From the NCBI GenBank assembly GCA_965195285.1, contig CBDAFS010000062.1:32001-96000 (forward strand): a stretch of 64,000 nt of DNA. Direction: 5' to 3'. Positions 1-64,000 of the stretch are shown here, piece after piece (positions within the stretch are counted from its first letter, which is position 1; the number at the start of each line of letters is the position of its first letter). A model generated the notes under the pieces. It had not been told where the DNA came from. It saw nothing but the letters and a program-made list of their open reading frames with translations, and did no database searches. The position numbers and the translations under genes were made by a program. The stretch is from an uncultured Aminicenantes bacterium (GTDB taxonomy: Bacteria; Acidobacteriota; Aminicenantia; UBA2199).

Positions 1-2
1 CC

Positions 3-1052
3 CCGGCAGCCGGCGCCCATGGCGAACTGGCGGGCATGATGGTCATCCGGAAGTATTTGACCTCAACCGGCAACCCCAGAAAAGTGGTACTGATTCCCGA
101 TTCCGCTCACGGAACCAATCCGGCATCCGCCCATTTTGCCGGTTATGAAATCCGGGAGATCCCCTCCAATCCGGATGGCATCATCGACGCAGATGAACTG
201 GAAAAATACCTCAACCCTGAAGTAGCCGCACTGATGATGACCAATCCCAATACCCTGGGGATCTTTGAAAAACATATATGCCGGATCGCGGAAGCCCTGC
301 ATCGAAATGGATCGCTACTCTATATGGACGGGGCCAACATGAATGCCTTTCTGGGAATTGTAAAGCCGGGAAACCTGGGAGTTGACGTCCTTCATTTAAA
401 CCTGCATAAAACCTTTTCAACTCCCCATGGTGGTGGTGGACCGGGTTCAGGACCCATCGGAGTGACCCGGCAACTGGAAGCATTCCTGCCGGTTCCCCTG
501 ATTTCCAGAACTGACAATGAATTCAGGGTCGAATATTTCAGCCAGCAGGGCATCGGCAGGATTAAAAATTTTTACGGCAACTTTCTGGTCATTGTCCGGG
601 CCTTATCTTATCTTTTATCTCTGGGCAGGGAAAATATCCGAAAAGTAGCCGAAGATGCGGTTTTAAATGCCAACTATATTCGAAAGCATTTGGAAAAATT
701 ATTTGAATTACCCTATAAATCCAAGACTCTGCATGAAGTTGTTTTTTCGGATAAGGGATTGCCGGTTAAAACCCTTGACCTGGCCAAAAGACTTCTGGAT
801 TATCATATTCACCCGTTTACGATTTATTTTCCCCTGATCGTTCAAGGTGCCATGATGATTGAACCCACCGAAACCGAAAGCAAAGAAACCCTTGACCGAT
901 TTATCGAGGTCATGAAAAAAATCATCCGGGAATCGCAAGAAAATCCTGATCTGGTTAAAACATCGCCCCATACCACACCGGTATCAAGACTGGACGAAGT
1001 TCAGGCGGCGCGCCATCCGGTTTTAAAATGGGAAAAAAAGGAGAATCATTGA
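3..1052 (+). CDS. gcvPB: Glycine dehydrogenase (decarboxylating) subunit 2, 5'-truncated by window edge
   Basis: PAAGAHGE, SAHGTNPASA, TNPNTLG, PLP-lysine motif HLNLHKTFSTPHGGGGPG and MIEPTETESK; frame open from position 3. Confidence 0.97.
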   Translation, partial: PAAGAHGELAGMMVIRKYLTSTGNPRKVVLIPDSAHGTNPASAHFAGYEIREIPSNPDGIIDADELEKYLNPEVAALMMTNPNTLGIFEKHICRIAEALHRNGSLLYMDGANMNAFLGIVKPGNLGVDVLHLNLHKTFSTPHGGGGPGSGPIGVTRQLEAFLPVPLISRTDNEFRVEYFSQQGIGRIKNFYGNFLVIVRALSYLLSLGRENIRKVAEDAVLNANYIRKHLEKLFELPYKSKTLHEVVFSDKGLPVKTLDLAKRLLDYHIHPFTIYFPLIVQGAMMIEPTETESKETLDRFIEVMKKIIRESQENPDLVKTSPHTTPVSRLDEVQAARHPVLKWEKKENH

Positions 1053-1921
1053 GTTTACAAGACGTCATATTAAAACTACAGGAATTCTGGTCATTGAATG
1101 GCTGTTGTATTGTTTCAGGATATGATCATGAAGTGGGAGCCGGGACCATGACCCCGGACACATTTTTTCGAGTACTGGGTAAGAAACCCTGGAGAATCGC
1201 CTACTGGCAGCCATCCAGAAGACCTGATGACGGACGGTACGGAGAAAACCCCAACCGGGTACAAAAACACAATCAATTCCAGGTCATTTTAAAACCGGTA
1301 CCTGCAGACGGACAGAATTTATACTTCAACAGCCTGCAACAACTGGGTGTTGATATCAGAAATCATGATATCAAATTCGATGAAGACAACTGGGCCTCCC
1401 CTTCACTGGGAGCCTGGGGAGTGGGCTGGCAGGTGATGTGCGACGGACTGGAAATCACCCAGTATACCTACTTCCAGCAGGCCGGTGGTTTGGAATTAAA
1501 TCCAAACTCTCTGGAAATAACCTATGGGTTGGAACGTCTGGCCATGTTCCTGGATGGCCAGAGCAATATCTACGATCTGACCTGGGGCCATCAGGTCCCC
1601 TATTCCGATTTCAGATATGAAGAGGAAAGGCAATTTTCGAAATACAATTTTGAATACGCCCATATCGATTTTCTGAGAAGTATTTTCAACCAGTACAAGG
1701 ACGAGGCAGAAAGATTAATAGAAGCCAATTTATACCTACCGGCCTTTGACCTGGTCCTGAAATGCTCTCATACTTTCAACATTCTGGATGCCCGAAAGGC
1801 AATTTCCATTGCGGAAAGAACCACCCTGATGGCAACCTTGAGAAGCCTTTCTTCCCGAATTGCCAGGAAGTATATCGAGGATACAGAAGGGGAACCAGAA
1901 AAGGAGGGAACCAGTGGCTGA
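1049..1921 (+). CDS. glyQ: Glycine--tRNA ligase alpha subunit
   Basis: EVGAGT, QPSRRPDDGRYGENPNR, GLEITQYTYFQQ, EITYGLERL; likely TTG start overlapping the gcvPB stop (TTGA). Confidence 0.97.
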   Translation: MSLQDVILKLQEFWSLNGCCIVSGYDHEVGAGTMTPDTFFRVLGKKPWRIAYWQPSRRPDDGRYGENPNRVQKHNQFQVILKPVPADGQNLYFNSLQQLGVDIRNHDIKFDEDNWASPSLGAWGVGWQVMCDGLEITQYTYFQQAGGLELNPNSLEITYGLERLAMFLDGQSNIYDLTWGHQVPYSDFRYEEERQFSKYNFEYAHIDFLRSIFNQYKDEAERLIEANLYLPAFDLVLKCSHTFNILDARKAISIAERTTLMATLRSLSSRIARKYIEDTEGEPEKEGTSG

Positions 1922-3995
1922 CTTTCTCTTTGAACTGGGAATTGAAGAAGTCCCGGTTTCTGAAATAAAAAGCATTACCGGTCAATTAAAGGATAAATTT
2001 ATCTCAAAACTGGACACCCAGAAGATTACTTTTACTTCCCTGGAATCGGCAGCCACCAACAGAAGATTCATGGTTCACATCTCAGGTCTGGCCGATAAAT
2101 CCCAGGATCATGAAGCGCAGATCCTGGGTCCATCCCTCAACATCGCCTATGATAAAAAGGGAAATTCCACCATTGCCCTGAAAAAATTCATCGAATCCCA
2201 GGACATAAACAAATCAAATCTCATTGAGATCGAAACCAAAAAAGGAATTTACACCGGAACCCAAAAAAAGACCAAGGGAAAACTGACCCATGATGTGTTA
2301 ACTGAAATCATACCCGAAGTCCTAAAAGAACTTGTTTTTTCCAAAACAATGCTGTGGAACAAATACAGAATTCCTTTCATCAGACCCATTAAGAATATTC
2401 TATCGCTTTTAAACAGTCAGTTAATCGAATGCCGGTTTGCCGGAGTCGAATCATCAAACTTTATCCATGGACACAACCTGCTTTCTGCCGACCTGTTGGA
2501 AATTCATTCGGTGAAGGATTACATTGAGAAATTGAATAATAATTTTGTAATGGTCGGAGATAATGAGAGAAGGGAAAAAATATTGAATGAGATCAAGGAT
2601 ATTGAAGAAGAATTGAATGCCAGAGTGGAAATAGATTCGGAATCCCTGGATTATTATATTTATAATAATGAATACCCGGTTGTGTTTACCGGTGAATTCG
2701 AAAAGAAATATCTGTCGCTTCCCTCAGAAATTATTTCCACTTTCATGAGAAAGGAAAAAAAGCTGCAGCCGATATATGATCCCAAAGGTAATCTTATGAA
2801 AATTTTTCTGGGCGTGTCCAATATCCCGGACGAAAACAAAAATGTGGTTCACGGAAACGAAAAGGTCATTCAGGCCACCCTGGAGGATGCCAAATTTTTC
2901 TGGGAAAATGATAAAAAGGATGATTTTATCTCCTTGAGAGAAAAACTGAAAAATGTGATTTTTCAAAAAGACCTGGGCTCTTTTTTTGATAAAACCGAAC
3001 GGTTGAAGGATCTAACCGGATTTCTGGCCCAGATAACCCGGAATACCGACCTGACCGATAGCCTGGGCCAAGCCTCACTCTATTGCAAGAACGACTTGGT
3101 CACCCGCATGGTTAGAGAATTCCCTTCCTTGCAGGGTATTATGGGCGGCCTTTATCTAAAGGAAAATCAATATGATGAAGATATCTGGATAACCATATAC
3201 AGCCATTACCTGCCCAGAGGATTTTCAGATGAAAAGCTGGAACACCTGGGTGCCGGTCTGCTCTCTTTGGCCGATAAAATCGATAATATTACCGGTTTGC
3301 TCCACAAGAGCATCAAAACATCCGGTTCAAAAGATCCCTATGGAATCCGGAGAGATGCCAATGCCATCATCAAACTCATGATCGATTTGAATCTGGATTT
3401 TGATTTAAATCCTCTGATCCAGTTTGCCGCCGAGAATTTGTTCTCTCACCTGAGACCGGAAAAGATCGACGAAGATGCCGTCACCCTGACTTTAAAAATT
3501 AAAAAACTTTTTAACATCAGGATTGAAAATGTTTTCAAGGACAGCCTGAATCTGAAACCCGATCTGATTTCGGCCATAATGAATGAAGATACACTGTTCA
3601 TCCACACCATGTACCAACGGGCCAAAGCGGTTTTAAACATGAAGGAAACTACCTCAATAGAACACCTGATCGTACTCCACAAGCGGCTGAAAAATATCAT
3701 CAAAGATTTTGAACCCTATCCAATAGCCGAAGAACATCTGGTGGAAAAGGAAGAGAAAATCCTGTTTGAAATTTTTAATCAATCAAAAACCAGGGTTGAA
3801 GAATTGATTCTGGATCACCAATATATTCAAGCCGGTTCCATCATACTGGAGATGAAACCGGTGATTGATGATTTCTTTAACCATGTCATGGTAAAGGCCA
3901 AAGACAAAAAACTCAAGAAAAACCGGATCGCCCTCTTGCAGAAAATTGATGAGCTGCTTTCAAAGATAGCCGATTTTTCTTCTATTGTGGAATAG
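1914..3995 (+). CDS. glyS: Glycine--tRNA ligase beta subunit
   Basis: FLFELGIEEVP, FIRPIK, MVREFPSLQGIMG, GSKDPYGIRR, C-terminal anticodon-binding domain; GTG start at 1914 after AAGGAGG. Confidence 0.95.
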   Translation: MADFLFELGIEEVPVSEIKSITGQLKDKFISKLDTQKITFTSLESAATNRRFMVHISGLADKSQDHEAQILGPSLNIAYDKKGNSTIALKKFIESQDINKSNLIEIETKKGIYTGTQKKTKGKLTHDVLTEIIPEVLKELVFSKTMLWNKYRIPFIRPIKNILSLLNSQLIECRFAGVESSNFIHGHNLLSADLLEIHSVKDYIEKLNNNFVMVGDNERREKILNEIKDIEEELNARVEIDSESLDYYIYNNEYPVVFTGEFEKKYLSLPSEIISTFMRKEKKLQPIYDPKGNLMKIFLGVSNIPDENKNVVHGNEKVIQATLEDAKFFWENDKKDDFISLREKLKNVIFQKDLGSFFDKTERLKDLTGFLAQITRNTDLTDSLGQASLYCKNDLVTRMVREFPSLQGIMGGLYLKENQYDEDIWITIYSHYLPRGFSDEKLEHLGAGLLSLADKIDNITGLLHKSIKTSGSKDPYGIRRDANAIIKLMIDLNLDFDLNPLIQFAAENLFSHLRPEKIDEDAVTLTLKIKKLFNIRIENVFKDSLNLKPDLISAIMNEDTLFIHTMYQRAKAVLNMKETTSIEHLIVLHKRLKNIIKDFEPYPIAEEHLVEKEEKILFEIFNQSKTRVEELILDHQYIQAGSIILEMKPVIDDFFNHVMVKAKDKKLKKNRIALLQKIDELLSKIADFSSIVE

Positions 3996-4049
3996 GCGGT
4001 CCCATTTATCCCGGGCAAGGATACCGGTAAGTATGGACAAGTGGGTGGC

Positions 4050-5405
4050 ATGAAAAAAAAAGTATTGTTCGAATGCATCGAATGCGGATACCAGAGCCCA
4101 AAATATTACGGCAAATGCCCCCAGTGCCAGAACTGGAACTCAATGGTTGAACTCAGCTCCGGGGATATCGAACCGGGACAACCATCACCGGAACGCCAGG
4201 CCATATCGTTAAGCCAAATCGAAGAGCTCCAGACAAAAAGAACCCTGACCGGTTTGCAGGAGTTTGACCGGGTTCTGGGAGGAGGGATTGTACCGGATTC
4301 GGTAATCCTGATCGGTGGAGAACCGGGGGTTGGAAAATCCACTTTATTACTTGAAGTATCGGGGATATTAACCCGCAACGGTAAAAAAATCCTGTATTTT
4401 TCCGGCGAGGAATCCGCTCACCAGATCAAAATCAGAGCCAAAAGGCTTGGAATCGATTCAAGCGATATTTTCCTATTGACCATGGGTACCCTTTCGGATC
4501 TCAAAAAAGCTGCCAGTGAATTGAAACCCGATTTTATAATCATCGATTCCATCCAAACCCTTCACCCCGACAAGCATTCTCTGGTATCGGGATCTATTTC
4601 AGCCATGAAATGGGCCACTTCCGAGATCATTGGATTTGCCAAAAAAAACGGAATCACCGTCTTCGTAATCGGACATATTACCAAGGATGGCTCCCTGGCC
4701 GGCCCCAAGACCCTGGAACACATGGTTGATGTGGTACTATATTTTCAGGGAGAATTCAAATCAGACCTGAGAATTCTGAGAGCTGAAAAAAACAGATTTG
4801 GCCCGGTGAATGAGCTAGGAATATTTCAGATGACCGGGCAGGGATTAACGTCGATCAAGGATCCTTCTCAGCTTTTTCTTCAGCACCACAGTGTGGCCGA
4901 ATCGGGAATATCCATTTTTCCGGCCATGAACGGTTTGCGCCCGATACTGATTGAGATCCAGGCCCTGGTAACCGAGAGCCCCTTTTCCGGAAACCCACGA
5001 AGAATATCGGTCGGATTTGACAATTACCGGATGTCCATGCTGATATCGGTCATTGAAAAGAAGCTAAAACTCCCCTTTTATAAATCCGATGTTTTTCTCA
5101 ATGTGACCGGAGGTATGAGTATCAGAGAGACGGCAGGCGATTTATCTGTTTTATCGGCATTGATTTCCAGTTACAAAAATATTACTGTGCCCCAGGACAT
5201 CGTGATCATCGGGGAAGTCGGTTTAACCGGAGAGGTGAGATCGGTTGGCTTTATCGATAACCGTATCAAAGAAGCCATCCGTCAAGGTTTCAAGCAATTT
5301 ATCTTACCGGCCTCCCAATCCAGCCTAACCCACATCAAAAATATTTCAATCATTTCAGTGGCAAATATATTTGACTTTTACTCCTATATTGGAAAAAGCA
5401 GATGA
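4050..5405 (+). CDS. radA: DNA repair protein RadA/Sms
   Basis: C4 zinc finger, Walker A GEPGVGKST, KNRFG motif, Lon-like C-terminal domain. Confidence 0.97.
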   Translation: MKKKVLFECIECGYQSPKYYGKCPQCQNWNSMVELSSGDIEPGQPSPERQAISLSQIEELQTKRTLTGLQEFDRVLGGGIVPDSVILIGGEPGVGKSTLLLEVSGILTRNGKKILYFSGEESAHQIKIRAKRLGIDSSDIFLLTMGTLSDLKKAASELKPDFIIIDSIQTLHPDKHSLVSGSISAMKWATSEIIGFAKKNGITVFVIGHITKDGSLAGPKTLEHMVDVVLYFQGEFKSDLRILRAEKNRFGPVNELGIFQMTGQGLTSIKDPSQLFLQHHSVAESGISIFPAMNGLRPILIEIQALVTESPFSGNPRRISVGFDNYRMSMLISVIEKKLKLPFYKSDVFLNVTGGMSIRETAGDLSVLSALISSYKNITVPQDIVIIGEVGLTGEVRSVGFIDNRIKEAIRQGFKQFILPASQSSLTHIKNISIISVANIFDFYSYIGKSR

Positions 5406-5417
5406 TTTCAGCAACTG

Positions 5418-7256
5418 CTAAATCATACTCTGAAAGTGGGTCTTCAGTTCCTGAATTTGATTTTTATCCAAAATTTTATTGTCCTTGTGAATGACCAGTA
5501 TGGAATAAGTTCGCTGATTCCATTCGATCTTGGTAAAACAGATATCAAAGTCCCTGAATTTCTTAATCATTTTCCCCAACAGCTGTTTCCGCTTCATATA
5601 GGATAAAACGAATATGGTGCGGTTGGATTCGGTTAGATTTTTATGTTTGATGATTAACTTTTTCCCCTGGGCTCGCTTTGATTCCTCTATGGCCCTGGAA
5701 CACAGAATCATGACTTCATGAAGCACCCTGAACGGAATTTCAATCCGGAAAAGCTCATCAAAATTGAAAAATATATCCCGGATCAGGGACACATTTACCG
5801 TACCCAACTTTTCCAGCAGATCATTCAATACCCTCATGTCGATTTCCCTGAAACCCTGGTCAAAATCCCTGATTTCACCGTACTCTTTTCTTAAGATGGC
5901 CTTCAGGTTCGAGAATATGTCTTTTATTGAAGAAAACTCTGACAGATTGACGTTCAGTTTTAAAATATCAATTCTGACCCGGTTGCCATAAAAGCGGGAA
6001 GGTATGGTTGAATTGATCTTCACACCGGGAATCTTTTCCAAGCGGGTGATTAACCCGTATATTCTTTTTCTTCTGGATTTGAAGCTCACCACGATCAGTT
6101 TGATATCCATATAGAAATCGGTTTTTTCATCGACTTTGATGAAAACCTGGCTGATGCCGGTCTTTTTCAATTCCATCATCAAAAAAGGGATAATGGCCCG
6201 GGCATAATGCTCGTAACCGCCAATGGCTTTCACCCCGGAGAAACTTTTTTTACAGGAGGTCAGGATAAATTTGTCCATGGATTTTTCAATTGATTTGATC
6301 ATCTCTTTATTCAGGGGGTTACCATATTGATCTACAATCTCAATTCGGTAAACCAGTATCCCATCGTGGGACACAAAGCTCTTGTGATGCTTGATTACAT
6401 GTGCAGGTACAATAAAACTGAGTGTTTTCAGAAATTCTTCAATTGATATCAATTCTTCCCGGCAAATAAATGTAATTCCGGTCAGTTTTTCGTATTTGGT
6501 CTCGAAATTTTTTATCTTAATCACTTCATCGGTGGTTCCGCTTCGAATCATTTCCTGGAAACGCATATTATTTATGATCAGCTCTGTCAGGTCACTGATA
6601 TTCCGTTCTTCCAGATATTCTCTGGAACGGGAGGAGATGAATTTTATGGCCTCCCCGCTCTCACCGATCAACTTGGAAATATCGGATCCTGGATAGACTT
6701 TATTTAAACGGTTCACCACATTATTGTAGATTTCAAACTTGATGGTTTCATCTTCCAGCAGCAGTGTTTTGCTGCGACTCCCGATCGAGGCCTCCCTGAT
6801 TTTGGCCACCAATTTCTTTTTTTCAAATACAAATTGCCGGTATTCTTCCTTGGTATCCAGATTGAAAGCCAGGATTACAATTCCGATAGTTTTTTGTTCA
6901 TACTCAACGGTGAATCCCCTAACAAGCAAAACATTTCTACCCTTGTGGTGTACGATACCCAGAATGGAATTGGACATGCCGGGCCAATCTTCCGCCAATA
7001 CTCCCAGAATCATGGTTTTGGGAATGGATGTCGTTTTCAGTTCATCCAGGATAATCACTTCCTTTTTCTGGGTTCTTTCATAATTGACCAGCAAGCGGAT
7101 CAAGAGTGCCCGCTGCTGCAGCAAGGGAAAAATCAATTGGGAATTTGAGATTTTATCAATCTTCTCCTTGATATCTTTTTGAGAGATTTTGATGAGTTTC
7201 TCTTTCAAGATGTGATTCAACTCAATGACTTCGTTCTTTTCCAGTTTTCTGATCAT
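5418..7256 (-). CDS. Uncharacterised 612-aa protein, probably several ACT-like domains and no catalytic domain
   Basis: Long clean ORF with its own promoter; ACT-like segments ILGVLAEDWPGMSNSILGIV and YRIEIVDQYGNPL. Confidence 0.6.
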   Translation of the reverse strand: MIRKLEKNEVIELNHILKEKLIKISQKDIKEKIDKISNSQLIFPLLQQRALLIRLLVNYERTQKKEVIILDELKTTSIPKTMILGVLAEDWPGMSNSILGIVHHKGRNVLLVRGFTVEYEQKTIGIVILAFNLDTKEEYRQFVFEKKKLVAKIREASIGSRSKTLLLEDETIKFEIYNNVVNRLNKVYPGSDISKLIGESGEAIKFISSRSREYLEERNISDLTELIINNMRFQEMIRSGTTDEVIKIKNFETKYEKLTGITFICREELISIEEFLKTLSFIVPAHVIKHHKSFVSHDGILVYRIEIVDQYGNPLNKEMIKSIEKSMDKFILTSCKKSFSGVKAIGGYEHYARAIIPFLMMELKKTGISQVFIKVDEKTDFYMDIKLIVVSFKSRRKRIYGLITRLEKIPGVKINSTIPSRFYGNRVRIDILKLNVNLSEFSSIKDIFSNLKAILRKEYGEIRDFDQGFREIDMRVLNDLLEKLGTVNVSLIRDIFFNFDELFRIEIPFRVLHEVMILCSRAIEESKRAQGKKLIIKHKNLTESNRTIFVLSYMKRKQLLGKMIKKFRDFDICFTKIEWNQRTYSILVIHKDNKILDKNQIQELKTHFQSMI

Positions 7257-7406
7257 TGGTTTATTTTATCCCAATCGGAATTGAAAAGTCAATTTACCCT
7301 TCCCTAGCATATAGGTATTGGTATTCCTCGGCCATGAAAATTGAAAAATGCTTTTTTAATCAGATTCAAAAATAATACAAAATATTGTAAAAATGCAGAT
7401 TATAAC

Positions 7407-7447
7407 TTGACTTTTAGCTTTCTTTTAAATAAAATAGCAACGGGAGG
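7407..7447 (+). promoter_or_regulatory. Sigma70 promoter and RBS of hup
   Basis: TTGACT(7407)-17 bp-TAAAAT(7430); GGGAGG RBS at 7442. Confidence 0.7.
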
Positions 7448-7452
7448 TAATA

Positions 7453-7725
7453 ATGAACAAAACCGAATTGGTTAAGGCTATTGCAGAAAGAGCAAATTTA
7501 AAGGTTGCTGATACTGAAAAACTGGTCAATTCTTTCATTGAAACCATATCCAATGAACTCAAAAAAAACAAGAAAGTCACCTTGGTTGGATTCGGAACCT
7601 TTGCCACATCTCACAGAAAACAGAGAATTGGCGTCAACCCGAAAACCGGAGTAAAATTAACCATTAAAGCCAAGAACGTTCCTGTTTTCAAAGCGGGAAA
7701 AACACTGAAAGACAAAGTTAAATAA
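7453..7725 (+). CDS. hup: DNA-binding protein HU
   Basis: MNKTELVKAIA, VTLVGFGTF, GVNPKTG, PVFKAGKTLKD. Confidence 0.97.
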   Translation: MNKTELVKAIAERANLKVADTEKLVNSFIETISNELKKNKKVTLVGFGTFATSHRKQRIGVNPKTGVKLTIKAKNVPVFKAGKTLKDKVK

Positions 7726-7817
7726 TATTTTATAATTAATATTACAGTAATTATAATTTATTACTATTTCGATCAATTGTAAAATCAAGGGATGGGTGGC
7801 AGGGCATTAGGAAAAAT

Positions 7818-9929
7818 TTAGTATACCTGGACCTCGGATGACGAGGTTTTTATTTCAACTTGCCGCTTGTCTTTTGAATAAGCCGTCACATCATCAATGG
7901 TGATGGTGTAATCACCTTTTTCCAGAAACCTGATCTTGAGCTGGGCCAGTATGGTACTTTTGACTGGTTTCCCGAAAAATGAATAGCCAATATCAAATGA
8001 ACTGGAAGAAAAATCCTTCAGCATCCTGACATCGTCATTTTTGAAGAAATCGGTCTTCAATTCATCCACAATCACATTCCCTCCTGAAATGGATCCGCCA
8101 ATCGAAAGGGTAGAGATTTCAGCTTGAGAATTCAGTCGGATGGTGAAAAAAGCTTCACTATTTAACGGTATTCTACGGCGGGCAGGAGAAATTATTACCG
8201 AATTCTGGCGAAGTAGATTTGCCCTTCTTCTGCTGGTATCCCGGGATTTCACGGGCGATACCGGAGTTGATGAATTGAGGGACCGGGTATTACTCCAAAT
8301 CGGTTCAAGGTCTGTTTTTCCGGGGATGGTCTTTCTGATTATTCTGGGAGTAACCGAAAAAATGAGATCGGTTTGCTGAATGGTCTTTTCACTGGAACCA
8401 AAAAGCAGTCCCAGCACCGGGATTTTTGACAGTGTCGGAATGCCATTCATTGAACCCCGTACCTCATCCTTTATAAAACCACCGATTAGGTTGGTTTCAC
8501 CTTCTTTCAGTCGGATAACATTTTCCAGTTCTCTTTTGCCCAAAACCGGAAAAGAATCAACATAAGTGGTCACGAAAGTCATGGAAAATTTTATTCTTAA
8601 GGTCACTTCATTATTGCTGTGAACAAAGGGGGTGACTTTTATTTCAACACCCACATTTTTATATTGATAACTGGTTACCGGGGTGTTTTGGACACCTCCT
8701 GCCGCCATAGCCTGCCATGTAGTACTGGGGATCGGCAACTCCTCACCCACCATGAACTTGATTTCCTCACCCTCTACTCCTCTCAGGTTTGGCTTGGCAA
8801 TGATTTTGTTTTCACTATCGGTTTCGAGTATGTTCAGGGCAACGCTGGGAATAGTCAACATAAAATTGATATTTCCCAGATCGTTCCAGTTAACGGTGGT
8901 ATTCAGGGTGCTGGTGCCTTCCTCATCATCTTCATTTGGGATTCCGGCGGAAATGGAAAGGGGTGTGGTTCCATAATCAATGCCTATCTTTTTCAGAAAA
9001 CTTCTGTTGACTTCTATTATTTCCACATCGACTTCAACTTCATTCCTTTCCTTATCGATCTTTTGAATGAATTCCTCTATATCCATCAGGGTATCCCGGG
9101 AGGCTTTAACGATCAGGGTATTCAGGTTCACATCCTCCTGAAGCATGATTTGCTGATCGCGGAAAACCGTCATGACCAATTTCTTGGCATCTTCAGCCAC
9201 GATATTGTTTAAATAAAAAACCTTGACTCCTTTCAAATCAAAGTTTTTCTTTTTCATGGCGGTATTGGCATACAGAAGTATTGAAGAACTGTCCAGGATC
9301 CGGTAACGAAGATTTGCAACCATGCACATCTGAGTTAATATTTGATAAAAGCCAACATCTTCAATCTCAATGCTGTAGAGAAAGTCCCGAAAATCCTTAT
9401 CAAAAATGAAATTCACATTGAAGGATTTGCCAAGGCTCTTGAATATTTTGGTGATGGGGACATTTCTTAGATCCATTTTAATCTTTTCATTCCCTTTCAA
9501 CTTCAAGATCACCGGGGGTTTAATGGTGGATTCAAATTTAACCGTTTTCTTTTTTTTATCTTTGTTCACATAGGCATTGAATTCATCACCCAATCTCTGG
9601 TTATTGGGAAATATAGCCAGGGCCAGGGTATACTCTTTTTCCGCCTCCGGCTTCATGTCATTATTTTTATAATTTCTGGCTTTGGCCAAATGATGATAAT
9701 AACTGCCGAGCTTTGACCTGAACAACATGGCGCTGATCTCCTTTTTGCCCGGATATTTTTTCAAAGCCTGCTCAAAATATTTTATGGATTTGTCATAATC
9801 GCACTGCTTGTAATATTCCATTCCCTCTTTGAACTTTTCGGAATGTATCGAGCACTGGCATTGAAATATGATCCCAATGGAAAATAAAATAACACAAGAA
9901 AGCAGTATTCTTTTTTTTCTAATCATCAC
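7818..9929 (-). CDS. Secretin (PilQ/GspD family) with N-terminal TPRs and C-terminal cohesin-like beta domain
   Basis: Signal peptide with Cys, TPR helices, secretin core (IIAKPNLR, YKNVGVEIKVTP, GIPTLSKIPVLGLLFGS, LIFSVTPRII). Confidence 0.9.
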   Translation of the reverse strand: MMIRKKRILLSCVILFSIGIIFQCQCSIHSEKFKEGMEYYKQCDYDKSIKYFEQALKKYPGKKEISAMLFRSKLGSYYHHLAKARNYKNNDMKPEAEKEYTLALAIFPNNQRLGDEFNAYVNKDKKKKTVKFESTIKPPVILKLKGNEKIKMDLRNVPITKIFKSLGKSFNVNFIFDKDFRDFLYSIEIEDVGFYQILTQMCMVANLRYRILDSSSILLYANTAMKKKNFDLKGVKVFYLNNIVAEDAKKLVMTVFRDQQIMLQEDVNLNTLIVKASRDTLMDIEEFIQKIDKERNEVEVDVEIIEVNRSFLKKIGIDYGTTPLSISAGIPNEDDEEGTSTLNTTVNWNDLGNINFMLTIPSVALNILETDSENKIIAKPNLRGVEGEEIKFMVGEELPIPSTTWQAMAAGGVQNTPVTSYQYKNVGVEIKVTPFVHSNNEVTLRIKFSMTFVTTYVDSFPVLGKRELENVIRLKEGETNLIGGFIKDEVRGSMNGIPTLSKIPVLGLLFGSSEKTIQQTDLIFSVTPRIIRKTIPGKTDLEPIWSNTRSLNSSTPVSPVKSRDTSRRRANLLRQNSVIISPARRRIPLNSEAFFTIRLNSQAEISTLSIGGSISGGNVIVDELKTDFFKNDDVRMLKDFSSSSFDIGYSFFGKPVKSTILAQLKIRFLEKGDYTITIDDVTAYSKDKRQVEIKTSSSEVQVY

Positions 9930-10341
9930 TATCTCCCTTTAATCGAACTACAATGGGTTGAGACTCCACTTCCAGTAGGATTTGTTTTTTTTCTATTTTT
10001 ACAATTTTAATGGTTTCCATGAAGACTTCCCCCTGCCCAACCACAAAATACTCACCATTCAGACTGATCAGGGCATGAATCCGGTTATTTTTTTCAATAT
10101 AGCCCTCATACAAAATACTTCTTCGGATTTCCTTTTCGGAGTCATCCTGTTTCCGGGCCATGATGGTTTTACCTTTCAATACCTGGTTCTGCAGGGTCGC
10201 TATTTCCTCGGCTGAAATCAGTTTTACCGGAGAAAAAATATCCCTTTTGAAGGTATACGGTAATTTGTCTTTGTTGAGTTCGGAAAAACGAATGACTTCA
10301 GCCCGGAGACAAAAAACACAGGACAGCAGCAATATAAACAT
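9919..10341 (-). CDS. Pilus/T2SS assembly protein (PilP/GspC-like position)
   Basis: Signal-like N-terminus, RDIFSP motif, ALISLNGEYFVVGQGE beta region; lies between PilO-like gene and secretin. Confidence 0.6.
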   Translation of the reverse strand: MFILLLSCVFCLRAEVIRFSELNKDKLPYTFKRDIFSPVKLISAEEIATLQNQVLKGKTIMARKQDDSEKEIRRSILYEGYIEKNNRIHALISLNGEYFVVGQGEVFMETIKIVKIEKKQILLEVESQPIVVRLKGDSDD

Positions 10342-10342
10342 T

Positions 10343-10867
10343 TTACCTGACAAAATACGCCTCCACCACCACACTCGCCTTAACACCCTCGGGAGATTTG
10401 GCAATTTTCAAATTTTTCATAAAGATGATCCGGTCCATTTGCTCGATTTCATGGACCATTTTTTTCAGGTTTTGATAACGCCCTACGGCTTCAAATCCGA
10501 TTGACACCTGGACAATTTGGCGAGTTATATTCTTTATATCATAGCCCAACCGAGACGAATTTAATAGGTTTCTTTTCAATAGGGATTCAAATCGACCCTT
10601 AAAATCAGAAAATTCACCAAATGGTAACAGTAATTCTCTTTTGAAACGGTTGAAGGATTTTTCTACCTGAAGCCAATCCCGGTGAGACTTTTTCAGTTGT
10701 AAGAACTCAATTTCTTTAGACTTGAGCTTTTGAATCTCGGTTTTTATATTTCCCCTGGAGAACTTTTTTATGGAGGAATGGGAAAAAGCAAAAACCAAAA
10801 ATACCAGGCCCAGAATAAAAATTCCGGAAACGGTGTATACCAGGTATTTAATTCCTTTCATTTTCAA
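10343..10867 (-). CDS. PilO/GspM-like protein
   Basis: Single TM helix, coiled coil, GRYQNLKKMVHEIEQMDRII motif; operon position. Confidence 0.75.
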   Translation of the reverse strand: MKMKGIKYLVYTVSGIFILGLVFLVFAFSHSSIKKFSRGNIKTEIQKLKSKEIEFLQLKKSHRDWLQVEKSFNRFKRELLLPFGEFSDFKGRFESLLKRNLLNSSRLGYDIKNITRQIVQVSIGFEAVGRYQNLKKMVHEIEQMDRIIFMKNLKIAKSPEGVKASVVVEAYFVR

Positions 10868-11393
10868 TTTTGATCACAACACTGGATTTTGCTAACCCTT
10901 TGGGTGTTACCGATTCCTTTATTATGGTCAGATTGAATCGGGCCAGATTGCGGTACAAATCCATCAGTCTCTTGAAGGAACCGGATACAAAATCAAGTTG
11001 AATACCAGATTTGGAATCGTTCTGAATGATGACCGAATTCAGAAAAACCCCGTCCGGAATTTGCTCCTCCAGAATATTGAAGATGCTTAGCATGGAAAAG
11101 CGCTTTCTGCCAATCAGGGAGTTGGATAATCGCACTCTTTTGTCCCACTTTTTCTTGATTTTTCCGATTTCACTCCGGTTATCATCCATCATCTGGGAAA
11201 CATGCCTTAATTTATCCTTTAATAATACCAATTCCTTGCGTTCTATCCTTTCCTGCCTGGTCTCATCAAATAATCTCTCCATTCCGAATACAATACACAG
11301 TAGAGAAATCAAGAGCAGGCCAACCAGGATCGAGAATAACCGGACCCGGTTGATTTTTTTTTGGCTGGCGATATTGTATTTGATTTTTTTCAT
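10848..11393 (-). CDS. PilN/GspL-like protein
   Basis: TM helix, coiled coil, LEEQIPDGVFLNSV motif. Confidence 0.75.
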   Translation of the reverse strand: MKKIKYNIASQKKINRVRLFSILVGLLLISLLCIVFGMERLFDETRQERIERKELVLLKDKLRHVSQMMDDNRSEIGKIKKKWDKRVRLSNSLIGRKRFSMLSIFNILEEQIPDGVFLNSVIIQNDSKSGIQLDFVSGSFKRLMDLYRNLARFNLTIIKESVTPKGLAKSSVVIKIENERN

Positions 11394-11394
11394 T

Positions 11395-12183
11395 TCAACC
11401 CGGCAAGAACAATCTTTTCCCCTGATCAGGCTTCAGTGTTTTCAACTCCAATTTTCCCAATTCCTGCTGAATCCCGGTCAGCGGCTCATCATTATGGGAG
11501 ATGAGGGCATAGCTGGCCGGTTTTCTGCCGAAATTACTGGCCACAAACCTCAGGGTTTTCTTCAGCTCATCAATCATCTCTTCTCCCCTTTCAATTCTGA
11601 ATTTTCTAATATAAAAGGGTATGGAATGGCTTTGAAAGACAACAATACATAAACCATTATCAATCTCTATAAAAAAGTCCGGAAGACTTTTTCCCCGGAA
11701 AACATGGTTCATGATTTCAATGGTGGAGTTTCCAAAAAAAGTCAAAGGCCGCTGACAATCAGTGAATACATTTTCAATACTCTCCTTCAGGTCCTTTCTG
11801 AACAGAATGGATAAGATTTTTTTCCGGTCCAGTTTAAAAAAATGATTTTCATATTGATTGATATCCTCGGGAAATTGCTTTTTTATTTTCCATTCAATCA
11901 GATCTTTCATCAGGTGTTCCCTCAGGGGGATCCGGTCAAATTCAAGAATATTGAATATAAAATGGCTGGAGCTCAGAATCACTCCGGTCTCGGATTCTTT
12001 AGGTATCTTATCGAGCATTTCGCGGAATTTGTCAGAATTGATTTCAAAAACAGATATCTGCTCACAGGTTTCCTGCTTTTCAACATGCTGATTTTGAACC
12101 CGGTATAATTCAATGTATTCCTCTCCCAGGTAAAAAAACCGAACCGGAGTCCGGTACCTAACAAACAGCTTCATTATGTCCAT
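11395..12183 (-). CDS. Divergent PilM-like cytoplasmic assembly protein
   Basis: Position between ATPase and PilN-like gene; LIEWKIKKQFP resembles the PilM helix; short and divergent. Confidence 0.55.
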   Translation of the reverse strand: MDIMKLFVRYRTPVRFFYLGEEYIELYRVQNQHVEKQETCEQISVFEINSDKFREMLDKIPKESETGVILSSSHFIFNILEFDRIPLREHLMKDLIEWKIKKQFPEDINQYENHFFKLDRKKILSILFRKDLKESIENVFTDCQRPLTFFGNSTIEIMNHVFRGKSLPDFFIEIDNGLCIVVFQSHSIPFYIRKFRIERGEEMIDELKKTLRFVASNFGRKPASYALISHNDEPLTGIQQELGKLELKTLKPDQGKRLFLPG

Positions 12184-13709
12184 TCTTTTACGGTCACCCT
12201 GTTTAATTCATTCAAAGAAGTGACACCCTTTCTTACTTTTTCCAGGCCATTCTTTCTAATCGGGGTCATTCCGTTTTTTATGGCAACTTTTTTTATTTCA
12301 GAAGTGGGTTTTTTATCCAGAATCATTTCCTTGATTTCATCGGTCAATTCAAGGGTTTCTCCAATTGCGGTCCGGCCTAAATACCCGGTACCCGAACATT
12401 CCTGACAGCCCGTCGATTGATAGATGGTGGTACCGACATCCTCTCTTTTTATCCGGTTGAATTCCAGATAGGCCTCGCTCAGGGTATGGGATTTTTTGCA
12501 CTCCTTGCACAGAATCCTGACCAGACGCTGGGCAATAATACAGTTCAAAGAGGAAATAAAGCTATAGGTATCCACACCCATATGGATGAACCTGCCCAGG
12601 ACATCAAATACATTATTGGCATGTACCGTAGTAAAAACCAGATGGCCGGTAAGGGCTGACTGTATGGCGATCTGGGCTGTTTCCGGATCCCTTATTTCTC
12701 CGACCATGATTTTATCCGGATCATGCCTGAGTATGCTGCGAAGCCCCCGTGCAAAAGTCAGACCTTTTTTTTCATTGACCGGAATCTGGGTAATTTCATC
12801 GATCTGGTACTCAACCGGATCCTCAATGGTAATGATCTTGTCTTCCGGATTTTTGATCTCGTTCAGGGCGGCATACAGGGTGGTGGTTTTCCCGCTCCCG
12901 GTGGGTCCGGTAACCAGAAACATACCGTAGGGTTGTTTGATATAATACTCAATTTGCTCCAATAACAGGGGATCGAATCCCAGTTGCTGCAGTTTCAATT
13001 CACCGATATTTTCGGTAATCATTTCCCGGTCCAGAATTCTAATTACCGCGTTTTCACCGAATATTGCGGGCATAATCGAGACCCTGAAATCAATGGTTTT
13101 ATGCTTGAATTTCATCCTGAATCGCCCATCCTGTGGAATGCGCCTCTCTGCAATATCAAGCTCGGAAATAACCTTCAAGCGGGTGATCAAGGGAGAATGA
13201 TACATCTTATCCAGGGGATCCATGACTTGATTCAGAATCCCGTCGATTCTGAATTTGACGATCACCGAATGTCCGTTTGCTTCGATATGAATATCAGAAG
13301 ATCTTTTGTTCACTGCAGAAAAAACAATATTATTCCATAGTTTTATGATAGAATCATCTTCTTCGGTTATTTTCTCAATGGTCAAGGATTCATCTTCAAT
13401 TTCTTCAATCTTCTTTTTCAGAAAAAAACTTTCGGTTTTGTCCTTCAGGACTTTGGTAAAGGTATCACTTTTTTTCAGTATTTTTTCAATCTCATCCCTT
13501 TTGGCTTTGAAAGGCAGGATCTTTTTCCGAATGTAGTTTTCAACATTGGAAATTATTTCCAGGTTTTCCGGATCAACCATGGCAATTTCAATGGAATTGC
13601 CATTGTCCTTGAGGGGGAAAAATGCATTTTTGATTAAAAATTCAGCCGGAAACTTGGCCAGCAGATCATAATCAATCTTGAAATTTTTTAAATTCACTTC
13701 TTTAATCAA
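12174..13709 (-). CDS. pilB: Pilus/T2SS assembly ATPase (PilB/GspE family)
   Basis: SDIHIE, LDIAERRIPQDGR, Walker A GPTGSGKTTT, LRHDPDKIMVGEIRD, TGHLVFTTVHAN, tetracysteine motif. Confidence 0.93.
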   Translation of the reverse strand: MIKEVNLKNFKIDYDLLAKFPAEFLIKNAFFPLKDNGNSIEIAMVDPENLEIISNVENYIRKKILPFKAKRDEIEKILKKSDTFTKVLKDKTESFFLKKKIEEIEDESLTIEKITEEDDSIIKLWNNIVFSAVNKRSSDIHIEANGHSVIVKFRIDGILNQVMDPLDKMYHSPLITRLKVISELDIAERRIPQDGRFRMKFKHKTIDFRVSIMPAIFGENAVIRILDREMITENIGELKLQQLGFDPLLLEQIEYYIKQPYGMFLVTGPTGSGKTTTLYAALNEIKNPEDKIITIEDPVEYQIDEITQIPVNEKKGLTFARGLRSILRHDPDKIMVGEIRDPETAQIAIQSALTGHLVFTTVHANNVFDVLGRFIHMGVDTYSFISSLNCIIAQRLVRILCKECKKSHTLSEAYLEFNRIKREDVGTTIYQSTGCQECSGTGYLGRTAIGETLELTDEIKEMILDKKPTSEIKKVAIKNGMTPIRKNGLEKVRKGVTSLNELNRVTVKEWT

Positions 13710-14914
13710 TGGACCACCTGTACGGATTGAAAAATGGGCAAGTATACCGACATCAACATGAAGGCAACCACCAACCCCAATATGATGATTAAAATTGGTT
13801 CTATCAAAGAGGTCATGGAATTTATTTTGAGGTCAATGGAATTCTCATAATATTCGGCATTCTTATCCAGAACATCGATCAGGTTTCCGGATGATTCCCC
13901 CACCCGGATGATTTCGGTCATCATGTTCGGAACAAAACTCACATCTTCCAGAACATCCGACAGGACATTTCCTCCCCTGATTTTTTCAGGGATGTCCTTT
14001 ATTTTTAAATAGAAAAAACAGTTCGAAAAAGTCTCTACCGCAATGGCCGTAGCCTCGGGAACCGGAATCCCCCCGGAAATAAGTACAGAGAGTGTCCTTG
14101 AAAAAACAGCCAGGGCATTTTCCAGGATCATTCGTCCCATGAATGGAGTTCTGGTTTTCATGTAGTCCAGAATAACAATTTTTTCACTATGCCTTTCAAT
14201 CACTTTAACCAGGATATAAAGAAGAGCCAGGATAAAAATGAAGGTCAGGAAATTCTCTTTTAAAAACTCGGCAAGCGAAAGTAACATCAAGGTGGTGGTG
14301 GGCAATTGAGATTCAAAGCTGGCATAAAAAGATGAGAATTTCGGGATGGCATATATCAAAATAACCAGAACCATCAGCACCATGAAGGTCAATAAAATGA
14401 CCGGATAGCTGAGACCGCTGAGTATTTTACGTCTCAGTGTAGCAATTTTATCCAGATACTGGTTGAATTTCTCCAGAATCGATTCCAGATTCCCGCTTTT
14501 TTCGCCGGCCAGTAAAGAGGCCCGGTAGATTTTTTGAAAGGGTATCAAATTGGATGAAAAGGCATCTGAAATTTGAATTCCATTTTTTATATCTGATTCA
14601 ATTTTGATCAATATTTCCTTTAAATTTCCCTCTTTTGAATTTTTTATGATAATGCCCAGGGCTTTAATAAAAGAAACCCCTGATCTTAGCAGGGTAATTA
14701 ATTTTTGATTGAAAAGCAAAAACTCCGAACATTTGATTTTTTTTGAAAACAGCTTGGACAGACTGGCATTGTGCATATACAACTTTCTTATGGTAAAGAG
14801 TTTTTCGTCTGCATTTTTATACGATTCTTTCAATTCATTCCGGCTTTCCCCAAAAAGAATCCTCTGATTGAAGTGGCCCTTTTCATTGACAAAAGTACAC
14901 TTGAAATATGGCAT
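13706..14914 (-). CDS. pilC: Inner-membrane platform protein (PilC/GspF family)
   Basis: Two GspF repeats (AGEKSGNL, VGESSGNL), LSYPVILL, SLIEPILII. Confidence 0.92.
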   Translation of the reverse strand: MPYFKCTFVNEKGHFNQRILFGESRNELKESYKNADEKLFTIRKLYMHNASLSKLFSKKIKCSEFLLFNQKLITLLRSGVSFIKALGIIIKNSKEGNLKEILIKIESDIKNGIQISDAFSSNLIPFQKIYRASLLAGEKSGNLESILEKFNQYLDKIATLRRKILSGLSYPVILLTFMVLMVLVILIYAIPKFSSFYASFESQLPTTTLMLLSLAEFLKENFLTFIFILALLYILVKVIERHSEKIVILDYMKTRTPFMGRMILENALAVFSRTLSVLISGGIPVPEATAIAVETFSNCFFYLKIKDIPEKIRGGNVLSDVLEDVSFVPNMMTEIIRVGESSGNLIDVLDKNAEYYENSIDLKINSMTSLIEPILIIILGLVVAFMLMSVYLPIFQSVQVVH

Positions 14915-16176
14915 TATAGAACCGTCCTATCGGGAAAATAATTTCTCAGAATATCGGGCACCTTGATTTTTTCCTTCTCAGTTTGATAGTTCTCCATTAT
15001 GGCAGCCACGGTTCTTCCCACTGCCAGTCCCGATCCATTAATGGTATGAACAAAAAATTTTCCGCTTCCGGTTTTATACTTGATTTTGGCTCGCCGGGCC
15101 TGAAAATCTACAAAGTTTGAACAGGAGGAAATCTCAACATATTTTTTCCTGGCCGGCATCCACACTTCCAGGTCATAAGTTTTCGAAGAAGAAAAGGACA
15201 GATCAGCGCTACATAGTATCACCACCCGGTAATGCAAATTCAATTTCTGCAATATGGTCTCGGCATCACGGGTAAGTTGATCCAATTCATGGTTGGAACT
15301 CTCGGCAGCCGAAAACTTCAAAAGCTCAACCTTATTGAATTGATGCTGCCTGATAATTCCCCTCACATCTTTTCCATGCGATCCGGCTTCACTCCGAAAA
15401 CAGGGTGTATAGGCCACATATGATTTTGGAAGTTCTGACTCCGGAATTACCTCCTCGCGATGAATATTGGTCAACGGAACTTCAGCGGTGGGAATCAAGT
15501 AGAGATTATGGTTTTCTACCTTGAACAGATCATCTTTGAACTTGGGTAAATTCCCGGTCCCCACCAGGCTTTCCGCATTCACCAGAAAGGGAGGCAACAC
15601 CTCGGTGTACCCATTTTCCAGGGTATGGGTATTCAGCATGAAATCAATCAGAATCCGCTCCAGTTTGGCCAGGGAATCAAAATACAGGGCAAACCGGGAA
15701 CCCGAAATTTTCGCAGCCCGCGGTAAGTCCAAAAAGCCGTTCAGTTCTCCCAATTCCCAATGGGATCTGGGATTGAAGTCAAAGACTGGTTTTTCTCCCC
15801 ATTCTCTGACCACCTGGTTTTCCGATTCATCCTTACCGATAGGAACAGAATCATCGATCAGATTGGGAATATTCAGTAGAATTTCCTGAAATTTTTTCTC
15901 AATAACAACCAAATCCGCTTCTATCCTGGATATTTCCCCAGTAAAAACATTTGTCTGATCCTCCAGCTCCCGGGTATCCTGATTTTTCCTTTTCAGCAGG
16001 CCAATCTCTTTGGTGATTCTTTTTTTCTCGCTTCGCAACTGTTCGGACCGGGTGATTAATTGTCTTCTATCCTCATCTATTTCAACAAATGAACGAACAT
16101 CAAAACCGACACCCTTGGCCGCACTTTTTTCGGCAACCATATCCAGATTATTCCTGAGGAAATGCATGTCCAGCAT
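14914..16176 (-). CDS. serS: Serine--tRNA ligase
   Basis: N-terminal coiled coil, LIPTAEVP, FRSEAGSHG, RQHQFNKVE, EISSCSN, HTINGSGLAVGR. Confidence 0.98.
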   Translation of the reverse strand: MLDMHFLRNNLDMVAEKSAAKGVGFDVRSFVEIDEDRRQLITRSEQLRSEKKRITKEIGLLKRKNQDTRELEDQTNVFTGEISRIEADLVVIEKKFQEILLNIPNLIDDSVPIGKDESENQVVREWGEKPVFDFNPRSHWELGELNGFLDLPRAAKISGSRFALYFDSLAKLERILIDFMLNTHTLENGYTEVLPPFLVNAESLVGTGNLPKFKDDLFKVENHNLYLIPTAEVPLTNIHREEVIPESELPKSYVAYTPCFRSEAGSHGKDVRGIIRQHQFNKVELLKFSAAESSNHELDQLTRDAETILQKLNLHYRVVILCSADLSFSSSKTYDLEVWMPARKKYVEISSCSNFVDFQARRAKIKYKTGSGKFFVHTINGSGLAVGRTVAAIMENYQTEKEKIKVPDILRNYFPDRTVL

Positions 16177-16264
16177 GGGGAAATTATATCATATGGAGCT
16201 AAATACTGCAAAGAAGGATTATGCTTACAGATCTAAAAAATATTGCCGGTTTTTTTGACCAGCC

Positions 16265-17110
16265 CTATTTATTCATTAATATTTTGGCATCCTCCACAAA
16301 TTCTATGATTTTATTTTCTTTCTTCAATTCGGCCAGTATCCGGTTGATCTCCTTTAAAAACTTCGGGTTCCCTTTTTTGACAGCGATGGCAGAACCCAGC
16401 AACGTATCATAGGCACCGGAATGACACTCAATATTAATCAGGTCTTTGTGACGCATGACAAATGACTCGGCAACAGGTCTTTCCAGAATCGCAGTATCAA
16501 TTTTTTTATTTTTTAAATCGTCAATAAGCTCATTTACAGTATCTTTTACAATAAACTCAGCTCCAACAACCTGTTTTTGTATCATTTCATGTTGAATGGA
16601 ACCCCTTTGGGTGCCAACTCTCTTTCCCCTTAAATCTCTTAAATATGTGATTTTATCGGAATCTGCAGCTCGAATGACCATGTTTTGTATAGCCTGATAG
16701 TAAATGTCAGAAAAATCAACATATTTTTTTCTTCTTTCCGAAGGCACTAAGCCAGCAATGACCATATCGACTTCATCTGAGGTTAAAACATCAAATATCT
16801 TATGAAAAATTACCTCTTTTATTTCAAGCTTAACGCCCAGATCTCTGGCAATTTCCTTGGCAATATCAACATCCAGTCCCACGATCTCTCCCTGGCGATC
16901 ATTGAGCAGGTGAAATTCATACGGAGGATAATCTGGGCTGGTTCCTACCACCAGTTTCCCGGCTTTTTTAATCTGATCAAGTTTGGATACGGCTTTGTCT
17001 GCTTTGGTTTCCGACTGGCTATTGGCAGAAATAGTGAAAAAGACCAATACCACTACCAATAGAAGCACCAAAGATGGAATCTTTCTGATAATATTGCGTT
17101 TACTTCCCAT
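16265..17110 (-). CDS. Amino-acid ABC transporter substrate-binding protein (family 3)
   Basis: Signal peptide, GKLVVGTSPDYPPYEF, GLDVDIAKEIA, VDFSDIYY, VGTQRGS; GGAGG RBS. Confidence 0.93.
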   Translation of the reverse strand: MGSKRNIIRKIPSLVLLLVVVLVFFTISANSQSETKADKAVSKLDQIKKAGKLVVGTSPDYPPYEFHLLNDRQGEIVGLDVDIAKEIARDLGVKLEIKEVIFHKIFDVLTSDEVDMVIAGLVPSERRKKYVDFSDIYYQAIQNMVIRAADSDKITYLRDLRGKRVGTQRGSIQHEMIQKQVVGAEFIVKDTVNELIDDLKNKKIDTAILERPVAESFVMRHKDLINIECHSGAYDTLLGSAIAVKKGNPKFLKEINRILAELKKENKIIEFVEDAKILMNK

Positions 17111-17292
17111 TTTTACCTCCAGTTCATTGTTTCGTAAAGATTTTATGTATATATAATAATATAATTTATTTAAAATTAACAGTCATAAAATTTAGAATTT
17201 TGTTTATTTATTGATAAAGCTGGAAAAAAGGGGGATAATCCGGGTCTGCCAAGCGGTTGCTTTTTCCCGGTACTTAATTTATAATATTGGTA

Positions 17293-18585
17293 ATGAGAAA
17301 ATTATTCTGTCTATTACTTCTCTTGATGACCTGGCCGGTTTTCATCTCTTCAACCATTATCAAACTCAAAATCGACGGTCCCATTGACACCATTACCGAG
17401 GAATATATCAGTGACTATTTTGAGAAAATGAAAGGGAGGAAGGATCTCAAACTGACCGTCATTGAAATCGATACTCCCGGTGGCTTCGATACCTCCATGA
17501 GAGCCATCATAAAAAACATCTTGAATTCACCCGTACCGGTTGCCGTATACGTATCGCCCCGGGGAGCCCGGGCCGCCTCAGCCGGCTTTTTCATCACTAT
17601 TTCTGCGGATATCGCTTCCATGGCACCCGGAACCAATATGGGGGCTGCCAGCCCGGTGGCCATATCGGGACAGAAAATCGAAGAAACCATGAAAAAAAAG
17701 ATTACCAACGATGCGGTTTCATATGCCAAGGCCCTGGCCAAAAGCAAAAATAGAAATATGGAGCTCTCGGAAAAGGCAGTCCGAGAAAGCATGTCTTACA
17801 CCGCCGAAGAATGTTTTAACAGCAAACTCATTGAATATATTGCCGAGGATATCGACCACCTGATCGAACAACTGGAGGGCCGTGAAATCACCCTGGCGAG
17901 CGGGAAAAAAGTACGACTTCAATTAAAGGGTGAACGAATCGAAACCTTCTCAATGAGTGGAAGACAAAAATTTCTGAGAACCATCACCAATCCCAACCTG
18001 GCTTATTTTCTCCTGATTTTCGGACTTATCGGACTTTATCTGGAATTTACCCACCCGGGAATCATAATCCCGGGGGTGCTGGGTGGTATTTTCCTGCTGC
18101 TGGCCTTTCTGGCCTTTCAGATACTGCCCATCAATTACGTGGGCCTGTTATTGATCCTGCTCTCAATCGGTTTTTTTATAGCTGAAATAAAAATCCAGGG
18201 TTTCGGCATGCTGGGAATCGGCGGTGTCATTTCTTTTCTTTTGGGTTCAATCATGTTGATCAATGCCCCGGTTCCCGAAATGAGGCCAACCATGTCAATC
18301 ATCATCACTTTTTCCATTTGTTTTGGCTTAATCATATTATTTCTGAGTTTTAAGGTGATTACAGCCATGAAAAAAAAGACCGTAACCGGCCAGGAAGGCC
18401 TGACCGGAGAAATCGGAATCGCCAAAGGCGATATCAACCGTATTTCCGGGAAAGTATTTGCCCATGGAGAATGGTGGAATGCGGTATCCGATGAGGATAT
18501 CCCGGCCGGCTCCAAGGTCAAAATCGTATCCGTACAAGAATTTACCTTGAAAGTAAAAGCAACCAATAATCAAGACAACCAATAG
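17293..18585 (+). CDS. nfeD: NfeD family membrane-bound serine protease (ClpP class)
   Basis: IDTPGG, ARAASAG, MAPGTNMGAASP, TM bundle, C-terminal OB fold (GEWWNA). Confidence 0.93.
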   Translation: MRKLFCLLLLLMTWPVFISSTIIKLKIDGPIDTITEEYISDYFEKMKGRKDLKLTVIEIDTPGGFDTSMRAIIKNILNSPVPVAVYVSPRGARAASAGFFITISADIASMAPGTNMGAASPVAISGQKIEETMKKKITNDAVSYAKALAKSKNRNMELSEKAVRESMSYTAEECFNSKLIEYIAEDIDHLIEQLEGREITLASGKKVRLQLKGERIETFSMSGRQKFLRTITNPNLAYFLLIFGLIGLYLEFTHPGIIIPGVLGGIFLLLAFLAFQILPINYVGLLLILLSIGFFIAEIKIQGFGMLGIGGVISFLLGSIMLINAPVPEMRPTMSIIITFSICFGLIILFLSFKVITAMKKKTVTGQEGLTGEIGIAKGDINRISGKVFAHGEWWNAVSDEDIPAGSKVKIVSVQEFTLKVKATNNQDNQ

Positions 18586-18594
18586 GAGGAAAAC

Positions 18595-19341
18595 ATGCCT
18601 ACCATTTTGATAACTATTATAATTATCATTTTATTACTTATCTTGAACTGGATAAAAGTGTTAAAGGAATATGAACGGGGAGTTATCTTCAGACTGGGAA
18701 GGGTACTGGAAAAACCCAAGGGACCGGGACTGATTATTGTTATGTATCCCATTGATAAAATGGTAAAGATCAGTTTGAGATTAATCGTACTGGATGTGCC
18801 TCCTCAGGATGTGATTACCAGGGATAATGTTTCTGTCAAAGTCAATGCAGTAGTCTACTGCCGGGTCCTGAATCCGACAAGGGCCGTGATTGAGGTCCAG
18901 GATTACCTCTATGCGACTTCACAATTATCCCAGACCACACTCAGATCGGTTCTGGGGCAGGTTGAACTCGACGAATTGTTATCAGAAAGAGATAAGTTAA
19001 ATCAGAAGCTTCAGGAAATAATTGATGAACATACCGATCCCTGGGGTATCAAGGTTTCGATGGTTGAAATAAAATATGTGGACCTTCCCCAGGAAATGCA
19101 GAGAGCCATGGCCAAGCAGGCAGAAGCCGAACGGGAAAGACGGGCCAAGGTCATACATGCTGATGGAGAATTCCAGGCCTCGGATAAGCTGCTGCAAGCT
19201 GCCAACAAAATGTCACAGAATCCCACAACCATCCAATTGAGATACCTACAGACCCTGGTGGACATTTCCGCTGATAACACCTCCACCATTGTATTCCCTC
19301 TGCCCATTGAAATGCTGAAAGGACTGTTCGCAACGAAGTAA
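18595..19341 (+). CDS. SPFH/stomatin (slipin) family protein
   Basis: [43 protein letters not shown]. Confidence 0.95.
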
Positions 19342-19342
19342 A

Positions 19343-19888
19343 ATGGCTGCATCTGACAAATCCTATCTGGAGATCAAGGTTACCTTCATCCATATTGTTG
19401 TTCTTTTAAGCGCGGTTATACTCATTGGAATCTTCCTCTTTTACCTGGGTTTTCAGGCCGGGAAATCTTCGATAAGAAACCAATTCACCACCTCATCGAT
19501 TACCAATACTGCCGGGGATGCAGAAAAAATCGAACTGACTGAAACCGGCTCTGGTCCGGGTGATTCCAGCAACAAATCGAAAATCGATAGCGAGATAAAA
19601 CTGCATAAAGATTCGGATGACGGAAGACTTAGGACCAAGGCCGTGAAAAAAGAATCATACTTTACCATTCAAGTCGGTGCCTATGCTGATTTTTCCAATG
19701 CCAGAACTGAATCCGATAAATTCAGCCGCCTGGGCTACCACACCGAAATATTATCCACACTGCAAGAAAACCAGAAGTTGTTTCGGGTCAGGGTCGGGAA
19801 ATTTAAAACCCTAGAAAAAGCCCAGAAGGAAAAAGCCAAGCTGGAAAAAAAAGATAAACGGAATTTTGATATCATCAAGCCGAATTAA
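19343..19888 (+). CDS. SPOR domain membrane protein (FtsN/DedD-like)
   Basis: N-terminal TM helix, low-complexity linker, FTIQVGAY...FRVRVGKF SPOR domain. Confidence 0.88.
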   Translation: MAASDKSYLEIKVTFIHIVVLLSAVILIGIFLFYLGFQAGKSSIRNQFTTSSITNTAGDAEKIELTETGSGPGDSSNKSKIDSEIKLHKDSDDGRLRTKAVKKESYFTIQVGAYADFSNARTESDKFSRLGYHTEILSTLQENQKLFRVRVGKFKTLEKAQKEKAKLEKKDKRNFDIIKPN

Positions 19889-20012
19889 ATTTCCGTGGAC
19901 TTGGTTCAACTCCAGCCTTCAGAAAGAAACCAAACAATCAAATTGACACCATTTTCCAGCAAAACCTTTAAAAGAATGGGAATTATGGTAAAATAGGCTC
20001 TTGGAATTTGTC

Positions 20013-21050
20013 ATGGCAATGAAAAACGATAAAAACGGATACTTAACCTACAAGACCCCGGAAGGGAAAATTCGTACTTTTTCCGGAATACAGCCCTCCG
20101 GTGAAGTTCACATCGGAAACTACCTTGGAGCCATTTCCAACTGGATAACCTTTCTGGATCAGTATGAATGCTATTTTTGCATTGTTGATCACCATGCAAC
20201 CACCCTCACCTATGAGCCGGGAGAAATGCAAAACCGGATTTTCGATGCGGCCATTGCCAACATTGCTGCCGGCCTCGACCCGGAACGCTGTACCATTTTT
20301 GTCCAGAGTGAAGTCCCCCAGCACACCGAACTGGCCTGGGTCTTCAATACGGTTACACCCTTCGGAGACCTCTCCCGAATGACCCAGTTTAAGCAAAAAT
20401 CCAAGGAACACAGCGATAATATCAATGTGGGACTGTTTACCTACCCGATACTCCAGGCTGCGGATATACTGCTATACAAGGCCAGTGCCGTTCCGGTTGG
20501 AGAAGATCAGGTCCAGCACATCGAACTGGCCCGGGAGATCGCCCGTAAATTTAATTCCCGCTTCGGAGATGTTTTTCCCGAGTGCCAGGCCTATATCACT
20601 GAGGCCAAACGGATTATGGGGCTGGATGGAGAAAATAAAATGTCCAAAAGTCTGAATAACACCATCGGACTTCTGGAACCGCTTCCCGATATCTGGAAAA
20701 AACTGGCCCCGGCCATCACCGATCCCAGACGCCAGCGCCGGACTGATCCGGGAATCCCTGAAGACTGCAATGTGTTTACCAGCTACCATTTGCACTTCTC
20801 TCCCCGGGCCGATCTCGACTGGGTTCGGGAAGGCTGTACCACTGCCGGCATCGGCTGCCTGGAGTGCAAAAAGAGACTGTTTGAAAACATTGAAAAAATA
20901 CTACAACCCATACAGGAAAGAGCCGATCGATTAAAGTCCTGTCCGCATGATATACATGATATCCTTTCCGATGGGGCAAGAAAGGCAAAAAATATTGCCC
21001 GGGAAGTCATGGAAGATGTTTATTCGGCTATGGGCCTCAAGCGGAAATAG
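20013..21050 (+). CDS. trpS: Tryptophan--tRNA ligase
   Basis: FSGIQPSG-HIGNY, YPILQAADIL, VPVGEDQ, KMSKS; start codon uncertain (20001/20013/20019). Confidence 0.97.
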   Translation: MAMKNDKNGYLTYKTPEGKIRTFSGIQPSGEVHIGNYLGAISNWITFLDQYECYFCIVDHHATTLTYEPGEMQNRIFDAAIANIAAGLDPERCTIFVQSEVPQHTELAWVFNTVTPFGDLSRMTQFKQKSKEHSDNINVGLFTYPILQAADILLYKASAVPVGEDQVQHIELAREIARKFNSRFGDVFPECQAYITEAKRIMGLDGENKMSKSLNNTIGLLEPLPDIWKKLAPAITDPRRQRRTDPGIPEDCNVFTSYHLHFSPRADLDWVREGCTTAGIGCLECKKRLFENIEKILQPIQERADRLKSCPHDIHDILSDGARKAKNIAREVMEDVYSAMGLKRK

Positions 21051-21095
21051 ACAACCCTGAAGTCAGTTTTCCGGTCAGACCGATTACCTAAATGC

Positions 21096-21935
21096 TTATT
21101 GATTCAGCAGCCGTTTCAATCTGGGGATTTCTTTTTCCATCACTTCAAATCCATTTTCAATCATCCCCCTGGCCTTATGAAAATCAAATATTCTGATCGA
21201 ACCCAATGCCGGCCTGATCAGGATATCCGGACTGTCGAGGGCAATGTTTTTTTCAGTAATCTGGCGCTGCATCATAGAAACCGAACTTTCGATCACATCA
21301 ATGATATTGGGACGATCCGGGGTGAGCCATTCCACAATTGGATTTTTTGATAATTGTTTGCACTTTCTGTACCGCAGCTTTCCCTTAATGAATTCATGAC
21401 TCAGATCCACACCAATGACAATCTCTGCACCCATTTTCCGTACCACATTCACTGGCATGGGATTCACCACGCCGCCATCAATCAGATACTGTTTCCCCTT
21501 TTTAAAGGGCGTAAATATCCCCGGAATGGCAATACTGGCCCGAATGGCATCAATCACTTTGCCCTGGCCAATCCGAACCTCCTCTCCGGTATCCAGATTG
21601 GTGGCCACCACCAGTAAAGGAAGGTTCAACTGATTGAATATTTTGCGGGTGATCAACTGCTCCAACAATTTGACCAGCTTATTGCCTTTAAAAAGACCGA
21701 GGTGGGGAACACCCGGATCAAAATGCCTCACCACATCCGTCCACTTGACTTCCAGCAGGTACTTCTCAAATCGTTCGATGTCACCTGAAGCGAATACACC
21801 TCCCACCACCGAACCGATACTGGTTCCGGCTATATAATCAATCCGTATCCCGGCCGAGGTCAGGGATTTGATGATACCGGTGTGAGCGCAGCCACGTGCA
21901 CCCCCGCTTCCCAAGGCCAACCCCAATTTTTTCAT
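21096..21935 (-). CDS. Patatin-like phospholipase (RssA family)
   Basis: GSGGARG, GTSIG nucleophile elbow, DGG. Confidence 0.94.
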   Translation of the reverse strand: MKKLGLALGSGGARGCAHTGIIKSLTSAGIRIDYIAGTSIGSVVGGVFASGDIERFEKYLLEVKWTDVVRHFDPGVPHLGLFKGNKLVKLLEQLITRKIFNQLNLPLLVVATNLDTGEEVRIGQGKVIDAIRASIAIPGIFTPFKKGKQYLIDGGVVNPMPVNVVRKMGAEIVIGVDLSHEFIKGKLRYRKCKQLSKNPIVEWLTPDRPNIIDVIESSVSMMQRQITEKNIALDSPDILIRPALGSIRIFDFHKARGMIENGFEVMEKEIPRLKRLLNQ

Positions 21936-21995
21936 AAATCATAATAATATAAATAAAATAAAATTTCAATAAATCAATGCGAAATTTATCAGCCT

Positions 21996-24900
21996 TCAGC
22001 TGATCAGGAAAAATGGCGGATGATTCACCAGATGAGCAAAATCAGTGATATACCAGACATATTGGTGAGTATTAAGCTTCTCGTATCTGATCTTTTTCAG
22101 GAAAGAAAGATTCACCCAGCCAGGATCCGTGTCCGGTTCCGAAAGTTCGATCTCCACCCGATCCTCAAATATCTCCACCTCTTTGAACCGGAATAACCGG
22201 GCAACTATCCGAATCAAGGCCACCAAAAAAACCTTTTCAACGCTGACATGACAGGGACCGAATCGATCCACCAGTTCATTCCACAGCTCTACAAGATCTT
22301 CAAGGCTGCTGGCTTCCAGTATTTTTTTATAGGTCCGGATTCTTTCAGGTGCATCGGAGATATATTCGGAATCAATCGAATATGAAAAATTGATATTGAT
22401 TTTGTACTGCCACTCTTTCTCCTCTTCCCCTTTCAATTCTTTGATCAACTGATTTAAAAGATCCAGGTAATAATCAAATCCAAGCGCCTCAATATGCCCG
22501 TGCTGTCTATTTCCCAATAACGAACCCATCCCCCTCAATTTTAAATCAAATTCAGCCAGTTTATAACCGGATCCCAGATCGGCAAAATCCCGGATGGCAT
22601 TCAATCTGGACCTGGCCCGGTCACTCACCGGCTTATTCCGAACCAGAAAAAAAGCATAGGCCTGCCGGCTGCTCCTTCCAATCCTCCCCCTCAACTGATA
22701 GAGCTGGGTCAAACCAAAACGGTCCGCATTCACCACGATCAGGGTATTGACATCCGGGATATCAATACCGTTTTCAATAATGGTGGTAGAGACCAGAATC
22801 CGATACCGTTTCTGAATAAAGGACATCAGGTTATTTTCTATTTGATCACTTCTCATCTTGGAATGGATCAGGGTCATCCTGACTTCGGGAAGCCAGGACT
22901 GAAGTTGATCCCTGAATTGATAAATTTTTTCAATATTGTTGTAGACAATGAAAACCAACCCGTCCCGTTCAATCTCATTTAAGACGGCAGACATTATGAT
23001 CTCCTTCGAAAAATCACCCACATAGTTCTTTACTGCCAGGCGACCGATGGGAGGAGACTGGATAACCGATAGATCCTGAAGTCCTGAGAGTGAAAGTGAC
23101 AGGGTGCGGGGGATGGGTGTTGCCGAAAGGCTCAACACATCGATATCTTCCCGGTTTTTCTTCAACTTTTCTTTTTGAAAAACCCCGAAACGCTGTTCCT
23201 CATCAATGATAACCAATCCCAGATCCCTGAACCGGATATCGCTGGATATCAAGGCGTGGGTACCGATCACCACATCAACCTTACCGGTTTTAAGTTCCTC
23301 CAGCACCCGTTTCTTTTCTTGTGTCGATACCATGCGGGACAGGAGTGCAATTCGTACCGGAAAAACCGAAAACCGCTGCCTGAAGGTTTCAAAATGCTGC
23401 CAAGCCAGTATGGTGGTCGGACACAGTACAACCACCTGTTTCCCATTCACTATGACCCTGAATGCGGCCCGAATGGCGACCTCGGTCTTCCCGAAACTGA
23501 CATCACCGCAAACCAGACGATCCATGGGGCTGTCGGCCTCCAGATCATTCATCACATCCTTGATAGCTCTAAATTGATCCCGGGTCTCCAGGTATGGAAA
23601 TCCTTCCCACAATTTGTTTTCCATGTCATCGGGTTTCGGATAGGAATGACCCTTTATGGATCTTCTCACCGCATATAGCTCCAGCAGATCCCGGGCAAAA
23701 TTGACGATACTTTTTTTAGCCCTGGATTGTTTGGACTCCCAGGTTTTTCCGCCCATTTTATCCAGAGGGGGATGATAGCCTTCAGGGGCAACATATCTGC
23801 TCAACACATCCAGTTCATAAACCGGAACGTATAGAAATTCTTTATTCAGATATTCAATCTGCAAGAATTCGGAAATCATACCTCCGAATTGAAGCCGGCG
23901 CAGGCCCAGGTATTTTCCGATTCCATGTTTTTTATGAACAACAAAATCGTCTGTTTTGATTTCCTTTAGCAGTCGGTCAATTTTCTCCGCTTCATTTTCC
24001 ATCCGGATTTCCTTCTGTTCAAAATAAAAATTCTTGAAGGTCAAAAACAGTGTGCGGTTGGCTCTGTTTTCAAAAGAAAAGGGAATGTTGAAATTCAAAT
24101 ACTGAACATCCCCCCAGAAGTCCACAACATGTTCCATGATTTTTTTATTTTCCGAACACAGATAACAGGAATACTTATTATTTATTTTATCAACGATCCG
24201 GTTTATATCGTCCTGATTGAATTCCAGAACACTTTTCTTCAGCTTGACCAATTCCGGTTTTTCGAAAATATCATCAAATATTTCATTCAGACTCAGTATG
24301 GTTTTTTCATCAGGCTGATAGGTAAAAATGTCCTCTGGTTTCTGTTGTCTTTTTTTGGGGGTTCTGGTCAGGACTCGAATTTTGTTGAAATTCTCCAAAA
24401 GCATGCCGAACTCTTTGTTGAGATGGTCAAAATCAGAAGCCACCAGGAAGGGATTCTTAATCAGATCGGGAAGATATTTCATCCGGGTATGATCTCCCCG
24501 GAAATACTGATCCATGGATTGAAAATTTAAAAAATACCGGGCAATCGGTATCTGGATTTGAGGGATTGTTCTGATGGATCTCTGGGTCAGGATATCGAAA
24601 TGCCGGATCGATTTCACGGCTCCCCCCAGAACCTCAATCCGAACCGGATTGTCCTCATTTACCGAGAAGATATCCACGATACTTCCCCGCCAGGAGATAT
24701 CCCCCGGTTGTTCAACAAAATCCCGGGTTTTATAACCCGATTCGATCATAGCGGACAAAAAATCATTTCGGCTGAAACGATCTTCCAGCTTTACCCATCT
24801 GATAAACCGCTCCAACCGGGAATCCTCTTCAATTTTAATGCTGAGGGCAGACAGGGTGGTTACAATGATCCCGTTTTGTGGTTTCAATAAATTTGAAATT

Positions 24901-25208
24901 AATCTGAGTTTGTGATCCAGGGCATCGAGATCGACATCGGAATTGACAAATGGATCTTCAAACGGACGTTTATAGTAGTCAATCGGCACCTCTTTCAGAC
25001 CCAGCAGTTTTAACCATGAATGAAGCTTTTTTTCTTTGGCTTGAAAATCCTCGTTCTCCCCCACTATCCAGATCAAATGGGACCGGCATTGGTAAAAAAT
25101 ACCGGCAATATACAGCTCAATCAAATCTCCGTCAACATTGTTGATATTCCGGGTTTTTGCGGATTTCAAACCCTGGATAAATTGTGGGCTGAATATCTTA
25201 TTAATCAT
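21996..25208 (-). CDS. mfd: Transcription-repair coupling factor
   Basis: CarD-like RID (VVHKKHGIG), GDVSFGKT, DEEQRFG, SATPIPRTL, QLRGRIGR, TRCF domain; N-terminus divergent. Confidence 0.95.
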   Translation of the reverse strand: MINKIFSPQFIQGLKSAKTRNINNVDGDLIELYIAGIFYQCRSHLIWIVGENEDFQAKEKKLHSWLKLLGLKEVPIDYYKRPFEDPFVNSDVDLDALDHKLRLISNLLKPQNGIIVTTLSALSIKIEEDSRLERFIRWVKLEDRFSRNDFLSAMIESGYKTRDFVEQPGDISWRGSIVDIFSVNEDNPVRIEVLGGAVKSIRHFDILTQRSIRTIPQIQIPIARYFLNFQSMDQYFRGDHTRMKYLPDLIKNPFLVASDFDHLNKEFGMLLENFNKIRVLTRTPKKRQQKPEDIFTYQPDEKTILSLNEIFDDIFEKPELVKLKKSVLEFNQDDINRIVDKINNKYSCYLCSENKKIMEHVVDFWGDVQYLNFNIPFSFENRANRTLFLTFKNFYFEQKEIRMENEAEKIDRLLKEIKTDDFVVHKKHGIGKYLGLRRLQFGGMISEFLQIEYLNKEFLYVPVYELDVLSRYVAPEGYHPPLDKMGGKTWESKQSRAKKSIVNFARDLLELYAVRRSIKGHSYPKPDDMENKLWEGFPYLETRDQFRAIKDVMNDLEADSPMDRLVCGDVSFGKTEVAIRAAFRVIVNGKQVVVLCPTTILAWQHFETFRQRFSVFPVRIALLSRMVSTQEKKRVLEELKTGKVDVVIGTHALISSDIRFRDLGLVIIDEEQRFGVFQKEKLKKNREDIDVLSLSATPIPRTLSLSLSGLQDLSVIQSPPIGRLAVKNYVGDFSKEIIMSAVLNEIERDGLVFIVYNNIEKIYQFRDQLQSWLPEVRMTLIHSKMRSDQIENNLMSFIQKRYRILVSTTIIENGIDIPDVNTLIVVNADRFGLTQLYQLRGRIGRSSRQAYAFFLVRNKPVSDRARSRLNAIRDFADLGSGYKLAEFDLKLRGMGSLLGNRQHGHIEALGFDYYLDLLNQLIKELKGEEEKEWQYKININFSYSIDSEYISDAPERIRTYKKILEASSLEDLVELWNELVDRFGPCHVSVEKVFLVALIRIVARLFRFKEVEIFEDRVEIELSEPDTDPGWVNLSFLKKIRYEKLNTHQYVWYITDFAHLVNHPPFFLIS

Positions 25209-25254
25209 CACTGGTGATCATCCAAATCCACCCCGTCATCATTCAGCCAGGTGA

Positions 25255-26094
25255 TCAATTGAAATCCAGCAGGTATCGAAGTACTTTCAGGGCCCTCACC
25301 ATGTTCTCGACCTGATGAACCCGGATGATGGAAGCCCCGTTCATAATCGAGATAATATTGGCAGTCACTGTTTCCATTTCCCGGTTTTGGGGGATTTTTT
25401 CTCCACTGATTTGCCCCAGAAAAGATTTTCTGGACAGGCCGATAAGAATCGGACATTTGAGCTCAGCGATTTCCCTGAGCCTCCGTATAATTTCAATATT
25501 ATCCTGGAAGCGCTTTCCAAACCCAATCCCCGGATCCACGATGATTTTGTTTCTGGAGATACCGTTGGCCATCGCGTAATCAATCCGTTCACTCAGGTGG
25601 TTTTTGATCTCAACCACTGCATCCTTGTAACGAGGATTCCTCTGCATATTTTTTGGTGTACCCAGGATATGCATAATAATCACAGGAACACCCAGGCTGG
25701 CAACAACAGCAACCATATTATCACTGAATCGAAGCCCGGAAATATCGTTCACCAGGTCAGCACCGGCTTCAGCAACGGCAATATGGGCCACCTCATCCTT
25801 ATTGGTATCAACTGAAACCAGAATTCCAAATTCTTTTTTCACCCGTTCAATGACCGGAATAATTCGATCTATCTCTTCCCGGCCACTCACTGCCCGGGAA
25901 CCGGGGCGGGTACTTTCTCCGCCGATGTCAATAATATCAGCACCGGCTTTTACCATTTTTTCCGCATGGTCAAGAGCTTCATCCGTTTTCAAGAACTGGC
26001 CGCCATCGGAAAAAGAATCCGGAGTAATATTTAAAATGCCCATGATCAAGGGGATTTTCAAATCAATGGATCGTTCTTTCAAAACCAGTTTCAT
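25255..26094 (-). CDS. folP: Dihydropteroate synthase
   Basis: MGILNITPDSFSDGG, DIGGESTRPG, DPGIGFGK, GLSRKS, IRVH. Confidence 0.97.
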   Translation of the reverse strand: MKLVLKERSIDLKIPLIMGILNITPDSFSDGGQFLKTDEALDHAEKMVKAGADIIDIGGESTRPGSRAVSGREEIDRIIPVIERVKKEFGILVSVDTNKDEVAHIAVAEAGADLVNDISGLRFSDNMVAVVASLGVPVIIMHILGTPKNMQRNPRYKDAVVEIKNHLSERIDYAMANGISRNKIIVDPGIGFGKRFQDNIEIIRRLREIAELKCPILIGLSRKSFLGQISGEKIPQNREMETVTANIISIMNGASIIRVHQVENMVRALKVLRYLLDFN

Positions 26095-26143
26095 TTACCA
26101 ACTTCTCCGATCTTTATTTCTGAATAACAATGCTGTCCCGAAT

Positions 26144-26890
26144 TTAAATCACGGTTAACCGGTCCTCTTTAATCCATCCGACTATATCAGAAGAAGCGGA
26201 AACCTGCAGCCACCCATTGCTCCGATCAATAATCCTCACTTCCAATCCGGGATTTACCTTGAAAAGTATGGTATTGTCTTGCCCCGGACCACTCCTCAGT
26301 TGGGCATCATCTCGTATAATAACCGCCGTGTTCTGAGAATTCCGCTTCTGTACCCGGTAGATATGGACCATCGAGGTAAAAATGAACAGGAGCAGAAAAA
26401 AGAAGAGACCGTATAAGGCCCACTTGTTTCTTCTCCTTCTGACCAGAATGAACAAAGAAAAATTGAATATGATGATGAATACGATCAACAGATAGGAAAT
26501 AAAATTCAGGGATATCAAAGACTCAACCTTCAGCACGACCCGTCCTAAGAAATCGATTTCTTTCTCCGGGATTTTATCCTTGAAATTTTTATTCACAATT
26601 TGAATATTATTTCCGATGGAGGACTGAAGGGGTTTGAGCTGTCGGGCCTTCAAATAATAAATCTTGGCTTCAATAAAACGATTGAGCTTAAACTGACAAT
26701 TTCCCATATTATAAAACAATTTCCAGCTAAACAGTGAATTTTCAATTGTACGATACAACTCCAGGGCTTCTGTATAGAGTCCTTTTTCATACAAGTCATT
26801 CGCTGAGTCAAACCTCTGTTGGAAATCCTCTGCAGACGCAACCATAACCGCCAGTACCAGTATGCCAATAAAAACAACGATGCTCTTCAT
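26144..26890 (-). CDS. batE: BatE-like TPR + SH3 membrane protein
   Basis: Signal peptide, TPRs, two TM helices, SH3b (LRSGPG...GWI). Confidence 0.8.
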   Translation of the reverse strand: MKSIVVFIGILVLAVMVASAEDFQQRFDSANDLYEKGLYTEALELYRTIENSLFSWKLFYNMGNCQFKLNRFIEAKIYYLKARQLKPLQSSIGNNIQIVNKNFKDKIPEKEIDFLGRVVLKVESLISLNFISYLLIVFIIIFNFSLFILVRRRRNKWALYGLFFFLLLFIFTSMVHIYRVQKRNSQNTAVIIRDDAQLRSGPGQDNTILFKVNPGLEVRIIDRSNGWLQVSASSDIVGWIKEDRLTVI

Positions 26891-28632
26891 TTTATGCGTT
26901 TATCAATCCTTTTTAATATGGAAATCATTAACCTCACATCTTTTTCAATATTCTTTTGGGATTGCTTTTGAGGTGAAAAACGTGCGGATTCCGATTGTGC
27001 TTTGATACGATTGAAGGCCTCAATATCATAGTCGGTAATCTTATGTTTTTTAAAGAATGACTCTATATTGTATTGGTTTAGTTCTGAATAACTCAGGCCT
27101 GATTTCTTCTGGAGATACTTTTCAATGACAACATGAATCTCTCCATAATCGTTTACATTCTTCAATTTCTTTGCTGTGGTATTCAACAACAATTTTTTAT
27201 TCAGGGTACGGTTTTGAAGTAAGATTCTATCCAGAACTGATTTTTTAAGGATAACCAACAGATTCAACCCGAATGGCAGGATGAAAAGAAAGGCAAAAAT
27301 GCCCTGCTGATAAAACAGCCGATTTTCATTACTGATCTTGCCTTTGGCTATAAAATCGATATCTTCCCCTTTCTTCATTATTTCCGTACTGGGAATGGTC
27401 ATGGACGTTTCGATTTTTTCTTTGGTCCCGGTGACAGTGATCTTAATGGGGCGGCTGTTCAAGGCCATCACCTTTTTTAATGAGGGGTTGTAAGATTTGA
27501 ACACCAGTTCGGGCAAAGTCATCAGGCCAGTGGATTTAAAGGCAACCGGGATTTCAGCGGTCAGGGTCCCGGAAAACCTGGAGCCGGAATAATCGTAATT
27601 TCGAGAAATTTTGGCCGGATAGGTTTTGTAGAATTCACTGCTTTTGAATTCAGGGATAATCAGGGTTTTAAGGTTTCCCTGACCCTGGATCCTCATTTTC
27701 AAGGTCAAAATATCATTGATATCCAGGTTGCTTTTGGTTGATCCAATATTAAAACTGAACTCTCCAACCGGCAAATTCCGGACACCAGGAGGAAGTTCGG
27801 AAACATTAATGATAAGCGCGGGAGATTTTTTTATCAATTTTCTGGGGGATGAGAAGAATGAAAAAGTCTGATCCACCAGGCTCAACTCAAATGTGAGGGA
27901 GGGGATGGATAAGGATCCGGAACGGGTGGGAAAAAGCGCCACCTTGCGAATCTCATACAATTGATAGGTTTTTCCATCCTTCTCCACTGTTTTTCCATCA
28001 ATAGATCGGGGCACCGGAAACCATTCCTGCCAGAATCCCGGAAAGGATTGGTTGGAAACCAGATTGATGGATTCGATTCTATTTCGGGTGTACAGCAATA
28101 CTTTAAATAAAACCTGCTGGCCTTTCAGGATATTGCGTTCCGATATCCAGGCATCCAGTTTGACATCAACTTTCTCTTTGGTTTTGCGATCAAAAGGAGA
28201 TGAGAAAAAGTCCTCGTCAAATACCGATCGTCTTCTTTTGGGGGGCGGAGTCGAGCCTTTGCTGCTTTTCACCACCTCAATCCCAAAAGGCTGGGTAGAA
28301 TACTGCTGGCCCTGATGGTTATAGGATATCGGTGGAATGATTAAGGTTCCGGTTTTCAGGGGAATTAAATAAAATTCAAAATTGGTGAAGTAGGAGGAAA
28401 CGCCGTTGACAAAACGGAATTCAGTACTCCGGGAACTCTGGGCGATTCGAAAATTCTTTATGATGGAAATATCCGGTCGAGGAGGATCCTGAATACCCTT
28501 GTAGGTAACGGTATAAATCAACACATCATCAATCCCGATTTTATCGGCATTCACACTGGCCTTGAATTCAAAATCTCCGGCCAGCAGCACCTGAAAAAAG
28601 CACAGCAGGATAAAAACCAATTTACCTTTCAT
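26887..28632 (-). CDS. batD: BatD family protein
   Basis: Signal peptide, repeated Ig-like BatD domains (IQGQGNL), C-terminal TM; operon context. Confidence 0.85.
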   Translation of the reverse strand: MKGKLVFILLCFFQVLLAGDFEFKASVNADKIGIDDVLIYTVTYKGIQDPPRPDISIIKNFRIAQSSRSTEFRFVNGVSSYFTNFEFYLIPLKTGTLIIPPISYNHQGQQYSTQPFGIEVVKSSKGSTPPPKRRRSVFDEDFFSSPFDRKTKEKVDVKLDAWISERNILKGQQVLFKVLLYTRNRIESINLVSNQSFPGFWQEWFPVPRSIDGKTVEKDGKTYQLYEIRKVALFPTRSGSLSIPSLTFELSLVDQTFSFFSSPRKLIKKSPALIINVSELPPGVRNLPVGEFSFNIGSTKSNLDINDILTLKMRIQGQGNLKTLIIPEFKSSEFYKTYPAKISRNYDYSGSRFSGTLTAEIPVAFKSTGLMTLPELVFKSYNPSLKKVMALNSRPIKITVTGTKEKIETSMTIPSTEIMKKGEDIDFIAKGKISNENRLFYQQGIFAFLFILPFGLNLLVILKKSVLDRILLQNRTLNKKLLLNTTAKKLKNVNDYGEIHVVIEKYLQKKSGLSYSELNQYNIESFFKKHKITDYDIEAFNRIKAQSESARFSPQKQSQKNIEKDVRLMISILKRIDKRIK

Positions 28633-28634
28633 CT

Positions 28635-29246
28635 CTACCAGTCTTTTTCCTTTTTGACTACTGTCAGTTTTCGCTGTTTTTTCTTCATCTGCTTCTTCTC
28701 ATTTTGATTCAGGTACTGCATCAGGTTTTGATGCTGATTCTTTTTTTTATTCTTTTCCTGCTGATCTTCTTTTTCTTTTTCCGGGTTTCTTTTCTGATCC
28801 TGGCTTTGTTTGTTTTTCTGCTCTTCAAGCTTCTTCAGAGCCAGTTCATAATTCTTTTTGGCATTGATATCATCGGGATTCAGAATCAAACTGTTTTTAT
28901 AGCTTTCCAGTGCCTTTTCATACTGATTCAATCTGAAAAATGCATTTCCCAGATTGTATAAAAATTCAGGCTTCGAAATACCGGACCGCTCGGGATCGAT
29001 TTTTGAAAATTCCTCCAAAGCGGTTTTGTATTTTTTTAACTGATATAGAGTGGAAGCAGTATTATTCTTCAGCTGGGCAAGCTCCGGTTTTACTCCCTTG
29101 GCGGACAGAAATGCCTGTAAGGCCTGTTCATATTTTTTTTCCCCGTAGGCCCTCATGCCCTGCTGATTCTTTTTAGCAGCCGGTTCGAACCAGTGCCAGA
29201 ATAACAAAAAAGGTATTAGCAGCAGTAGGATTATCTTTTTTTCCAT
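28635..29246 (-). CDS. batC: BatC-like TPR protein
   Basis: TPRs (YNLGNAFF, AKKNYELA), Q/K-rich tail ending in KDW. Confidence 0.82.
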   Translation of the reverse strand: MEKKIILLLLIPFLLFWHWFEPAAKKNQQGMRAYGEKKYEQALQAFLSAKGVKPELAQLKNNTASTLYQLKKYKTALEEFSKIDPERSGISKPEFLYNLGNAFFRLNQYEKALESYKNSLILNPDDINAKKNYELALKKLEEQKNKQSQDQKRNPEKEKEDQQEKNKKKNQHQNLMQYLNQNEKKQMKKKQRKLTVVKKEKDW

Positions 29247-30241
29247 AATAGCTTTTTCTCGGTTAAAAACATTTCAAAAATAAGGCATATTATACCAATT
29301 ATCAAGGGGTAGTAAAACCGCTTTTGCTTTTTTAATTTCATTCTTTTTGATAAAGCGGTTCGTTTGAATGATTTCAGGTTTTTCACAAATATATCAATGG
29401 CGGCCACATCGGTCAGGCGAAAATATTGCCCCCCGGTATCCGAAGCAATTCGGATCAGGGTCTTCTCATCGAGCCGGGTTCTGACCAGATTTCCATTTTT
29501 ATCTTTTTTCCAACCGGTAATGTCTCCCTGATCATTTTTAATCGGAATCGGAGCGCCGGCCTGGACCCCGACCCCCACTGTAAAAACAATTATATTTTGC
29601 TTTCTTAACTCCTGGACGTATTCCTGCCACCTTTTTTCCTGATCTTCACCATCGGTGATCAGGATGACGATTTTTTTGCTTTCGGCAGAGGATTTAAACG
29701 ATTGCAGCGCCAGTTTTAATCCCTGACTGAAATCGGTCCCCTGTTCTTCATCGGGACTGATTCCTGAGGCCTCGGTCATCAGCTTAAACGCTTCATAATC
29801 AATGGTGAGCGGACACTGGATATAGGCGGTTCCGGCAAAGTTGATCAAACCGATATAATCCGTATAGAAATGATCGACGATGGCATTCACCAGCTGCTTG
29901 GAGACTTCAAGCCGGTTGGGTTTCAAATCCTCCGCATTCATTGAATTTGAAGTATCCAGGAGAAAAATCATTTCAATACCCTTGATATCGACCTGTTCGA
30001 ACACTTCTCCCCATTCAGGGCCGGCCAATGCCAGACCAAAAAAAATAATGGCTAGAACGGTCAGTGACGCCTTGAAAAATCCAATTTCCCTTCCACTTCT
30101 GAAGCCCAATTTTTTAAAAGCGGTTTCCGATACAAAGGCATTTAAAAGTTTTTTCTTTTTTATGAAATTATGAATAATCAGCAGCACATAGGGAATTAAA
30201 ATCAAAAGTAAAAAAAAGGCTGTGGGATTTGAAAAACTCAT
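29231..30241 (-). CDS. batB: VWA domain protein (BatB-like)
   Basis: ALAGPEWG, MIDAS DTSNSM, PLTIDY, LITDGED; ATG at 30241 after GGAG. Confidence 0.88.
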   Translation of the reverse strand: MSFSNPTAFFLLLILIPYVLLIIHNFIKKKKLLNAFVSETAFKKLGFRSGREIGFFKASLTVLAIIFFGLALAGPEWGEVFEQVDIKGIEMIFLLDTSNSMNAEDLKPNRLEVSKQLVNAIVDHFYTDYIGLINFAGTAYIQCPLTIDYEAFKLMTEASGISPDEEQGTDFSQGLKLALQSFKSSAESKKIVILITDGEDQEKRWQEYVQELRKQNIIVFTVGVGVQAGAPIPIKNDQGDITGWKKDKNGNLVRTRLDEKTLIRIASDTGGQYFRLTDVAAIDIFVKNLKSFKRTALSKRMKLKKQKRFYYPLIIGIICLIFEMFLTEKKLLWKKR

Positions 30242-30413
30242 TTCATGCGACTCCGGATTTTCATTATAGCAAATTTTTCCTACTTTGCCCAACTGACCTG
30301 AATCTCTCTCTTTATCTGTTTTAGATGCTTCTATTTGAATCATGGTTTCAGGCAATGGCTAGATTCAGGCGATTTCAATTGACTTTTTTTTTGAATCTTC
30401 TTACAATAAATTA

Positions 30414-30626
30414 ATGTCCAAAGACAAAGTGACTTTAAAAATCCCCCGACCACTTTATGATCGGTTATCATCAATTATCAGCGAAAGCGGGTTCAGCAGT
30501 GTCAATGAATTTGTCGTCTATGTGTTAAGAGACCTGGTTTCGCTTGGATTCGATGACAAAAATGAATTAACCAAGGAGGAGACCGAAGCCATCAAAAAAA
30601 GGTTGAAGAACCTGGGCTATTTTTAA
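30414..30626 (+). CDS. Ribbon-helix-helix (CopG/Arc-like) regulator
   Basis: VTLKIPRPLYDRL...GFSSVNEFVVYVLR, C-terminal RLKNLGY. Confidence 0.85.
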   Translation: MSKDKVTLKIPRPLYDRLSSIISESGFSSVNEFVVYVLRDLVSLGFDDKNELTKEETEAIKKRLKNLGYF

Positions 30627-30737
30627 TTCCCGGATATTTTAGTATCCCATATTTGACATGAAACCAAAAACCAATCGAAAATTCCGTTTTGAAAAGATAT
30701 TGAAGCTTACCATCCGTTTAATCGACTTATTCTGATT

Positions 30738-32513
30738 ATGCCCTCTTTTCAATTCTGGTATACATTGACACTGCTGGTCACACTCTCTATTATATTAATA
30801 TCCGAATGGATCGAGACTGATATTGCCATATTTACGGCGTTATTGTTGCTGGTACTGGGAGGAGTAATTGATATACAAGAGGCCGTCAGTGGATTTTCCA
30901 ATCAGGGAATGCTGACCGTGGGATTTCTTTTTGTGGTGGCTGCTTCACTTCAGAGAACCGGGATACTCAATACAATCGGGGAAAAACTGCTGGGAGATCC
31001 GGGGTCCACATCCAAAATATTATTTCGTTTCCTCCCGCCGGTTTCCGCAATTTCGGCTTTTTTCAACAATACCCCCATTGTTCTCATGTTAATTCCGGTG
31101 ATCAACCTGTGGGCCAAAAAAACAAACCGATCGGTTTCAAAATTTCTTATCCCCTTGTCTTATGCCGCCATTCTGGGAGGTCTCTGTACCTTGATCGGAA
31201 CCAGTACCACCCTGGTCGTCCACGGGTTAATGCTGGAACAGGGCATGAAAGGCATCTCTTTTTTTGAAATGTCAAAAGTAGGAGTACCCATCGCCATCAT
31301 CGGCCTAATCGTAATCTCCACTATCGTCCACAGGTTTTTACCGGACCGTAAAGACCCCATCACCCGACTCGGTGGTCAGACCCGGGAATTTGTGGTGGTC
31401 ATGATAACAGGAGAAGATTACCCGAATATCGGCAAATCAATCAAGGCGGCGGGATTACGCCATCTGAAAGGACTTTTCCTGTTCCAAATAGAAAGAAACA
31501 ACCAGATCATTAACCCGGTAATCCCCGAAGAGATCCTGCAGTCAGGTGACCGCTTATTTTTTACCGGCCTTCCGGAAACCATCATGGAGCTTCAGAAACT
31601 GCCCGGTTTATATCTTTTAAAAAAAGCGACTCTTGACCTGAAACATTTTGATTCGGACCAAATGGGAGTGTATGAAGCGGTGATTTCACCCAATTCACCA
31701 CTTATCGGGGAAAACATAAGAAAAAGTAATTTCAGAAGCAAATACAATGCGGTCATTATAGCCATCCATCGCAGCGGGGAAAGGATCAATAAAAAAATCG
31801 GAGATATCGTCATTCACCCCGGCGATACCCTGCTAATCCTGGCCAAACATGGATTTGTCGAGCAATGGTATCATTCGGGGGATTTTTATCTGGTTTCAAA
31901 ATCAACGGATGTTTCATCAAAACCACCCAAATACATGATCATTTCCAGCAGCGTTTTGATTGGAATGATCGTAGCCATAGCCCTTAATCTGGTACCGGTT
32001 CTGCTGGCAGTTGGTATAGCGGCAGTCATCTTGATATTATCCAAATGCATTAGCCCCCATGATGCCCGTAACAGTATTGACTGGAAGGTGTTGTTGGTTA
32101 TCGCTTCTGCCTTTGGTATTGCAAAGGCAATGGAGAATTCCGGCTTGGCAACTTATTTGGCCAGCCAATTGATTCTTCTGAGCACCTCAACCGGGATACT
32201 GGGTATGCTGGCCACTGTTTATTTCATGACCAGTATCTATACCGAAATTATAACCAATAATGCTGCCGCGGCACTGGTCTTTCCAATTGCCTATTCCGTG
32301 GCCACTCAGGCTGGAATTGATCCCAGGCCCTTTCTGATCACCGTGGCCATTGCGGCTTCCGCCAGTTTTGCCACCCCGATTGGCTATCAGACCAACCTGA
32401 TGGTATACGGACCGGGAGGATACCGGTTCAAGGATTTTTTAAAGATAGGCATTCCCATGAATATAATAATCGGCATATTTGCCATACTAATCATTTATAT
32501 TTGGTATTACTGA
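30738..32513 (+). CDS. SLC13/DASS family permease with two TrkA-C domains
   Basis: SAFFNNTP, GGLCTLIGTS, two RCK-C domains, ASFATPIGYQTNLMVYGPGGY. Confidence 0.93.
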   Translation: MPSFQFWYTLTLLVTLSIILISEWIETDIAIFTALLLLVLGGVIDIQEAVSGFSNQGMLTVGFLFVVAASLQRTGILNTIGEKLLGDPGSTSKILFRFLPPVSAISAFFNNTPIVLMLIPVINLWAKKTNRSVSKFLIPLSYAAILGGLCTLIGTSTTLVVHGLMLEQGMKGISFFEMSKVGVPIAIIGLIVISTIVHRFLPDRKDPITRLGGQTREFVVVMITGEDYPNIGKSIKAAGLRHLKGLFLFQIERNNQIINPVIPEEILQSGDRLFFTGLPETIMELQKLPGLYLLKKATLDLKHFDSDQMGVYEAVISPNSPLIGENIRKSNFRSKYNAVIIAIHRSGERINKKIGDIVIHPGDTLLILAKHGFVEQWYHSGDFYLVSKSTDVSSKPPKYMIISSSVLIGMIVAIALNLVPVLLAVGIAAVILILSKCISPHDARNSIDWKVLLVIASAFGIAKAMENSGLATYLASQLILLSTSTGILGMLATVYFMTSIYTEIITNNAAAALVFPIAYSVATQAGIDPRPFLITVAIAASASFATPIGYQTNLMVYGPGGYRFKDFLKIGIPMNIIIGIFAILIIYIWYY

Positions 32514-32564
32514 ATATAGTTCATACTCCCGGAAAGATAGCGGATTGCTCACCCGGAACCTCAA

Positions 32565-32616
32565 TTGACATTATGGAAGATAAGGACTACAATAAATTCC
32601 CGATTTTTAAAGGAGG
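32565..32616 (+). promoter_or_regulatory. Sigma70 promoter and RBS
   Basis: TTGACA(32565)-17 bp-TACAAT(32588); AGGAGG at 32611. Confidence 0.75.
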
Positions 32617-32620
32617 CTCA

Positions 32621-32932
32621 ATGGATTCGATGTTCGGATTAGTCATTCACCATGCCATCATGCTGCTGCTGTGTTTTTTGATTATGGCCAACCGCTATCT
32701 GAATCCCAAGAGTAAATATATCACAAGTATCATTCTAAACCTGCTCATCACCATGGTTATTGTCAATCTGGGTTTGCGATACGGCATGGTCAGTGCTATC
32801 ATATCAATCTTCCTGTACCTGATATATATGATTATCATGAACAAACTGATCCTCTATATTACTGGAAAAATGGATAAATCCGATACCCTGCTGGACGAAC
32901 TCAAGAAAAAAATATATAAAAACGGGGACTAA
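32621..32932 (+). CDS. Small hypothetical membrane protein (about 3 TM)
   Basis: Consensus promoter and RBS, hydrophobic helices. Confidence 0.7.
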   Translation: MDSMFGLVIHHAIMLLLCFLIMANRYLNPKSKYITSIILNLLITMVIVNLGLRYGMVSAIISIFLYLIYMIIMNKLILYITGKMDKSDTLLDELKKKIYKNGD

Positions 32933-33309
32933 CGTCCCTGCTTCTTATTTTTTTCCGCTTTTGAGTTTTCCTTAATCAATTTTTCAATATAGTTAATATA
33001 TTCTTCTGGAGCCGATTTGATTTTTATCCCGAGCTTATTGGCAATATTGTCTGATTGGTTTTCCGGACAAATGAGCATCCACTTGACATCACCGGTGATG
33101 TCAAAGAGCTCATCTCCGGCCGCAATAAGTATGGAAACGTCTTTTTGATCCGGAACCGAATCGGAAGTAACCAAAAGCAGGCCTCCGGCAGAAACGTTTC
33201 CGGTTAAGCCCACCTGTTCAAAATTATTGGCACTGATATTGACTAGTAAGTTTTTCTTGATTCTCTTTTCAACCCGTGGCTTGGATTGAGTATTCTTTTT
33301 TTCAGACAT
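32929..33309 (-). CDS. Stand-alone PilZ domain protein
   Basis: RxxxR (RVEKR) and (D/N)xSxxG (NVSAGG) c-di-GMP motifs. Confidence 0.85.
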   Translation of the reverse strand: MSEKKNTQSKPRVEKRIKKNLLVNISANNFEQVGLTGNVSAGGLLLVTSDSVPDQKDVSILIAAGDELFDITGDVKWMLICPENQSDNIANKLGIKIKSAPEEYINYIEKLIKENSKAEKNKKQGR

Positions 33310-33378
33310 TTTCCTCAAGACTGTAACCCAAATAAAATCAAGTTAACCCAGTTTATATAAACCTTTACTTTTAAAATT

Positions 33379-33396
33379 ATGCATATTTGATGCCAG
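33379..33396 (-). promoter_or_regulatory. Candidate sigma54 (-24/-12) promoter of the PilZ gene
   Basis: Minus strand CTGGCATCAAATATGCAT, GG-N10-GC spacing, about 70 bp upstream of the ATG. Confidence 0.5.
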
Positions 33397-33425
33397 ACAG
33401 GAAAAAGGCTTATTAAAAAAACAGC

Positions 33426-33470
33426 AAAAAAAAAATGCCGAGAAGGCGGATAAAGCCCGTTTATCCGGCA
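33426..33470 (-). terminator. Probable intrinsic terminator downstream of manC-alr
   Basis: Minus strand TGCCG...CGGCA stem, alternative CGGATAAA/TTTATCCG hairpin, followed by a long T run. Confidence 0.5.
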
Positions 33471-33591
33471 ATAAACAATCGGACTGATATTCATTCTGGA
33501 AAACAGGCCAAAACAGGTCAAACAAAACGGGTAAATATTATACAATCCTGAACTTAAATTCATAGTTGTAGCCGTCCTGAAAACAAAAACA

Positions 33592-34716
33592 TTATTGGGA
33601 AACCACCTTTCGGGGAATGCAGGGATTAATTCGGGATAGTATTTCATAATGAATCGAACCGCTCAAGTTCGCCAGATATTCGGCATCAATCTTTTCCCCG
33701 TTCTCTATTCCGATCAGCAATACCCGGTCCCCTTCTTTTACATTTTTAATATGAGTCACTTCGGCCATCATCATATTCATGCAGATCCGTCCTCTGACCG
33801 GGGCCCTTGAATCCCTGACCAAAATAGTGGAGATATTGGACAATCGGCGATCGTAGCCATCATAATATCCAACCGGGATTACAATCATACGGGAACGGCT
33901 GAAAGTCTGATAGGTCAAACCATAGCCAATGTACCGGCCTTTTTTTATGGATCTGACCTGAGCCACTTTTGATACCCAGCTCAAAACCGGTTTTAAATCG
34001 ATTTTCTCTTTGTTTTTTTCAATGTAAGAAATATGGGTTTGCTTTGAGGGCCAGTAACCGTAGGCAGATATTCCCACGCGAACCATGTCAAAGTAAGTTT
34101 GCGGAAACAGCAGCGCAGATGCCGAACAGGAAAAGTGCCGGAGAATCTTTCGGGTTTTAACTTGAGCCCACAGTTCATTGAACAATTCCAGTTGGTGATC
34201 GGCACAGGAGTGATCGGTTGTATCTTCGATATTGGCAAAATGGGAATACAGGCCTTTGATTTCAATGCCGGTTTCATCCGGCTGGTTCAACAACTCTTTG
34301 ATCTCCGGTAACTCCATTCCCAGACGCGAGGTGCCGGTATCCATTTTCAGGTGCACCAGGGCTGTTTGCCTGACCTTGTGGGAAAATTGTCTGACCCTTT
34401 TCATATAGTCCAGGGAAGGAACCACTATTTCAAATTTCTGCTCGATTAATTCACTCAACTCCTCATCATCTGCCCAGCCGATGACCAGAATTCGCTTGGT
34501 TCCGGCCTCTTTTCTGACCTCCAGGGCTTCCGGAAGCGAATCCACCGCATAATATCCGATAAAGGGTAGATTCTTGCTCAAGCGGACAATATCTACCAAA
34601 CCGTGACCATAGGCATTGGCTTTGACCACAAACATGATATGCTTGCCACTGATCCGGTGAAAGAGAGTCAGATTGTGCTTCAAATGATCGGCATTGATTT
34701 CAATATGGGTCTTCAT
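33592..34716 (-). CDS. alr: Alanine racemase
   Basis: VVKANAYGHG, HLKMDTGTSRLG, SHFA, PVGYYDGY, GRICMN. Confidence 0.97.
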   Translation of the reverse strand: MKTHIEINADHLKHNLTLFHRISGKHIMFVVKANAYGHGLVDIVRLSKNLPFIGYYAVDSLPEALEVRKEAGTKRILVIGWADDEELSELIEQKFEIVVPSLDYMKRVRQFSHKVRQTALVHLKMDTGTSRLGMELPEIKELLNQPDETGIEIKGLYSHFANIEDTTDHSCADHQLELFNELWAQVKTRKILRHFSCSASALLFPQTYFDMVRVGISAYGYWPSKQTHISYIEKNKEKIDLKPVLSWVSKVAQVRSIKKGRYIGYGLTYQTFSRSRMIVIPVGYYDGYDRRLSNISTILVRDSRAPVRGRICMNMMMAEVTHIKNVKEGDRVLLIGIENGEKIDAEYLANLSGSIHYEILSRINPCIPRKVVSQ

Positions 34717-35765
34717 TTCAACCAATCAATGACTTCCTTCACCTGCTGCAACTGATCCATCGGAGCCACCAGGATACCATTCCGGGTATTGATCACCACC
34801 AGGTTGTCAAGCCCGATGGTGGCTATGGGCTTGTTCTCAGTTGAGAACAACAGGCAGTTATGACTGGCAATCGCCACATGGCTACCGATCTGGACATTCC
34901 CGAGGTTGTCTTTGGGATTTAATTCATAGACACTGGACCAGGCCCCTACATCACTCCATGAAAATGCCGCCTGGAACATCTTCACCTCTTTCATTTTTTC
35001 CATCAACACAAAGTCAATGGAATCGGGTTTGATGGCATTAAAAACGTTACGGAATTTCCCGGGTTGGTGAAAGGACTTCTCCAACTCATTATATACTCTT
35101 GAATAATCAAGGGCATACTCATCCAGGAATTCTTTGAAAAATTTCAGTTTATATACAAACATGCCGGAATTCCAGTAATAATTCCCCTGCTTTACATATT
35201 GTCTGGCCCGGGGGAGTTTTGGTTTTTCCTTAAATTTCTTTACCCTGAAGAAATCGGTTTCATTAAACCGGATACTTTTGGATTTATCAAAATTGATGTA
35301 TCCATATCCGATATGGGCCATGTGGGGTTTGATCCCCGAGGTAATCATCCAGCGCTGGTCGGCAAACTCCAGGGCATCAACCATCTGGGTTTTAAACATA
35401 TCCGTATCCGGAATGTAATGATCAGCGGGCACTACCAGCATATTGGCATTTTTATCAATACGGGAAAGCACAATATTTGCCAGTATCAGGCAGGGCGCGG
35501 TATTTTTGGGGGAGGGTTCGGCAATAAAATTGGACACCGGGAATTCAGGTATGGATTTCCTGGTCAGTTCCAGGTATTTTTTATCGGCCACAATATAAAT
35601 ATTGTCCGGCCGTATAAATGCCTTCAAGCGATTATAAGTCTGAAGGATCAGGGACTGCTGGCCCACGATATTGAGAAACTGTTTGGGTACTTCCTCGGTA
35701 CTGTAAGGCCAGAAACGGGTTCCCTGACCCCCGGCCATGATCAATCCGAAAGTGTTCTTCTTCAT
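34713..35765 (-). CDS. manC: Mannose-1-phosphate guanylyltransferase
   Basis: IMAGGQGTRFWPYS, PKQFL, EPSPKNTAP, FKEKP, WNSGMF, WSDVGAW. Confidence 0.95.
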   Translation of the reverse strand: MKKNTFGLIMAGGQGTRFWPYSTEEVPKQFLNIVGQQSLILQTYNRLKAFIRPDNIYIVADKKYLELTRKSIPEFPVSNFIAEPSPKNTAPCLILANIVLSRIDKNANMLVVPADHYIPDTDMFKTQMVDALEFADQRWMITSGIKPHMAHIGYGYINFDKSKSIRFNETDFFRVKKFKEKPKLPRARQYVKQGNYYWNSGMFVYKLKFFKEFLDEYALDYSRVYNELEKSFHQPGKFRNVFNAIKPDSIDFVLMEKMKEVKMFQAAFSWSDVGAWSSVYELNPKDNLGNVQIGSHVAIASHNCLLFSTENKPIATIGLDNLVVINTRNGILVAPMDQLQQVKEVIDWLK

Positions 35766-35979
35766 CCTATCTAATTAACACAATCCCCAATAAAATACAA
35801 TATTTTTCTTCATCATGCCAATCATTCATGTCTATAAAATAAATGCCATAAAACAGGATAGAATTCTACATTTTCGAAAACATAAATTGAAATTAAAATT
35901 ATAATTTCGTAGAATTCTAATATACGGAAATATGTGGTTTTTGTTTAAATCTTAATAACGGTGAGAAGGAGGCTGAATC

Positions 35980-36168
35980 ATGAAAGTTTGGGTATTTATT
36001 GTATTGCTGTTTTCCCTGGTGGGCCTGGCCCTGAGTATCATCAAGGGTGCCCCCATGGAATTGATGATGGTAAAAGACATCATCCTGTTGTTGATTACCC
36101 TGGGTATGCTGGTGAGGATCAGCTATAAAACCAAGCAAGGAGAGAGGGAAAAAGGCGAGAAAAAATAG
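35980..36168 (+). CDS. Small two-TM hypothetical protein
   Basis: AAGGAGG RBS, two hydrophobic helices, basic tail. Confidence 0.7.
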   Translation: MKVWVFIVLLFSLVGLALSIIKGAPMELMMVKDIILLLITLGMLVRISYKTKQGEREKGEKK

Positions 36169-36211
36169 CTTCGTTTTTATTCTAAAAATTAATACTATCT
36201 TTAGGGTTATC

Positions 36212-36658
36212 ATGGATAAAAGTAGAAAACTATTTCAGTTGTGGCTCATTCCAGTCTTATTTTTAATGATATCCGGATTGATTTTTGCCGTAGAAATCAA
36301 AATCAGCAATGCCGGGGGTACAACCTTGGCCTATATCTCAGATGAAGGCCGGATCGAAAACAGCGGACGGATCACCATGGGGTATGTGAACTCCGGCGGC
36401 CGGGTTGAAAATGCCGGTCGATCCACCCTGGGATACATCGAGGATGGCCGGATCGAAAATTCGGGCTGGTCCACCATCGGATATATCAACTCGGACGGTC
36501 GATTTGAAGATGCGGGAAGATCAACCCTGGGGTATATCTCTTCGGGACGTGTAGAAAACGCCTCCCGCTCAACCGTATTGACTTTTTCCGGACCCAGTGA
36601 TAATAAAAAAATCGGAGCATACATCTTCTTCTTTAACCAGGTACTTGAAAAAAAGTAA
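36212..36658 (+). CDS. Secreted protein with ~5.5 tandem 16-17 aa repeats (beta-flower-like)
   Basis: Signal peptide; repeats IENxGRxTLGYIxxxGR. Confidence 0.75.
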   Translation: MDKSRKLFQLWLIPVLFLMISGLIFAVEIKISNAGGTTLAYISDEGRIENSGRITMGYVNSGGRVENAGRSTLGYIEDGRIENSGWSTIGYINSDGRFEDAGRSTLGYISSGRVENASRSTVLTFSGPSDNKKIGAYIFFFNQVLEKK

Positions 36659-36695
36659 TTTTTTTAATATTACTGAACCCGACCATTTCTCTCCT

Positions 36696-37995
36696 ATGAA
36701 CACCAATCAATTAAATCATCAATCCAAGTTAAAAAAACGCAAACCCCTGCTGGCTGCGATCCTGAGCCTCCTGTCTTTGGGACTGGGCCAGGTTTACAAC
36801 GGAGACATTTTGAAAGGAATTGTTTTAAACCTTGTTTTCTGGGCGACATTTTTCTGGTATGGCTGGTATACGGTCTCGGCCTATTTCAGCCTTCACTGCG
36901 ATCTGATATTCTTTCTGATCACAGCCGGCGGTTTCGTACTGTTAAAAATCTATTCGATCGTCCAGGCCTTTATACGGTCGCGCCGGATGGGCAAAACCTA
37001 TCAACTGAAACCGATCAACCGCTGGTATGTGTACCTTCTCTTTGTCCTGATACTGCTGATACCCCCCATTTTTTCTGAACAATGCCATTCGAAATCAGTC
37101 CCTGCGCGACACGTCATTCCCCCATCCCTTCAGATCGGAGAGCGCCAGAACGGCTTTTCTGAATCACTACGACCAGCAGGCCGGGCAGTGGCCGGTGGCG
37201 TTCGAAACCAGGATGGTTGAATCCGCATACGGAAAGACCCACGTCTGGATCAGCGGGCCGGAATCGGCTCCGCCGCTGGTACTCCTTCATGGAGGCCCTT
37301 CCAATTCGCTGCAGTGGAAAACCAATATCAAGGCTCTGTCCCGGAACTACCGGACCTTTGCCATAGACATCATTATCGGGACAGGCCGGAGCATCAACAC
37401 CGGATCCATTGAAAAAACATCCGAACTGGTCAGCTGGCTGGATCAAACCCTGGCCGGTCTGGGATTGAAAGACAATATCAACATGATGGGGCTATCCTAC
37501 GGAGGGTGGATTGCCAGCCAGTACGCGCTGGCCGGACAGAAGCGACTGAATAAAGTCATATTGATCGCACCAGCCGGAACCGTATCTCCCCTGTCCATGA
37601 AATGGATCAAGTATGCCGTGCTTTCCCTGATTCCGCATCGCCACTTTATACGGAATTTTCTGTACTGGGTTCTGCCTGACTTTTACCGTAAAGACCGATC
37701 CGAACTCGACCGGCACGTCGAGGAGTCATTTCTGGCCATGCGCTGCTTCAAACCCGCCCATCTCTTGAATCCGACCGTGTTGACTGAAGCCGATTGGAAA
37801 CAGATCAAGATACCCTTATTGTTCCTAATCGGAGAAAACGAAAGAATTTATCCCAAAAAAGCTGCACAAGTTATTAAACACCTCCATTCAATCGCCCCCC
37901 AGATCCGGACAAAAATCATACCTGACGCCGGCCATGACCTAACCTTTGTACAGGCAGCGCTGGTTAATAAAACAATACTGGAATTTTTAAAATAA
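36696..37995 (+). pseudogene. Membrane-anchored alpha/beta hydrolase split by a +1 frameshift near 37062-37074
   Basis: TM N-terminus (KRKPLLAAILSLLSLGLGQVYNG); the shifted frame reads FRSESARTAFLNHYDQQAGQWPVAFE into HGG, GLSYG and AGH motifs; may be a sequencing error. Confidence 0.75.
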
Positions 37996-38040
37996 GTTGC
38001 TGAATATCCTATCTGAAGCCAGTTATTTATTACAACAAAA

Positions 38041-38081
38041 TGTATGAAATACTTGACAAATTGTAATAATTATATTACTAT
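38041..38081 (+). promoter_or_regulatory. Sigma70 promoter overlapped by two imperfect TGTA-N10-TACA palindromes (probable XRE operator)
   Basis: TTGACA(38053)-17 bp-TACTAT(38076); TGTATGAAATACTTGACA and TGTAATAATTATATTACT. Confidence 0.6.
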
Positions 38082-38139
38082 TTGAATGAAAATGATTACT
38101 GTTGATCAAATTTTTGAAACCAAAATTTAGGAGGTTACA

Positions 38140-38601
38140 ATGACACAATTAAAAAAAAGATCTTTATGGACGCTTTTGATATGGAGCATCGCTCTGGTTG
38201 GAATGCTTGTTGTCTATTTGTCCGGAGGCGGGCCATCAACTTTTTTAGAAACTGATCGCAGGGTGGAGCTAACCCGAATATTCATTACAGCAGGATACGT
38301 ATTGTACTTCATCATGCTTATCCTGACCCGGATCCGATCCATCGATCCACTAATCAAAGATGAGCGGGATGAACAGATAGCCAGGCGGGCCTACATGACC
38401 AGTTTTTATACACTGCTGTATTACGTTTTTCTCTTCTCTCTTTTCCTATACTGGTTTTTTAAAATTCACAAAGAAACTGCAGTTATGCCTGTGGGCTGGG
38501 TATGGATCCTGGCCGTATCCTCAATGTGTGTTGGATTTATCTGCAGTTCGGCAGCTACACTGATTTATGATGCAAGAATGAGCGGACATGGCCAAAGCTG
38601 A
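38140..38601 (+). CDS. DUF2178-like membrane protein
   Basis: Four TM helices, DERDEQI motif, AGGAGG RBS, paired with an XRE gene. Confidence 0.75.
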   Translation: MTQLKKRSLWTLLIWSIALVGMLVVYLSGGGPSTFLETDRRVELTRIFITAGYVLYFIMLILTRIRSIDPLIKDERDEQIARRAYMTSFYTLLYYVFLFSLFLYWFFKIHKETAVMPVGWVWILAVSSMCVGFICSSAATLIYDARMSGHGQS

Positions 38602-38800
38602 AATTAAAAACAGGGTCAGGAAACTGAGATTTGAAAACGGAGAAATGTCTCAGCATGAACTCGCAGATCGTACCAGGTGTACACGTCAGACAATAATTGC
38701 ACTGGAGCAGGGCAAGTATGTACCATCACTCGCTCTGGCATTCAAGATCGCGCATGTTGTCGGTATGTCTGTGGATGAAGTGTTTGAATATCAAGAGTGA
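38588..38800 (+). CDS. XRE/Cro family HTH regulator
   Basis: NRVRKLR...MSQHELA...TRQTIIALEQGKYVPSLALAFKIA. Confidence 0.95.
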   Translation: MAKAEIKNRVRKLRFENGEMSQHELADRTRCTRQTIIALEQGKYVPSLALAFKIAHVVGMSVDEVFEYQE

Positions 38801-38845
38801 AGCCAGTGATGAAGCTTATTAAAATTCTTACCTTTAATGGTGCGA

Positions 38846-40399
38846 TTATTTCTCAAGGGCATTGCGGATAAAAATTTCAACATCCTTCCTGAACTTGGCA
38901 TGGGAGGACCGGCGGACATACATCATGTGTCCCGACTCGTAATAGGCCATTGTGATGTTTTTCAAGAGTTCCGGGGGCAATCCCATATGAGCCACGGTGA
39001 AATCGGCATCAAAATAGGGTGTGGCAAAATCATAATATCCGCTGGCAATCAGCACCTTGAGCCGGGGATTGAAATGCATGGCCTGTCTCAGTATCTCTGC
39101 CGTGTTGAGATAACCACTGCCGTTCGGCTTCAGCTTCCAGGGCCAGACCCGGGCCATATAGTGATAGGGCAAATCGCTTTTGTATTTGAGTTCCCGCCTG
39201 ATATAGTCGTTGAGGAGCGAAACATATGAGCCGACCACCACAGACCAGCTCTGATCGAAATCCGGTTTTTCACCGGCTGAATCCCGGTCAATTCCGGTGT
39301 AGCGGGTATCCAGGCGTCCGACCGTTTTTCCCTGATCGCGAAGCAGTTCCTTGTAAAAACGGTCATCGGTAATCCTGAGGTTGCAGTGTTCGATGAATTC
39401 TTCTGAAAGTCCGGTAAAAAGAGATAGCTTCTTTGCAATGACTTTTTTTCTCTTGGGAGACAGGCGGTTTCCTAATAACAGGGCCTGCGCATACTCATTC
39501 AGGGCAAAGTTTTCGGCCTGAGCCAGAAGTATTCTCAGTTCTCCGGACATGTCCGGCCCCAGCTTCTTATGATACCAGGCGGCCGCCGTATAGGAGGGCA
39601 GAAAAATGATATAGGCCATGTCATTGCCAATACTCCAGTCGGTATTCTGCCAGTTGAGAATGGTGGAAATGAGGACGATACCGTTCAGGAACATGCCATA
39701 CTTAGTCTGAAGGTAATCGGACAATCCGGAGACCCTGGTTGTGGCATAACTCTCACCGGCAAGAAATTTAGGTGAACTCCATCTCTGGTTCCGGGTCACA
39801 TAGAGGCGTATAAATTCTCCAACCGATTCGACATCCTTTTGAAATCCGTGGAACTGCTTGGGATCCTCTCCGGGAAGAGCCCTGCTGTATCCAGTTGAAA
39901 TCGGGTCAACAAAGACCAGATCGGTCAGATCAAGCACACAGAATGGATTGTCAACCAGCCTGCCGGGAGGCGGAAGAACCGGAAAGCCCTCTTCATCGAG
40001 CAGGGATATTTTGGGTCCGAATGCCCCCAGATGAACCCAAACCGCAGCCCCGCCCGGCCCTCCGTTGAAACAGAACATGATGGGACGACTGGATGGATCA
40101 CCCGTATTATCCCGGGTATAGGCAATAAAAAACACAGACCCCTTGGCTTTGCCGCCCTCGTTTTTGAGCAGGATATTACCGGCTGTTGCGGTATAATTCA
40201 ATGATTTTCCCTTTATAACCATTCGATGTTTGGTAACCGACGTGGTTTCCTTCCACATCCCAGGCACTTTTGTTGTCGATTTTGATTGGGCAGGAGATTT
40301 CTTTTCTTGGGGTTTGGTATCGACTCCGGAACCATGAATCGACCAAACAAACACCAACAACAACCATACAATCACACGGAAAAGTCTTTTATTTTTCAT
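38846..40399 (-). CDS. Secreted serine carboxypeptidase (peptidase S10)
   Basis: Signal peptide, FNGGPG, DPISTGYS, AGESY, GYYDFATP, SGHMMY. Confidence 0.93.
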   Translation of the reverse strand: MKNKRLFRVIVWLLLVFVWSIHGSGVDTKPQEKKSPAQSKSTTKVPGMWKETTSVTKHRMVIKGKSLNYTATAGNILLKNEGGKAKGSVFFIAYTRDNTGDPSSRPIMFCFNGGPGGAAVWVHLGAFGPKISLLDEEGFPVLPPPGRLVDNPFCVLDLTDLVFVDPISTGYSRALPGEDPKQFHGFQKDVESVGEFIRLYVTRNQRWSSPKFLAGESYATTRVSGLSDYLQTKYGMFLNGIVLISTILNWQNTDWSIGNDMAYIIFLPSYTAAAWYHKKLGPDMSGELRILLAQAENFALNEYAQALLLGNRLSPKRKKVIAKKLSLFTGLSEEFIEHCNLRITDDRFYKELLRDQGKTVGRLDTRYTGIDRDSAGEKPDFDQSWSVVVGSYVSLLNDYIRRELKYKSDLPYHYMARVWPWKLKPNGSGYLNTAEILRQAMHFNPRLKVLIASGYYDFATPYFDADFTVAHMGLPPELLKNITMAYYESGHMMYVRRSSHAKFRKDVEIFIRNALEK

Positions 40400-40458
40400 A
40401 CTGAAATTATAGAGAACCGGGAGATCATTTTCAAGAGAGAAAGCAAAAGGTTATTCGG

Positions 40459-43400
40459 TTACTCAACCACTTTGACCAAATCACTGAAAAGGGTCTTGGC
40501 ATCCTCTAATTTTTTCTCGTTGCCGTACACGCAAATGATGTTTTTCTCCAGGATATCCGCAATCAATTTCCACATTCCCTGAATATCCTGGGCCGTGGTT
40601 TTCAGAATTTCATTCCGTTCTTTTTGGATATTTTCAAAAGGGGTTTTTTCCAGATAGCGTGACAGGGCCACCCGGCCTTTTTCAAAGGGCAGCAGGGGTC
40701 GGTCCATACTGGAAATGGTTCCGATGATGTAACGGGTCATTTGTCGTTCTTCCGACTTGAATGTTTTCAGGTAATCGACAGCCTTGGTATAATTCTCCAG
40801 GGTTTTTTCAAGGTTGGGATCCCGGTAGGAACCGAACCACAGATAACCGTCTCTGGAAAAGGAGGAAAAACCACCATAAGCACCTCCGACCACCCGGATG
40901 GCATTATACAGATAATTACGGGAAAGAATCTGCCTCAATACCATCATTTTTCCGGAATATTCATATCCAAGGTCTTTGAAATTATATCCCTGGATGACAT
41001 ATTGAACCTTCGATGCAGAAAGCAGACCTTCGTTTTTCTTTTGATAATCAAAACTGTATTTTTCCGTCTTAACCGGTTTATCTCCGAGAAAATTGAGGAA
41101 CTTGGGGAAATGCTTCTGGAAAACCGGATAATCATCCTGGGAACAGGTGATTCCCACCATCAGATTGTTTCGGTTGAAGATCAGTGCAGCCACTTTTTCC
41201 AGCTTATCAATGACCGCTTTGGAATCCCGGTCAAAATTCCGGGCAATATCGGTGATAAACCGATAGTAGGACAGTCCCCGGGTCAATTCAGTGTATTTGC
41301 CCGAAGGTGAAAAATAAGACTCATGACGCATCAGGGCCACATTGAGTCCCCGGTTCTTCATCATGGACTCCAGTTGCGACTGCAGGCGGGTAATGACCTC
41401 TTTCAGCCTTTTGGGATCATTGTATATGGTATTTTTGATGATTTCCCCCTCCAGACCCACCAGTTTCTGAAATTTTGAGGCCATCACCTTGGCATCCACC
41501 ACAAATTTGGGCAAAAAGGTTTTCCTGTTGCTGTTTTCCAGATACACATTCACCCGGGTACTCAACCCACCGGTATGGATGTTGAGTTCGGTATCCAGTT
41601 CACCGTAACTGAATTTTTTGGTATTCAGTTCCCCCAGCACATCTGATAGTAGTGAGACATAGGCAATTGAATCCTGGGGAATGACCCGGGTATCAAACAT
41701 CAATCTTAAATAAATGATTTTATTGGTGAAGACCGGAAAGGACAGTAATTTGACTCCGGATTCTGAATTTTCCTTAACCTGGAGATCTTCTGCTTTTGGA
41801 TTCACATCCTGCAGGGACAGTAATGGAATGGACTTCAGGGCTTCGGGCGAGTCAGGGGTTTTCTGATACTTCTTCAGGGCCTTGGTATTTTCCACCAGTC
41901 TCTCCAACTCGGCATCCGACAGGGAGGCCTTGTACCTGACCAGTTCTTCTTTGGTCTTTTTTGTCTTTTCCGCTTCCAATCCTTTTCGGGGCTGGAGTAT
42001 CAGTAACAGACTGTGGGTATTGTTCAGCATGTATTTATCGATAATTTTTTCCAGATAATCACTGGTCAAGGCGGTTTTGATCGTCATAAGGGGTTTCTCA
42101 TACTCCAGGGACATAAAGGGATCATCGGCAAACATCCATCCGGTGAGGGCCCGGTAATTGTCCAGAATCGCCTTGGGAATTCTTGAAGTCTGGCTGCCTT
42201 CACGCAGGTTGAATTCCATCCGGTTGATCACACCTTCAACCATTCGTTTATCCAGTCCTTCTTTGACCAGTTTTTCCAGGGTATCGAAAACTATTTTCTT
42301 GAAATCATCCTTGTCACTGACATTGGCATTCCGAACCGTTATTGAAAATACGTTTTGTTTGTTCTCATCCACGCTGGCACTGACATCTTTTCCGATTCCG
42401 GCCTCAACCAGCGCCCGTCTCAACGGGGCAGAGGGTAAATTCAGCAGGACTTCACTTAAAACATCCAGTGACATGGAGAGATCTTGTTGAATACCCTGTC
42501 CGATGACAAAATTCAAATTCAGAAAGGTCTGATCCTCTAATTTCCCCTGTGCAGAGATGGCATAGTCAGCAACCACCTCTTTCATTTTAGCAAAAGGTTT
42601 CTGAAGCGGGATAAAGGAATCGACTTTGATCCGGTCAAACTTGGACAGGTATTTCTCATCAATAAATTTCAGCTCAGCCGCTAATTTTCCATCCCCGTAT
42701 AGGAAAATATAACTATTGGAGGGATGATAATATCGCTTGTGAAATGACAGAAATGTTTTGTAGGTCAGCTTGGGAATAGCTTCGGGATAACCACCGGAGC
42801 TCAAACTATAGGCATTGTCCGGAAACAGATGCTTATAAGCCTGAAAATCAAGTTCCCGTTCCGGAGAGGAAAAGGCCCCCTTCATTTCATTGTATACGAT
42901 TCCGTTATATATGAGCTCACCGTCTTTCTTCTCCAATTCGTAATGCCAGCCTTCCTGTTGAAATATTTTGGGCTCGTCATAGATTAAGGGCATTAACACC
43001 GCATCCAGATACACATGCATGAGATTGAAGAAATCCTTGTCATTCCGGCTCGAGACCGGATACATGGTCCGGTCATTGGCAGTGAATGCGTTTAAAAATG
43101 TATTCAATGAACCCCGGGCCAGAATATCAAACGGGCTTTTTACCGGAAAGCTCTTGGATCCATTTAACACGCAATGTTCCATAATATGAGGAAGTCCGGC
43201 ATCGGATTCGGGCGGTGTCTTGAATGATATGCAGAATGTTTTATTATCGTCTTTGGCCTCGATTTTCAACAAACGGGCCCCGCTCTTTTGATGCAGGAAT
43301 AATTTGCCCACTGCATTCATTTCTTTGATCATTTTTTGTTTGATCAGCTTGAAACCATGGTAAACCTTGCCAACTTCCATATCTTCAGCCTCCAGCATTG

Positions 43401-43467
43401 AATTTCCAAAAATCATCATCATACTCAGTATGAATATGATCAGACTTAAGGTTTTTTGTTTTTGCAT
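40459..43467 (-). CDS. Insulinase family (M16C, presequence-protease-like) metallopeptidase with signal peptide
   Basis: Inverted zinc motif HIMEH, FLNAFT, GIVYNEMKGA, IRVVGGAYG, SYRDPN. Confidence 0.94.
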   Translation of the reverse strand: MQKQKTLSLIIFILSMMMIFGNSMLEAEDMEVGKVYHGFKLIKQKMIKEMNAVGKLFLHQKSGARLLKIEAKDDNKTFCISFKTPPESDAGLPHIMEHCVLNGSKSFPVKSPFDILARGSLNTFLNAFTANDRTMYPVSSRNDKDFFNLMHVYLDAVLMPLIYDEPKIFQQEGWHYELEKKDGELIYNGIVYNEMKGAFSSPERELDFQAYKHLFPDNAYSLSSGGYPEAIPKLTYKTFLSFHKRYYHPSNSYIFLYGDGKLAAELKFIDEKYLSKFDRIKVDSFIPLQKPFAKMKEVVADYAISAQGKLEDQTFLNLNFVIGQGIQQDLSMSLDVLSEVLLNLPSAPLRRALVEAGIGKDVSASVDENKQNVFSITVRNANVSDKDDFKKIVFDTLEKLVKEGLDKRMVEGVINRMEFNLREGSQTSRIPKAILDNYRALTGWMFADDPFMSLEYEKPLMTIKTALTSDYLEKIIDKYMLNNTHSLLLILQPRKGLEAEKTKKTKEELVRYKASLSDAELERLVENTKALKKYQKTPDSPEALKSIPLLSLQDVNPKAEDLQVKENSESGVKLLSFPVFTNKIIYLRLMFDTRVIPQDSIAYVSLLSDVLGELNTKKFSYGELDTELNIHTGGLSTRVNVYLENSNRKTFLPKFVVDAKVMASKFQKLVGLEGEIIKNTIYNDPKRLKEVITRLQSQLESMMKNRGLNVALMRHESYFSPSGKYTELTRGLSYYRFITDIARNFDRDSKAVIDKLEKVAALIFNRNNLMVGITCSQDDYPVFQKHFPKFLNFLGDKPVKTEKYSFDYQKKNEGLLSASKVQYVIQGYNFKDLGYEYSGKMMVLRQILSRNYLYNAIRVVGGAYGGFSSFSRDGYLWFGSYRDPNLEKTLENYTKAVDYLKTFKSEERQMTRYIIGTISSMDRPLLPFEKGRVALSRYLEKTPFENIQKERNEILKTTAQDIQGMWKLIADILEKNIICVYGNEKKLEDAKTLFSDLVKVVE

Positions 43468-43578
43468 AAAAATATCCTCCTAATCTATTTTAAAACCTTT
43501 TATACGTTTATCAAACGGTTTTGGTTAAAAAAAGAGTACTATTATATCATATATTACCGGAATTTTTGATTTTTCGAT

Positions 43579-44919
43579 CTAAAAAGAGATTGAATGGTTT
43601 TTTACTATAGACAATCTGTGAACCTTTTTGATTTCATCAATATAGGATTTTTTTATATCAAGTTCCTTTGCAATTTTCGGCCATGTCGAAATAACATCGG
43701 TGATCTCTTTAACAATGGATCTATAAGAATCTATACGCTGATCAACACCGACTTTGTGAAGATCCTTTAACGTAAATTCATCTCTTTTACCATTAATGGT
43801 CATTTGATGTCGGTTTGTCCATTCCCCTTTGGGATTATATGAATAAATAACATCATAAGCTGGTGATAGTTTCCAATTGCCTGTTTTATCCATTAAAAAT
43901 GAGATATTTTTCGTATGGTCGTCCTGGTTTCGTGAAATGACATTAAATACCATTCGTCTGTATAGTTGTTCAATATCATATGGCGATAAATTAAGCTCAC
44001 GTAAAATCTGAAAAGCCTGTTCATATGAATAGGCTCCAGGGGAATTAAAATCAAAGTGAGATATTGCACATAAGGTTTGTAAATGAATTTTTTCGCCCTC
44101 TACTCTGTCAAAACGTTTTGTCATAAAATGATACCTGTTATTTTCTTTTAACAGTTCACAATCTGTCATATTGATTCCACAGGATTTTGCCAATTTACCA
44201 TACGCATATTCGATTTTTCCAAAACCTTCTGGATCCTCCAATGAATTATCTTTTATTCCGTCAAATTTTAAGATCCAGTACGAAAAGCCTTCAGGAGCTT
44301 TGACCTGGCCCGACCTTATTTCATTTGTATTTTCATTATATGCAATAACAGCTTTTGGCCTGTTTCCTCCTGCAGATGTACCAACACGGATAATATTAAG
44401 AAGTGCTTCAGAAGATGCAGATGTATTATCTATAAAATTAGTATTTAATCTGGATCTTTCATTTAGTACGGTTTGAGCCAACTCCAGGAGTTTTGAGACT
44501 TCAACCGGTACAGATTTATCAATATCTTTATTTAATATAGGTTTAAATTCTAATGCACCCATTCCCCTTTTCCCTGTATAACATAATCTTTCAATTGGAC
44601 TGAAAGTTTCAGGTGTTCTTCCTTCTCTTGCAAGCCATGAATCTATGATACTGTTCCCGAATTTATCCGGAAGAGAATCTGAGAGAAGCCCGGGTAATCC
44701 CTTAAAGGTATTTTTGGGAAGGTTTCTGAATTCAAAAGAAGGCCTTTTTCGTTTGATCGCTTCACTTAAAGGCATTGTGAGTGGTGAGAGGTTCAAATCC
44801 ATATTTAGAAATTTTGAATCAAATTCAAAAGTTGCATATTCTTTTTCGGCATTCCAGGAAACTGCACCAACAAGGTTTCCCCAGATATTTATATAAGCTA
44901 CATCAACTCTTTTTTCCAA
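43579..44919 (-). CDS. hipA: HipA family toxin kinase
   Basis: Couple_hipA-like N-terminus, GTSAGGNRPKA P-loop, WILKFD, NQDDHTKN, LSPAYD; TTG start after AGGAG. Confidence 0.94.
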   Translation of the reverse strand: MEKRVDVAYINIWGNLVGAVSWNAEKEYATFEFDSKFLNMDLNLSPLTMPLSEAIKRKRPSFEFRNLPKNTFKGLPGLLSDSLPDKFGNSIIDSWLAREGRTPETFSPIERLCYTGKRGMGALEFKPILNKDIDKSVPVEVSKLLELAQTVLNERSRLNTNFIDNTSASSEALLNIIRVGTSAGGNRPKAVIAYNENTNEIRSGQVKAPEGFSYWILKFDGIKDNSLEDPEGFGKIEYAYGKLAKSCGINMTDCELLKENNRYHFMTKRFDRVEGEKIHLQTLCAISHFDFNSPGAYSYEQAFQILRELNLSPYDIEQLYRRMVFNVISRNQDDHTKNISFLMDKTGNWKLSPAYDVIYSYNPKGEWTNRHQMTINGKRDEFTLKDLHKVGVDQRIDSYRSIVKEITDVISTWPKIAKELDIKKSYIDEIKKVHRLSIVKNHSISF

Positions 44920-44934
44920 ATTATAACTCCTATA

Positions 44935-45240
44935 TTACTTAACACTTTTTGAGGCCCTCTTCCTGGCCCTGCCTTTTAATTTTGCAAGCTGCAGAGGACT
45001 AATCCCCTGCTCAGGTAATATCGAATCGAGTTCATCAAGTTCCTTCAATGCTCTGAGTATCTGTATAAAAGTCAGCATACTAAAAGGTTTGCCCTTTTCA
45101 ACTTCCACAATTGTTGATCTGTTTAAGCCTGATAGCTTTGACAGATCCTTTTGCGAAATATTTTTTTCAAGCCTTTTTTGTTTTAAACGTCTACCGATCT
45201 CTTTTAATATTGCAAAATCAGTAAATCCATAAATACTCAT
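44935..45240 (-). CDS. HTH antitoxin (HipB-like, XRE)
   Basis: IGRRLKQKRLEKNISQKDLS...RSTIVEVEKG, ISPLQLAK...RKRA; directly upstream of hipA. Confidence 0.88.
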   Translation of the reverse strand: MSIYGFTDFAILKEIGRRLKQKRLEKNISQKDLSKLSGLNRSTIVEVEKGKPFSMLTFIQILRALKELDELDSILPEQGISPLQLAKLKGRARKRASKSVK

Positions 45241-45447
45241 AATGTCCCCCAAATCCATCATTTTTCTATAATTATGCCATTAATGATGGAAAATACCAAC
45301 ATATATATATGTATTCAAAGTGTGTTTTTTTCAACTTTTATTTAGGATTTAAAATTAAATTAACTATTTACCGAAATCTTGAAAGTAAAAAGAATATGCG
45401 CGTTTGTACCCTTTATCTCCATTTGAGTAATGAAATTCTTGAAGAAG

Positions 45448-45470
45448 TCAAGAAAGCAACGACCGTCCCC
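45448..45470 (+). repeat. Island motif copy
   Basis: TCAAGAAAGCAACGACCGTCCCC, 19/23 identical to the copy at 51172. Confidence 0.75.
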
Positions 45471-45599
45471 AATCCTTTCTAAAACCAATTCAAGAAAATA
45501 TTTTTTATCTTTTGAAGATTTAAATATCTTCTCCCCATTTATGCCCCTGTTCATGACATGGTGAAAGGCATCTTTGTAAGTAATTCTTGGGTGACGCAT
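45471..45599 (-). pseudogene. N-terminal fragment of REP-associated/Y1 HUH tyrosine transposase (RAYT)
   Basis: MRHPRITYKDAFHHVMNRGINGEKIF...DKKYFLEL; homology stops after ~40 codons, before the HUH motif. Confidence 0.85.
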
Positions 45600-45618
45600 A
45601 AAAAAAATATCAAATAGA

Positions 45619-45643
45619 TGTCATACTGTCAAGCAACGTCCCC
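45619..45643 (+). repeat. Island motif copy containing a minus-strand TTGACA
   Basis: TGTCATACTGTCAAGCAACGTCCCC; first 21 nt are 19/21 identical to 46400-46420. Confidence 0.75.
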
Positions 45644-45721
45644 ATTTCATTGGGTGGGTAAAACCAGAAAAATAAGGGTGGGTGCAAACGTGCAAATAGG
45701 CCTTTTTTTCTTTTAATCAAA

Positions 45722-45777
45722 TTTTCAGGTTTCAATGCACCGACTCCACTATTTTTTTTATAATGCTAAAATAAAAG
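45722..45777 (+). repeat. ~56-bp direct repeat, left of the lipoprotein gene
   Basis: CAGGTTTCAATGCACC...ATTTTTTTTATAATGCTAAAATAAAAG; partner at 46300-46357. Confidence 0.8.
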
Positions 45778-45867
45778 TCCCTCTTAAAGTTCATTTCTTC
45801 GTAGTCCACTTTCCTTTCTTTGTCTTTTGGGATATATTATGTGTAACAATTTTAAGGAGGAAGAAAA

Positions 45868-46287
45868 TTGAAGCCGAAACTTTTCACTATATTGCTTATT
45901 GTGGTTTTGATGAGTACGCTATTTCATCCAGGTTGTAAGACCGTAGAAGAATGCAGCTTCAATATCACCGGTATCTGGCAGGTCTCTATTACTATTACCG
46001 ACTGGTCAGCTACATGGACAGAAACTTTAACATTTATTGGGAGCACACTCAGTGGTGTGTCAACTGGCTTTAAGTACCAGCACGTAAATGTTCAAAACGG
46101 AACATATACAGTTACCAATTGTACAACCGTTCAATTCATTTTTAATTATTTGGATCTCGGGACACAATTGATTTGGATGTTTAATGGCAGTTCTACCTCA
46201 GAAAACACTATGAGCGGTACAGGCACCTACTATAATGACTGGAGTGGTTCCACATTGAGTCTTACCTGGACAGCCACAAGAACTTAA
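45868..46287 (+). CDS. Putative lipoprotein, small beta-rich domain
   Basis: AAGGAGG RBS, TTG start, signal peptide ending HPG-C, Thr/Gly/Trp-rich strands. Confidence 0.75.
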   Translation: MKPKLFTILLIVVLMSTLFHPGCKTVEECSFNITGIWQVSITITDWSATWTETLTFIGSTLSGVSTGFKYQHVNVQNGTYTVTNCTTVQFIFNYLDLGTQLIWMFNGSSTSENTMSGTGTYYNDWSGSTLSLTWTATRT

Positions 46288-46299
46288 TATATTAAAGTT

Positions 46300-46357
46300 T
46301 TTCCAGGTTTCGATGCACCTCCCCCAATCCATTTTTTTTATAATGCCAAAATGAAAG
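46300..46357 (+). repeat. ~56-bp direct repeat, right of the lipoprotein gene
   Basis: CAGGTTTCGATGCACC...ATTTTTTTTATAATGCCAAAATGAAAG. Confidence 0.8.
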
Positions 46358-46399
46358 ACGTGATCCTATTAACACACCGAGCATGGAGGTTTCCTAAAT

Positions 46400-46420
46400 T
46401 GTCACACTGTCAAGCACCGT
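46400..46420 (+). repeat. Island motif copy lacking the terminal CCCC
   Basis: TGTCACACTGTCAAGCACCGT. Confidence 0.7.
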
Positions 46421-46572
46421 TAAGCCTCTTACTTAATAAAAAGCAGGTAGAAGAAACACAAAAATTATGCTTGAAAAGTCAAACACAGATTTGACCCCTT
46501 TATATTGTATACGTCCCTTTTATCTTTTAATTTTAATTTCTAAAGTGTTATGATAAAAACAAAGTATTTAAT

Positions 46573-49500
46573 ATGATCAATAGAAGGAAAATTATTGAAA
46601 CCTTTGAACAAATATTTCTTTTAGAGCTGCATCATTTAAAAAATCGACCTGATCTAATATTTCAACAGTTGTATAATGAGCTGCAGTGGAAAGAAAGAGA
46701 AATTAAGGAAATTGTAGAAAAAGCAAGGAAAACATATTTACATTCCGGAAGATCATTTCTCCACCAGTACAGAAAACCCAAAGTTGAGGTAAATCATCTG
46801 ATGATGACCTTGGCAGGGCATAAAGATGCGGTGAATGCTTGTGTCTATTCCCCAAATGGGAAACACATTGTTTCAGCTAGCAGTGATAATACCTTAAAGA
46901 TCTGGGACAGTGAGAATGGCCAGGAAATTGCCAGACTAACAGAACATACAAGTAGGATAAAAGCATGCGCCTATTCTCCTGATGGTAAATGGATTGTTTC
47001 AGCAAGTACTGATAGAACCTTGAAGTTATGGAGCGGTGAGACATTTCAAAAAGTTTTCACACTGAAGGGACATTCAGGTGTTGTACACTCTTGTGCGTTT
47101 TCTCCGGATGGGAAGAAAGTGGTATCAGCAAGTAATGATTATATGTTAAAACTGTGGGAAACAGAGACAGGAGAGGAGCTAGCAACTCTGAAAGGGCATT
47201 CAAATTTAGTAATATCCTGTGCATTTTCACCGAATGGAAAAAGGATTGTGTCAGCTAGTTTTGATAGAACATTAAGAATCTGGGACGCTGAGACTGCCCA
47301 AGAATTAACGATATTATTAAAAAATACCAGATTGATATTTTCCTGTGCTTTTTCCCCTGATGGGAAAAAGATTATCTCATCATGTGATGATTCCACTTTA
47401 ATAGTTATAGATATTAAGACCGGCCAAACATTAGACGTATTAATCGGACATAATAAATTATCTGGTGCTGCTATATCTATGTCAGATACTGGTGGTGACC
47501 CATCTTTTTCCGGATGGATATTATCTTGTTCATATTCTCCTGATGGGAAAAGAATTGTTTCAGCTGGTTATGATGGAACCTTAAAAACCTGGGACGCTGA
47601 GACTGGCCAAGAATTAATGACTTTTAAAGAACATATAGGCCAGATAAATTTCTGTTCATACTCCCCTGATGGGAAAAGGATTATCTCAGCTGGTGCTGAT
47701 AACACAGTAAGGGTATGGGATTGTGAAATCTATAAAGAGAGAGAAATCAGGAGAGAATTAGCTATACTTAAAGGTCATAACTCGACTGTTAAGTCATGTG
47801 TTTATTCCCCTGATGGAAAAAGAATTATATCTGCAAGTCGTGATAATACCTTAAAAATCTGGGATAGTAAGACAGGGGAGGAGACACATACCCTAACTGG
47901 GCATACTGATTCTGTATGCTTCTGTTCATGGTCTCCAGATGGAAGAAGAATTATATTTGCAAGTGAAGATAAAACTTTGAAGATATGGGATGCAGAAACA
48001 GTAAAAGAAATTACCATACTAACAGGACACACAGGTGGGATAATAGCATGCGCCTATTCTCCTGATGGGAGAAGAATTATATTTGCATGTGAAGATACAA
48101 CCTTAAAAATCTGGGATAGTGCAACAGGGAAGAAGACACATACCCTAACTGGGCATACTGATTCTGTATGGTTCTGTTCATGGTCTCCTGATGGGAAAAG
48201 AATTGTATCTGCAAGTGAAGATAAAACGTTAAAGATATGGGATGCAGAAACAGGAAAGGAAATTACTACACTAACAGGACACACCGGTGGGATAATAGCA
48301 TGCGCCTATTCCCCTGATGGGAAAAGAATTGTTTCTGGAAGTAGAGATCTAGCCTTGAAGGTCTGGGATAGTGAGATTTTTATGGATCAAGCGACATTAA
48401 AAGGCCACATTGGAATGATAACTTCTTGCAATTTTTCACCAGATGGAAGAAGAATTATATCTTCAAGTACCGATAAAACCTTAAGGGTCTGGGATATTGA
48501 GAATTTTAAAGAATTGCTAACCTTAAGAGGACATGTTGATACAGTAACCTCTTGCAACTTTTCACCAGATGGAAGAAGAATTATATCTTCAAGTGACGAT
48601 AAAACCATAAGGATCTGGGATAATAAGAATGGTGAAGATTTAGTAATACCAATAGGACATACTGATGTGGTAGATGTCTGGGCTTATTCCCCAAATGGGA
48701 AACAAATTACATCTGGAAGTTTTGATAAAACCTTAAAGATCTGGGATGTAGATAGGGGAGAAATATTTTCTACACTAATTGGACATAATGATAAAATAAC
48801 GGCCTGTGCTTATTCCCCGGATGGGAAAAAAATAATCTCGGGTAGTCGTGATAATACTTTAAAAATTTGGGATAGTGAGACAGGGCGGGAAATCCATACC
48901 CTAACTGGGCATAGAGGTGAGGTGAATGCTTGTGTCTATTCCCCAAATGGGAAACACATTGTTTCAACTAGCGATGATAATAACTTAAAGATCTGGGATG
49001 CAGAAACAGGAAAGGAAATTACTACACTAACAGGACACACCGGTGGGATAATAGCATGCGCCTATTCTCCTGATGGGAGAAGAATTGTATCTGCAAGTCA
49101 AGATCAAACCTTAAAAATCTGGGATAGTAAGACTTTTGAGGAATTGCAAACATTAAGAGGTCATTTTGATGGAGTATACTCTTGTGATTTTTCCCCTGAT
49201 GGGAAAAAAATTATCTCAACAAGTGCTGATAAAACCATAAAAATATGGGATATTGAGAGAGGTAATGAGTTACTTACATTAATAGGATATTGGTTCCATA
49301 AAAATTCACTTTATGGGAAAAGAATGATTTCCGGACTTTCAGATGGCAGTGTTAATGATAAATTAAAGGTTTTGGATACAGAGACAGGAAGAGAGATTGT
49401 CACTCTTATAGGACATTCTGGACTTATATTAGATTGTGCTTGGTCTCCGGATGGGAAAAGAATTGTTTCTGGAAGTAGAGACCTAACCTTGAAGGTCTGG

Positions 49501-49635
49501 GACAGTGAAATAGGAGAGGAATTATTTATTTTTTATACTAGATATTATGTAAACAAATGCAATTTTTCTCCTGATGGAAAATCAATTGTAGCTGGGGATT
49601 ATAATGGGAATGTATATTTTCTTAAATTAGTATGA
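46573..49635 (+). CDS. WD40 repeat protein (~22 repeats) with short N-terminal helical segment
   Basis: 42-aa repeats GHxxxVxxCxYSPDGKRIxSxSxDxTLKIWD; no signal peptide and no P-loop. Confidence 0.95.
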   Translation: MINRRKIIETFEQIFLLELHHLKNRPDLIFQQLYNELQWKEREIKEIVEKARKTYLHSGRSFLHQYRKPKVEVNHLMMTLAGHKDAVNACVYSPNGKHIVSASSDNTLKIWDSENGQEIARLTEHTSRIKACAYSPDGKWIVSASTDRTLKLWSGETFQKVFTLKGHSGVVHSCAFSPDGKKVVSASNDYMLKLWETETGEELATLKGHSNLVISCAFSPNGKRIVSASFDRTLRIWDAETAQELTILLKNTRLIFSCAFSPDGKKIISSCDDSTLIVIDIKTGQTLDVLIGHNKLSGAAISMSDTGGDPSFSGWILSCSYSPDGKRIVSAGYDGTLKTWDAETGQELMTFKEHIGQINFCSYSPDGKRIISAGADNTVRVWDCEIYKEREIRRELAILKGHNSTVKSCVYSPDGKRIISASRDNTLKIWDSKTGEETHTLTGHTDSVCFCSWSPDGRRIIFASEDKTLKIWDAETVKEITILTGHTGGIIACAYSPDGRRIIFACEDTTLKIWDSATGKKTHTLTGHTDSVWFCSWSPDGKRIVSASEDKTLKIWDAETGKEITTLTGHTGGIIACAYSPDGKRIVSGSRDLALKVWDSEIFMDQATLKGHIGMITSCNFSPDGRRIISSSTDKTLRVWDIENFKELLTLRGHVDTVTSCNFSPDGRRIISSSDDKTIRIWDNKNGEDLVIPIGHTDVVDVWAYSPNGKQITSGSFDKTLKIWDVDRGEIFSTLIGHNDKITACAYSPDGKKIISGSRDNTLKIWDSETGREIHTLTGHRGEVNACVYSPNGKHIVSTSDDNNLKIWDAETGKEITTLTGHTGGIIACAYSPDGRRIVSASQDQTLKIWDSKTFEELQTLRGHFDGVYSCDFSPDGKKIISTSADKTIKIWDIERGNELLTLIGYWFHKNSLYGKRMISGLSDGSVNDKLKVLDTETGREIVTLIGHSGLILDCAWSPDGKRIVSGSRDLTLKVWDSEIGEELFIFYTRYYVNKCNFSPDGKSIVAGDYNGNVYFLKLV

Positions 49636-49919
49636 GTATATATATTTGAACACTAAATCTCAGGCCCAGTTGGAATTAAGTAAAGTATTTTTATCAAATA
49701 AAAAAAAGGGAAAAAAGGGGGACGTCCATTAAAAGTTCATTGTCAAGTAAATAGATCAATTTTTTTGATTTTTTTTCAAAATCGGTTTAAAATTTAATTC
49801 AATGGTAACGATTAGCCCTTCTCACGCCCGTGTTTTCTGTTATTTTTGGTTTGCAGGGTTAAAATTCCCGCACCAGTCATCCATATGGATTTGGAGAATA
49901 AAAATATGGAAATATATCC

Positions 49920-50150
49920 AAAAAAAATATTTATTCTCCTTTGCACCTTTTGGTGCTCCAGAAAACCTTTGGTGCCATCCCATGTCCATAATTTTGGGTT
50001 TGCAGATAACTTATGGCTCTTTGTCCAACCCCGATTGGCTCAAGGGATGGGCGAGAGTTACTAAACATTACCATTTGTAAAGGTTGCGGCAGTTTTCCAA
50101 TCAGATCTGGTGGTTCTTAGTCCAACCCCATTACTGGTTCACTGCCGCAG
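49920..50150 (-). ncRNA. Candidate IS110 bridge/seek RNA
   Basis: Stems 50141-50149/50085-50093 and 50044-50050/49975-49981, each enclosing an internal loop and a near-duplicated hairpin GGGGTTGGAC..AGA.CCA. Confidence 0.6.
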
Positions 50151-51054
50151 TCTGTTTTTTTATTGGTCCGAATATACGTTCAATATTATAGTCTTCTTGA
50201 TTTTTCATCACATAGTAAGAAGCACGAGCAATTTTATGAGCTAAAGCTTTTATTGCTACAATATTACTTGTTTTAGCAGCTTTTCTCTGGAAAAATCTCA
50301 TTGCATAGGGGCAATTTTTTTTCGCATGATTGGCTACTTCAACATAAGCCCAGGATAAATATTTATTACCATTCTTTCTGTTGTTTTCACCTTTCTTTTT
50401 TCCATTCGAGTATTTACCACTTGAAACACACCTGCTATAAGAGGAGTAATTTCCTACTTTTCTAAAACGATCGATTTCTCCTACTTCAAGCGAGATAGTG
50501 AGAGCAAGAATGTTCCCTATTCCGGGGATAGTCAATAGTTTTTGGAATTGGGACATAGGTTTAATAAAATCTAAAACCTTTTTTTCAATTTCTCTTATTC
50601 TCTCACTCAGAAAGATGATTGTTGCAATATTGGCCTGTATGGGCAGTCCTTTGCCGAACTAACATTAAACGCTTCCTCAGTAAATCTCTTATGGGCCTCT
50701 CTTTCTTAGGTTAAATATAACCAGTGGGTAATATCCCTAATCTTAATAACTCTGCTAAAAAAAAGCATCACCCTGGTCATTTACATACTTCTTGCCTTCA
50801 TACTGCTTGATTGCTGACGGATTTTCCAGATGGACTTTGTAACCATCTTCAATTAGAGGATCAACCAACCAGTACCAATTTTAAGTAGATTCTACAACAA
50901 CTCCTTCAATTTTCTCTTTAAAAGGCTGCAACTCCCCGGATATCAATGCATAATGATTGGGAATCTTCTTCCTGTAAATTCGCTTACCATCCTCATCTAC
51001 CATACCTAACACCGTGTTAGTAGAATGAAGATCCATACCAACATAATTTTTCAT
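50131..51054 (-). pseudogene. IS110 family transposase/recombinase pseudogene
   Basis: YVGMDLH, VVVEST*NWYW, ENP, TIPGIG, SSGK, NGNKYL; stops at 50883 and 50713, 1-nt deletion in the A run at 50757-50764, and an internal deletion near 50638. Confidence 0.93.
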
Positions 51055-51171
51055 AAAACACCTCCTTTATTAACTATTTGAAGGTATTTTACTACTTTTA
51101 TTTAATCATACAGAATGCCTTCTATATGATTATCAGGTCTTTGATTTAAGTATTTGTCCTTTTTTATAAAC

Positions 51172-51194
51172 TCAAGAATTCAAGCACCGTCCCC
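51172..51194 (+). repeat. Island motif copy at the right island boundary
   Basis: TCAAGAATTCAAGCACCGTCCCC followed by CGTCTT micro-duplications. Confidence 0.75.
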
Positions 51195-51220
51195 GTCTTC
51201 GTCTTCCGTCTTATTCTTTT

Positions 51221-53341
51221 TTATTTTTGTGGAGTTTTCTTTTTGGCTGTATAGACTCCTGAAGGTTGATAAATTTCGAAACCGGTTACGTTGCCTTCTT
51301 CATCGATTAAAAATTTCAGGTTGATCATTTTATATTGTTTAATGGAAAATTCGTCGCCCAGTTGAGGCTCCAGATCGAAAAGCGGTGCTCCAGGTAATAG
51401 CAGAGTAAGGCTTTTCCCTTTCAATTCCACGGTGAAGGTCTGGCCGCTAAAATCATACTGCCCGGTAAACTGTTTCAGGAACTCCGGATCGTAAAAACGG
51501 GCAGCCGGTTTCATTTTGAAAACAATCTCCTCAAGGGTCGCTTCAAAAGGAACTTCCAGAGCTGACACAAGACCTCTTACATTGGTTCTGAAAGTCAGCT
51601 TGGTATCCTGGAAACTATCATCGGATGCTTCAGCCCCATTAAAAGTCTCAAAATGCCAGTGGTTCAGTGGTGTCGAAATCCCATTGAAGGTGAAAGCAAG
51701 TTGCTTGTCTTTTAAAAAAACCCTTAATTCACCGTATCCAGGGTGAACGTAAGTGCCGGTATATTCCTTAAGTTTATGAGCAGGATGAGTCCCTTTTTTT
51801 TGCCGTACCAGTTTTTTCTGTTTGGCTTCCTTTTCAGTTTGTTCGCCCTTCCCCTTCTTATCGGCAGCTTCAGAGAGCCATTTGATTGGTTCCAATTCCA
51901 ACAGGCGGTCGATGGCATGACGGATAAGCAGCTCAGGCAGGCCAGTGCCATTCTTATTGGCGAGAACGACAAATCCGAAACCGTCCTGAGGAAGGAAACT
52001 CACCATGGCAGAAAAACCGTCAATGTTTCCACCATGATGAACCCGGTGATGGCCACGGTAATTATCGATAAACCAGCCCATACCATAGTCAGCCGGTGAG
52101 ATTTCGGGTCTTTCATAAGTATTGCCTGTCGGCATATGAACCAGGTGCATGTCACCGATGGTAGAGGTATTAATAATTTGTTTTCCCCCGAATTTGCCCC
52201 AGTTGATGTGAACCATCACCCAGTTGCTCATTTCATTGATACTGGAGTTAATGGAACCGGCAGGTCCGATATTGGTGATGTTACGAAATGGAATCTCTTC
52301 TATTTTTCCTTCTTTTTCCCTGTAGGGCAGAGCATAATCAGTATCCTTCTGGGAGTCCAGAACTGAAAAATTGGTTCTTTTCATGCCCAGGGGGGTGAGT
52401 ACATGGGTCCGGATGGCATTTTCCCAGTTCTTTTCGGTCAACACTTCAACCAGATAACCGGCGGTTAAAAACATCAGGTTATTATACTGAAACTTTTCGC
52501 GAAGGTCAGCTGTGGGTTTCAGATGGGCCAGCCGCTGAACAAACTCTTTCCGGCTGGCAGTAAAATTGTTGTACCACATCAGATCATGCCGCGGTAATCC
52601 TGAGCGATGGGTAACCAGATCCCGTGGAGTTAACCGTTCTCCTGCATCCTGATCATAGAGGCGAAACCAGGGTATGTAATTTCGAACCGGTTTATTCCAC
52701 TCCATTTTGCCCTGATCCACCAGAATACCCAGAGCAAAGGTTGTAAAAGCCTTGGAAGATGATCCTATAGCCAGCAGGGTATCGGCGGTCATGGGAAGTT
52801 TCTGTTTGATGTCTCTATAGCCAAATCCCCTGGCTAATATAATTTTATTTTCTTTTACTATGGCCATGGCAAGACCCGGGACCTTGAATGTCTTCAAAGC
52901 CTCTTCAATGACCTTATCAAAACCAGCCAGTCTCTTTTTGGCCCGGGTAACTGGATCAGATCTCTCCATACCAAAGGGAAAGGTTTGGCCGCCCTGGGTA
53001 AAATGTCCACTGATGGTTTTACCATTCTCGCTTAATTGGCCCTCAAAGCTCGGATTGCCAGGGATACCCTTGATAGTAAAACTGACATCTTGCAGGGTTA
53101 CCGTAATCTTCTCCAGAGCAATATCTTTGGCTTGCTGAAGGGGAATAGAGATATCTCCTTCCCACAATCCCTCTTTATCCTGCTGAAAGTCAATATTAAA
53201 ATTCATCGGTTGTTGAGGGATGTCAATCTTTCCTTCCCAATGACCGGAAATAGAAGTTTTCTGATCGTTTGTTGCACCAACCTGAATGACTAATAATATT
53301 GCCAGGCAAGCAATAAAAAATTGTTTATATGTTTTATTCAT
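51221..53341 (-). CDS. Secreted serine hydrolase (beta-lactamase/peptidase S12 family) with C-terminal DUF3471-like domains
   Basis: Signal peptide, SxxK (GSSSKAF), YxN (QYNN), HGG; AAGGAG RBS. Confidence 0.9.
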   Translation of the reverse strand: MNKTYKQFFIACLAILLVIQVGATNDQKTSISGHWEGKIDIPQQPMNFNIDFQQDKEGLWEGDISIPLQQAKDIALEKITVTLQDVSFTIKGIPGNPSFEGQLSENGKTISGHFTQGGQTFPFGMERSDPVTRAKKRLAGFDKVIEEALKTFKVPGLAMAIVKENKIILARGFGYRDIKQKLPMTADTLLAIGSSSKAFTTFALGILVDQGKMEWNKPVRNYIPWFRLYDQDAGERLTPRDLVTHRSGLPRHDLMWYNNFTASRKEFVQRLAHLKPTADLREKFQYNNLMFLTAGYLVEVLTEKNWENAIRTHVLTPLGMKRTNFSVLDSQKDTDYALPYREKEGKIEEIPFRNITNIGPAGSINSSINEMSNWVMVHINWGKFGGKQIINTSTIGDMHLVHMPTGNTYERPEISPADYGMGWFIDNYRGHHRVHHGGNIDGFSAMVSFLPQDGFGFVVLANKNGTGLPELLIRHAIDRLLELEPIKWLSEAADKKGKGEQTEKEAKQKKLVRQKKGTHPAHKLKEYTGTYVHPGYGELRVFLKDKQLAFTFNGISTPLNHWHFETFNGAEASDDSFQDTKLTFRTNVRGLVSALEVPFEATLEEIVFKMKPAARFYDPEFLKQFTGQYDFSGQTFTVELKGKSLTLLLPGAPLFDLEPQLGDEFSIKQYKMINLKFLIDEEGNVTGFEIYQPSGVYTAKKKTPQK

Positions 53342-53391
53342 ATCACATCTCCTTAACATTATTGTCAATTTACTATTTTTGATATTAATAT

Positions 53392-54192
53392 CTAATAAAC
53401 CAGCATGCTCAAATAGGCCACCACCTGGTTGTAATCACCGCTGACCTTACCGGAATGGGTATACTCCACGATTTCAGTATGAGTGGCCCCGGCCTCCAGG
53501 GCAGCTTTGAGCATGACGACCGTTGCAGACATGCCACACATGCTGATACGCCTCTCTACAACCACCTCATATAATCCCTCCGGGTCCAGGGCGGATATTT
53601 TTTCAATGGCCCGGTGATCCTCTTTTTCAGCGGTTCCGGCTTCGATATAATGACTCATATCGGTTGAGGCAACCATTAAAACCGAAGGTTGAGTTTTCAG
53701 GCAATCGCCAATTTCCCTTCCCGCCTGAATCAATCTATCTATCTCCAGGGAGGCAACCATGATGGGTAGGATCCGGGCACGGGGATTCAGGTACTGAATG
53801 AAGGGGACCTGAACTTCCAGGGAATGCTCTTCCAGGCCAGCCTGACTATCAATGGTAAAAACCTCACTGTTTTCGACCAACCTTGATCTCAAATCGTCAT
53901 CAATCTCACAATCCCCCAGGGGCGTATTCCAGTGGTCATGGCCATCAATGATTAAAGGCTCTCCAAGGCCCCTGTGATTGACACCGATAATGATCACCGA
54001 ATCGGGGATGTCAACCAGGCCAAATCCCTTTCCCGCACAACTCCCGGAATACACATATCCGGCATGGGGTGAAACCAGACCCACTACTTTTTTCCTGGTA
54101 TCTGAGAATTGAATGAGCTGATCGAGCTCAGCCCGGAGCGCTTGCCCATCACCCGGATAAAATATCCCGGCCACAGACGCTTTTCTGATCAT
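53392..54192 (-). CDS. amrB: AmmeMemoRadiSam system protein B (MEMO1 family)
   Basis: RKASVAGIFYP, PHAGYVYSG, EHSLEVQVPF, ASTDMSHY, SMCG. Confidence 0.95.
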   Translation of the reverse strand: MIRKASVAGIFYPGDGQALRAELDQLIQFSDTRKKVVGLVSPHAGYVYSGSCAGKGFGLVDIPDSVIIIGVNHRGLGEPLIIDGHDHWNTPLGDCEIDDDLRSRLVENSEVFTIDSQAGLEEHSLEVQVPFIQYLNPRARILPIMVASLEIDRLIQAGREIGDCLKTQPSVLMVASTDMSHYIEAGTAEKEDHRAIEKISALDPEGLYEVVVERRISMCGMSATVVMLKAALEAGATHTEIVEYTHSGKVSGDYNQVVAYLSMLVY

Positions 54193-54209
54193 TTTTTCTT
54201 CTCCACAGG

Positions 54210-54238
54210 AGAGATATCACGTCTTCAATCAAATGTCA
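54210..54238 (-). promoter_or_regulatory. Candidate sigma70 promoter of amrB
   Basis: TTGACA-17 bp-TATCTC with a TGn extension. Confidence 0.45.
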
Positions 54239-54285
54239 AAACATTTTCCGGTCTGTTATACTTTCATCCATCAATCTATTATATT

Positions 54286-54423
54286 GGTAATGGCGTACGG
54301 TATAAGGAGTGACGAATATTTAAGGAGGAGGTGACCCTAAATATTCCGGTTACTCTTTTTTTTTGTTGTTGACCTTTGACGAAGAAAAACCTTATACCGT
54401 ACACCATGTACCCCACACCTTCT
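54286..54423 (+). ncRNA. Unknown structured RNA (three-way junction, Shine-Dalgarno sequence in loop, possible pseudoknot)
   Basis: P1 54286-54307/54390-54412, P2 54308-54325/54335-54354, P3 54356-54368/54377-54389; strand inferred from G-U pairs. Confidence 0.55.
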
Positions 54424-55704
54424 TTATTTACCATAAACCATTTTCCTGTTCCTGACCACCACTTCTCCGGACTTAATCACCGTATGAACAGGATTGATAC
54501 CCAGGTGATAGGCCAGGTAACTGTAATCCGGAATGTCCATTAAAAGCACATCCATTTTTTTTCCCAGGGCGATCGAACCCGCCTGCTGATGCCGATCAAT
54601 GGCATAGGCCGCATTGATGGTAACCGTATTGATCGCCTCTTCCACGGTTAAACCCAGCAGATATATTCCCAGATGAAAAATGAACAATTGAGAAGAAACC
54701 ATTGAACTGCCGGGATTAAAATCAGTTCCCAGGGCTACAATACCGTTTTTATCAATAATTTCCCTGACCGGGGCATACTGATCCAGTTTCAGAAAAAAGG
54801 ACACACCCGGCAATATAATACAGGAAGTATCCGAGGCTGAAATGGCCTCTATCTCTTCCCCGGTCATGGCAATCAAGTGTTCTGCGGATACCGCCTTTTT
54901 ATTGACTGCTAACAATGCCGCATTGTTGGAAGTGAATTCATCTCCATGTATTTTTATTTTAAAATTGTGTTCCAGTGCCCGGTCAATATAATATTCGGCT
55001 TCATCATAAGAGAAATAACCGTTCTCACAAAAAATATCCACAAACTCTGCCAGATTACGTTCCTTTACCCGGGGCATGACCTTCTCCACCAGAAATTCCA
55101 GGTATTCCCTGTTCTTTCCCCGGTATTCCTCCGGAATTTCATGTGCACCCAAAAAAGTGGGGACAATGTCGATCGGATGAAATGAATCCAGGGCTTCCAG
55201 TACTTCCAGTTGCTTTATTTCCGTGGTTTCATCCAGGCCATATCCACTCTTGGCCTCAACCGTGGTGGTGCCGGAAGCCAGGATCTGATCCAGTCTTTTT
55301 TCACATTGAACCAGTAGATCATCATAGGAGATTTCCCTGGTTCTTCGAACCGTACCCTTGATGCCACCGCCTTTTTCAGCAATCTCCTGATAACTGACAC
55401 CCTGAAGCTTGAGGCGGAACTCATCCTGGCGGGTACCGGCAAAGGGCAGGTGGGTATGGGGATCCACCAAGCCCGGGAAAGCCACGAATTCAGCCCCGTC
55501 AATAACCACTGCATCCGGAGATAGTTTACAATTCTTCTCAAAATCTGACCGGTGCCCGATAAATGAAATAAATTCCCCTGATGCACCAAGCCAGACATCA
55601 TGGGAAATCTTGATAGAATTCAAATCATTCCCCCTGACCACAGTATTTCGGGCCGGGTTAACCAGTGTTTTGATATTTTTTACCAGACTATTGACTTCAA
55701 TCAT
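54424..55704 (-). CDS. hutI: Imidazolonepropionase
   Basis: PGLVDPHTH, GGGIKGTV, EAKSGYGL, TFLGAH, DIFCE, ALGTDFNPGS. Confidence 0.95.
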   Translation of the reverse strand: MIEVNSLVKNIKTLVNPARNTVVRGNDLNSIKISHDVWLGASGEFISFIGHRSDFEKNCKLSPDAVVIDGAEFVAFPGLVDPHTHLPFAGTRQDEFRLKLQGVSYQEIAEKGGGIKGTVRRTREISYDDLLVQCEKRLDQILASGTTTVEAKSGYGLDETTEIKQLEVLEALDSFHPIDIVPTFLGAHEIPEEYRGKNREYLEFLVEKVMPRVKERNLAEFVDIFCENGYFSYDEAEYYIDRALEHNFKIKIHGDEFTSNNAALLAVNKKAVSAEHLIAMTGEEIEAISASDTSCIILPGVSFFLKLDQYAPVREIIDKNGIVALGTDFNPGSSMVSSQLFIFHLGIYLLGLTVEEAINTVTINAAYAIDRHQQAGSIALGKKMDVLLMDIPDYSYLAYHLGINPVHTVIKSGEVVVRNRKMVYGK

Positions 55705-56944
55705 TTTTTTCTGTTACTTTGGGGCGTTGAAAGGAGGGAACTTCAAGAATATCGTCATAATTTTCCGGATTCTGGGCCAGGCTGGGAAGGTTCCCCTCAT
55801 TGATATATTCCAGGTCGGTTAAATTTATGGTTTTCTCAGCTGTCTTGAATAAATATTCCTGGTCGCTGTCCTTTTTCCGTTCGGGCTCTTCAGGTAACAT
55901 TTGGGGACTTTTTTGACTTTTGGATTTACTGAGAAAAGTTGGTTTCATGCCTTCACTTCTTTGCTGAATGCCTTTTTTGAACCCCGTGGCAATAACGGTG
56001 ACCCGAAGCACTTCTTCCATTCTGTCATCATCCACTATTCCGAATTTGATCTTGGCATTCGGAGCCGCATTTTCCTTGATAATATCGGAAATGACTCCTA
56101 TTTCCTTCAAGCTCAAATCGGAAGCAGCGGTGATATTGTAGAGAATTCCGGTGGCTCCATTGATGGAAATATTATCCAGCAGGGGAGAAGTCAGGGCCTT
56201 GCGGGAAGCTTCCTCGGCCCGGTTCTCGCCCTTGGCTTCCCCGGTACCCATCAGGGTCATTCCCTTTTCTGACATGGTTGAGCGAACGTCGGCAAAATCT
56301 ACATTCTGATAGCCGGGATGGTTGATTATATCCGAAATCCCTCTGACCGCTTTCAGCAAGATTTCATCCACCTTTTTATAAGCTTCCTTATAGGAAAGGT
56401 CGGAATCCTCAAGTTCAAACAACCGCTGATTTGGAATCACAATCATGGCATCAACGCTTCCGGATAAGTTCTTGATTCCCTGTTCAGCCACGCTCATTCT
56501 GTTTTCCCCTTCAAACTCAAAGGGACGGGTGATCACAGCCACGGTCAATATACCCATGGAACTGGCATGATTGGCAATTACCTGACTGGCCCCGGTTCCC
56601 GTGCCACCGCCCATTCCGGCCGTAATAAAAACCATATGGGACCCATCCAGAACATCGATAATGGCATCGGTGTTTTCCAGGGCTGCCTCCATACCCACTT
56701 CGGCATTGGACCCCGTACCCAGGCCCCGGGTTATCTTATCACCGATCTGCAAGGTCATGGCGGGTTCTTTGATATGGGAGAGATCCTGGTTATCGGTGTT
56801 AACGGCAATAAAATCCACCCCTGATAATCCTTCATCTATCATGCGGTTGATGGCATTACCACCCGCTCCGCCGACTCCCAACACCTTGAGCACCGCCCCG
56901 CGCTTTTTGGCCTTGGCATAGGTAATTTTGATGTCTCCTTTCAT
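55697..56944 (-). CDS. ftsZ: Cell division protein FtsZ
   Basis: GVGGAGGNA, NTD, GMGGGTGTG, PFEFEG, NVDFAD, C-terminal LEVPSF. Confidence 0.99.
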   Translation of the reverse strand: MKGDIKITYAKAKKRGAVLKVLGVGGAGGNAINRMIDEGLSGVDFIAVNTDNQDLSHIKEPAMTLQIGDKITRGLGTGSNAEVGMEAALENTDAIIDVLDGSHMVFITAGMGGGTGTGASQVIANHASSMGILTVAVITRPFEFEGENRMSVAEQGIKNLSGSVDAMIVIPNQRLFELEDSDLSYKEAYKKVDEILLKAVRGISDIINHPGYQNVDFADVRSTMSEKGMTLMGTGEAKGENRAEEASRKALTSPLLDNISINGATGILYNITAASDLSLKEIGVISDIIKENAAPNAKIKFGIVDDDRMEEVLRVTVIATGFKKGIQQRSEGMKPTFLSKSKSQKSPQMLPEEPERKKDSDQEYLFKTAEKTINLTDLEYINEGNLPSLAQNPENYDDILEVPSFQRPKVTEKND

Positions 56945-56953
56945 TTTTACCTC

Positions 56954-58174
56954 CTAAAATCCAAACCATTCTTTAGCTTTTTGCATCCATCCCTTGGGCT
57001 GATTTTTAATCATCCCCCGGTCTTTCAAATCCAGCAGACCGTATTTTAACAGCCCGACGGCTGTAGAAAAATCAGGTGTATTCACCTTGTCAATCAGGCC
57101 TCCGGCCCCGTAGGAATTCCCGATCCGGACAGGAGCCGAAAATATTTCATCGGCAACTTCTATCAATCCATCCAAAACCGCAGAGCCTCCGGTCAACACA
57201 ATACCCGCATTGATTTTATCTTCGAAACCCTCGGATTCAATTTTGTTTTTGACCATTTCGAAAATTTCTTCGGCCCGGGGCCTCAATATATCGGATAACA
57301 ATGAAACCGAAATCAAACGCTTTCGTTTACCACCCACACTGGGTATTTCAATGTTCTGGTTTTTTAAATTCGGATCCATGCCACAACCGTATTTTCTCTT
57401 GATCTGTTCGGCCTTATCAATCGGAGTCCGGGTTCCGATAGCCAGATCATTGGTGAAGTTGTACCCTCCCACACCGATAGTGGTGGCATAACACAGGGCC
57501 CCCTTTTCAAAAACGGAAATATCGGTCGTGCCACCGCCAATATCAATTAAGGCCACACCCAGTTCTTTTTCATCATAGGTCAAGACGGCTTCGGCCGTAG
57601 CAATATGTGACAACACGGTAGAGATCACATCAATTTTGGCTTTTTTCAGACACATCAGCATATTTTTTATCGCTGGCTTCGAGGCAGTCACAATCAGGAT
57701 ATAGACATCCAGGTTGCTCCCGATCATCCCCTTGGGATTTTTGATATCCTCCTGGGAATCCACGATAAATTCCTGGGTGAGAACGTGAAGGATATCTTTG
57801 TTGTTGGGAAGCATGATACTGCTTCCATGGGTAACCGCCCGGTCAATATCTTCCGTGGCGATTTCTCGATTTCTTCCGGTTATGTTAATGCTGCCCTTGG
57901 CATTTATCGATTGAATATGGCTGCCGGAGATATTCACATAGGCGGACTCCACCTCAACCCCGGCAGTTAGTTCGGCTTCTTTCACTGATTTTTTTATATC
58001 CTCTACGGTTTGGTTCATGTCCACTATCACACCCTTTCGGATACCCTTGGATTCCGCGATTCCGTAACCGATAATTTCAAGATCATCACTTTCTTCATGG
58101 GACTTCAGCTGTCCGATCAGGGTACATATTTTTTTGGTTCCGATATCAATGCCCACCAGATATTTTCCTTTCAT
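56954..58174 (-). CDS. ftsA: Cell division protein FtsA
   Basis: GIDIGTKKI, DIGGGTTD, IVLTGG, TAVGLL. Confidence 0.98.
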   Translation of the reverse strand: MKGKYLVGIDIGTKKICTLIGQLKSHEESDDLEIIGYGIAESKGIRKGVIVDMNQTVEDIKKSVKEAELTAGVEVESAYVNISGSHIQSINAKGSINITGRNREIATEDIDRAVTHGSSIMLPNNKDILHVLTQEFIVDSQEDIKNPKGMIGSNLDVYILIVTASKPAIKNMLMCLKKAKIDVISTVLSHIATAEAVLTYDEKELGVALIDIGGGTTDISVFEKGALCYATTIGVGGYNFTNDLAIGTRTPIDKAEQIKRKYGCGMDPNLKNQNIEIPSVGGKRKRLISVSLLSDILRPRAEEIFEMVKNKIESEGFEDKINAGIVLTGGSAVLDGLIEVADEIFSAPVRIGNSYGAGGLIDKVNTPDFSTAVGLLKYGLLDLKDRGMIKNQPKGWMQKAKEWFGF

Positions 58175-58175
58175 C

Positions 58176-58973
58176 TTAGTTCACGACCTCCTTATCAAAT
58201 TCCAGATAAAACCGATTGGCAAATCGAAGATCAACCTTTTTGATTCGATGCTTATTTAAAGCCAGCAATTTCTTCACTTTCAAAAAATAGTTAATCTTTC
58301 CGGCATAATCCTGTTCCCCCGGATAGAATTTCTCTTCCATGCCTTTCAGTTTAACCATGACCCCATAAGGCTGCTTGAATCCGATGTATTCCAAAGAATC
58401 TTTGATCTTGATCAGCTCCCCGAAATAGGGAATGATGGCCTCAAGCTCCTGCTTTTTTACTCCCTTAATGGTCATCAGGCCCGCTCTGGGTCTTTGACGG
58501 GTATACAACGAGACCCCTTCCATATCAATGAGGTGATACCGCTTATTCAGGTATACCTGAAAAGCAGGCTTTCTCAAAGCGAAACGGATCTCAACGGTCG
58601 AGGGCAGAATCCGGGTGATCGAAACATCCTTTACTTCATTAATACTGATCAACTTCCTTTTCAAATGATCAAGGCTTAAACTTAAAATATTGCCCCGGAA
58701 ATAGGTTAACAATTGTTTGACTTTTGCCTTTCCGTATTGGGGACTGTTGACCAGCCTGACAGTTTTGACATTCAGTTGATCCCAGGAAAGTATGAACCGG
58801 GCTGACATATAAATGGTAATCCCGATCAACAGCAGCAGAATACAGATGAGAATCAGATGAAGTCCTTTCAGTTTAATGGTTTTTATCTTTTTCTGCCTGG
58901 AGATATCTCGAGTATTGTGCCGCCGGAAGAAATCCATTTCCCTTCTCAAGCCAATACTGGAGGCCTGCCTCAT
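58176..58973 (-). CDS. ftsQ: Cell division protein FtsQ/DivIB
   Basis: TM helix, POTRA (RILPSTVEI), C-terminal VDLRF; position before ftsA. Confidence 0.88.
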   Translation of the reverse strand: MRQASSIGLRREMDFFRRHNTRDISRQKKIKTIKLKGLHLILICILLLLIGITIYMSARFILSWDQLNVKTVRLVNSPQYGKAKVKQLLTYFRGNILSLSLDHLKRKLISINEVKDVSITRILPSTVEIRFALRKPAFQVYLNKRYHLIDMEGVSLYTRQRPRAGLMTIKGVKKQELEAIIPYFGELIKIKDSLEYIGFKQPYGVMVKLKGMEEKFYPGEQDYAGKINYFLKVKKLLALNKHRIKKVDLRFANRFYLEFDKEVVN

Positions 58974-60376
58974 GTTTTTTTCTCTCCTGCCGGTTTCCCG
59001 GTTGATTCCAGCCATTTACCAAACTGATGGGCCAGTTCGGTCAAATCACCTGCTGACAGAAAGGCTATCGCATCACCCTTTTTGAACTCTTTCTTCAGGT
59101 AGGCACTGATCTCATCGAAACTTTCAAGATACAGGACATTCCCGGAGCCACTCTCCCGTATTTTTTCCACCAGCAACTGGCTGTTCACATTCTTTATCTT
59201 CTTTTGCCCGGCCGCATACAACTTCGTGATGATCAGTTGATCAGCCCCTGAAAAAGCACCTGAAAATTTATCTGCCAGTAACTTTAACCGGGTAAAACGG
59301 TGGGGTTGAAATACCACGATCAAGCGTTTAAAACCTCCGGTTTTCAAGGTTTCGATGGTGGCGGTTATCTCGGTGGGATGATGGGCATAGTCATCTACAA
59401 CCAGGTTGGTTTGATTAAAAAACAGAACCTGGAAACGCCTTTCCGGCAGAAAAAACCGCTTTAATCCTTCCTTAATGATGGGTACGCCCAATCCGATTTC
59501 ATAGGCTGCGGTAATGGCTGCCAGAGAATTCATTACATTATGAAAGCCACCGACATTCAGAATCACCTGTCCATGCTGACGGCCACCCAGAATCAAATCA
59601 TAACTGGCCTGGAACAGAGAAAGACGCACCCTGTCGGCCTTGGCAAAGGGTTTTCCCTCAGTACCATAGGTAATGACCCGCTTATTCAGAGAGGGAATAA
59701 TTGTCCGGGAATTTTCGCAATTGCTATTGACAATAACCGAACCGTAGAATGGCACTTTATTACAGAACTCTATAAAAGCATTTTTGAGATTATCCATGGT
59801 TTTATAATAGTCAATATGATCATCTTCTATGTTGGTAATAACGGCGATGGTGGGAAACAATTTTAAAAAGCTTCCATCCGACTCGTCCGCTTCGGCAATG
59901 AGATAGGTCGATCTCCCCAGCTTGGCCCCGCTCTCTTCTATCTTCAACTTACCACCCACCACAAAAGTGGGATCTTTGTCAGCCGTACTGAGTATCGTAG
60001 AAATCATAGAAGTGGCGGTGGTCTTCCCATGGGTTCCGGCAATGGCAATGGAAAATTTCATTCGCATTAGTTCAGACAGCATCTCAGCTCTGGATATCAC
60101 CGGAATTTTTCTCTCCAGTGCAACCTGAACCTCAATATTGTTCCGGGTGATGGCACTGGAATAAACCAGGGTTTCGACATCTTTCACCTGATCCCGGCTA
60201 TGTCCCAGATAGATAGTCACCCCCAGGTTTCTCAACCGGTTTACACTGTAGTTCTCAGCCACATCTGAGCCGCTGATTTCGAATCCCATATTGTGTAACA
60301 CCTCGGCAATACCGGACATTCCCGATCCGCCGATACCGACAAAATGAATTTTCTTTATTCGGCTGTGTTCAATCAT
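58970..60376 (-). CDS. murC: UDP-N-acetylmuramate--L-alanine ligase
   Basis: HFVGIGGSGMSG, AGTHGKTT, EADESD, DDYAHHP, FQPHRFTR. Confidence 0.98.
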   Translation of the reverse strand: MIEHSRIKKIHFVGIGGSGMSGIAEVLHNMGFEISGSDVAENYSVNRLRNLGVTIYLGHSRDQVKDVETLVYSSAITRNNIEVQVALERKIPVISRAEMLSELMRMKFSIAIAGTHGKTTATSMISTILSTADKDPTFVVGGKLKIEESGAKLGRSTYLIAEADESDGSFLKLFPTIAVITNIEDDHIDYYKTMDNLKNAFIEFCNKVPFYGSVIVNSNCENSRTIIPSLNKRVITYGTEGKPFAKADRVRLSLFQASYDLILGGRQHGQVILNVGGFHNVMNSLAAITAAYEIGLGVPIIKEGLKRFFLPERRFQVLFFNQTNLVVDDYAHHPTEITATIETLKTGGFKRLIVVFQPHRFTRLKLLADKFSGAFSGADQLIITKLYAAGQKKIKNVNSQLLVEKIRESGSGNVLYLESFDEISAYLKKEFKKGDAIAFLSAGDLTELAHQFGKWLESTGKPAGEKKT

Positions 60377-61475
60377 TTAGAAACACCATTTTTCTGTGTT
60401 TTGAAATATTGATAATGATTCCGGCTATAATCAGGGAAGCCATTAAGGAACTCCCTCCGATAGAAACAAAGGGAAGGGGAATTCCTTTGTTCGGTAAAAT
60501 CCCCAGGGTTACGGAAATATTCAGCAACGCCTGGGAAATGATTAAAAATGTCAATCCGATTCCAAGCAGATAGGTCTGCAGATTTCCCGATTGTTTGGCA
60601 ATCAGCAAACCCCGGATCAGAAATACAAAAAACAGACCCAATATCAGCAGTGCCCCGATCAATCCGACCTCTTCCCCGATGATTGAATAGATAAAATCCG
60701 TATAAGCATAGGGCAAAAAGTACAATTTCTGGGTGGATTTGCCCAGGCCCTGACCGAAAATCCCTCCGGATCCCAGGGCATATATCGACTGCATGGTCTG
60801 AAAATTATAAGTTGAGGCATATTCCTGGGGATTCAGATAGGCCTTGATCCGGTTCATCCTTTCGGGACTGAGTTTCAAGGAAATGAATGTCAGTACCGAA
60901 ATCAAAATGAAGGCAACGAAAAAGTACCGGAACTTTAAACCAGCCACAAATAACAAAATCATGGTCACCAGCAATATCAAAAAGAAATTTCCATAATCGG
61001 GCTCCTTGAATATCAGGAGCTCGATAATAAAGATGGGGATTAATAAAACAATCAGTTTTTTCAGATTATTCACATCATATTTTTTCTTACCGAATAAATA
61101 GGACAGGTATAGTATGGCTGAAATCTTGGCAAACTCTGAAGGCTGAATGGAAAACCCGGCAAAACGTATCCACCGATAGGTATTATTGATTTTTCCCGAG
61201 AAAAAAACCATAAAAAGAGCCATGATGGAAACCACCAGAATCAGGAAAATAAATTTCTGGTTGAGGTATATTGGGGTTTTCAAGAGAGAAATTAAACTGA
61301 AAATCACCAGTCCAACCGCAATCCAGAGAACCTGTTTTTTAAAGAAATAAAAACTGTCCGCATACTTTTCCTTGGCCAAAATCATGGTGGAGTTGTAAAT
61401 CATGATCAGACCGAATAGTATCAAAAAAACCACGGTCATAATGAGCAGTTTGTCCACGCCTACGTTTTTAACCAT
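60369..61475 (-). CDS. ftsW: Peptidoglycan polymerase FtsW
   Basis: RWI...IQPSEFAK, EPDYG, LPYAYTDFI, PNKGIPLPFVS. Confidence 0.95.
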   Translation of the reverse strand: MVKNVGVDKLLIMTVVFLILFGLIMIYNSTMILAKEKYADSFYFFKKQVLWIAVGLVIFSLISLLKTPIYLNQKFIFLILVVSIMALFMVFFSGKINNTYRWIRFAGFSIQPSEFAKISAILYLSYLFGKKKYDVNNLKKLIVLLIPIFIIELLIFKEPDYGNFFLILLVTMILLFVAGLKFRYFFVAFILISVLTFISLKLSPERMNRIKAYLNPQEYASTYNFQTMQSIYALGSGGIFGQGLGKSTQKLYFLPYAYTDFIYSIIGEEVGLIGALLILGLFFVFLIRGLLIAKQSGNLQTYLLGIGLTFLIISQALLNISVTLGILPNKGIPLPFVSIGGSSLMASLIIAGIIINISKHRKMVFLND

Positions 61476-62871
61476 TTTCCACTTCTCGCTTTAAAGTCAG
61501 GAATTCCTTTTTAAAACATTCGCCCCGATGTTCAAAATTATCGAACATATCAAAACTGGCACATCCCGGAGCTAACAAAACCGTTCCGCCATGTTGCTTC
61601 AACGTATTGAATCCCTCTCTTACCGCTTCTCGTAAATCTCTGACCATATGCATTTTGGCCTTGACCGAGGCCAACTCGGAATAAATCCGGCTGGCTGCGC
61701 TTCCGACCAGCAATACCCGGGTGGTTCTCTGTTTGATGGGTGCTTCCAGGATCTGAAAATCACCCCCCTTGTCCTTGCCTCCCAGAATCAATACCACACC
61801 GGAATTAAAACTGGTCATGACTTTCAATGTCGCATCCACATTGGTTGCTTTTGAATCATTGATAAATTCCACCCGGCCGATTTTACCCAAGACTTCGGTC
61901 CGGTGAGGCAAACCCTTGAAACTCTGCATACCGGTCTCGATTTTTTCAGCGGACAAACCCAGTAACCGGCAAACAATAACCGATGAAAGTACGTTCTCCA
62001 GGTTATGAATCCCCGGTAACGGGTTGTTATCCAGAGAAATTTTTTGCGGTTTCGGGCGTAGGCTATCAATGACCTGATTATTTTCAATAAAATAACCTTT
62101 CTCCAGCTTTTGGGTAATGGAAAAACCGATCAGCTGAGCCCGGGAATCAATATGTTCCCGCAACCAGCTGTCATCATCGTTATATATTAAAAAATCATCC
62201 CGATTTTGATTCTGACCGATTTTTATTTTGGTAGACAGATAGGCGGCCATATCGGAATATCGATCCAGATGATCCGGAGTCACATTCAGCAAAACACCTA
62301 TATCGGGCCGGAAATGAACAATCTCTTCCAATTGAAAACTGGACACTTCCAGGATCACTGTGCTTTCCGGATTCAACCCCATGACTTCAGCAATCAGGGG
62401 ATTCCCGATGTTACCCGCCAGTACTGCCGGTAAACCACCGGAACTCAGGATATGGTGAATCAGACTGACCGTGGTGGATTTGCCATTGGTTCCGGTCACC
62501 GCGATAATTTTTGAGGGAATAAAATAAGAGGCAAATTCAATTTCGGAAATAATTTTCTGCCCGGATTTTCGAAACGCTTCAAACCTTGAATTCCGGCCGT
62601 CAACTCCCGGACTGATCACCATCAAATCCATCTCCTGCAGTCTGGTAAAGCTTTTCTCTCCCTCAAGAAACTCAACACCGTTCTGTTGGAAAGATTGTTT
62701 TTCTTTTTCATCCCGGATAACATCATCATTAAAAAGAAAAAGCTGCCGGCCAATATTTTTTGCCATCAAAAAATTCAGGAGAGCTTTTCCGGTTTTACCG
62801 AATCCAATCACAGCGATATTCCGGACATTACCGAGCAATTTCTGACCGGAAACCGAAACAAACTCATTCAT
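61468..62871 (-). CDS. murD: UDP-N-acetylmuramoyl-L-alanine--D-glutamate ligase
   Basis: SPG, TGTNGKST, EVSSFQL, PDHLDRY, NDSKATN, APGCASFD. Confidence 0.98.
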   Translation of the reverse strand: MNEFVSVSGQKLLGNVRNIAVIGFGKTGKALLNFLMAKNIGRQLFLFNDDVIRDEKEKQSFQQNGVEFLEGEKSFTRLQEMDLMVISPGVDGRNSRFEAFRKSGQKIISEIEFASYFIPSKIIAVTGTNGKSTTVSLIHHILSSGGLPAVLAGNIGNPLIAEVMGLNPESTVILEVSSFQLEEIVHFRPDIGVLLNVTPDHLDRYSDMAAYLSTKIKIGQNQNRDDFLIYNDDDSWLREHIDSRAQLIGFSITQKLEKGYFIENNQVIDSLRPKPQKISLDNNPLPGIHNLENVLSSVIVCRLLGLSAEKIETGMQSFKGLPHRTEVLGKIGRVEFINDSKATNVDATLKVMTSFNSGVVLILGGKDKGGDFQILEAPIKQRTTRVLLVGSAASRIYSELASVKAKMHMVRDLREAVREGFNTLKQHGGTVLLAPGCASFDMFDNFEHRGECFKKEFLTLKREVENG

Positions 62872-64000
62872 GGTGAAACTCCCGTATTGCTTTTTCCAAC
62901 CTGATATCCCGGGACGCCTTCAGCAGAATGATACTGTGGGGATTTGCAATTTTTTTCAGATACGCTCCGGCTTCTTCAGAGACCTCACACTGTTTTATGT
63001 GGTTCGGATTAAAGCCGGCCTTTTCAGCACCTTCGGCAATTTTTCTTGATCGCTTACCAACCACCACCAGGTGATCAAAATTAAGGGTGGCAAAAAACTG
63101 TCCGGCCTGGAAATGATACAGAGCTTCATCCTCACCGAGTTCCAGCATATCTCCGACCACTGCGATTTTATTTTCATTGAATTCTTCATCAATCCATTTC
63201 AGGGTTTTTTTCAGGGCTTCGGGATTGGAATTATAGGTTTCATCAACGATAGTCAAATCCTTATACTGACGTATCTCACCCCTCCCGGGCAGGGGTTTGA
63301 TATTCTTCAGGGCAGACTGGATGTCTTCGTTCTTAAGCCCGATGCTCTGGGACACAATGATGGAGGCAAACAAATTTTCGAGATGGGTCTTGTTGATAAT
63401 ATGGGTAACAAATTCGGTTTCAATACCGTAGAAGTCAATAATGATACGGGAACCGTTCTTTATCCGATCTATTCTTTTCAACACAATTTGATTGAACTCG
63501 GCACGGTGACCGAAATATATTTTCCTGCCGGGCTTGGTGCTGACCTGTTTGAGAATGGCTTCGGAATCACCGGTGATAAAGGCTGTGGAATCCGAAGATA
63601 GATAATTCAGAATCTCCGATTTTCCCCTGGCCACATTATCCAGGTTTTTCAAGAACTCCATATGGACCGGATAAACATTCAAAATAATGGCCAGATCGGG
63701 TTTCAAAATCTCGGCCAGACAATCGATCTCTCCGATACCCGGATAACTCATGGCCAGCTCAAAGACAGCGACCTGTTCATTACCCTGCATGGCCAGTAGT
63801 GAAAACGGCATCCCGATCCAGTTATTCCAGTTTTCAATGGAACGAAAAGCGGAATATCTGCTGGAAAGTATCTGATAAAGAAATTCCTTGGTGGTGGTTT
63901 TACCGGCGCTGCCGGTAACACCGATATATTTAATCGAATTGTATTTTTTCCGTACATAACTCCCCAGTTTATGGGCTGCCTTCAGGGGATCATCCACCCG
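62864..64000 (-). CDS. murF: UDP-N-acetylmuramoyl-tripeptide--D-Ala-D-Ala ligase, 5'-truncated by window edge
   Basis: GVTGSAGKTTTKE, DETYNSNP, GDMLELG, LLKASR. Confidence 0.96.
   Translation of the reverse strand, partial: RVDDPLKAAHKLGSYVRKKYNSIKYIGVTGSAGKTTTKEFLYQILSSRYSAFRSIENWNNWIGMPFSLLAMQGNEQVAVFELAMSYPGIGEIDCLAEILKPDLAIILNVYPVHMEFLKNLDNVARGKSEILNYLSSDSTAFITGDSEAILKQVSTKPGRKIYFGHRAEFNQIVLKRIDRIKNGSRIIIDFYGIETEFVTHIINKTHLENLFASIIVSQSIGLKNEDIQSALKNIKPLPGRGEIRQYKDLTIVDETYNSNPEALKKTLKWIDEEFNENKIAVVGDMLELGEDEALYHFQAGQFFATLNFDHLVVVGKRSRKIAEGAEKAGFNPNHIKQCEVSEEAGAYLKKIANPHSIILLKASRDIRLEKAIREFHHE

Follow-up and report, generated by a model that had tools for sequence, protein, structure and literature searches.

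The closest described relatives of the locus studied here are the TIRYTs, which are widespread relatives of the RAYTs, and their elements, the TIRtrons. Terminal inverted repeats (TIRs) of the majority type GGGGWSAS, and TIR families occurring as single, dimeric and grouped copies, have been described for these elements, and the acidobacterium Koribacter versatilis is among the original examples (Di Nocera, De Gregorio and Rocco 2013, PMC3733652). In the classification of the TnpA-Y1 proteins, a DnaA_C-like tail is given for subclass 2.1, and elements of the IS200/IS605 type are described as biased in orientation with respect to the replication strand (Quentin et al. 2018, PMC6006769). Within the accessible text of the literature found under the names TIRYT and TIRtron, no biochemical tests of TIRYTs are reported.

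In this study, we analyzed a short motif that recurs in a 64,000-nt stretch of DNA from an uncultured Aminicenantes bacterium (contig CBDAFS010000062.1, positions 32,001 to 96,000), hereafter the window. An earlier note on this DNA had taken the co-oriented copies of the motif for the recombination sites of an integron-like system, in which an HUH enzyme captures and shuffles cargo genes. The family belongs to TIRYT/TIRtron, subclass 2.1, a known, little-studied class, and the segment 45355-51220 of the window is one cluster of its end units in a strain-variable intergenic gap. With a probability of about 0.7, we read the motif as the TIR of TIRtrons of about 985 bp with one TIRYT gene each, the end units as sequences spread in trans, and the array as a variable spacer with passenger genes. 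By itself, the finding reveals no new gene-capture system.

The 26-nt unit is composed of two direct repeats of about 8 nt, which vary by subfamily, and a core, CACCGTC[C/A]CC, which is common to all end subfamilies. A search of the window with a plain 14-mer and up to three mismatches gave 5 matches versus 3.31 expected, which is chance level (27 of 100 shuffles reached 5), and genome-wide counts and a 26-nt position weight matrix made from the genome copies (threshold at least 14) were therefore used instead. Across the whole genome, the 14-mer with at most one mismatch was found 30 times versus 0 in the control, and the matrix gave 95 matches versus 3 in a reversed control. When both strands of the window were scanned, four matches reached the threshold, all on the plus strand and all at copies named in the earlier note (45448, 45621, 46402 and 51172). 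The recurring motif is real. Two more of its copies, at 45725 and 46303, score below the threshold (Table 1) but are genuine, decayed members of subfamily b. As for the related ends that it had pointed out, the one at 46487 (AGATTTGACCCC) terminates a unit of the T2 family and the one at 49717 a 112-nt unit, while the ACGTCCC at 46511 could be linked to nothing. The absence of the motif outside the island holds within the window only, as the family occurs genome-wide, and the array itself contains two further units, of subfamily m, at about 45760-45781 and 46340-46366. The description of the motif as non-palindromic was borne out by folding: six of seven single window units have minimum free energies of 0 to -0.8 kcal/mol and fold no better than shuffles, and the hairpin of the T2 unit is a 6-bp stem of -3.4 kcal/mol that 9 of 200 shuffles equal. 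No GTAG tag was found in the end units.

The 3.3-Mb genome contains eight full-length elements of about 985 bp, each with one gene for a protein of about 300 aa. In six contigs, inverted copies of the motif flank these reading frames at a spacing of 980-989 nt, and the two further full-length loci are in C9 and C49. Together with seven shorter, clade-II relatives that have '...TGACCCC' ends, the genome holds 15 paralogs. The two ends of one element carry matching repeats, whereas the repeats differ between elements. Target-site duplications were not found at the eight full elements, the longest shared words being 3-6 nt versus a null mean of 4.3.

As modelled, the enzyme is an HUH/Y1 nuclease domain followed by a DnaA-domain-IV-like tail. 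Its nuclease domain matches Pfam Y1_Tnp (PF01797, E 6.6e-9), and H59, H61 and Y118 are invariant in all seven aligned paralogs. The structural model (pLDDT 79) is matched best in Foldseek by 4er8_A, TnpA-REP (E 2e-7, TMt 0.73); the transposases of IS608 and ISDra2 come next. The tail was not called in the Pfam search, and a profile search against PDB sequences returned no meaningful match, so a fold search was needed; with a tail model of pLDDT 87.5, DnaA domain IV accounts for the top four structural matches (Z 7.8-8.1 and rmsd 2.1-3.3 over 77-83 residues), and the match after them has a Z of 5.9. The tie of the motif to a RAYT-like HUH enzyme, proposed in the earlier note, is supported by the Y1_Tnp genes that it flanks and by the fold match to TnpA-REP, although under the strict NCBIfam model REP_Tyr_transpos the proteins score 65.4 and 54.1 bits versus a cut-off of 80. 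Intact enzymes are available in trans, as the array has just a 41-codon gene fragment and the intact genes are elsewhere in the genome.

Apart from the full elements, 79 solo or paired end units are dispersed in the genome. Only 5 of them lie inside ORFs of at least 120 aa and 74 lie outside, though such ORFs make up 89% of the genome, and the genes that flank them take all four orientations. A motif with this distribution, which is moreover the TIR of the enzyme's own element, gives no support to a reading as integron-like capture sites. The units are clustered, 62 of the 79 having a neighbour within 5 kb versus 21% expected. An inverted partner within 260 nt is present for 12; at the other 67, no hairpin or panhandle of the kind needed by a Y1 enzyme can form. 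TIRYT homologs (E <= 1e-20) are encoded in 30 of the 41 genomes searched, G000 included, and the exact core occurs in 17 of the 41, all of one family, where it flanks TIRYT genes as well. The C-rich strand of the motif is on the negative-GC-skew strand in 59 of 80 matches, a bias that is not significant when counted by clusters (17 versus 8, p 0.11). Neighbouring pairs of units have the same orientation in 32 cases and opposite orientations in 12, which is no excess over the 74:26 strand bias (p 0.16).

It is unlikely that the solo units are simply immobile remnants of deleted full elements and the array an insertion-sequence graveyard. There is wreckage to be seen, including one clear truncated element in the window (45471-45643), the dead IS110 nearby, a unit at G000:C15:27934 that has inner sequence in common with the end of the C49 element, and transposase fragments that adjoin units at C15:113 kb and C46:16 kb. 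However, homology among most solo copies of one subfamily ends sharply after 26-55 nt, with no ragged inner lengths, and inverted pairs of about 85-90 nt recur in subfamilies b and k. Subfamilies without any full element number at least six copies. Random decay would also not be expected to leave a strand bias.

Strictly intergenic placement and the conservation of the core throughout a bacterial family could suggest instead that the host retains the units because they act as binding sites or as signals in transcripts, a role proposed for REPs, with domesticated relatives of the transposase; that the paralogs are 48-61% identical, not near-identical, would fit this as well. We regard such a host function as very improbable, since one full copy is broken (C21, with 1 TGA and 1 TAG), a truncated copy of 92% identity indicates recent copying, the orientation of the units relative to genes follows no rule, and the units match no RNA family.

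The array in the window is mosaic in make-up (Table 1). It has nine or more repeat units of several subfamilies, and with them one truncated element, genes for a lipoprotein and a WD40 protein, and a dead IS110. Rfam and tRNA scans of the array region gave no match.

Table 1. Features of the end-unit cluster, in window coordinates
Feature	Position	Strand	Basis
Strain-variable segment with the whole repeat array	45355..51220	none	X21, X18, G020 and G002 comparisons
Solo end unit, subfamily f; 26-nt core unit 45445-45470	45416..45470	+	matrix 26.8
Truncated TIRtron: subfamily-e right end 45618-45643 and first 41 transposase codons (45599 down to 45477)	45471..45643	-	matrix 36.2
Decayed inverted pair (miniature element), subfamily b; right arm 45722-45747	45668..45747	+	right arm matrix 11.6
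Decayed subfamily-m end unit (clade-II type, ...GACCTGACCC)	45760..45781	+	alignment with G002, G003 and G000:C24 copies
Small lipoprotein-like gene, 139 aa; cargo between two b+m composites	45868..46287	+	ORF
Second b arm, degenerate	46300..46325	+	direct repeat of 45722-45777 (83%); matrix <6
Second subfamily-m end unit	46340..46366	+	alignment
Decayed subfamily-e end unit	46399..46424	+	matrix 16.3
T2 end unit (GTCAAAcacagaTTTGACCCC)	46475..46498	+	only array unit with a hairpin
WD40-repeat gene, 1020 aa; cargo	46573..49635	+	Pfam WD40 E 3e-230, 20 stretches
112-nt repeat unit ending in inverted GGGGGACGT (49717)	49713..49824	-	91% to G000:C62:135479-135590
IS110-family pseudogene and non-coding tail	49830..51054	-	Pfam Transposase_20 E 6.5e-11 on 141-aa piece
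Solo end unit, subfamily g	51169..51194	+	matrix 37.3
Stuttered junction CGTCTT CGTCTT CCGTCTT, from last unit to stop codon of next gene	51195..51220	+	tandem repeat across end/flank junction

Most of these parts have counterparts elsewhere. The subfamily-f unit, over 59 nt, is 85-86% identical to G000:C24:7016-7074 and C45:11890-11944, and the subfamily-g unit is 94-97% identical to G000:C15:127367-127397 and C31:40707-40735. The truncated TIRtron matches the end of an intact element (G000:C12:67750-67920) at 92% over 171 nt, and its residues 1-41 align at 61% identity in tblastn. For the decayed b pair, intact counterparts (GGGGACGGTGGGT...CACCATCCCC) align in G003:C460 and G002:C144. The right arm of this pair and the second b arm sit in a direct repeat of 55-58 nt with 83% identity, which aligns with copies in two related genomes. 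Clade-II transposase-like genes at C3, C46 and C61 have m-family units at their flanks. The T2 family has 11 copies in the genome versus 2 in the control, and the window copy matches the end of a transposase-like gene (G000:C31:41107-41736) at 97% identity. Among the genes, the lipoprotein-like one has no family in Pfam or NCBIfam but gives 13 tblastn matches at 9 other contigs, and a match of 89% identity to G000:C24:8898-9128 covers its 3' half plus the b arm. The WD40 gene has a tandem periodicity of 126 nt, and the IS110, its frame broken by stops and shifts, is the sole copy in the genome.

Comparison of strains showed that the array varies as a whole, which is in line with the earlier note. 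In a 39.6-kb contig of a related strain (run X21, depth 32), 5866 letters are skipped: 45354 is followed by 52 other letters and then by 51221. In run X18, homology ends at 45354 and restarts at 51221; in G020, the hipBA homology stops at 45350, and in G002 homology begins at 51224. The prediction that strain breakpoints fall exactly at CCCC failed, as neither breakpoint (45350-45354 and 51221-51224) coincides with a motif end: the left one lies 91 nt ahead of the first motif, and the right one 26 nt past the last. The unit ends compared are 45470 and 51194. Relative to a congener the island spans 43588-53398, with the motif at neither edge. In searches with 15-20-kb queries around six clusters, contigs of three congeners stop at the repeats, so gain or loss of single units, as empty or filled sites, is not readable there. 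A scan of metagenome contigs for the gene beside the array in a short allele, by two exact patterns, gave 0 matches each.

Could TIRYTs in trans nevertheless cut and rejoin DNA at the core, with circles of cargo plus one end unit inserting beside resident units? Several features of the array invite this reading: from left to right a plus-strand unit closes each module, in the order f, e, b, m, b, m, e, T2, g; the lipoprotein gene is flanked by two direct copies of a b+m composite, a related strain has a contig without the whole array, and one core serves all subfamilies. Moreover, pairs that are separated by cargo here are 14-20 nt apart elsewhere (b-e in X1 and X18, T2-g at G000:C31), and other clusters are pure in orientation (C31 9/9, C41 5/5). 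We nonetheless consider it very unlikely, as the strain breakpoints miss the unit ends, the array has neither an intact enzyme gene nor a fixed platform, the cargo genes are on both strands, the co-orientation is within the expectation from strand bias, and the units of the C31 cluster sit between ordinary genes, e.g., flavin reductase, ornithine cyclodeaminase and ExbD-like genes. The b-m-e order recurs without the lipoprotein gene in G003:C460, but the upstream genes differ; this is therefore another locus and not an empty site. The joints 45731>46397 and 45738>46394 (X1, X18) have short sides of 29-40 letters and are read as other repeat copies rather than variants of this locus, and so is the joint 46500>51166 (X1), which has equally short sides and matches the paralogous site G000:C31. 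Only a small probability likewise attaches to the core as a crossover point at which TIRYTs join any two co-oriented units, moving cargo plus one unit as single-stranded circles. If this were true, clusters like 45355-51220 would be HUH-driven gene-shuffling arrays, an integron analogue on a different nuclease fold, and the stuttered junctions would be joining scars.

In the preferred reading of TIRtrons with end units spread in trans, the DnaA-like tail would read the subfamily-specific repeats, and the HUH/Tyr site would place its nick at the conserved core or next to it, using the single-stranded DNA of the replication fork. Against this reading stand the 67 solo units with no inverted partner nearby, the lack of any tracking between tail and repeat divergence over 21 paralog pairs (Spearman rho about 0), and subfamilies b, f and g, for which the 95%-complete assembly contains no full-length element. 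End units, alone, paired or with a gene, would be copied in trans to new intergenic sites, much as REPs and REPINs by RAYTs. Copying at the fork would carry a strand bias and thereby co-orient the units, and the stuttered junctions may mark the cut site. The genes within the array would be passengers of an unstable spacer rather than captured cassettes.

The genome offers a compact natural series for the study of HUH/Y1 action on inverted, non-hairpin ends, with 15 paralogs that have their own end variants on a common core, some 80 dispersed units, and a strand bias consistent with single-strand chemistry. For annotation, it makes sense of a puzzling patchwork of short repeats and partial genes, as well as of many contig breaks in related genomes.

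Compared with known systems, the locus resembles integrons (IntI, attI/attC) in that co-oriented short sites separate unrelated genes in a strain-variable array. However, integrons rely on a tyrosine recombinase, whose fold is a different one; they have a fixed platform and attC sites that fold, and their cassettes all point the same way. None of these traits is seen here. With IS200/IS605 elements such as IS608 and ISDra2, the family shares the HUH/Y1 fold, the lack of target duplication and an orientation bias linked to the replication strand, which the orientation of IS608 and ISDra2 follows. Those elements have unlike ends and subterminal hairpins without inverted repeats, whereas the elements here have inverted repeats without hairpins. 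There is a likeness to RAYTs, REPtrons and REPINs as well, as E. coli TnpA-REP (PDB 4er8) is the best structural match of the catalytic domain and the gene lies between inverted short repeats that also populate intergenic DNA as singles, pairs and clusters, as do Pseudomonas REPINs. In contrast to those systems, the units are not palindromes and lack GTAG, the protein falls below the RAYT cut-off and has an additional, predicted DNA-binding tail, and there are many elements per genome.

It is to the TIRtrons that the family corresponds best in its parts: a RAYT-like HUH/Y1 gene between terminal inverted repeats instead of REP hairpins, ends that start with GGGG, a predicted C-terminal helix-turn-helix of the DnaA_C type as judged by structural match, and ends dispersed as singles, dimers and groups. 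GGGGWSAS is exact in subfamilies c and d (GGGGTGAC) and in clade II (GGGGTCAG), whereas most clade-I ends are GGGGACGG, in which position 7 deviates from the consensus. Neither the anatomy of two repeats plus a core, nor the strand bias, nor the stuttered junctions seen here appear in the TIRtron and TnpA-Y1 descriptions in the accessible text of PMC3733652 and PMC6006769. Also different from the described TIRtrons is the unusual copy number, with 8 full-length and 7 shorter paralogs in a single genome of 3.3 Mb, each with its own end variant.

The motif that the earlier note had singled out is present in the window, which is C62:32001-96000 of the genome G000; 45000-51600 was read and its ORFs listed. 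The repeat-rich segment at 45355-51220 is called the array below. If the search is confined to the window, the number of 14-mer matches with up to 3 mismatches is not above what chance would give (5 found for 3.31 expected). The genome as a whole (3.28 Mb in 62 contigs) has 30 copies of the 14-mer at up to one mismatch, against 0 for a reversed control. A 26-nt weight matrix was then derived from 47 of 64 seed copies (at most two mismatches, the two preceding 8-mers agreeing at five or more places), and it matched 95 genomic sites at scores of at least 14 and 61 at scores of at least 20, compared with 3 and 0 in the control. All four window sites reaching 14 lie on the + strand, and two weaker window copies are nonetheless homologous repeats by sequence comparison.

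Several genomic matches form inverted pairs about 970 nt apart. The excised elements are 980-989 bp long, start with GGGGACGGTG or GGTGACGGTG, finish with its reverse complement and carry one ORF of about 300 amino acids. In this genome tblastn found 19 loci, comprising eight full-length copies, shorter relatives and the window's own fragment; the C21 copy is broken by one TGA and one TAG. The family of the encoded enzyme, a TIRYT (a RAYT-like HUH/Y1 enzyme), and both of its domains are well established. The protein matches Pfam Y1_Tnp (E 6.6e-9), scoring below the cut-off of the NCBIfam RAYT model (65.4 bits against 80), and all seven paralogs aligned share the HUH histidines H59 and H61 and the tyrosine Y118. 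For its AlphaFold model (pLDDT 79, pTM 0.76), Foldseek places the complex of E. coli TnpA-REP with a REP hairpin first (4er8_A, E 2e-7, TMt 0.73) and the IS608 and ISDra2 transposases next. When the last 88 residues were modelled alone (pLDDT 87.5), the top four rows of an independent structure search were DnaA domain IV (Z 7.8-8.1, next row 5.9), a fold that Foldseek also ranked first, with a non-significant E-value. The proposed tie between the motif and HUH/RAYT-like enzymes was therefore right, as inverted motif copies flank Y1_Tnp/HUH ORFs. None of the eight full elements has a target duplication beside it.

A search of 41 genomes, among them G000, found TIRYT homologs (E <= 1e-20) in 30; within the same family the figure is 20 of 24. 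The exact core AAGCACCGTCMCC is found in 17 of the 41, G000 included, all of the same family (16 of 24 other family genomes), with up to 31 copies per genome against 0-3 in controls, and it flanks TIRYT genes in G001, G002, G010, G017 and G022. Many contigs of these related assemblies start about 40-50 nt before a core copy, and these starts look like assembly breaks at the repeat.

The anatomy of the ends is equally firm: each consists of two direct repeats of about 8 nt, the same at both ends within an element and different between elements, followed by CACCGTC[C/A]CC. Single window units show no single-strand folding (0 to -0.8 kcal/mol; shuffled sequences do as well), the sole exception being the T2 unit, with a 6-bp stem. 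T2, a second repeat family represented by AGATTTGACCCC at 46487, has an end of the type found at clade II, the shorter transposase-like genes, and has 11 genomic copies against 2 in the control. The m unit has the same type of end, with 43 copies against 19 at one mismatch, and flanks the C3, C46 and C61 genes. One clade-II gene (G000:C31:40707-41830) has nested left ends, an outer g-type unit with a T2 unit 20 nt inward, and a right end made of a T2 unit with a 16-nt stutter. Tandem stutters, in which the repeated stretch takes in the terminal 1-14 nt of the end and 5-10 nt of flanking DNA, occur at 14 of the 52 best-scoring ends (score at least 24), compared with 50 of 1815 other GTC[CA]CC sites; the window's last unit repeats CGTCTT, and longer doublings, of 20-40 nt, are seen in full elements of G000 (C12, C50), G001, G002 and G017, at one end each. 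Staggered nicking at the end, then fill-in, is one possibility.

With the ends of full elements removed, 79 solo matches remain, and their dispersal, clustering and intergenic placement are clear. Only 5 of 79 lie inside ORFs of at least 120 aa, though such ORFs make up 89% of the genome; the four combinations of flanking-gene orientation number 25, 14, 11 and 16, with 8 units at contig edges. Another unit lies within 5 kb of 62 of the 79 (21% expected), and 67 lack an inverted core within 260 nt. The sequence common to copies of a subfamily is mostly just 26-55 nt long, apart from a few truncated elements and inverted pairs of about 85-90 nt in subfamilies b and k. In 59 of 80 matches the unit is oriented according to the local GC skew (by clusters 17 versus 8, 7 ties, p 0.11). 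Neighbouring pairs within 5 kb are co-oriented in 32 cases and not in 12, which exceeds 50% (p 0.004) but not the 74:26 expected from strand bias (p 0.16). Therefore, the co-orientation in the window needs no local mechanism to account for it.

We suggest that the DnaA-like tail would read the subfamily-specific repeats, and that the HUH/Tyr site would cut at or near the shared core on DNA exposed as a single strand at the fork. Annealing of an element's two inverted ends, or of those of a miniature pair, could give a stem that replaces the REP hairpin, and units would be copied in trans.

Variability of the array between strains is established by several comparisons. In a 39.6-kb contig of run X21, which carries hipBA (84 differences in 1855 nt) and the PF00144 gene (6 in 2180 nt), 45354 and 51221 are joined through 52 other letters. 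Both breakpoints are shared by run X18; the hipBA copy of G020 (88% identical, other genus) stops at 45350, and the G002 copy of the gene to the right of the array begins at 51224. These limits put the variable segment at 45355-51220, which is nearly identical to the range first proposed. Its edges do not coincide with the motif: from the left one it is 91 nt to the first 26-nt unit and 61 nt to the 55-nt f unit, and the right one lies 26 nt after the last unit. In the congener G001 (flanking gene 73% identical), 43588-53398 is entirely missing, with no motif at either edge. Capture of cargo by an integron-like, HUH-driven system recombining at co-oriented motifs is thus unlikely and fails the tests that could be run, as the array edges (45354/51221) are not at unit ends and co-orientation stays within the strand bias. 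The picture is a mosaic in which other DNA separates standard repeat composites: the b-m-e order recurs, without the lipoprotein-like gene, at a different locus in G003, and the T2-g pair, 20 nt apart, at G000:C31.

Features of the array, of its flanks and of related elements in the same genome
Feature	Position	Detail
Matrix sites, score at least 14	45445-45470; 45618-45643; 46399-46424; 51169-51194	
Weak matrix copy	45722-45747	score 11.6
Weak matrix copy	46300-46325	score below 6
Array 1, f unit		
Array 2, last 173 nt of C12-type element		92% identical to C12 element
Array 3, decayed b pair		
Array 4, m unit		
Array 5, lipoprotein-like gene	45868-46287	
Array 6, b arm and m unit, second time		
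Array 7, decayed e unit		
Array 8, T2 unit		
Array 9, WD40 gene	46573-49635	
Array 10, 112-nt repeat, inverted		
Array 11, dead IS110		
Array 12, g unit		
Window transposase fragment	45599 down to 45477	aa 1-41 (tblastn)
Full-length transposase copies	C9, C12, C15, C21, C26, C27, C49, C50	48-61% identical to C26 protein (tblastn)
End repeats	C21, C27	ATGTCAAA/ATGTCAAG
End repeats	C49	AAGTAATA/AAGTAAGG
End repeats	C15	ATACAAGN/TTACAAG
End repeats	C9	AATCAAAAA/ACAAAAG
Clade II, shorter transposase-like genes	C3, C14, C30, C31, C46, C47, C61, C8	ends of type ...TGACCCC
Lipoprotein-like family	window 45868-46287; G000:C26:1190-1621, C24:8856-9077, C45:12059-12406, C15:50968-51123, C54:152-986	
hipA, hipB	43579-45261	
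PF00144 (beta-lactamase family) + DUF3471 gene	51221-53368	

Several neighbours of the units deserve mention. Homology of hipBA to G020:C269 extends over 43583-45350 at 88% DNA identity, whereas the chromosomal genes beside it match relatives at 65-76% only, which suggests that this toxin-antitoxin module moves horizontally and has its sharp edge at 45350-45354. The gene for the WD40 protein (1020 aa) contains a 126-nt repeat about 20 times, with DNA identity of 83-88% between some pairs, and related repeats lie at G000 C36:20360-26837; the protein's N-terminus of about 75 aa has no family match. The lipoprotein-like family (13 tblastn matches, 9 other contigs) adjoins end units unusually often, and its C24 copy, immediately behind a d-type unit, retains the 3' half alone. 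A 56-nt stretch (51102-51157) that adjoins the g unit on its inner side is 89% identical to G000:C45:714-769, itself just outside an f-like unit, and is another short dispersed repeat. G002:C42 holds a second N-terminal copy of the PF00144 + DUF3471 gene (86% identical, about 3 kb away), and there about 1.2 kb with a T2-like stretch separates this gene from its neighbour. Upstream of the window, two direct copies of a stretch resembling a tRNA 3' end, at G000:C62:10097 and C62:18397 and each with a b-type end unit after it, enclose about 8.3 kb with the look of an integrated island. C41 has three comparable tRNA-like repeats, with e-type units, at 39517, 40640 and 48614, and G003:C185 joins the sequence flanking about 9.9 kb there.

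The elements of this genome belong to a kind that is known but has received little study. The name TIRYT has been given to RAYT-like genes with inverted repeats on both sides, and TIRtron to the whole unit, with the end consensus GGGGWSAS and with end families occurring as single, dimeric or grouped copies in hosts that include an acidobacterium (Di Nocera et al., PMC3733652). Most TIRYTs fall in subclass 2.1, with a C-terminal DnaA_C-like helix-turn-helix (Quentin et al., PMC6006769), and Bertels et al. 2017 (PMC5581495) describe RAYT groups, these ends not being part of that description. The consensus fits exactly in subfamilies c and d (GGGGTGAC) and in clade II (GGGGTCAG), and the remaining ends are one base off (GGGGACGG). 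In its mosaic of repeat composites, the array can be likened to the BIME clusters of REPs.

Follow-up and report, generated by a model that had tools for sequence, protein, structure and literature searches.

A decayed IS1111-type insertion sequence with a predicted guide RNA matching the ends of RAYT-like repeat units in an Aminicenantes genome

Results

Features of the locus

The window analyzed here is a 64,000-nt stretch of contig CBDAFS010000062.1, from the assembly of an uncultured Aminicenantes bacterium from sediment (GCA_965195285.1). Its minus strand carries, from ∼51135 to 49722, a probable insertion sequence (IS) with a broken transposase gene, a hairpin directly after the stop codon and a long non-coding tail. 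The parts are listed below in the order in which the minus strand is read, followed by three neighboring repeat termini. L-numbers denote related elements, C-numbers contigs.

51136..51157, minus: left target half (LT), ACAAATACTTAAATCAAAGACC; type-A terminus, inner side
51133..51135, minus: left-junction TGA, probably core TG and then the opening base of the left end (LE); placed here because the identity of L016–L019 breaks just before TGA
51055..51132, minus: LE, non-coding, 78 nt; 7-nt extension including TGA, subterminal inverted repeat, ribosome-binding site
51119..51128, minus: LE subterminal inverted repeat CATATAGAAG, pairing with CTTTTAATG near the right end (RE)
50131..51054, minus: IS110-family transposase pseudogene (PF02371 and comparison with L006)
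50085..50149, minus: predicted target-binding hairpin of a seekRNA/bridge RNA (fold and relatives)
50124..50135, minus: 5′ guide segment AGUAAUGGGGUU; complements the top strand of core plus right target (GA CCCC ATTACT)
50099..50108, minus: 3′ guide segment AGAUCUGAUU; same sense as left target, core and first LE bases (AGACC TG AT)
49876..49884, minus: putative donor-side guide segment AUGGAUGAC; same sense as RE, core and first bases of the right target half
49725..49746, minus: RE, last bases GGA (sequence and relatives)
49741..49746, minus: −35-like TTGACA within RE
49727..49735, minus: RE subterminal repeat CTTTTAATG
49722..49724, minus: CGT at the right junction, deviant, most relatives having TGA
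49711..49721, minus: right target half (RT), CCCCCTTTTTT; L006 homology stops here
51185..51194, plus: type-B terminus CACCGTCCCC, far end of a ∼70-bp doublet
46487..46498, plus: uninterrupted type-A terminus AGATTTGACCCC, ending a Y1 C-terminal remnant (46351–46494)
45634..45643, plus: type-B terminus CAACGTCCCC, adjoining a Y1 N-terminal remnant

A broken transposase and its intact relative

Read as a single frame, the region 50131–51054 holds eight stops; the stop codon of the gene is the TAA at 50133–50131 on the minus strand. Residues 1–102, which share 89% identity with the same residues of L006 (an element in another metagenome-assembled genome, MAG), contain two stops; residues 95–148 lie in a different frame and contain two; residues 179–349 are open. 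Two deletions disrupt the gene, one of 124 bp at 50638 and one of 1 nt at ∼50756: in contigs from four other runs the gap at 50638 is filled and one more A stands at 50756. The open reading frame at 50134–50556 matches PF02371 (E 6.5e-11), and the N-terminal 57-aa frame alone has no Pfam match. The L006 element is 93% identical and encodes an intact 349-aa protein that matches PF01548 (E 3.1e-14), PF02371 and NF033542, ‘IS110 family RNA-guided transposase’ (166.8 bits, cut-off 140). Both the N-terminal DEDD/RuvC-like domain (via L006) and the C-terminal Transposase_20 domain that define the IS110 family are present.

The window copy is a fossil, its recombinase broken and a paralogue absent: the 94.9%-complete assembly yields no other match to the L006 transposase. 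It contains one full-length copy of the IS, together with remnants on contigs C45, C4, C32 and C62 (135479–135590). Because there is no other such transposase in the genome, ‘homing’ belongs here in the past tense.

Ends of the element

The first-pass annotation had ended the element at 49920. This is wrong: the end lies at ∼49722, making the element 200 bp longer, and the right junction, previously left open, is now located at 49730–49711 (...TTTTAATGGA|CGT|CCCCCTTTTTT). The left flank was read correctly: TCAGGTCT at 51133–51140 on the plus strand marks the left junction, whose minus-strand reading is AGACC|TGA|TAATCAT.... Four identical IS copies (L016–L019) define the boundaries, their sequences parting exactly at ..|TGA and TGA(C)|.., and left junctions were located in 46 relatives. 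The possibility that the CGT of the window is a doubly mutated TGA was dropped, since CGT recurs in L012 and in the C4 remnant, and a CGA triplet is found in six relatives. The C of this CGT is accounted for by a U–G wobble; the T stays mismatched.

In both the window and L006 the non-coding DNA measures 82 nt on the 5′ side of the gene and 409 nt on the 3′ side, the short-upstream, long-downstream layout of the IS1111 group. Elements of this group have subterminal inverted repeats of ∼11–13 bp, with extensions of 7 nt on the left and 3 nt on the right (PMC11187229). Here LE reads TGATAAT-CATATAGAAG and RE reads CTTTTAATG-GA; the repeats match imperfectly in the window (about 9/11 with one indel, read by eye) and more clearly in relatives (L016, CATATAAAGGTC / GACCTTTAATGG; L041, CATGTAGCAGGC / GCCTGCTAATGG), where they differ between elements and match inside each. 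If RE were joined to TGATAAT in a circle, the product would be TTGACA-N17-GATAAT, a putative circle-junction promoter; such a promoter is a published trait of the IS1111 group (PMC11187229).

The last five LT bases, AGACC (51140–51136), are the stretch to which the 3′ guide corresponds. LT has paralogues on contig C45 (89% over 56 bp) and on contig C11 (85% over 33 bp), where the sequence continues directly into CCCC without an IS.

A conserved hairpin after the stop codon

The first-pass annotation had noted a 9-bp stem downstream of the gene, and the minimum-free-energy fold contains it: UGCGGCAGU (50149–50141) pairs with ACUGCCGCA (50093–50085). UGGGGU (50130–50125) and CAGAUCUGA (50109–50101) are likewise found on the minus strand where it had placed them. 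The stem does enclose both segments. In the minimum-free-energy structure part of UGGGGU pairs with AACC/CCA, so that the ‘internal loop’ is an interpretation of the sequence and not that fold itself. Inside the outer stem, CCAGU pairs with AUUGG in an inner stem, with a small helix at the apex. The fold has a z-score of −2.63 over 261 nt, one of 200 shuffles folding equally well.

The hairpin is kept directly after the stop codon in 60 of the 78 relatives' loci, and its outer stem covaries. Across 51 distinct hairpins the longest run of pairs averages 11.0 bp, as against 5.4 bp (sd 1.4) for 2166 permuted arm pairs; the test scores arm complementarity independently of any alignment, with rows L014, L010, L066 and duplicates left out. 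RNAalifold, run on a MAFFT alignment in which the 3′ arm is misregistered in many rows, returns a poor consensus of −1.34 kcal/mol with 12 pairs. Conservation and stem covariation together bear out the earlier claim of an IS110 guide RNA 3′ of the stop. A search of 49000–52000 against Rfam (E up to 10) gave six weak matches far under gathering scores, the best of them (E 0.051) being with a microRNA model. Two RNA libraries yielded contigs that overlap parts of the element, which does not amount to a demonstration of transcription, and no contig of run X7 spans 50045–50518, the hairpin included.

Guide segments follow the flanks

The two sides of the hairpin loop spell the insertion site. The 3′ side, AGAUCUGAU, echoes the left flank and core (AGACC|TGA|T), and the 5′ side, AAUGGGGUU, complements the right flank (CCCC...); the 5′ guide segment overlaps the transposase stop codon. 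In the window the 3′ loop AGATCTGAT agrees with the flank AGACCTGAT at 8/9 positions and abuts the element end exactly, a match with a chance of about 1e-4 at a fixed position by our own arithmetic. The single mismatch places U opposite a bottom-strand G and is compatible with wobble. The corresponding L006 sequences, AGAACUGAU and AGAACTGAT, agree at 9/9: one guide base differs between window and L006 (U/A), and the matching flank base differs too (C/A). On the right, the L006 flank CCCCATTAAT agrees with the guide at 9/10, and the window flank CCCCCTTTTT is a poorer match, pairing past CCCC at only 4/6 with wobble counted.

This correspondence extends across the relatives. The comparison used 36 guide/flank pairs with 27 distinct guides, duplicates collapsed, and covers loci with a located junction, right ends being found by exact pattern; L014 (doubtful hairpin match), L010 (insertion in the hairpin), and L075 and L056 (second RE copy after the right junction, or LE pattern mis-hit) were left out. 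For the last five bases before TGA the guide–flank match is 4.0/5, against 2.54 when shuffled, with 0 of 5000 shuffles reaching it; the shuffles ignore kinship among elements, and these figures are therefore counts and not probabilities. Different guides (ATACU, CGGUC, GGGC, GCAUC, AGCUU) follow different flanks. On the right side positions 1–4 match in 83–95% of elements, and the 5′ guide variants CGGG, AGGG and AAGGG accompany the flanks CCCG, CCCT and CCCTT. Beyond CCCC, at positions 5–7, the signal is weak (1.26 versus 1.01, reached by 64 of 5000 shuffles). Since GGGGUU and UGAUUGG do not vary within the clade and are not element-specific, only about 5–7 bases are demonstrably variable.

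Guide–target covariation among homologues with flanks had been proposed beforehand as a check on the annotation, and the five bases before UGA give that signal: the left flank covaries with the 3′ side, and the right CCC(C) complements GGGG, as expected if the loop sides spell the site. The target, written as AGAACTGACCCCATT, is the same duplex as the previously proposed TGGGG-TC-AGATCTG; what changes is the strand order, which is that of IS1111 and the reverse of IS621. The RNA matches first the top strand and then, farther 3′, the bottom strand, with an overlap of (T)GA, and the two sets of rules lead to the same double-stranded target.

Might the hairpin serve only to end transcription, or to control the translation or stability of the transposase mRNA, and resemble the flanks only because a family motif is conserved? 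The overlap with the stop codon and the clade-wide invariance of GGGGUUGG and UGAUUGG would fit such a role, and the RNA–DNA pairing is read from sequence alone. However, the stem is not followed by a U-tract, the five variable bases before UGA follow the flank of each element, and GGGG variants follow CCCC variants; moreover, in experiments on the IS1111 group the downstream non-coding region yields an RNA that selects the target (PMC11187229). We consider a purely regulatory hairpin very unlikely and retain the reading of a target-binding guide.

A second segment copies the right end

Some 200 nt beyond the hairpin is a candidate donor-side segment, whose stretch AUGGAUGA (49884–49877) copies the right end of the element and covaries with it. 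Its variable fifth base equals the RE base in all 32 elements in which both could be read (G in 27, A in 4, C in 1). Longer matches of 8–9 nt, in other letters, are found in L012 (ATGGACGT in donor segment and right end alike) and in an ISGsu4-family element (ATGGGTGTC in both). By analogy with IS621 a fourth segment, a guide for the left end, would be expected; the search for one returned only wobble-rich weak candidates, such as CUGGUGCGGAUC adjoining the donor segment.

The donor segment bears on a different view of the hairpin, namely that the left match AGACCTGA is part of the element and the loop binds the donor, and so says nothing about the target. In keeping with this, 51157–51102 is common to contig C45 across the proposed junction, and distant relatives have similar-looking left flanks. 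The identical copies L016–L019 speak against it, being unrelated up to the base before TGA (AAGGTT in two, AGACC in two), as do the 28 IS-free sites at which the 12-mer is joined to CCCC, among them the C11 paralogue of the window flank; and the right end of the element already has its match in another segment. We regard a donor-binding loop as exceedingly improbable, and take the hairpin as the target-binding part in what follows.

The target is the terminus of Y1-transposase units

Units of ∼1 kb that encode a Y1 transposase, and their short non-autonomous derivatives, have ...AGAYYTGA|CCCC as their outward end. Type-A sites number 67 genome-wide, compared with 0–30 (median 6.5) for 30 control motifs of shuffled order; type-B sites number 29. 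A terminus lies no more than 1.2 kb from nine of 17 Y1 loci, against 2.5% of 5000 random places, and seven of the 17 are flanked on either side by termini that face outward, against 0.18% of those places; eight of the 17 lack a terminus fitting the two patterns. These seven loci show the arrangement that characterizes RAYTs and REPs, a Y1 HUH gene between inverted repeat copies. The proteins of the units match PF01797 (E 1.6e-13) and PF08299 (DnaA-type HTH). The RAYT family profile NF047646 scores 69.5 bits, under its cut-off of 80; the genome has 16 Y1 matches above the Pfam cut-off, and RAYTs are typically single domesticated copies (bioRxiv 10.1101/119735). In view of the sub-threshold score, the number of matches and the extra HTH, we call the units RAYT-like rather than canonical RAYTs.

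These data support the first-pass annotation, with refinements. The insertion site is indeed a repeat tied to RAYT-like genes, and the site at 46487–46498 is present as described. The repeat is not specific to the island in which the element lies, being spread genome-wide, and the idea of an IS aimed at RAYT-associated sites holds for the target but not for programming towards this island, because UGGGGU is invariant in the clade.

Within the window the remnant at 46351–46494 is identical at 11/18 residues to the C-terminus of the C31 Y1 protein (E 1e-5), and that at 45360–45599 (minus strand) is an N-terminal remnant with 21/40 identical residues (E 3e-10). The IS itself interrupts the type-A end of a ∼70-bp repeat doublet, whose type-B end is at 51185–51194 and which has matches of 29–36 bp on contigs C31 and C15. 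In the relatives L019, L020 and L021 a Y1 homologue begins 50–61 bp left of the IS junction. An early idea, that GGGGTCAGGTCT might resemble the terminal repeats of the Tn3 family, was abandoned once the Y1 units were found.

Uninterrupted sites abound. The 12-mer running straight into CCCC, as in AGACCTGACCCC, occurs at 28 IS-free sites, and with wobble allowed 30 of the 67 type-A sites would pair with the window guide (AGACCTGACCCC in 28 cases, AGATCTGACCCC in two). Such a supply of sites, together with the remnants on C45, C4, C32 and C62 as traces of past activity, might suggest that activity persists in this genome, by read-through or in trans, with the element now homing into repeats. 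We give this hardly any credence: the gene has at least four in-frame stops, a frameshift and the 124-bp deletion, and in the 94.9%-complete assembly the single full-length copy is also the sole transposase match.

The shared flanks could also have another origin, if the IS had been carried together with the repeat inside a larger composite and the site had not been chosen at all. The window, L006 and C45 have ∼20 similar bases left of the junction, as co-transfer would produce. But the similarity is limited to the repeat terminus, farther flanks being unrelated and right flanks diverging after CCCC, and contigs from other runs put the same IS beside other flanks, one of which resembles the empty C12 site. 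Co-transfer thus merits next to no belief, and site choice by the element remains our reading.

Discussion

We consider it highly probable that the minus-strand segment from ∼51135 to 49722 is a decayed IS of the IS1111 group of the IS110 family, that it encodes a seekRNA/bridge RNA, and that the target of this RNA is the terminus of Y1 units. The broken copy belongs to an already known class of RNA-guided IS, of which it is a new member with a particular target.

The intact element would have combined a DEDD/RuvC-like recombinase with a seekRNA/bridge RNA encoded downstream, an RNA that was presumably made and bound by the recombinase. The hairpin at 50149–50085 would form the target-binding part, and AUGGAUGAC (49884–49876), which repeats the element's own right end plus core, the donor side. 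The core is probably at TG, accompanied by what appear to be ‘handshake’-like extra bases. The site so specified would be AGAYC-TG-ACCCC(ATT), the outward terminus of Y1 (IS200-like, RAYT-like) units, and an IS with this specificity would therefore have inserted into the end of another mobile repeat.

A wider proposal, to which we give an even chance as a whole, is that a clade of IS1111-type elements is a parasite specialized on Y1 (RAYT-like plus DnaA-HTH) units. Under this proposal the invariant guide UGA ... GGGGUU would match the invariant terminus TGACCCC, and the 5-nt variable part would follow the terminus sub-family; variants such as L012 (CGA / GGGGAC) would have switched to the sister terminus CACCGTCCCC; and the same-sense guide segments would each carry two bases of the joining partner in a handshake-like manner. 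This last feature is not described for IS1111 in the portions of PMC11187229 on which we draw. The relatives, from MAGs and isolates, are labeled Aminicenantes, Desulfobacterales, Gammaproteobacteria, Acidobacteriota classes, Planctomycetota, Verrucomicrobiota, Elusimicrobia and others.

The window itself offers a modest result, a dead copy of a known kind of element. RNA-guided IS110/IS1111 recombinases are under development as programmable DNA-insertion tools, and natural guide–target pairs are the material from which their rules can be learned. The locus and its relatives form a compact and consistent set of about 50 distinct target-binding hairpins with flanks, in which the variable guide positions are the five before UGA and one to three beyond GGGG. 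The set also indicates that G–U wobble is tolerated and that a donor-side segment follows the right end. They also portray one mobile element family landing in the ends of another, in several bacterial phyla: landing there may spare the host some damage, and may put the targeted units out of action.

Comparison with known systems

The closest published counterparts are the IS1111 seekRNA elements ISEc11, ISPa11, ISKpn4 and ISPst6 (Siddiquee et al. 2024, PMC11187229), which we liken to the window element by description. As described there, they share with it a DEDD transposase of ∼340–350 aa, a long downstream non-coding region, subterminal inverted repeats with short extensions, the absence of a target duplication and a −35/−10 promoter at the circle junction (here predicted). 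Guide order is also shared: by the published rule the top-strand match is 5′ of the bottom-strand match, the 5′ segment pairing with the top and the 3′ segment with the bottom strand. ISPa11 likewise targets a REP repeat. The window element differs in its target, the TG-ACCCC terminus of Y1 units, and in being broken; the donor-side segment and the ‘handshake’-like bases are proposals of the present analysis and not of that paper.

The bridge RNA of IS621, of the IS110 group (Durrant et al. 2024, PMC11208160; Hiraizumi et al. 2024, PMC11208158), resembles the predicted RNA in having target- and donor-recognizing parts, each with a top- and a bottom-strand segment and a short core overlap, and in its REP-type targets. 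In contrast, the IS621 RNA is in the left end, 5′ of the gene, and the 5′ side of its loop pairs with the bottom strand. The window element has its RNA downstream and the reverse order, which places it outside the IS621 subgroup, and its donor part is not visibly a simple internal loop.

Transposases of the ISGsu4 family, on Paraburkholderia plasmids, share 47–50% amino acid identity with the L006 protein. The representative locus (L086) has a hairpin in the same place after the stop, a donor segment identical to its right end (see above), and ends that read TGA-AAATCATCTAG on the left and CTAATGGG-TG on the right. It differs from the window element in the 5′ loop side (CAUCGUUGAC versus ..GGGGUU) and in the right flank (TCGACGAT versus ACCCC); given this different target, the 5′ side is also reprogrammable in the wider family.

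ISPpu9 and ISPpu10 of Pseudomonas putida, another host with other elements, are likened here by description. They too are IS110-family elements in repetitive extragenic palindromes (PMC12288879; bioRxiv 10.64898/2026.03.19.712850), and for ISPpu9 these sources describe extra orphan copies of the downstream small-RNA gene, much as is seen on contig C32 here.

A decayed element and its limits

The insertion sequence (IS) lies on the minus strand, at ∼51135-49722. Reading of the sequence places a ribosome-binding site and an ATG at 51054 at the start of the transposase frame, which is closed by the TAA at 50133-50131, but the frame is disrupted: the whole translation contains 8 stops, shifts are visible in a three-frame view, and the frame stays open solely over its final 141 codons, where the IS116/IS110/IS902 transposase domain (PF02371) scores E 6.5e-11. 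A scan in which each species was represented by one genome yielded 80 related loci, the best being L006, from a MAG titled Candidatus Aminicenantes. Its DNA is 93% identical to the window across 51141-50638 and 50638-49715, with 124 additional bases at the join, and its intact protein (349 aa, PF01548 plus PF02371) exceeds the cut-off of the NCBIfam model NF033542, ‘IS110 family RNA-guided transposase’. Set against this protein, the window copy splits into three segments. Residues 1-102 and residues 95-148 contain two stops each, the latter in a different frame, and residues 179-349 are open. Contigs of four other public runs contain both the letters absent at 50638 and an additional A at 50756, so the breaks are private to the window copy. 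Neither a second match to the L006 protein nor a second full DNA copy of the IS was found in the window's genome (62 contigs, 94.9% complete). The window copy is dead.

Homology to L006 ends on the right at 49730-49717, where the window reads ...TAATGGA/CGT/CCCCC and L006 ...TAATGGA/TGA/CCCCATTAAT (slashes mark junctions). Since it stops only there, the IS extends ∼200 bp past the lower bound of 49920 proposed in the first-pass annotation. On the left, the likeness between the window, L006 and a fragment from the same genome (contig C45) persists for ∼20 bases past the true end. The boundary was fixed by L016-L019, four identical copies in one Desulfobacterales MAG that diverge exactly at the junctions: on the left their flanks are unrelated as far as .../TGA/TATTCATATAAAGG, and on the right past ...TTTAATGGG/TGA/C.... 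By this pattern the window junctions are AAATCAAAGACC/TGA/TAATCATATAGAAGG (TGA at 51135-51133) and TTTTAATGGA/CGT/CCCCCTTTTTT.

Four remnants occur elsewhere in the window's genome:

C45: left target half plus 40 bp of left end
C62:135479-135590: solo right end, ending ATGGA/TGA/CCTCATTTT
C4: right end
C32:29559-29742: orphan copy of the RNA region, 73% identity, without transposase upstream

Among the matches listed, the IS stretch or parts of it occur in 20 runs from 12 studies. Contigs of the four runs examined contain the intact version and also other flanks, one of which resembles the empty AGATCTGACCCC site on contig C12 of the window's genome. Among these four runs are two RNA libraries; much of the IS is covered by their contigs, which is no proof of transcription.

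A conserved hairpin after the stop codon

The fold of 50160-49900 contains a 9-bp stem (50149-50141 with 50093-50085) enclosing an inner stem, CCAGU/AUUGG, and a small apical helix. The same layout recurs in the 155 nt round the stop codon of nearly all relatives, and a permissive pattern recognised it at 60/78 loci (53 distinct sequences). It begins with an outer stem of variable sequence, then AACC, a variable stretch of five to eight bases, GGGGUUGG and a small loop, followed by AACCA, ∼seven variable bases, UGAUUGG and the second arm. Because the 3′ arms were out of register in the MAFFT alignment given to RNAalifold, the stem was tested free of alignment, by the longest run of pairs between the two arms of each hairpin. 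This run averages 11.0 bp (minimum 6; 51 distinct hairpins, 39 distinct arm cores), against 5.4 (sd 1.4; 2166 pairs) when arms are swapped between elements. The hairpin is real and has been kept through compensating change; the minus-strand 9-bp stem noticed at first pass is thus confirmed by fold, relatives and arm complementarity. An Rfam scan found no family for it.

Guides match and covary with the flanks

In L006 the 3′ side of the hairpin loop reads CCAGAACUGAUUGG and the left junction CAAGAAC/TGA/TAATC; over AGAACTGAT the two are identical at 9/9 positions, in the same sense. The 5′ side is AGUAAUGGGGUU, the reverse complement of which, AACCCCATTACT, fits the right junction (T)GA/CCCCATTAAT. 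The window's 3′ side is one base off that of L006 (AGAUCUGA) and its flank differs at the matching position (AGACCTGA); the guide U against the bottom-strand G is a wobble pair. The target proposed at first pass, TGGGG-TC-AGATCTG, is correct, being the reverse complement of CAGATC-TGA-CCCCA, although it was derived by the IS621 rule and the order found is that of IS1111: it stays correct because the two rules describe one duplex from opposite ends.

Junctions were then located across relatives by fixed patterns, and guides compared with flanks, with shuffles as control; the shuffles disregard kinship among elements, and the results are counts, not probabilities. On the left (36 distinct guide/flank pairs, 27 guides) the five bases before TGA agree in 75-89% of cases per position, against 35-69% with other elements' flanks. 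The mean match is 4.0/5 versus 2.54 shuffled, or 4.5 versus 3.46 with wobble, values reached in each case by 0/5000 shuffles (kinship disregarded). Beyond these five bases the 36 pairs gave no covariation signal. On the right (42 pairs, 31 guides) pairing at the four leading bases, CCCC, is 83-95%; the signal farther out is weak, with kinship again disregarded (positions 5-7: 1.26 versus 1.01; 64/5000 shuffles). Positions 1-10 with wobble score 6.95 versus 6.46 (2/5000).

Guides and flanks of individual related loci
L030, left: guide ATACU, flank GATACT
L041, left: guide UCGGUC, flank TTCGGTC
L054, left: guide AGGGC, flank AAGGGC
L076, left: guide GCAUC, flank CGCATC
L066, left: guide AGCUU, flank AAGCTT
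L016-L019, left: one guide AGGUU, flanks AAGGTT and AGACC, all differences G-U wobble
L028, right: guide variant CGGG, flank CCCG
L043, right: guide variant AGGG, flank CCCT
L045, right: guide variant AAGGG, flank CCCTT

From these comparisons the variable guide comprises ∼five left bases and one to three right bases. UGA and GGGGUU are fixed in this clade, so the UGGGGU noticed at first pass is no setting particular to this element. The first-pass proposal of an RNA-guided IS is supported, with the rule and limits corrected and for a copy that is dead.

The target is the terminus of Y1 units

The predicted 16-mer has 10 sites in the window's genome at two mismatches and 50 at three, mostly in recognisable repeat contexts. 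The pattern AGANNTGAYCCC has 67 sites, 28 of them AGACCTGACCCC, against 0-30 (median 6.5) for 30 control patterns of the same letters shuffled. These type-A sites form outward-facing inverted pairs spaced 25-300 bp or ∼1 kb apart. On contigs C31, C14 and C61 the ∼1-kb units contain a single ORF each, of 290-326 aa; the one scanned, on C31, carries PF01797 (IS200-like Y1 transposase) and PF08299 (DnaA-type HTH), and its top NCBIfam model, ‘REP-associated tyrosine transposase’, scores 69.5, below the cut-off of 80. A sister terminus, CA[AC]CGTCCCC (type B), has 29 sites in the same kinds of context.

The genome contains 17 PF01797 matches, 16 above cut-off. A terminus lies within 1.2 kb of 9/17 Y1 loci, versus 2.5% of 5000 random places, and termini flank 7/17 on both sides at very regular distances, versus 0.18%; neither terminus pattern fits the remaining eight. 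Among the related loci, 8/80 have a Y1 homologue in the left flank, which in L019, L020 and L021 begins 50-61 bp from the IS junction. The window itself contains:

46487-46498: intact type-A end of a Y1 C-terminal remnant
45634-45643: type-B end adjoining a Y1 N-terminal remnant
51185-51194: type-B end of a ∼70-bp doublet, the type-A end of which is split by the IS

The ‘RAYT-associated sites’ of the first-pass annotation are therefore right in substance, as Y1 units; the motif is genome-wide and no feature of this island. We call the units RAYT-like, and set them apart from RAYTs, because they are multi-copy and carry an extra domain.

At many Y1-unit termini (e.g., C18:114, C15:130, C55:110570, C31:41782, C41:50488) the terminus end plus 6-14 flank bases is repeated directly outside in two or three tandem copies, e.g., GACCCCgatcatatGACCCCgatcatat and CGTCCCCattttttCGTCCCCatttttt; the right flank of L006 (L006:3826-3870) has the same kind of repeat, TGACCCCATTAATTTTTGC twice. 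Two degenerate AATGCTAAAATGAAAGACCTGACCCC-type termini lie at 45760-45790 and 46337-46365 (plus strand), one with an internal deletion, the other reading AGACGTGATCCT, both near the promoter-like TATAAT of flanking ORFs.

Neighbouring genes were also noted. At 43579-45261 (minus strand) a HipA-like kinase (446 aa, PF07804 plus PF13657) and an upstream 108-aa HTH_3 protein form a HipBA-type toxin-antitoxin pair adjoining the Y1 remnants. Between a Y1 remnant and the IS, a 1020-aa protein (46573-49635, plus strand) is built of WD40 repeats (19 stretches) along nearly its entire length; its stop lies ∼85 bp short of the IS right flank. A 715-aa beta-lactamase-family serine hydrolase (51221-53368, minus strand; PF00144 plus DUF3471), with no sign of resistance function, ends ∼30 bp from the interrupted doublet.

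A deviant right junction

The window's right junction has CGT in place of the expected TGA, and the flank past CCCC fits the guide poorly. Six relatives have CGA there. The junction C can be explained, as U in same-sense guide segments can wobble; the T of CGT is a mismatch to GGGGUU. CGT recurs in the right-end remnant on C4 and in L012 (L012:1541-1980, Desulfobacterales MAG), where the guides are CGA and GGGGAC, replacing UGA and GGGGUU, and the site is a type-B terminus, GTCAAGCAC/CG/TCCC. L012 resembles a case of natural retargeting towards the sister repeat. Since mixed-type termini, AGANN[CT]GTCCCC, exist in the window's genome (10 sites), the window insertion site may have been such a variant.

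In L021, L056 and L075 another, partial right-end copy begins no more than a few bases past the right junction, e.g., ...TAATGGG TGA CACGCCCTTTAATGGG; these are tandem duplications of the right end.

A donor-side segment

The downstream RNA of 11 elements was searched for words shared with each element's own junction of right end, core and left end. All 11 contain one 8-mer, ∼200-380 nt past the stop, equal to the last five right-end bases plus TGA; in the window it is:

49884-49876, minus strand: donor segment AUGGAUGAC, the word shared with right end plus TGA

A pattern search gave 37 distinct contexts, and the variable donor base equals the right-end base in 32/32 where the right end was read (A in the window, L006, L007 and L008; C in L030; G in 27). 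L012 has ATGGACGT both at its right end and in its donor segment, and ATGGGTGTC fills both positions in an element annotated as ISGsu4-family on a Paraburkholderia plasmid. By eye, the segment lies in many relatives in a loop closed by GAUCC/GGAUC. The C32 orphan, with hairpin guide CCAGACUUGAUUGG and terminating in ...cctgATGGGTGAcccttg, looks as if it lost the stretch between donor segment and right end.

In the donor segment TG is followed by AC (by TC in L012 and in the ISGsu4 relative), identical to the first right-target bases; in the 3′ target guide UG is followed by AU, identical to the first left-end bases. This agreement, in few independent variants, suggests a TG core with handshake-like extensions. 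A search for the fourth segment that would be expected, complementary to the left end, did not find it.

Comparison with known systems

Siddiquee et al. (PMC11187229) define the IS1111 group by two traits: the non-coding region downstream of the gene is long, and the inverted repeats are subterminal, with short extensions. The window IS has the same traits: 82 nt of non-coding sequence lie 5′ and 409 nt 3′ of the gene, and short inverted repeats just inside both ends vary among relatives and agree within each element. The same paper gives a promoter at the circle junction as a group feature; joining the ends here would set TTGACA (49746-49741) 17 nt ahead of GATAAT, a predicted circle-junction promoter. 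It also places the complement of the top strand first in the seekRNA and its sense sequence second, an order identical to that of the window IS and L006 and opposite to that of IS621, whose 5′ side pairs with the bottom strand (PMC11208160).

Mechanistically, the IS matches published IS1111 seekRNA and IS110 bridge-RNA elements. An IS110-RAYT link was absent from the titles and abstract openings found in a literature search, which is not proof of its being unpublished. Three points are mildly new: the targeting of Y1-unit termini by a whole clade across many phyla, the segment on the donor side, and the bases suggestive of a handshake.

Follow-up and report, generated by a model that had tools for sequence, protein, structure and literature searches.

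A conserved palindromic element between hutI and amrB in an Aminicenantes genus, with a candidate role as an intercistronic RNA hairpin

The hutI-amrB gap and its contents

The window, by which we mean the whole 64,000-nt stretch of contig that was analyzed, carries ftsA and ftsZ directly upstream of hutI on the same strand, followed by amrB as the next gene downstream. The hutI-amrB gap spans positions 54193 to 54423 and is flanked on both sides by minus-strand genes; no regulator gene adjoins the hutI-amrB locus. The hutI side of the gap is occupied by a 134-nt element, located at the end of the ftsA-ftsZ-hutI string. The genes and features are as follows.

54424 to 55704, minus strand: hutI, coding for imidazolonepropionase (TIGR01224, 400 bits against a cut-off of 298)
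53392 to 54192, minus strand: amrB, coding for a Memo-like protein, AmmeMemoRadiSam system protein B (PF01875 and TIGR04336)
54286 to 54419, minus strand: the conserved element, 134 nt, with 92 of 134 columns invariant in an alignment of five homologues
54413 to 54419, minus strand: unpaired unit GGTGTGG, invariant in all five sequences and accounting for most of the plus-strand 'anti-SD tail' CCCCACACC
54390 to 54412, minus strand: 5' arm of the outer stem P1, G/U-rich, with the 7-mer-like units GGTACAT, GGTGTAC, and GGTATAA; pairs with 54286 to 54307
54286 to 54307, minus strand: 3' arm of P1, whose last bases together with the next base read TTACCA, a -35-like box in three of the five homologues
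54375 to 54385, minus strand: unpaired motif TCTTCGTCAAA (TTTGACGAAGA on the plus strand), identical at 11 of 11 positions across the five sequences
54314 to 54346, minus strand: upper P2, a 12-bp hairpin with a 9-nt loop (54326 to 54334) reading YYACCUCCU on the minus strand and AGGAGGURR on the plus strand
54308 to 54313 with 54349 to 54354, no strand assigned: lower P2, variable and spacer-like, with partial pairing
54356 to 54389, plus strand: T-run and P3, confined to this genus (all four genus genomes; absent from the metagenome copy, L037)
54233 to 54285, both strands: AT-rich segment beside the element, with promoter-like hexamers on both strands

In the window, P1 pairs 54286-54307 with 54390-54412, P2 pairs 54308-54325 with 54335-54354 around the loop AGGAGGTGA (54326-54334), and P3, with four G-U pairs, joins 54356-54368 to 54377-54389; nine T's are present at 54356-54364, and the plus strand ends in the tail CACCTTCT at 54416-54423. 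The features listed in the preliminary description, which had been made from the sequence letters, are all present. The plus strand of this sequence does fold into the three-way junction proposed there (minimum free energy of -51.7 kcal/mol, z of -6.6, 0 of 200 shuffles as good), and the minus-strand fold is nearly as good (-48.7 kcal/mol, z of -6.0). The 11-nt motif at 54375-54385 is unique within the window at zero mismatches.

The plus-strand loop displays a Shine-Dalgarno (SD) sequence that, as previously noted, is not followed by a start codon at normal spacing: there is no ATG, GTG, or TTG 5 to 10 nt past GGAGG on the plus strand, and the sole GTG overlaps it. The likeness of the opposite strand to the 3' end of 16S rRNA is also borne out; the genome's own 16S rRNA ends in ...GGATCACCTCCTTA, and the loop complement has TCACCTCCT in common with it. 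A more extensive mimic, or a remnant of the 16S 3' domain on the minus strand, was rejected, with 26 of 200 shuffles aligning as well or better, and a resemblance to 16S at GTAACCG is seen in only two of the five sequences. Separately, 54359-54373 matches exactly, over 15 nt, the UP/-35 region that precedes the genome's own 16S rRNA gene by ∼170 nt (L055:1315-1329); the identity has a score of 30, where the best of 200 shuffles reached 27, and the sequence is of low complexity.

The gap was described as holding no recognizable SRP RNA, 6S RNA, tmRNA, or riboswitch, and this agrees with Rfam, for which the window has no matches at gathering scores and two chance-level matches only at E values up to 10. 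The shape does not fit 6S RNA, and the Rfam 6S model has no match in the genome, although the poor sensitivity of that model (it detects only 5 of 14 controls) makes this weak evidence. Among the papers listed by a literature search, none combined Aminicenantes with an RNA motif. Taken with the conservation described below, these data support the view that this is an unannotated structured element outside any Rfam family and under purifying selection.

The window contains other repeats. Approximately 20 tandem copies of a 126-nt (42-codon) unit with 60 to 88% identity are present at 46800-49600, probably within a gene for a long repeat protein, and a recurrent ACCGTCCCC-type motif is found at 45462-45478, 45635-45651, 46317-46333, and 51186-51194.

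Distribution, insertion, and conservation

Five homologues of the element are available, four in genomes of this genus and one on a metagenome contig (L037), and all lie between hutI and amrB. In a BLAST search of 60 related genomes, matches are confined to the other three genus members (97%, 89%, and 85% identity), in the same gene context. Covariance models R1 and R2, built from this genus only, were run over 151 class genomes and 72 family genomes, and full-length matches (140 to 162 bits; 159 to 162 in the family run) occur only in the same four genomes. Exact-pattern scans of genome_contigs (185,579 species according to its description, with one genome per species) return only the three related genus genomes; one further match, from a Spirochaete, corresponds to an ordinary ribosome-binding site preceding an ATG. 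A metagenome scan adds a single homologue, L037, which is more distant, with an amrB product 58% identical at the protein level and hutI on the other side. The element is present as a single copy in its own genome (3.28 Mb, 94.9% complete), in which no dispersed copies were found, and it has no convincing similarity to the GGGG-headed transposon ends of that genome.

Outside the genus, hutI and amrB are nearly contiguous. In all five genomes compared (four from the sister genus g15 and one from g4), the hutI stop codon and the amrB start codon either overlap by 4 nt (ATGA) or are 12 to 19 nt apart, these short junctions hold only a ribosome-binding site, and the gene downstream of hutI is an amrB orthologue with 55% identity. 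The element is thus an insertion and the 230-nt spacer is derived. There is no recognizable target-site duplication at the insertion junction; as regards the other hallmarks of MITEs, inverted arms are present and there is one copy. The element starts 4, 4, 4, 4, and 5 nt from the hutI stop codon in the five homologues, within the ∼50-bp proximity to stop codons that characterizes the heptamer pairs discussed below. Read-through of the hutI stop codon was considered and rejected, since the spacer, 4 nt long in four homologues but 5 nt in the other, leaves no conserved frame.

The element is far more conserved than its flanks. Between G001 and G000, the nucleotide identity is 70% in hutI and 63% in amrB and falls to 41 to 47% at third codon positions, and yet 119 of the 134 element bases are retained, as are 62 of the 64 nt nearest to hutI. 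The comparison of G002 with G000 is similar, with 77% identity in hutI, 75% in amrB, and 54 to 58% at third positions, set against 114 of 134 element bases and 61 of 64. Even the second codon positions of the neighboring genes (80 to 93% identical) are less conserved than this 64-nt segment. The metagenome copy keeps 102 of 134 bases, although its amrB protein is only 58% identical. The 92 invariant columns across five sequences comprise 59 of 68 paired and 33 of 66 unpaired positions, 30 to 32 of the 33 upper P2 bases are identical across species, and free variation is confined to lower P2 and the linker.

The arms of the window element can be read as three to five degenerate 7-mer units of a GGTNTAM-like form, with GG or CC every 7 nt, and the unpaired GGTGTGG unit extends this GG spacing beyond the P1 arm (positions 86390 to 86419 of contig C62, corresponding to 54390-54419 of the window). 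Taken alone, this periodicity is at background level and not significant: sets of five GG's in 7-nt phase number 12 in the genome, where the 5-nt and 8-nt phases give 10 and 11, and TRF finds no repeat in the element. A kinship is suggested by the sister genus, g15. Weak, arm-only matches to the R1 model are present in 17 of 27 g15 genomes and in 1 of 120 class genomes outside both genera (G128), and matches of this type to the R2 model are present in 13 of 28 g15 genomes and in none of 40 genomes of the family's other 16 genera. In alignments, the g15 matches are palindromes with arms of tandem 7-mers of the GGYNNAC or GGTNTAA type, and a 16-nt run of the arm at 54390-54412 is identical to part of one g15 array (G088:C53:2323-2345). 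A loose three-unit pattern has 71 to 519 matches per g15 genome, compared to 6 to 141 for a reversed control, and 4 matches in the window's genome. The G128 covariance match (L021:456-560 and L021:1501-1605), from another family, is an unrelated palindrome of ∼105 nt with two near-identical copies 1 kb apart, picked up by the model because of its long stem only.

The g15 genomes G088, G069, G017, G113, and G101 each carry dozens to hundreds of palindromes with arms of tandem GGYNNAC-type 7-mers (e.g., G088:C95:5548-5659; L022 to L036); these tend to have the outer flanks GAACTCGG ... CCGAGTTC, with a unit that varies by locus and species. Across an orthologous spacer between convergent g15 genes (L056 to L063), the 7- or 8-mer units differ by species, or a plain GC-rich terminator is present, with flanking genes 75 to 95% identical. 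One g15 element (L022:1501-1598, minus strand) has a core in which AAGGAG is followed after 6 nt by the ATG of a possible mini-ORF, a 17-codon frame that extends into the 7-mer arm.

At each of 17 locations inspected, the g15 copies lie near a flanking open reading frame, usually at the 3' end of a gene or in the spacer of a convergent pair. Their turnover is fast: at one orthologous locus with flanks 90 to 95% identical, the element is unalignable, is built from another unit, or is replaced by a plain terminator, whereas the window element keeps 85 to 97% identity across its genus. The preliminary description had named dispersed, MITE-like copies as evidence against its reading; these are absent from this genome, although the arms resemble those of the abundant g15 palindromes. 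With arms that can be read as GGTNTAM-like 7-mers, as in the sister-genus palindromes, the element most likely began as a heptamer-armed palindrome that was then fixed and co-opted.

The conserved fold and its strand

Four components are common to all five homologues: the 22-bp outer stem, the 12-bp upper P2 with its 9-nt loop, the 11-nt unpaired motif, and the unpaired 7-nt unit beside the hutI stop codon. The metagenome copy lacks P3 and the T-run, and it folds poorly on the plus strand (z of -2.7) and well on the minus strand (z of -5.6); of the 28 scored cells of lower P2, only 18 pair on the plus strand and 16 on the minus strand. As predicted from this alignment, the conserved fold is a hairpin within a hairpin and not a three-way junction, which is a property of the window sequence that does not extend to L037. 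Similarly, the 8-bp pairing proposed between the 3' tail and the loop is there in the window, but the tail past CACC differs in every lineage (TTCT, GTCT, ATTC, and GTTT), so that the full pairing is specific to the species pair; only four of the eight pairs are conserved, and the switch built on them is not.

The assignment of the strand also changes. Five plus-strand G-U pairs had been taken to favor the plus strand, and the count is correct for the window sequence, but these lie in the helices that are not conserved; G-U pairs in lower P2 and P3 are on the plus strand only, with 19 such cells in P3. In the 34 conserved pairs, 169 of 170 cells are standard pairs on the minus strand (109 of 110 in P1 and 60 of 60 in upper P2). 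These stems contain one compensatory pair, one pair broken on both strands, and six one-sided changes, all of which leave a G-U or Watson-Crick pair when the minus strand is read and an A-C mismatch when the plus strand is read. Read on the plus strand, these 34 pairs have 11 mismatched cells; three come from the C-A pair at 54294/54403, which the plus-strand structure omits, and the other eight fall within that structure, such that upper P2 has 56 of 60 standard cells (4 of 60 A-C) and P1 has A-C in 4 of 105. RNAalifold finds P1 and upper P2 on the minus strand without a supplied structure (-43.4 kcal/mol, covariation term of -1.2), and on the plus strand gives -37.8 kcal/mol with a covariation penalty of +1.8. 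By our own estimate, 6 of 7 compatible changes correspond to a p value of ∼0.007 at a one-in-three chance of keeping a pair, where the seven variable pairs come from five sequences that are all kin, two of them near-identical. The strand evidence is thus modest, and it appears to favor the minus, gene-sense strand.

Because all six one-sided stem changes fit the minus strand only, the conserved loop most likely reads ACCUCCU, which is anti-Shine-Dalgarno-like, and not AGGAGG. The suggested homologue search and covariation check thus yielded five homologues and a favorable covariation term, but for the strand opposite to the one proposed as functional. The observations of the preliminary description are partly confirmed, and its interpretation is partly supported and needs revision: of its two main proposals, an anti-SD RNA is compatible with the minus-strand reading, and an SD decoy is on the strand that these comparisons do not support.

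The helices that favor the plus strand do exist in the genus, and it is conceivable, although rather unlikely, that the functional product is a reduced plus-strand small RNA of ∼75 nt comprising a single-stranded arm, P2 displaying AGGAGG, and a U-run, and acting as an SD-like decoy or as a hutI-amrB antisense RNA. The signals at the edges of the element bear on this. On the plus strand, TTTACA, 17 nt, and TATATT (10 of 12 matches) end at the element start in G001 and G002, and the window has ATGTCA, 18 nt, and TG-TATACT within 54233-54285, with a weaker -35 at that place. P2, which on the plus strand is AU-rich with a 9-nt loop, is followed by 7 to 9 T's (U's in the RNA) in all four genus genomes and in this genus only. 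The metagenome copy has neither the promoter-like site nor the T-run, and in this sense the two co-occur, so that a short plus-strand RNA may be made in the genus. Lower P2 and P3 carry their G-U pairs on this strand only, and the loop of the RNA would match the 16S tail of this genome perfectly over 8 nt. However, the core conserved in the five homologues includes neither promoter nor T-run, upper P2 and P1 carry the A-C mismatches noted above, and the most conserved 64 nt would be 3' of the supposed terminator. The 8-bp tail-loop switch is not conserved, and no gene for CsrA, a proposed ligand, was found in the 94.9% complete genome. A plus-strand promoter on an internal TTGACC box was also considered and rejected, as no acceptable -10 follows the box.

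On the minus strand, TT(A/C)CCA, 18 nt, and TGnTAAAAT are present in G001, G002, and the metagenome copy (L011, L012, and L037) with spacer sequences that differ; the -35 is formed by the end of the element, and the site is absent from the window and its close relative. Promoter-like matches in AT-rich DNA are near chance, with 0.5 to 1.8 expected per region. A terminator scan finds no terminators at the element, and with no U-tract after P1 on the minus strand the element is not a canonical intrinsic terminator. In the metagenome contig, a GC-rich terminator-like hairpin with a U-rich tail (L037:1104-1130, minus strand) lies between the element and the amrB ribosome-binding site, and it has no counterpart in the genus.

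Interpretation and comparison with known systems

The reading that we tentatively prefer is of a single-copy, lineage-restricted palindromic insertion of ∼134 nt that has been co-opted and whose sense transcript would form one hairpin nested inside another; our best guess for its function is that of a co-opted intercistronic RNA hairpin. The insertion would have separated hutI, the last gene of the ftsA-ftsZ-hutI string, from amrB, and the fold would form in minus-strand RNA, that is, in the hutI 3' untranslated region or intercistronic transcript, presenting a loop like the 3' tail of 16S rRNA. Starting 11 to 12 nt past the hutI stop codon, the hairpin may block 3' exonucleases or read-through, which would uncouple amrB from the upstream transcript, and in three of five homologues the last bases of the element may supply the -35-like box of a new amrB promoter. 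One point counts against a purely structural hairpin, which would have no need for so many invariant columns (92 of 134, including 33 unpaired ones). The invariance of the loop and of the single-stranded motifs implies an additional, putative sequence-specific partner, which could be an SD-bearing RNA or a protein.

A more speculative version, which we consider unlikely, is that a selfish heptamer-armed palindrome has been domesticated into a regulatory RNA acting via the SD/anti-SD code, in one of two forms. The first would be a sense ACCUCCU mimic of the 16S tail that titrates SD-bearing mRNAs or a protein that recognizes the 16S tail; in the second, that of the genus, the opposite strand would also yield a short SD-loop RNA that binds 30S subunits, giving a sense/antisense pair. 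Heptamer-armed palindromes are widespread, unexplained, and normally too fast-evolving for comparative study, and the window copy, being frozen with a defined core, is a rare case for a direct test of a function gained by such an element. If the SD/anti-SD loop is functional, it would exemplify an RNA of repeat origin that acts on translation initiation, in a phylum that lacks a cultured model.

It is improbable, in our view, that selection acts chiefly on the DNA, with the arms and inner palindrome serving as regulator binding sites, or as a cruciform, upstream of an amrB promoter. In the stems the sequence itself, and not pairing alone, is indeed preserved (59 of 68 paired columns are invariant), as it is in the fully invariant 7-mer unit and 11-nt motif, both unpaired, and a promoter-like site lies directly downstream with the element end as its -35 box. 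A DNA site does not, however, predict that all one-sided changes should be wobble-compatible on one strand; moreover, no regulator gene lies beside the locus, there is no candidate protein, and the arms are 82 bp apart around an inner palindrome with a 9-bp centre. Less probable still is a minus-strand cis-regulatory leader of amrB, riboswitch-like or protein binding, with a downstream hairpin as its expression platform. The invariant junction and loop nucleotides are typical of aptamers, and the terminator-like hairpin of the metagenome copy precedes the amrB ribosome-binding site, but P1, 22 bp long and almost perfect, does not resemble a switching helix, the homologues are confined to one genus and a single contig, and the predicted promoter is downstream of the element, which would put the element outside the amrB leader.

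An inert, functionless relic of a mobile palindromic repeat is disfavored and seems a shade less probable again: although the arms resemble those of an abundant repeat family and the insertion separates formerly adjoining genes, g15 elements become unalignable at an orthologous locus with flanks 90 to 95% identical, and this element remains 85 to 89% identical where flanking synonymous sites are saturated. We regard as most improbable of all a small protein, from a minus-strand frame of 42 to 51 codons or a plus-strand 13-codon frame past the SD; both frames are open in the four genus genomes, but a 7-nt length difference shifts and breaks the minus-strand frame in the metagenome copy, so that the conserved P2 falls in a different frame there, the GTG of the plus-strand frame is replaced by GTA in G002 and lies only 0 to 2 nt from the SD, and the conservation has no third-position pattern.

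The preferred reading, a co-opted intercistronic hairpin, can be set beside several known systems. HutP binds UAG triplets spaced by 4 nt, and a HutP-type site was considered given the proximity of hutI and the 7-nt spacing; it was rejected, as PF09021 has no match and the triplets are GGU, not UAG. CsrB and RsmZ are sponges for CsrA with GGA motifs in many hairpin loops, and a CsrA sponge was among the earlier proposals. The plus-strand hairpin loop of the element has a GGA motif, but it is one hairpin, not many, and CsrA (PF02599) has no match in the 94.9% complete genome, such that this proposal is not sustained. The RsaE and RoxS small RNAs have C-rich loops that pair with SD sequences, and the minus strand of the element likewise displays a CCUCC-containing loop on a stable hairpin; unlike RsaE and RoxS, it has no promoter or terminator defining a small RNA, and it belongs to another phylum.

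REP/BIME, REPIN, and intercistronic stabilizer hairpins are extragenic palindromes at gene 3' ends, with roles in mRNA 3'-end protection and the discoordinate expression of operons. The window element is also a palindrome at a gene 3' end inside an operon, and the same role is proposed for it; it differs in having no GTAG or CGTC head and no identified partner transposase, and in being single copy and much longer, with a 22-bp stem and a cargo hairpin. A second type of comparison is with heptamer repeats. The TAACTGA repeats of the Beggiatoaceae, for which MacGregor (2015; PMC4679880) proposes a post-transcriptional binding role, are similarly intergenic 7-mer arrays, but they are direct repeats just upstream of start codons, whereas the window arms are inverted and lie past a stop codon. 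According to Rehm et al. (2015; PMC4692102), the GGGAATC heptamers of Xanthomonas are G-rich, intergenic, and of unknown function; they lie within 50 bp of stop codons and frequently form convergent pairs. The window element shares with these pairs the G-rich convergent arms, which can be read as 7-mer units, the position <50 bp from a stop codon, the co-oriented genes, and the stem-loop potential; it differs from them in that it is single copy with degenerate units and is strongly conserved around a specific core. In our comparison, these inverted heptamer pairs appear to be the closest published relatives of the element's type of arm.
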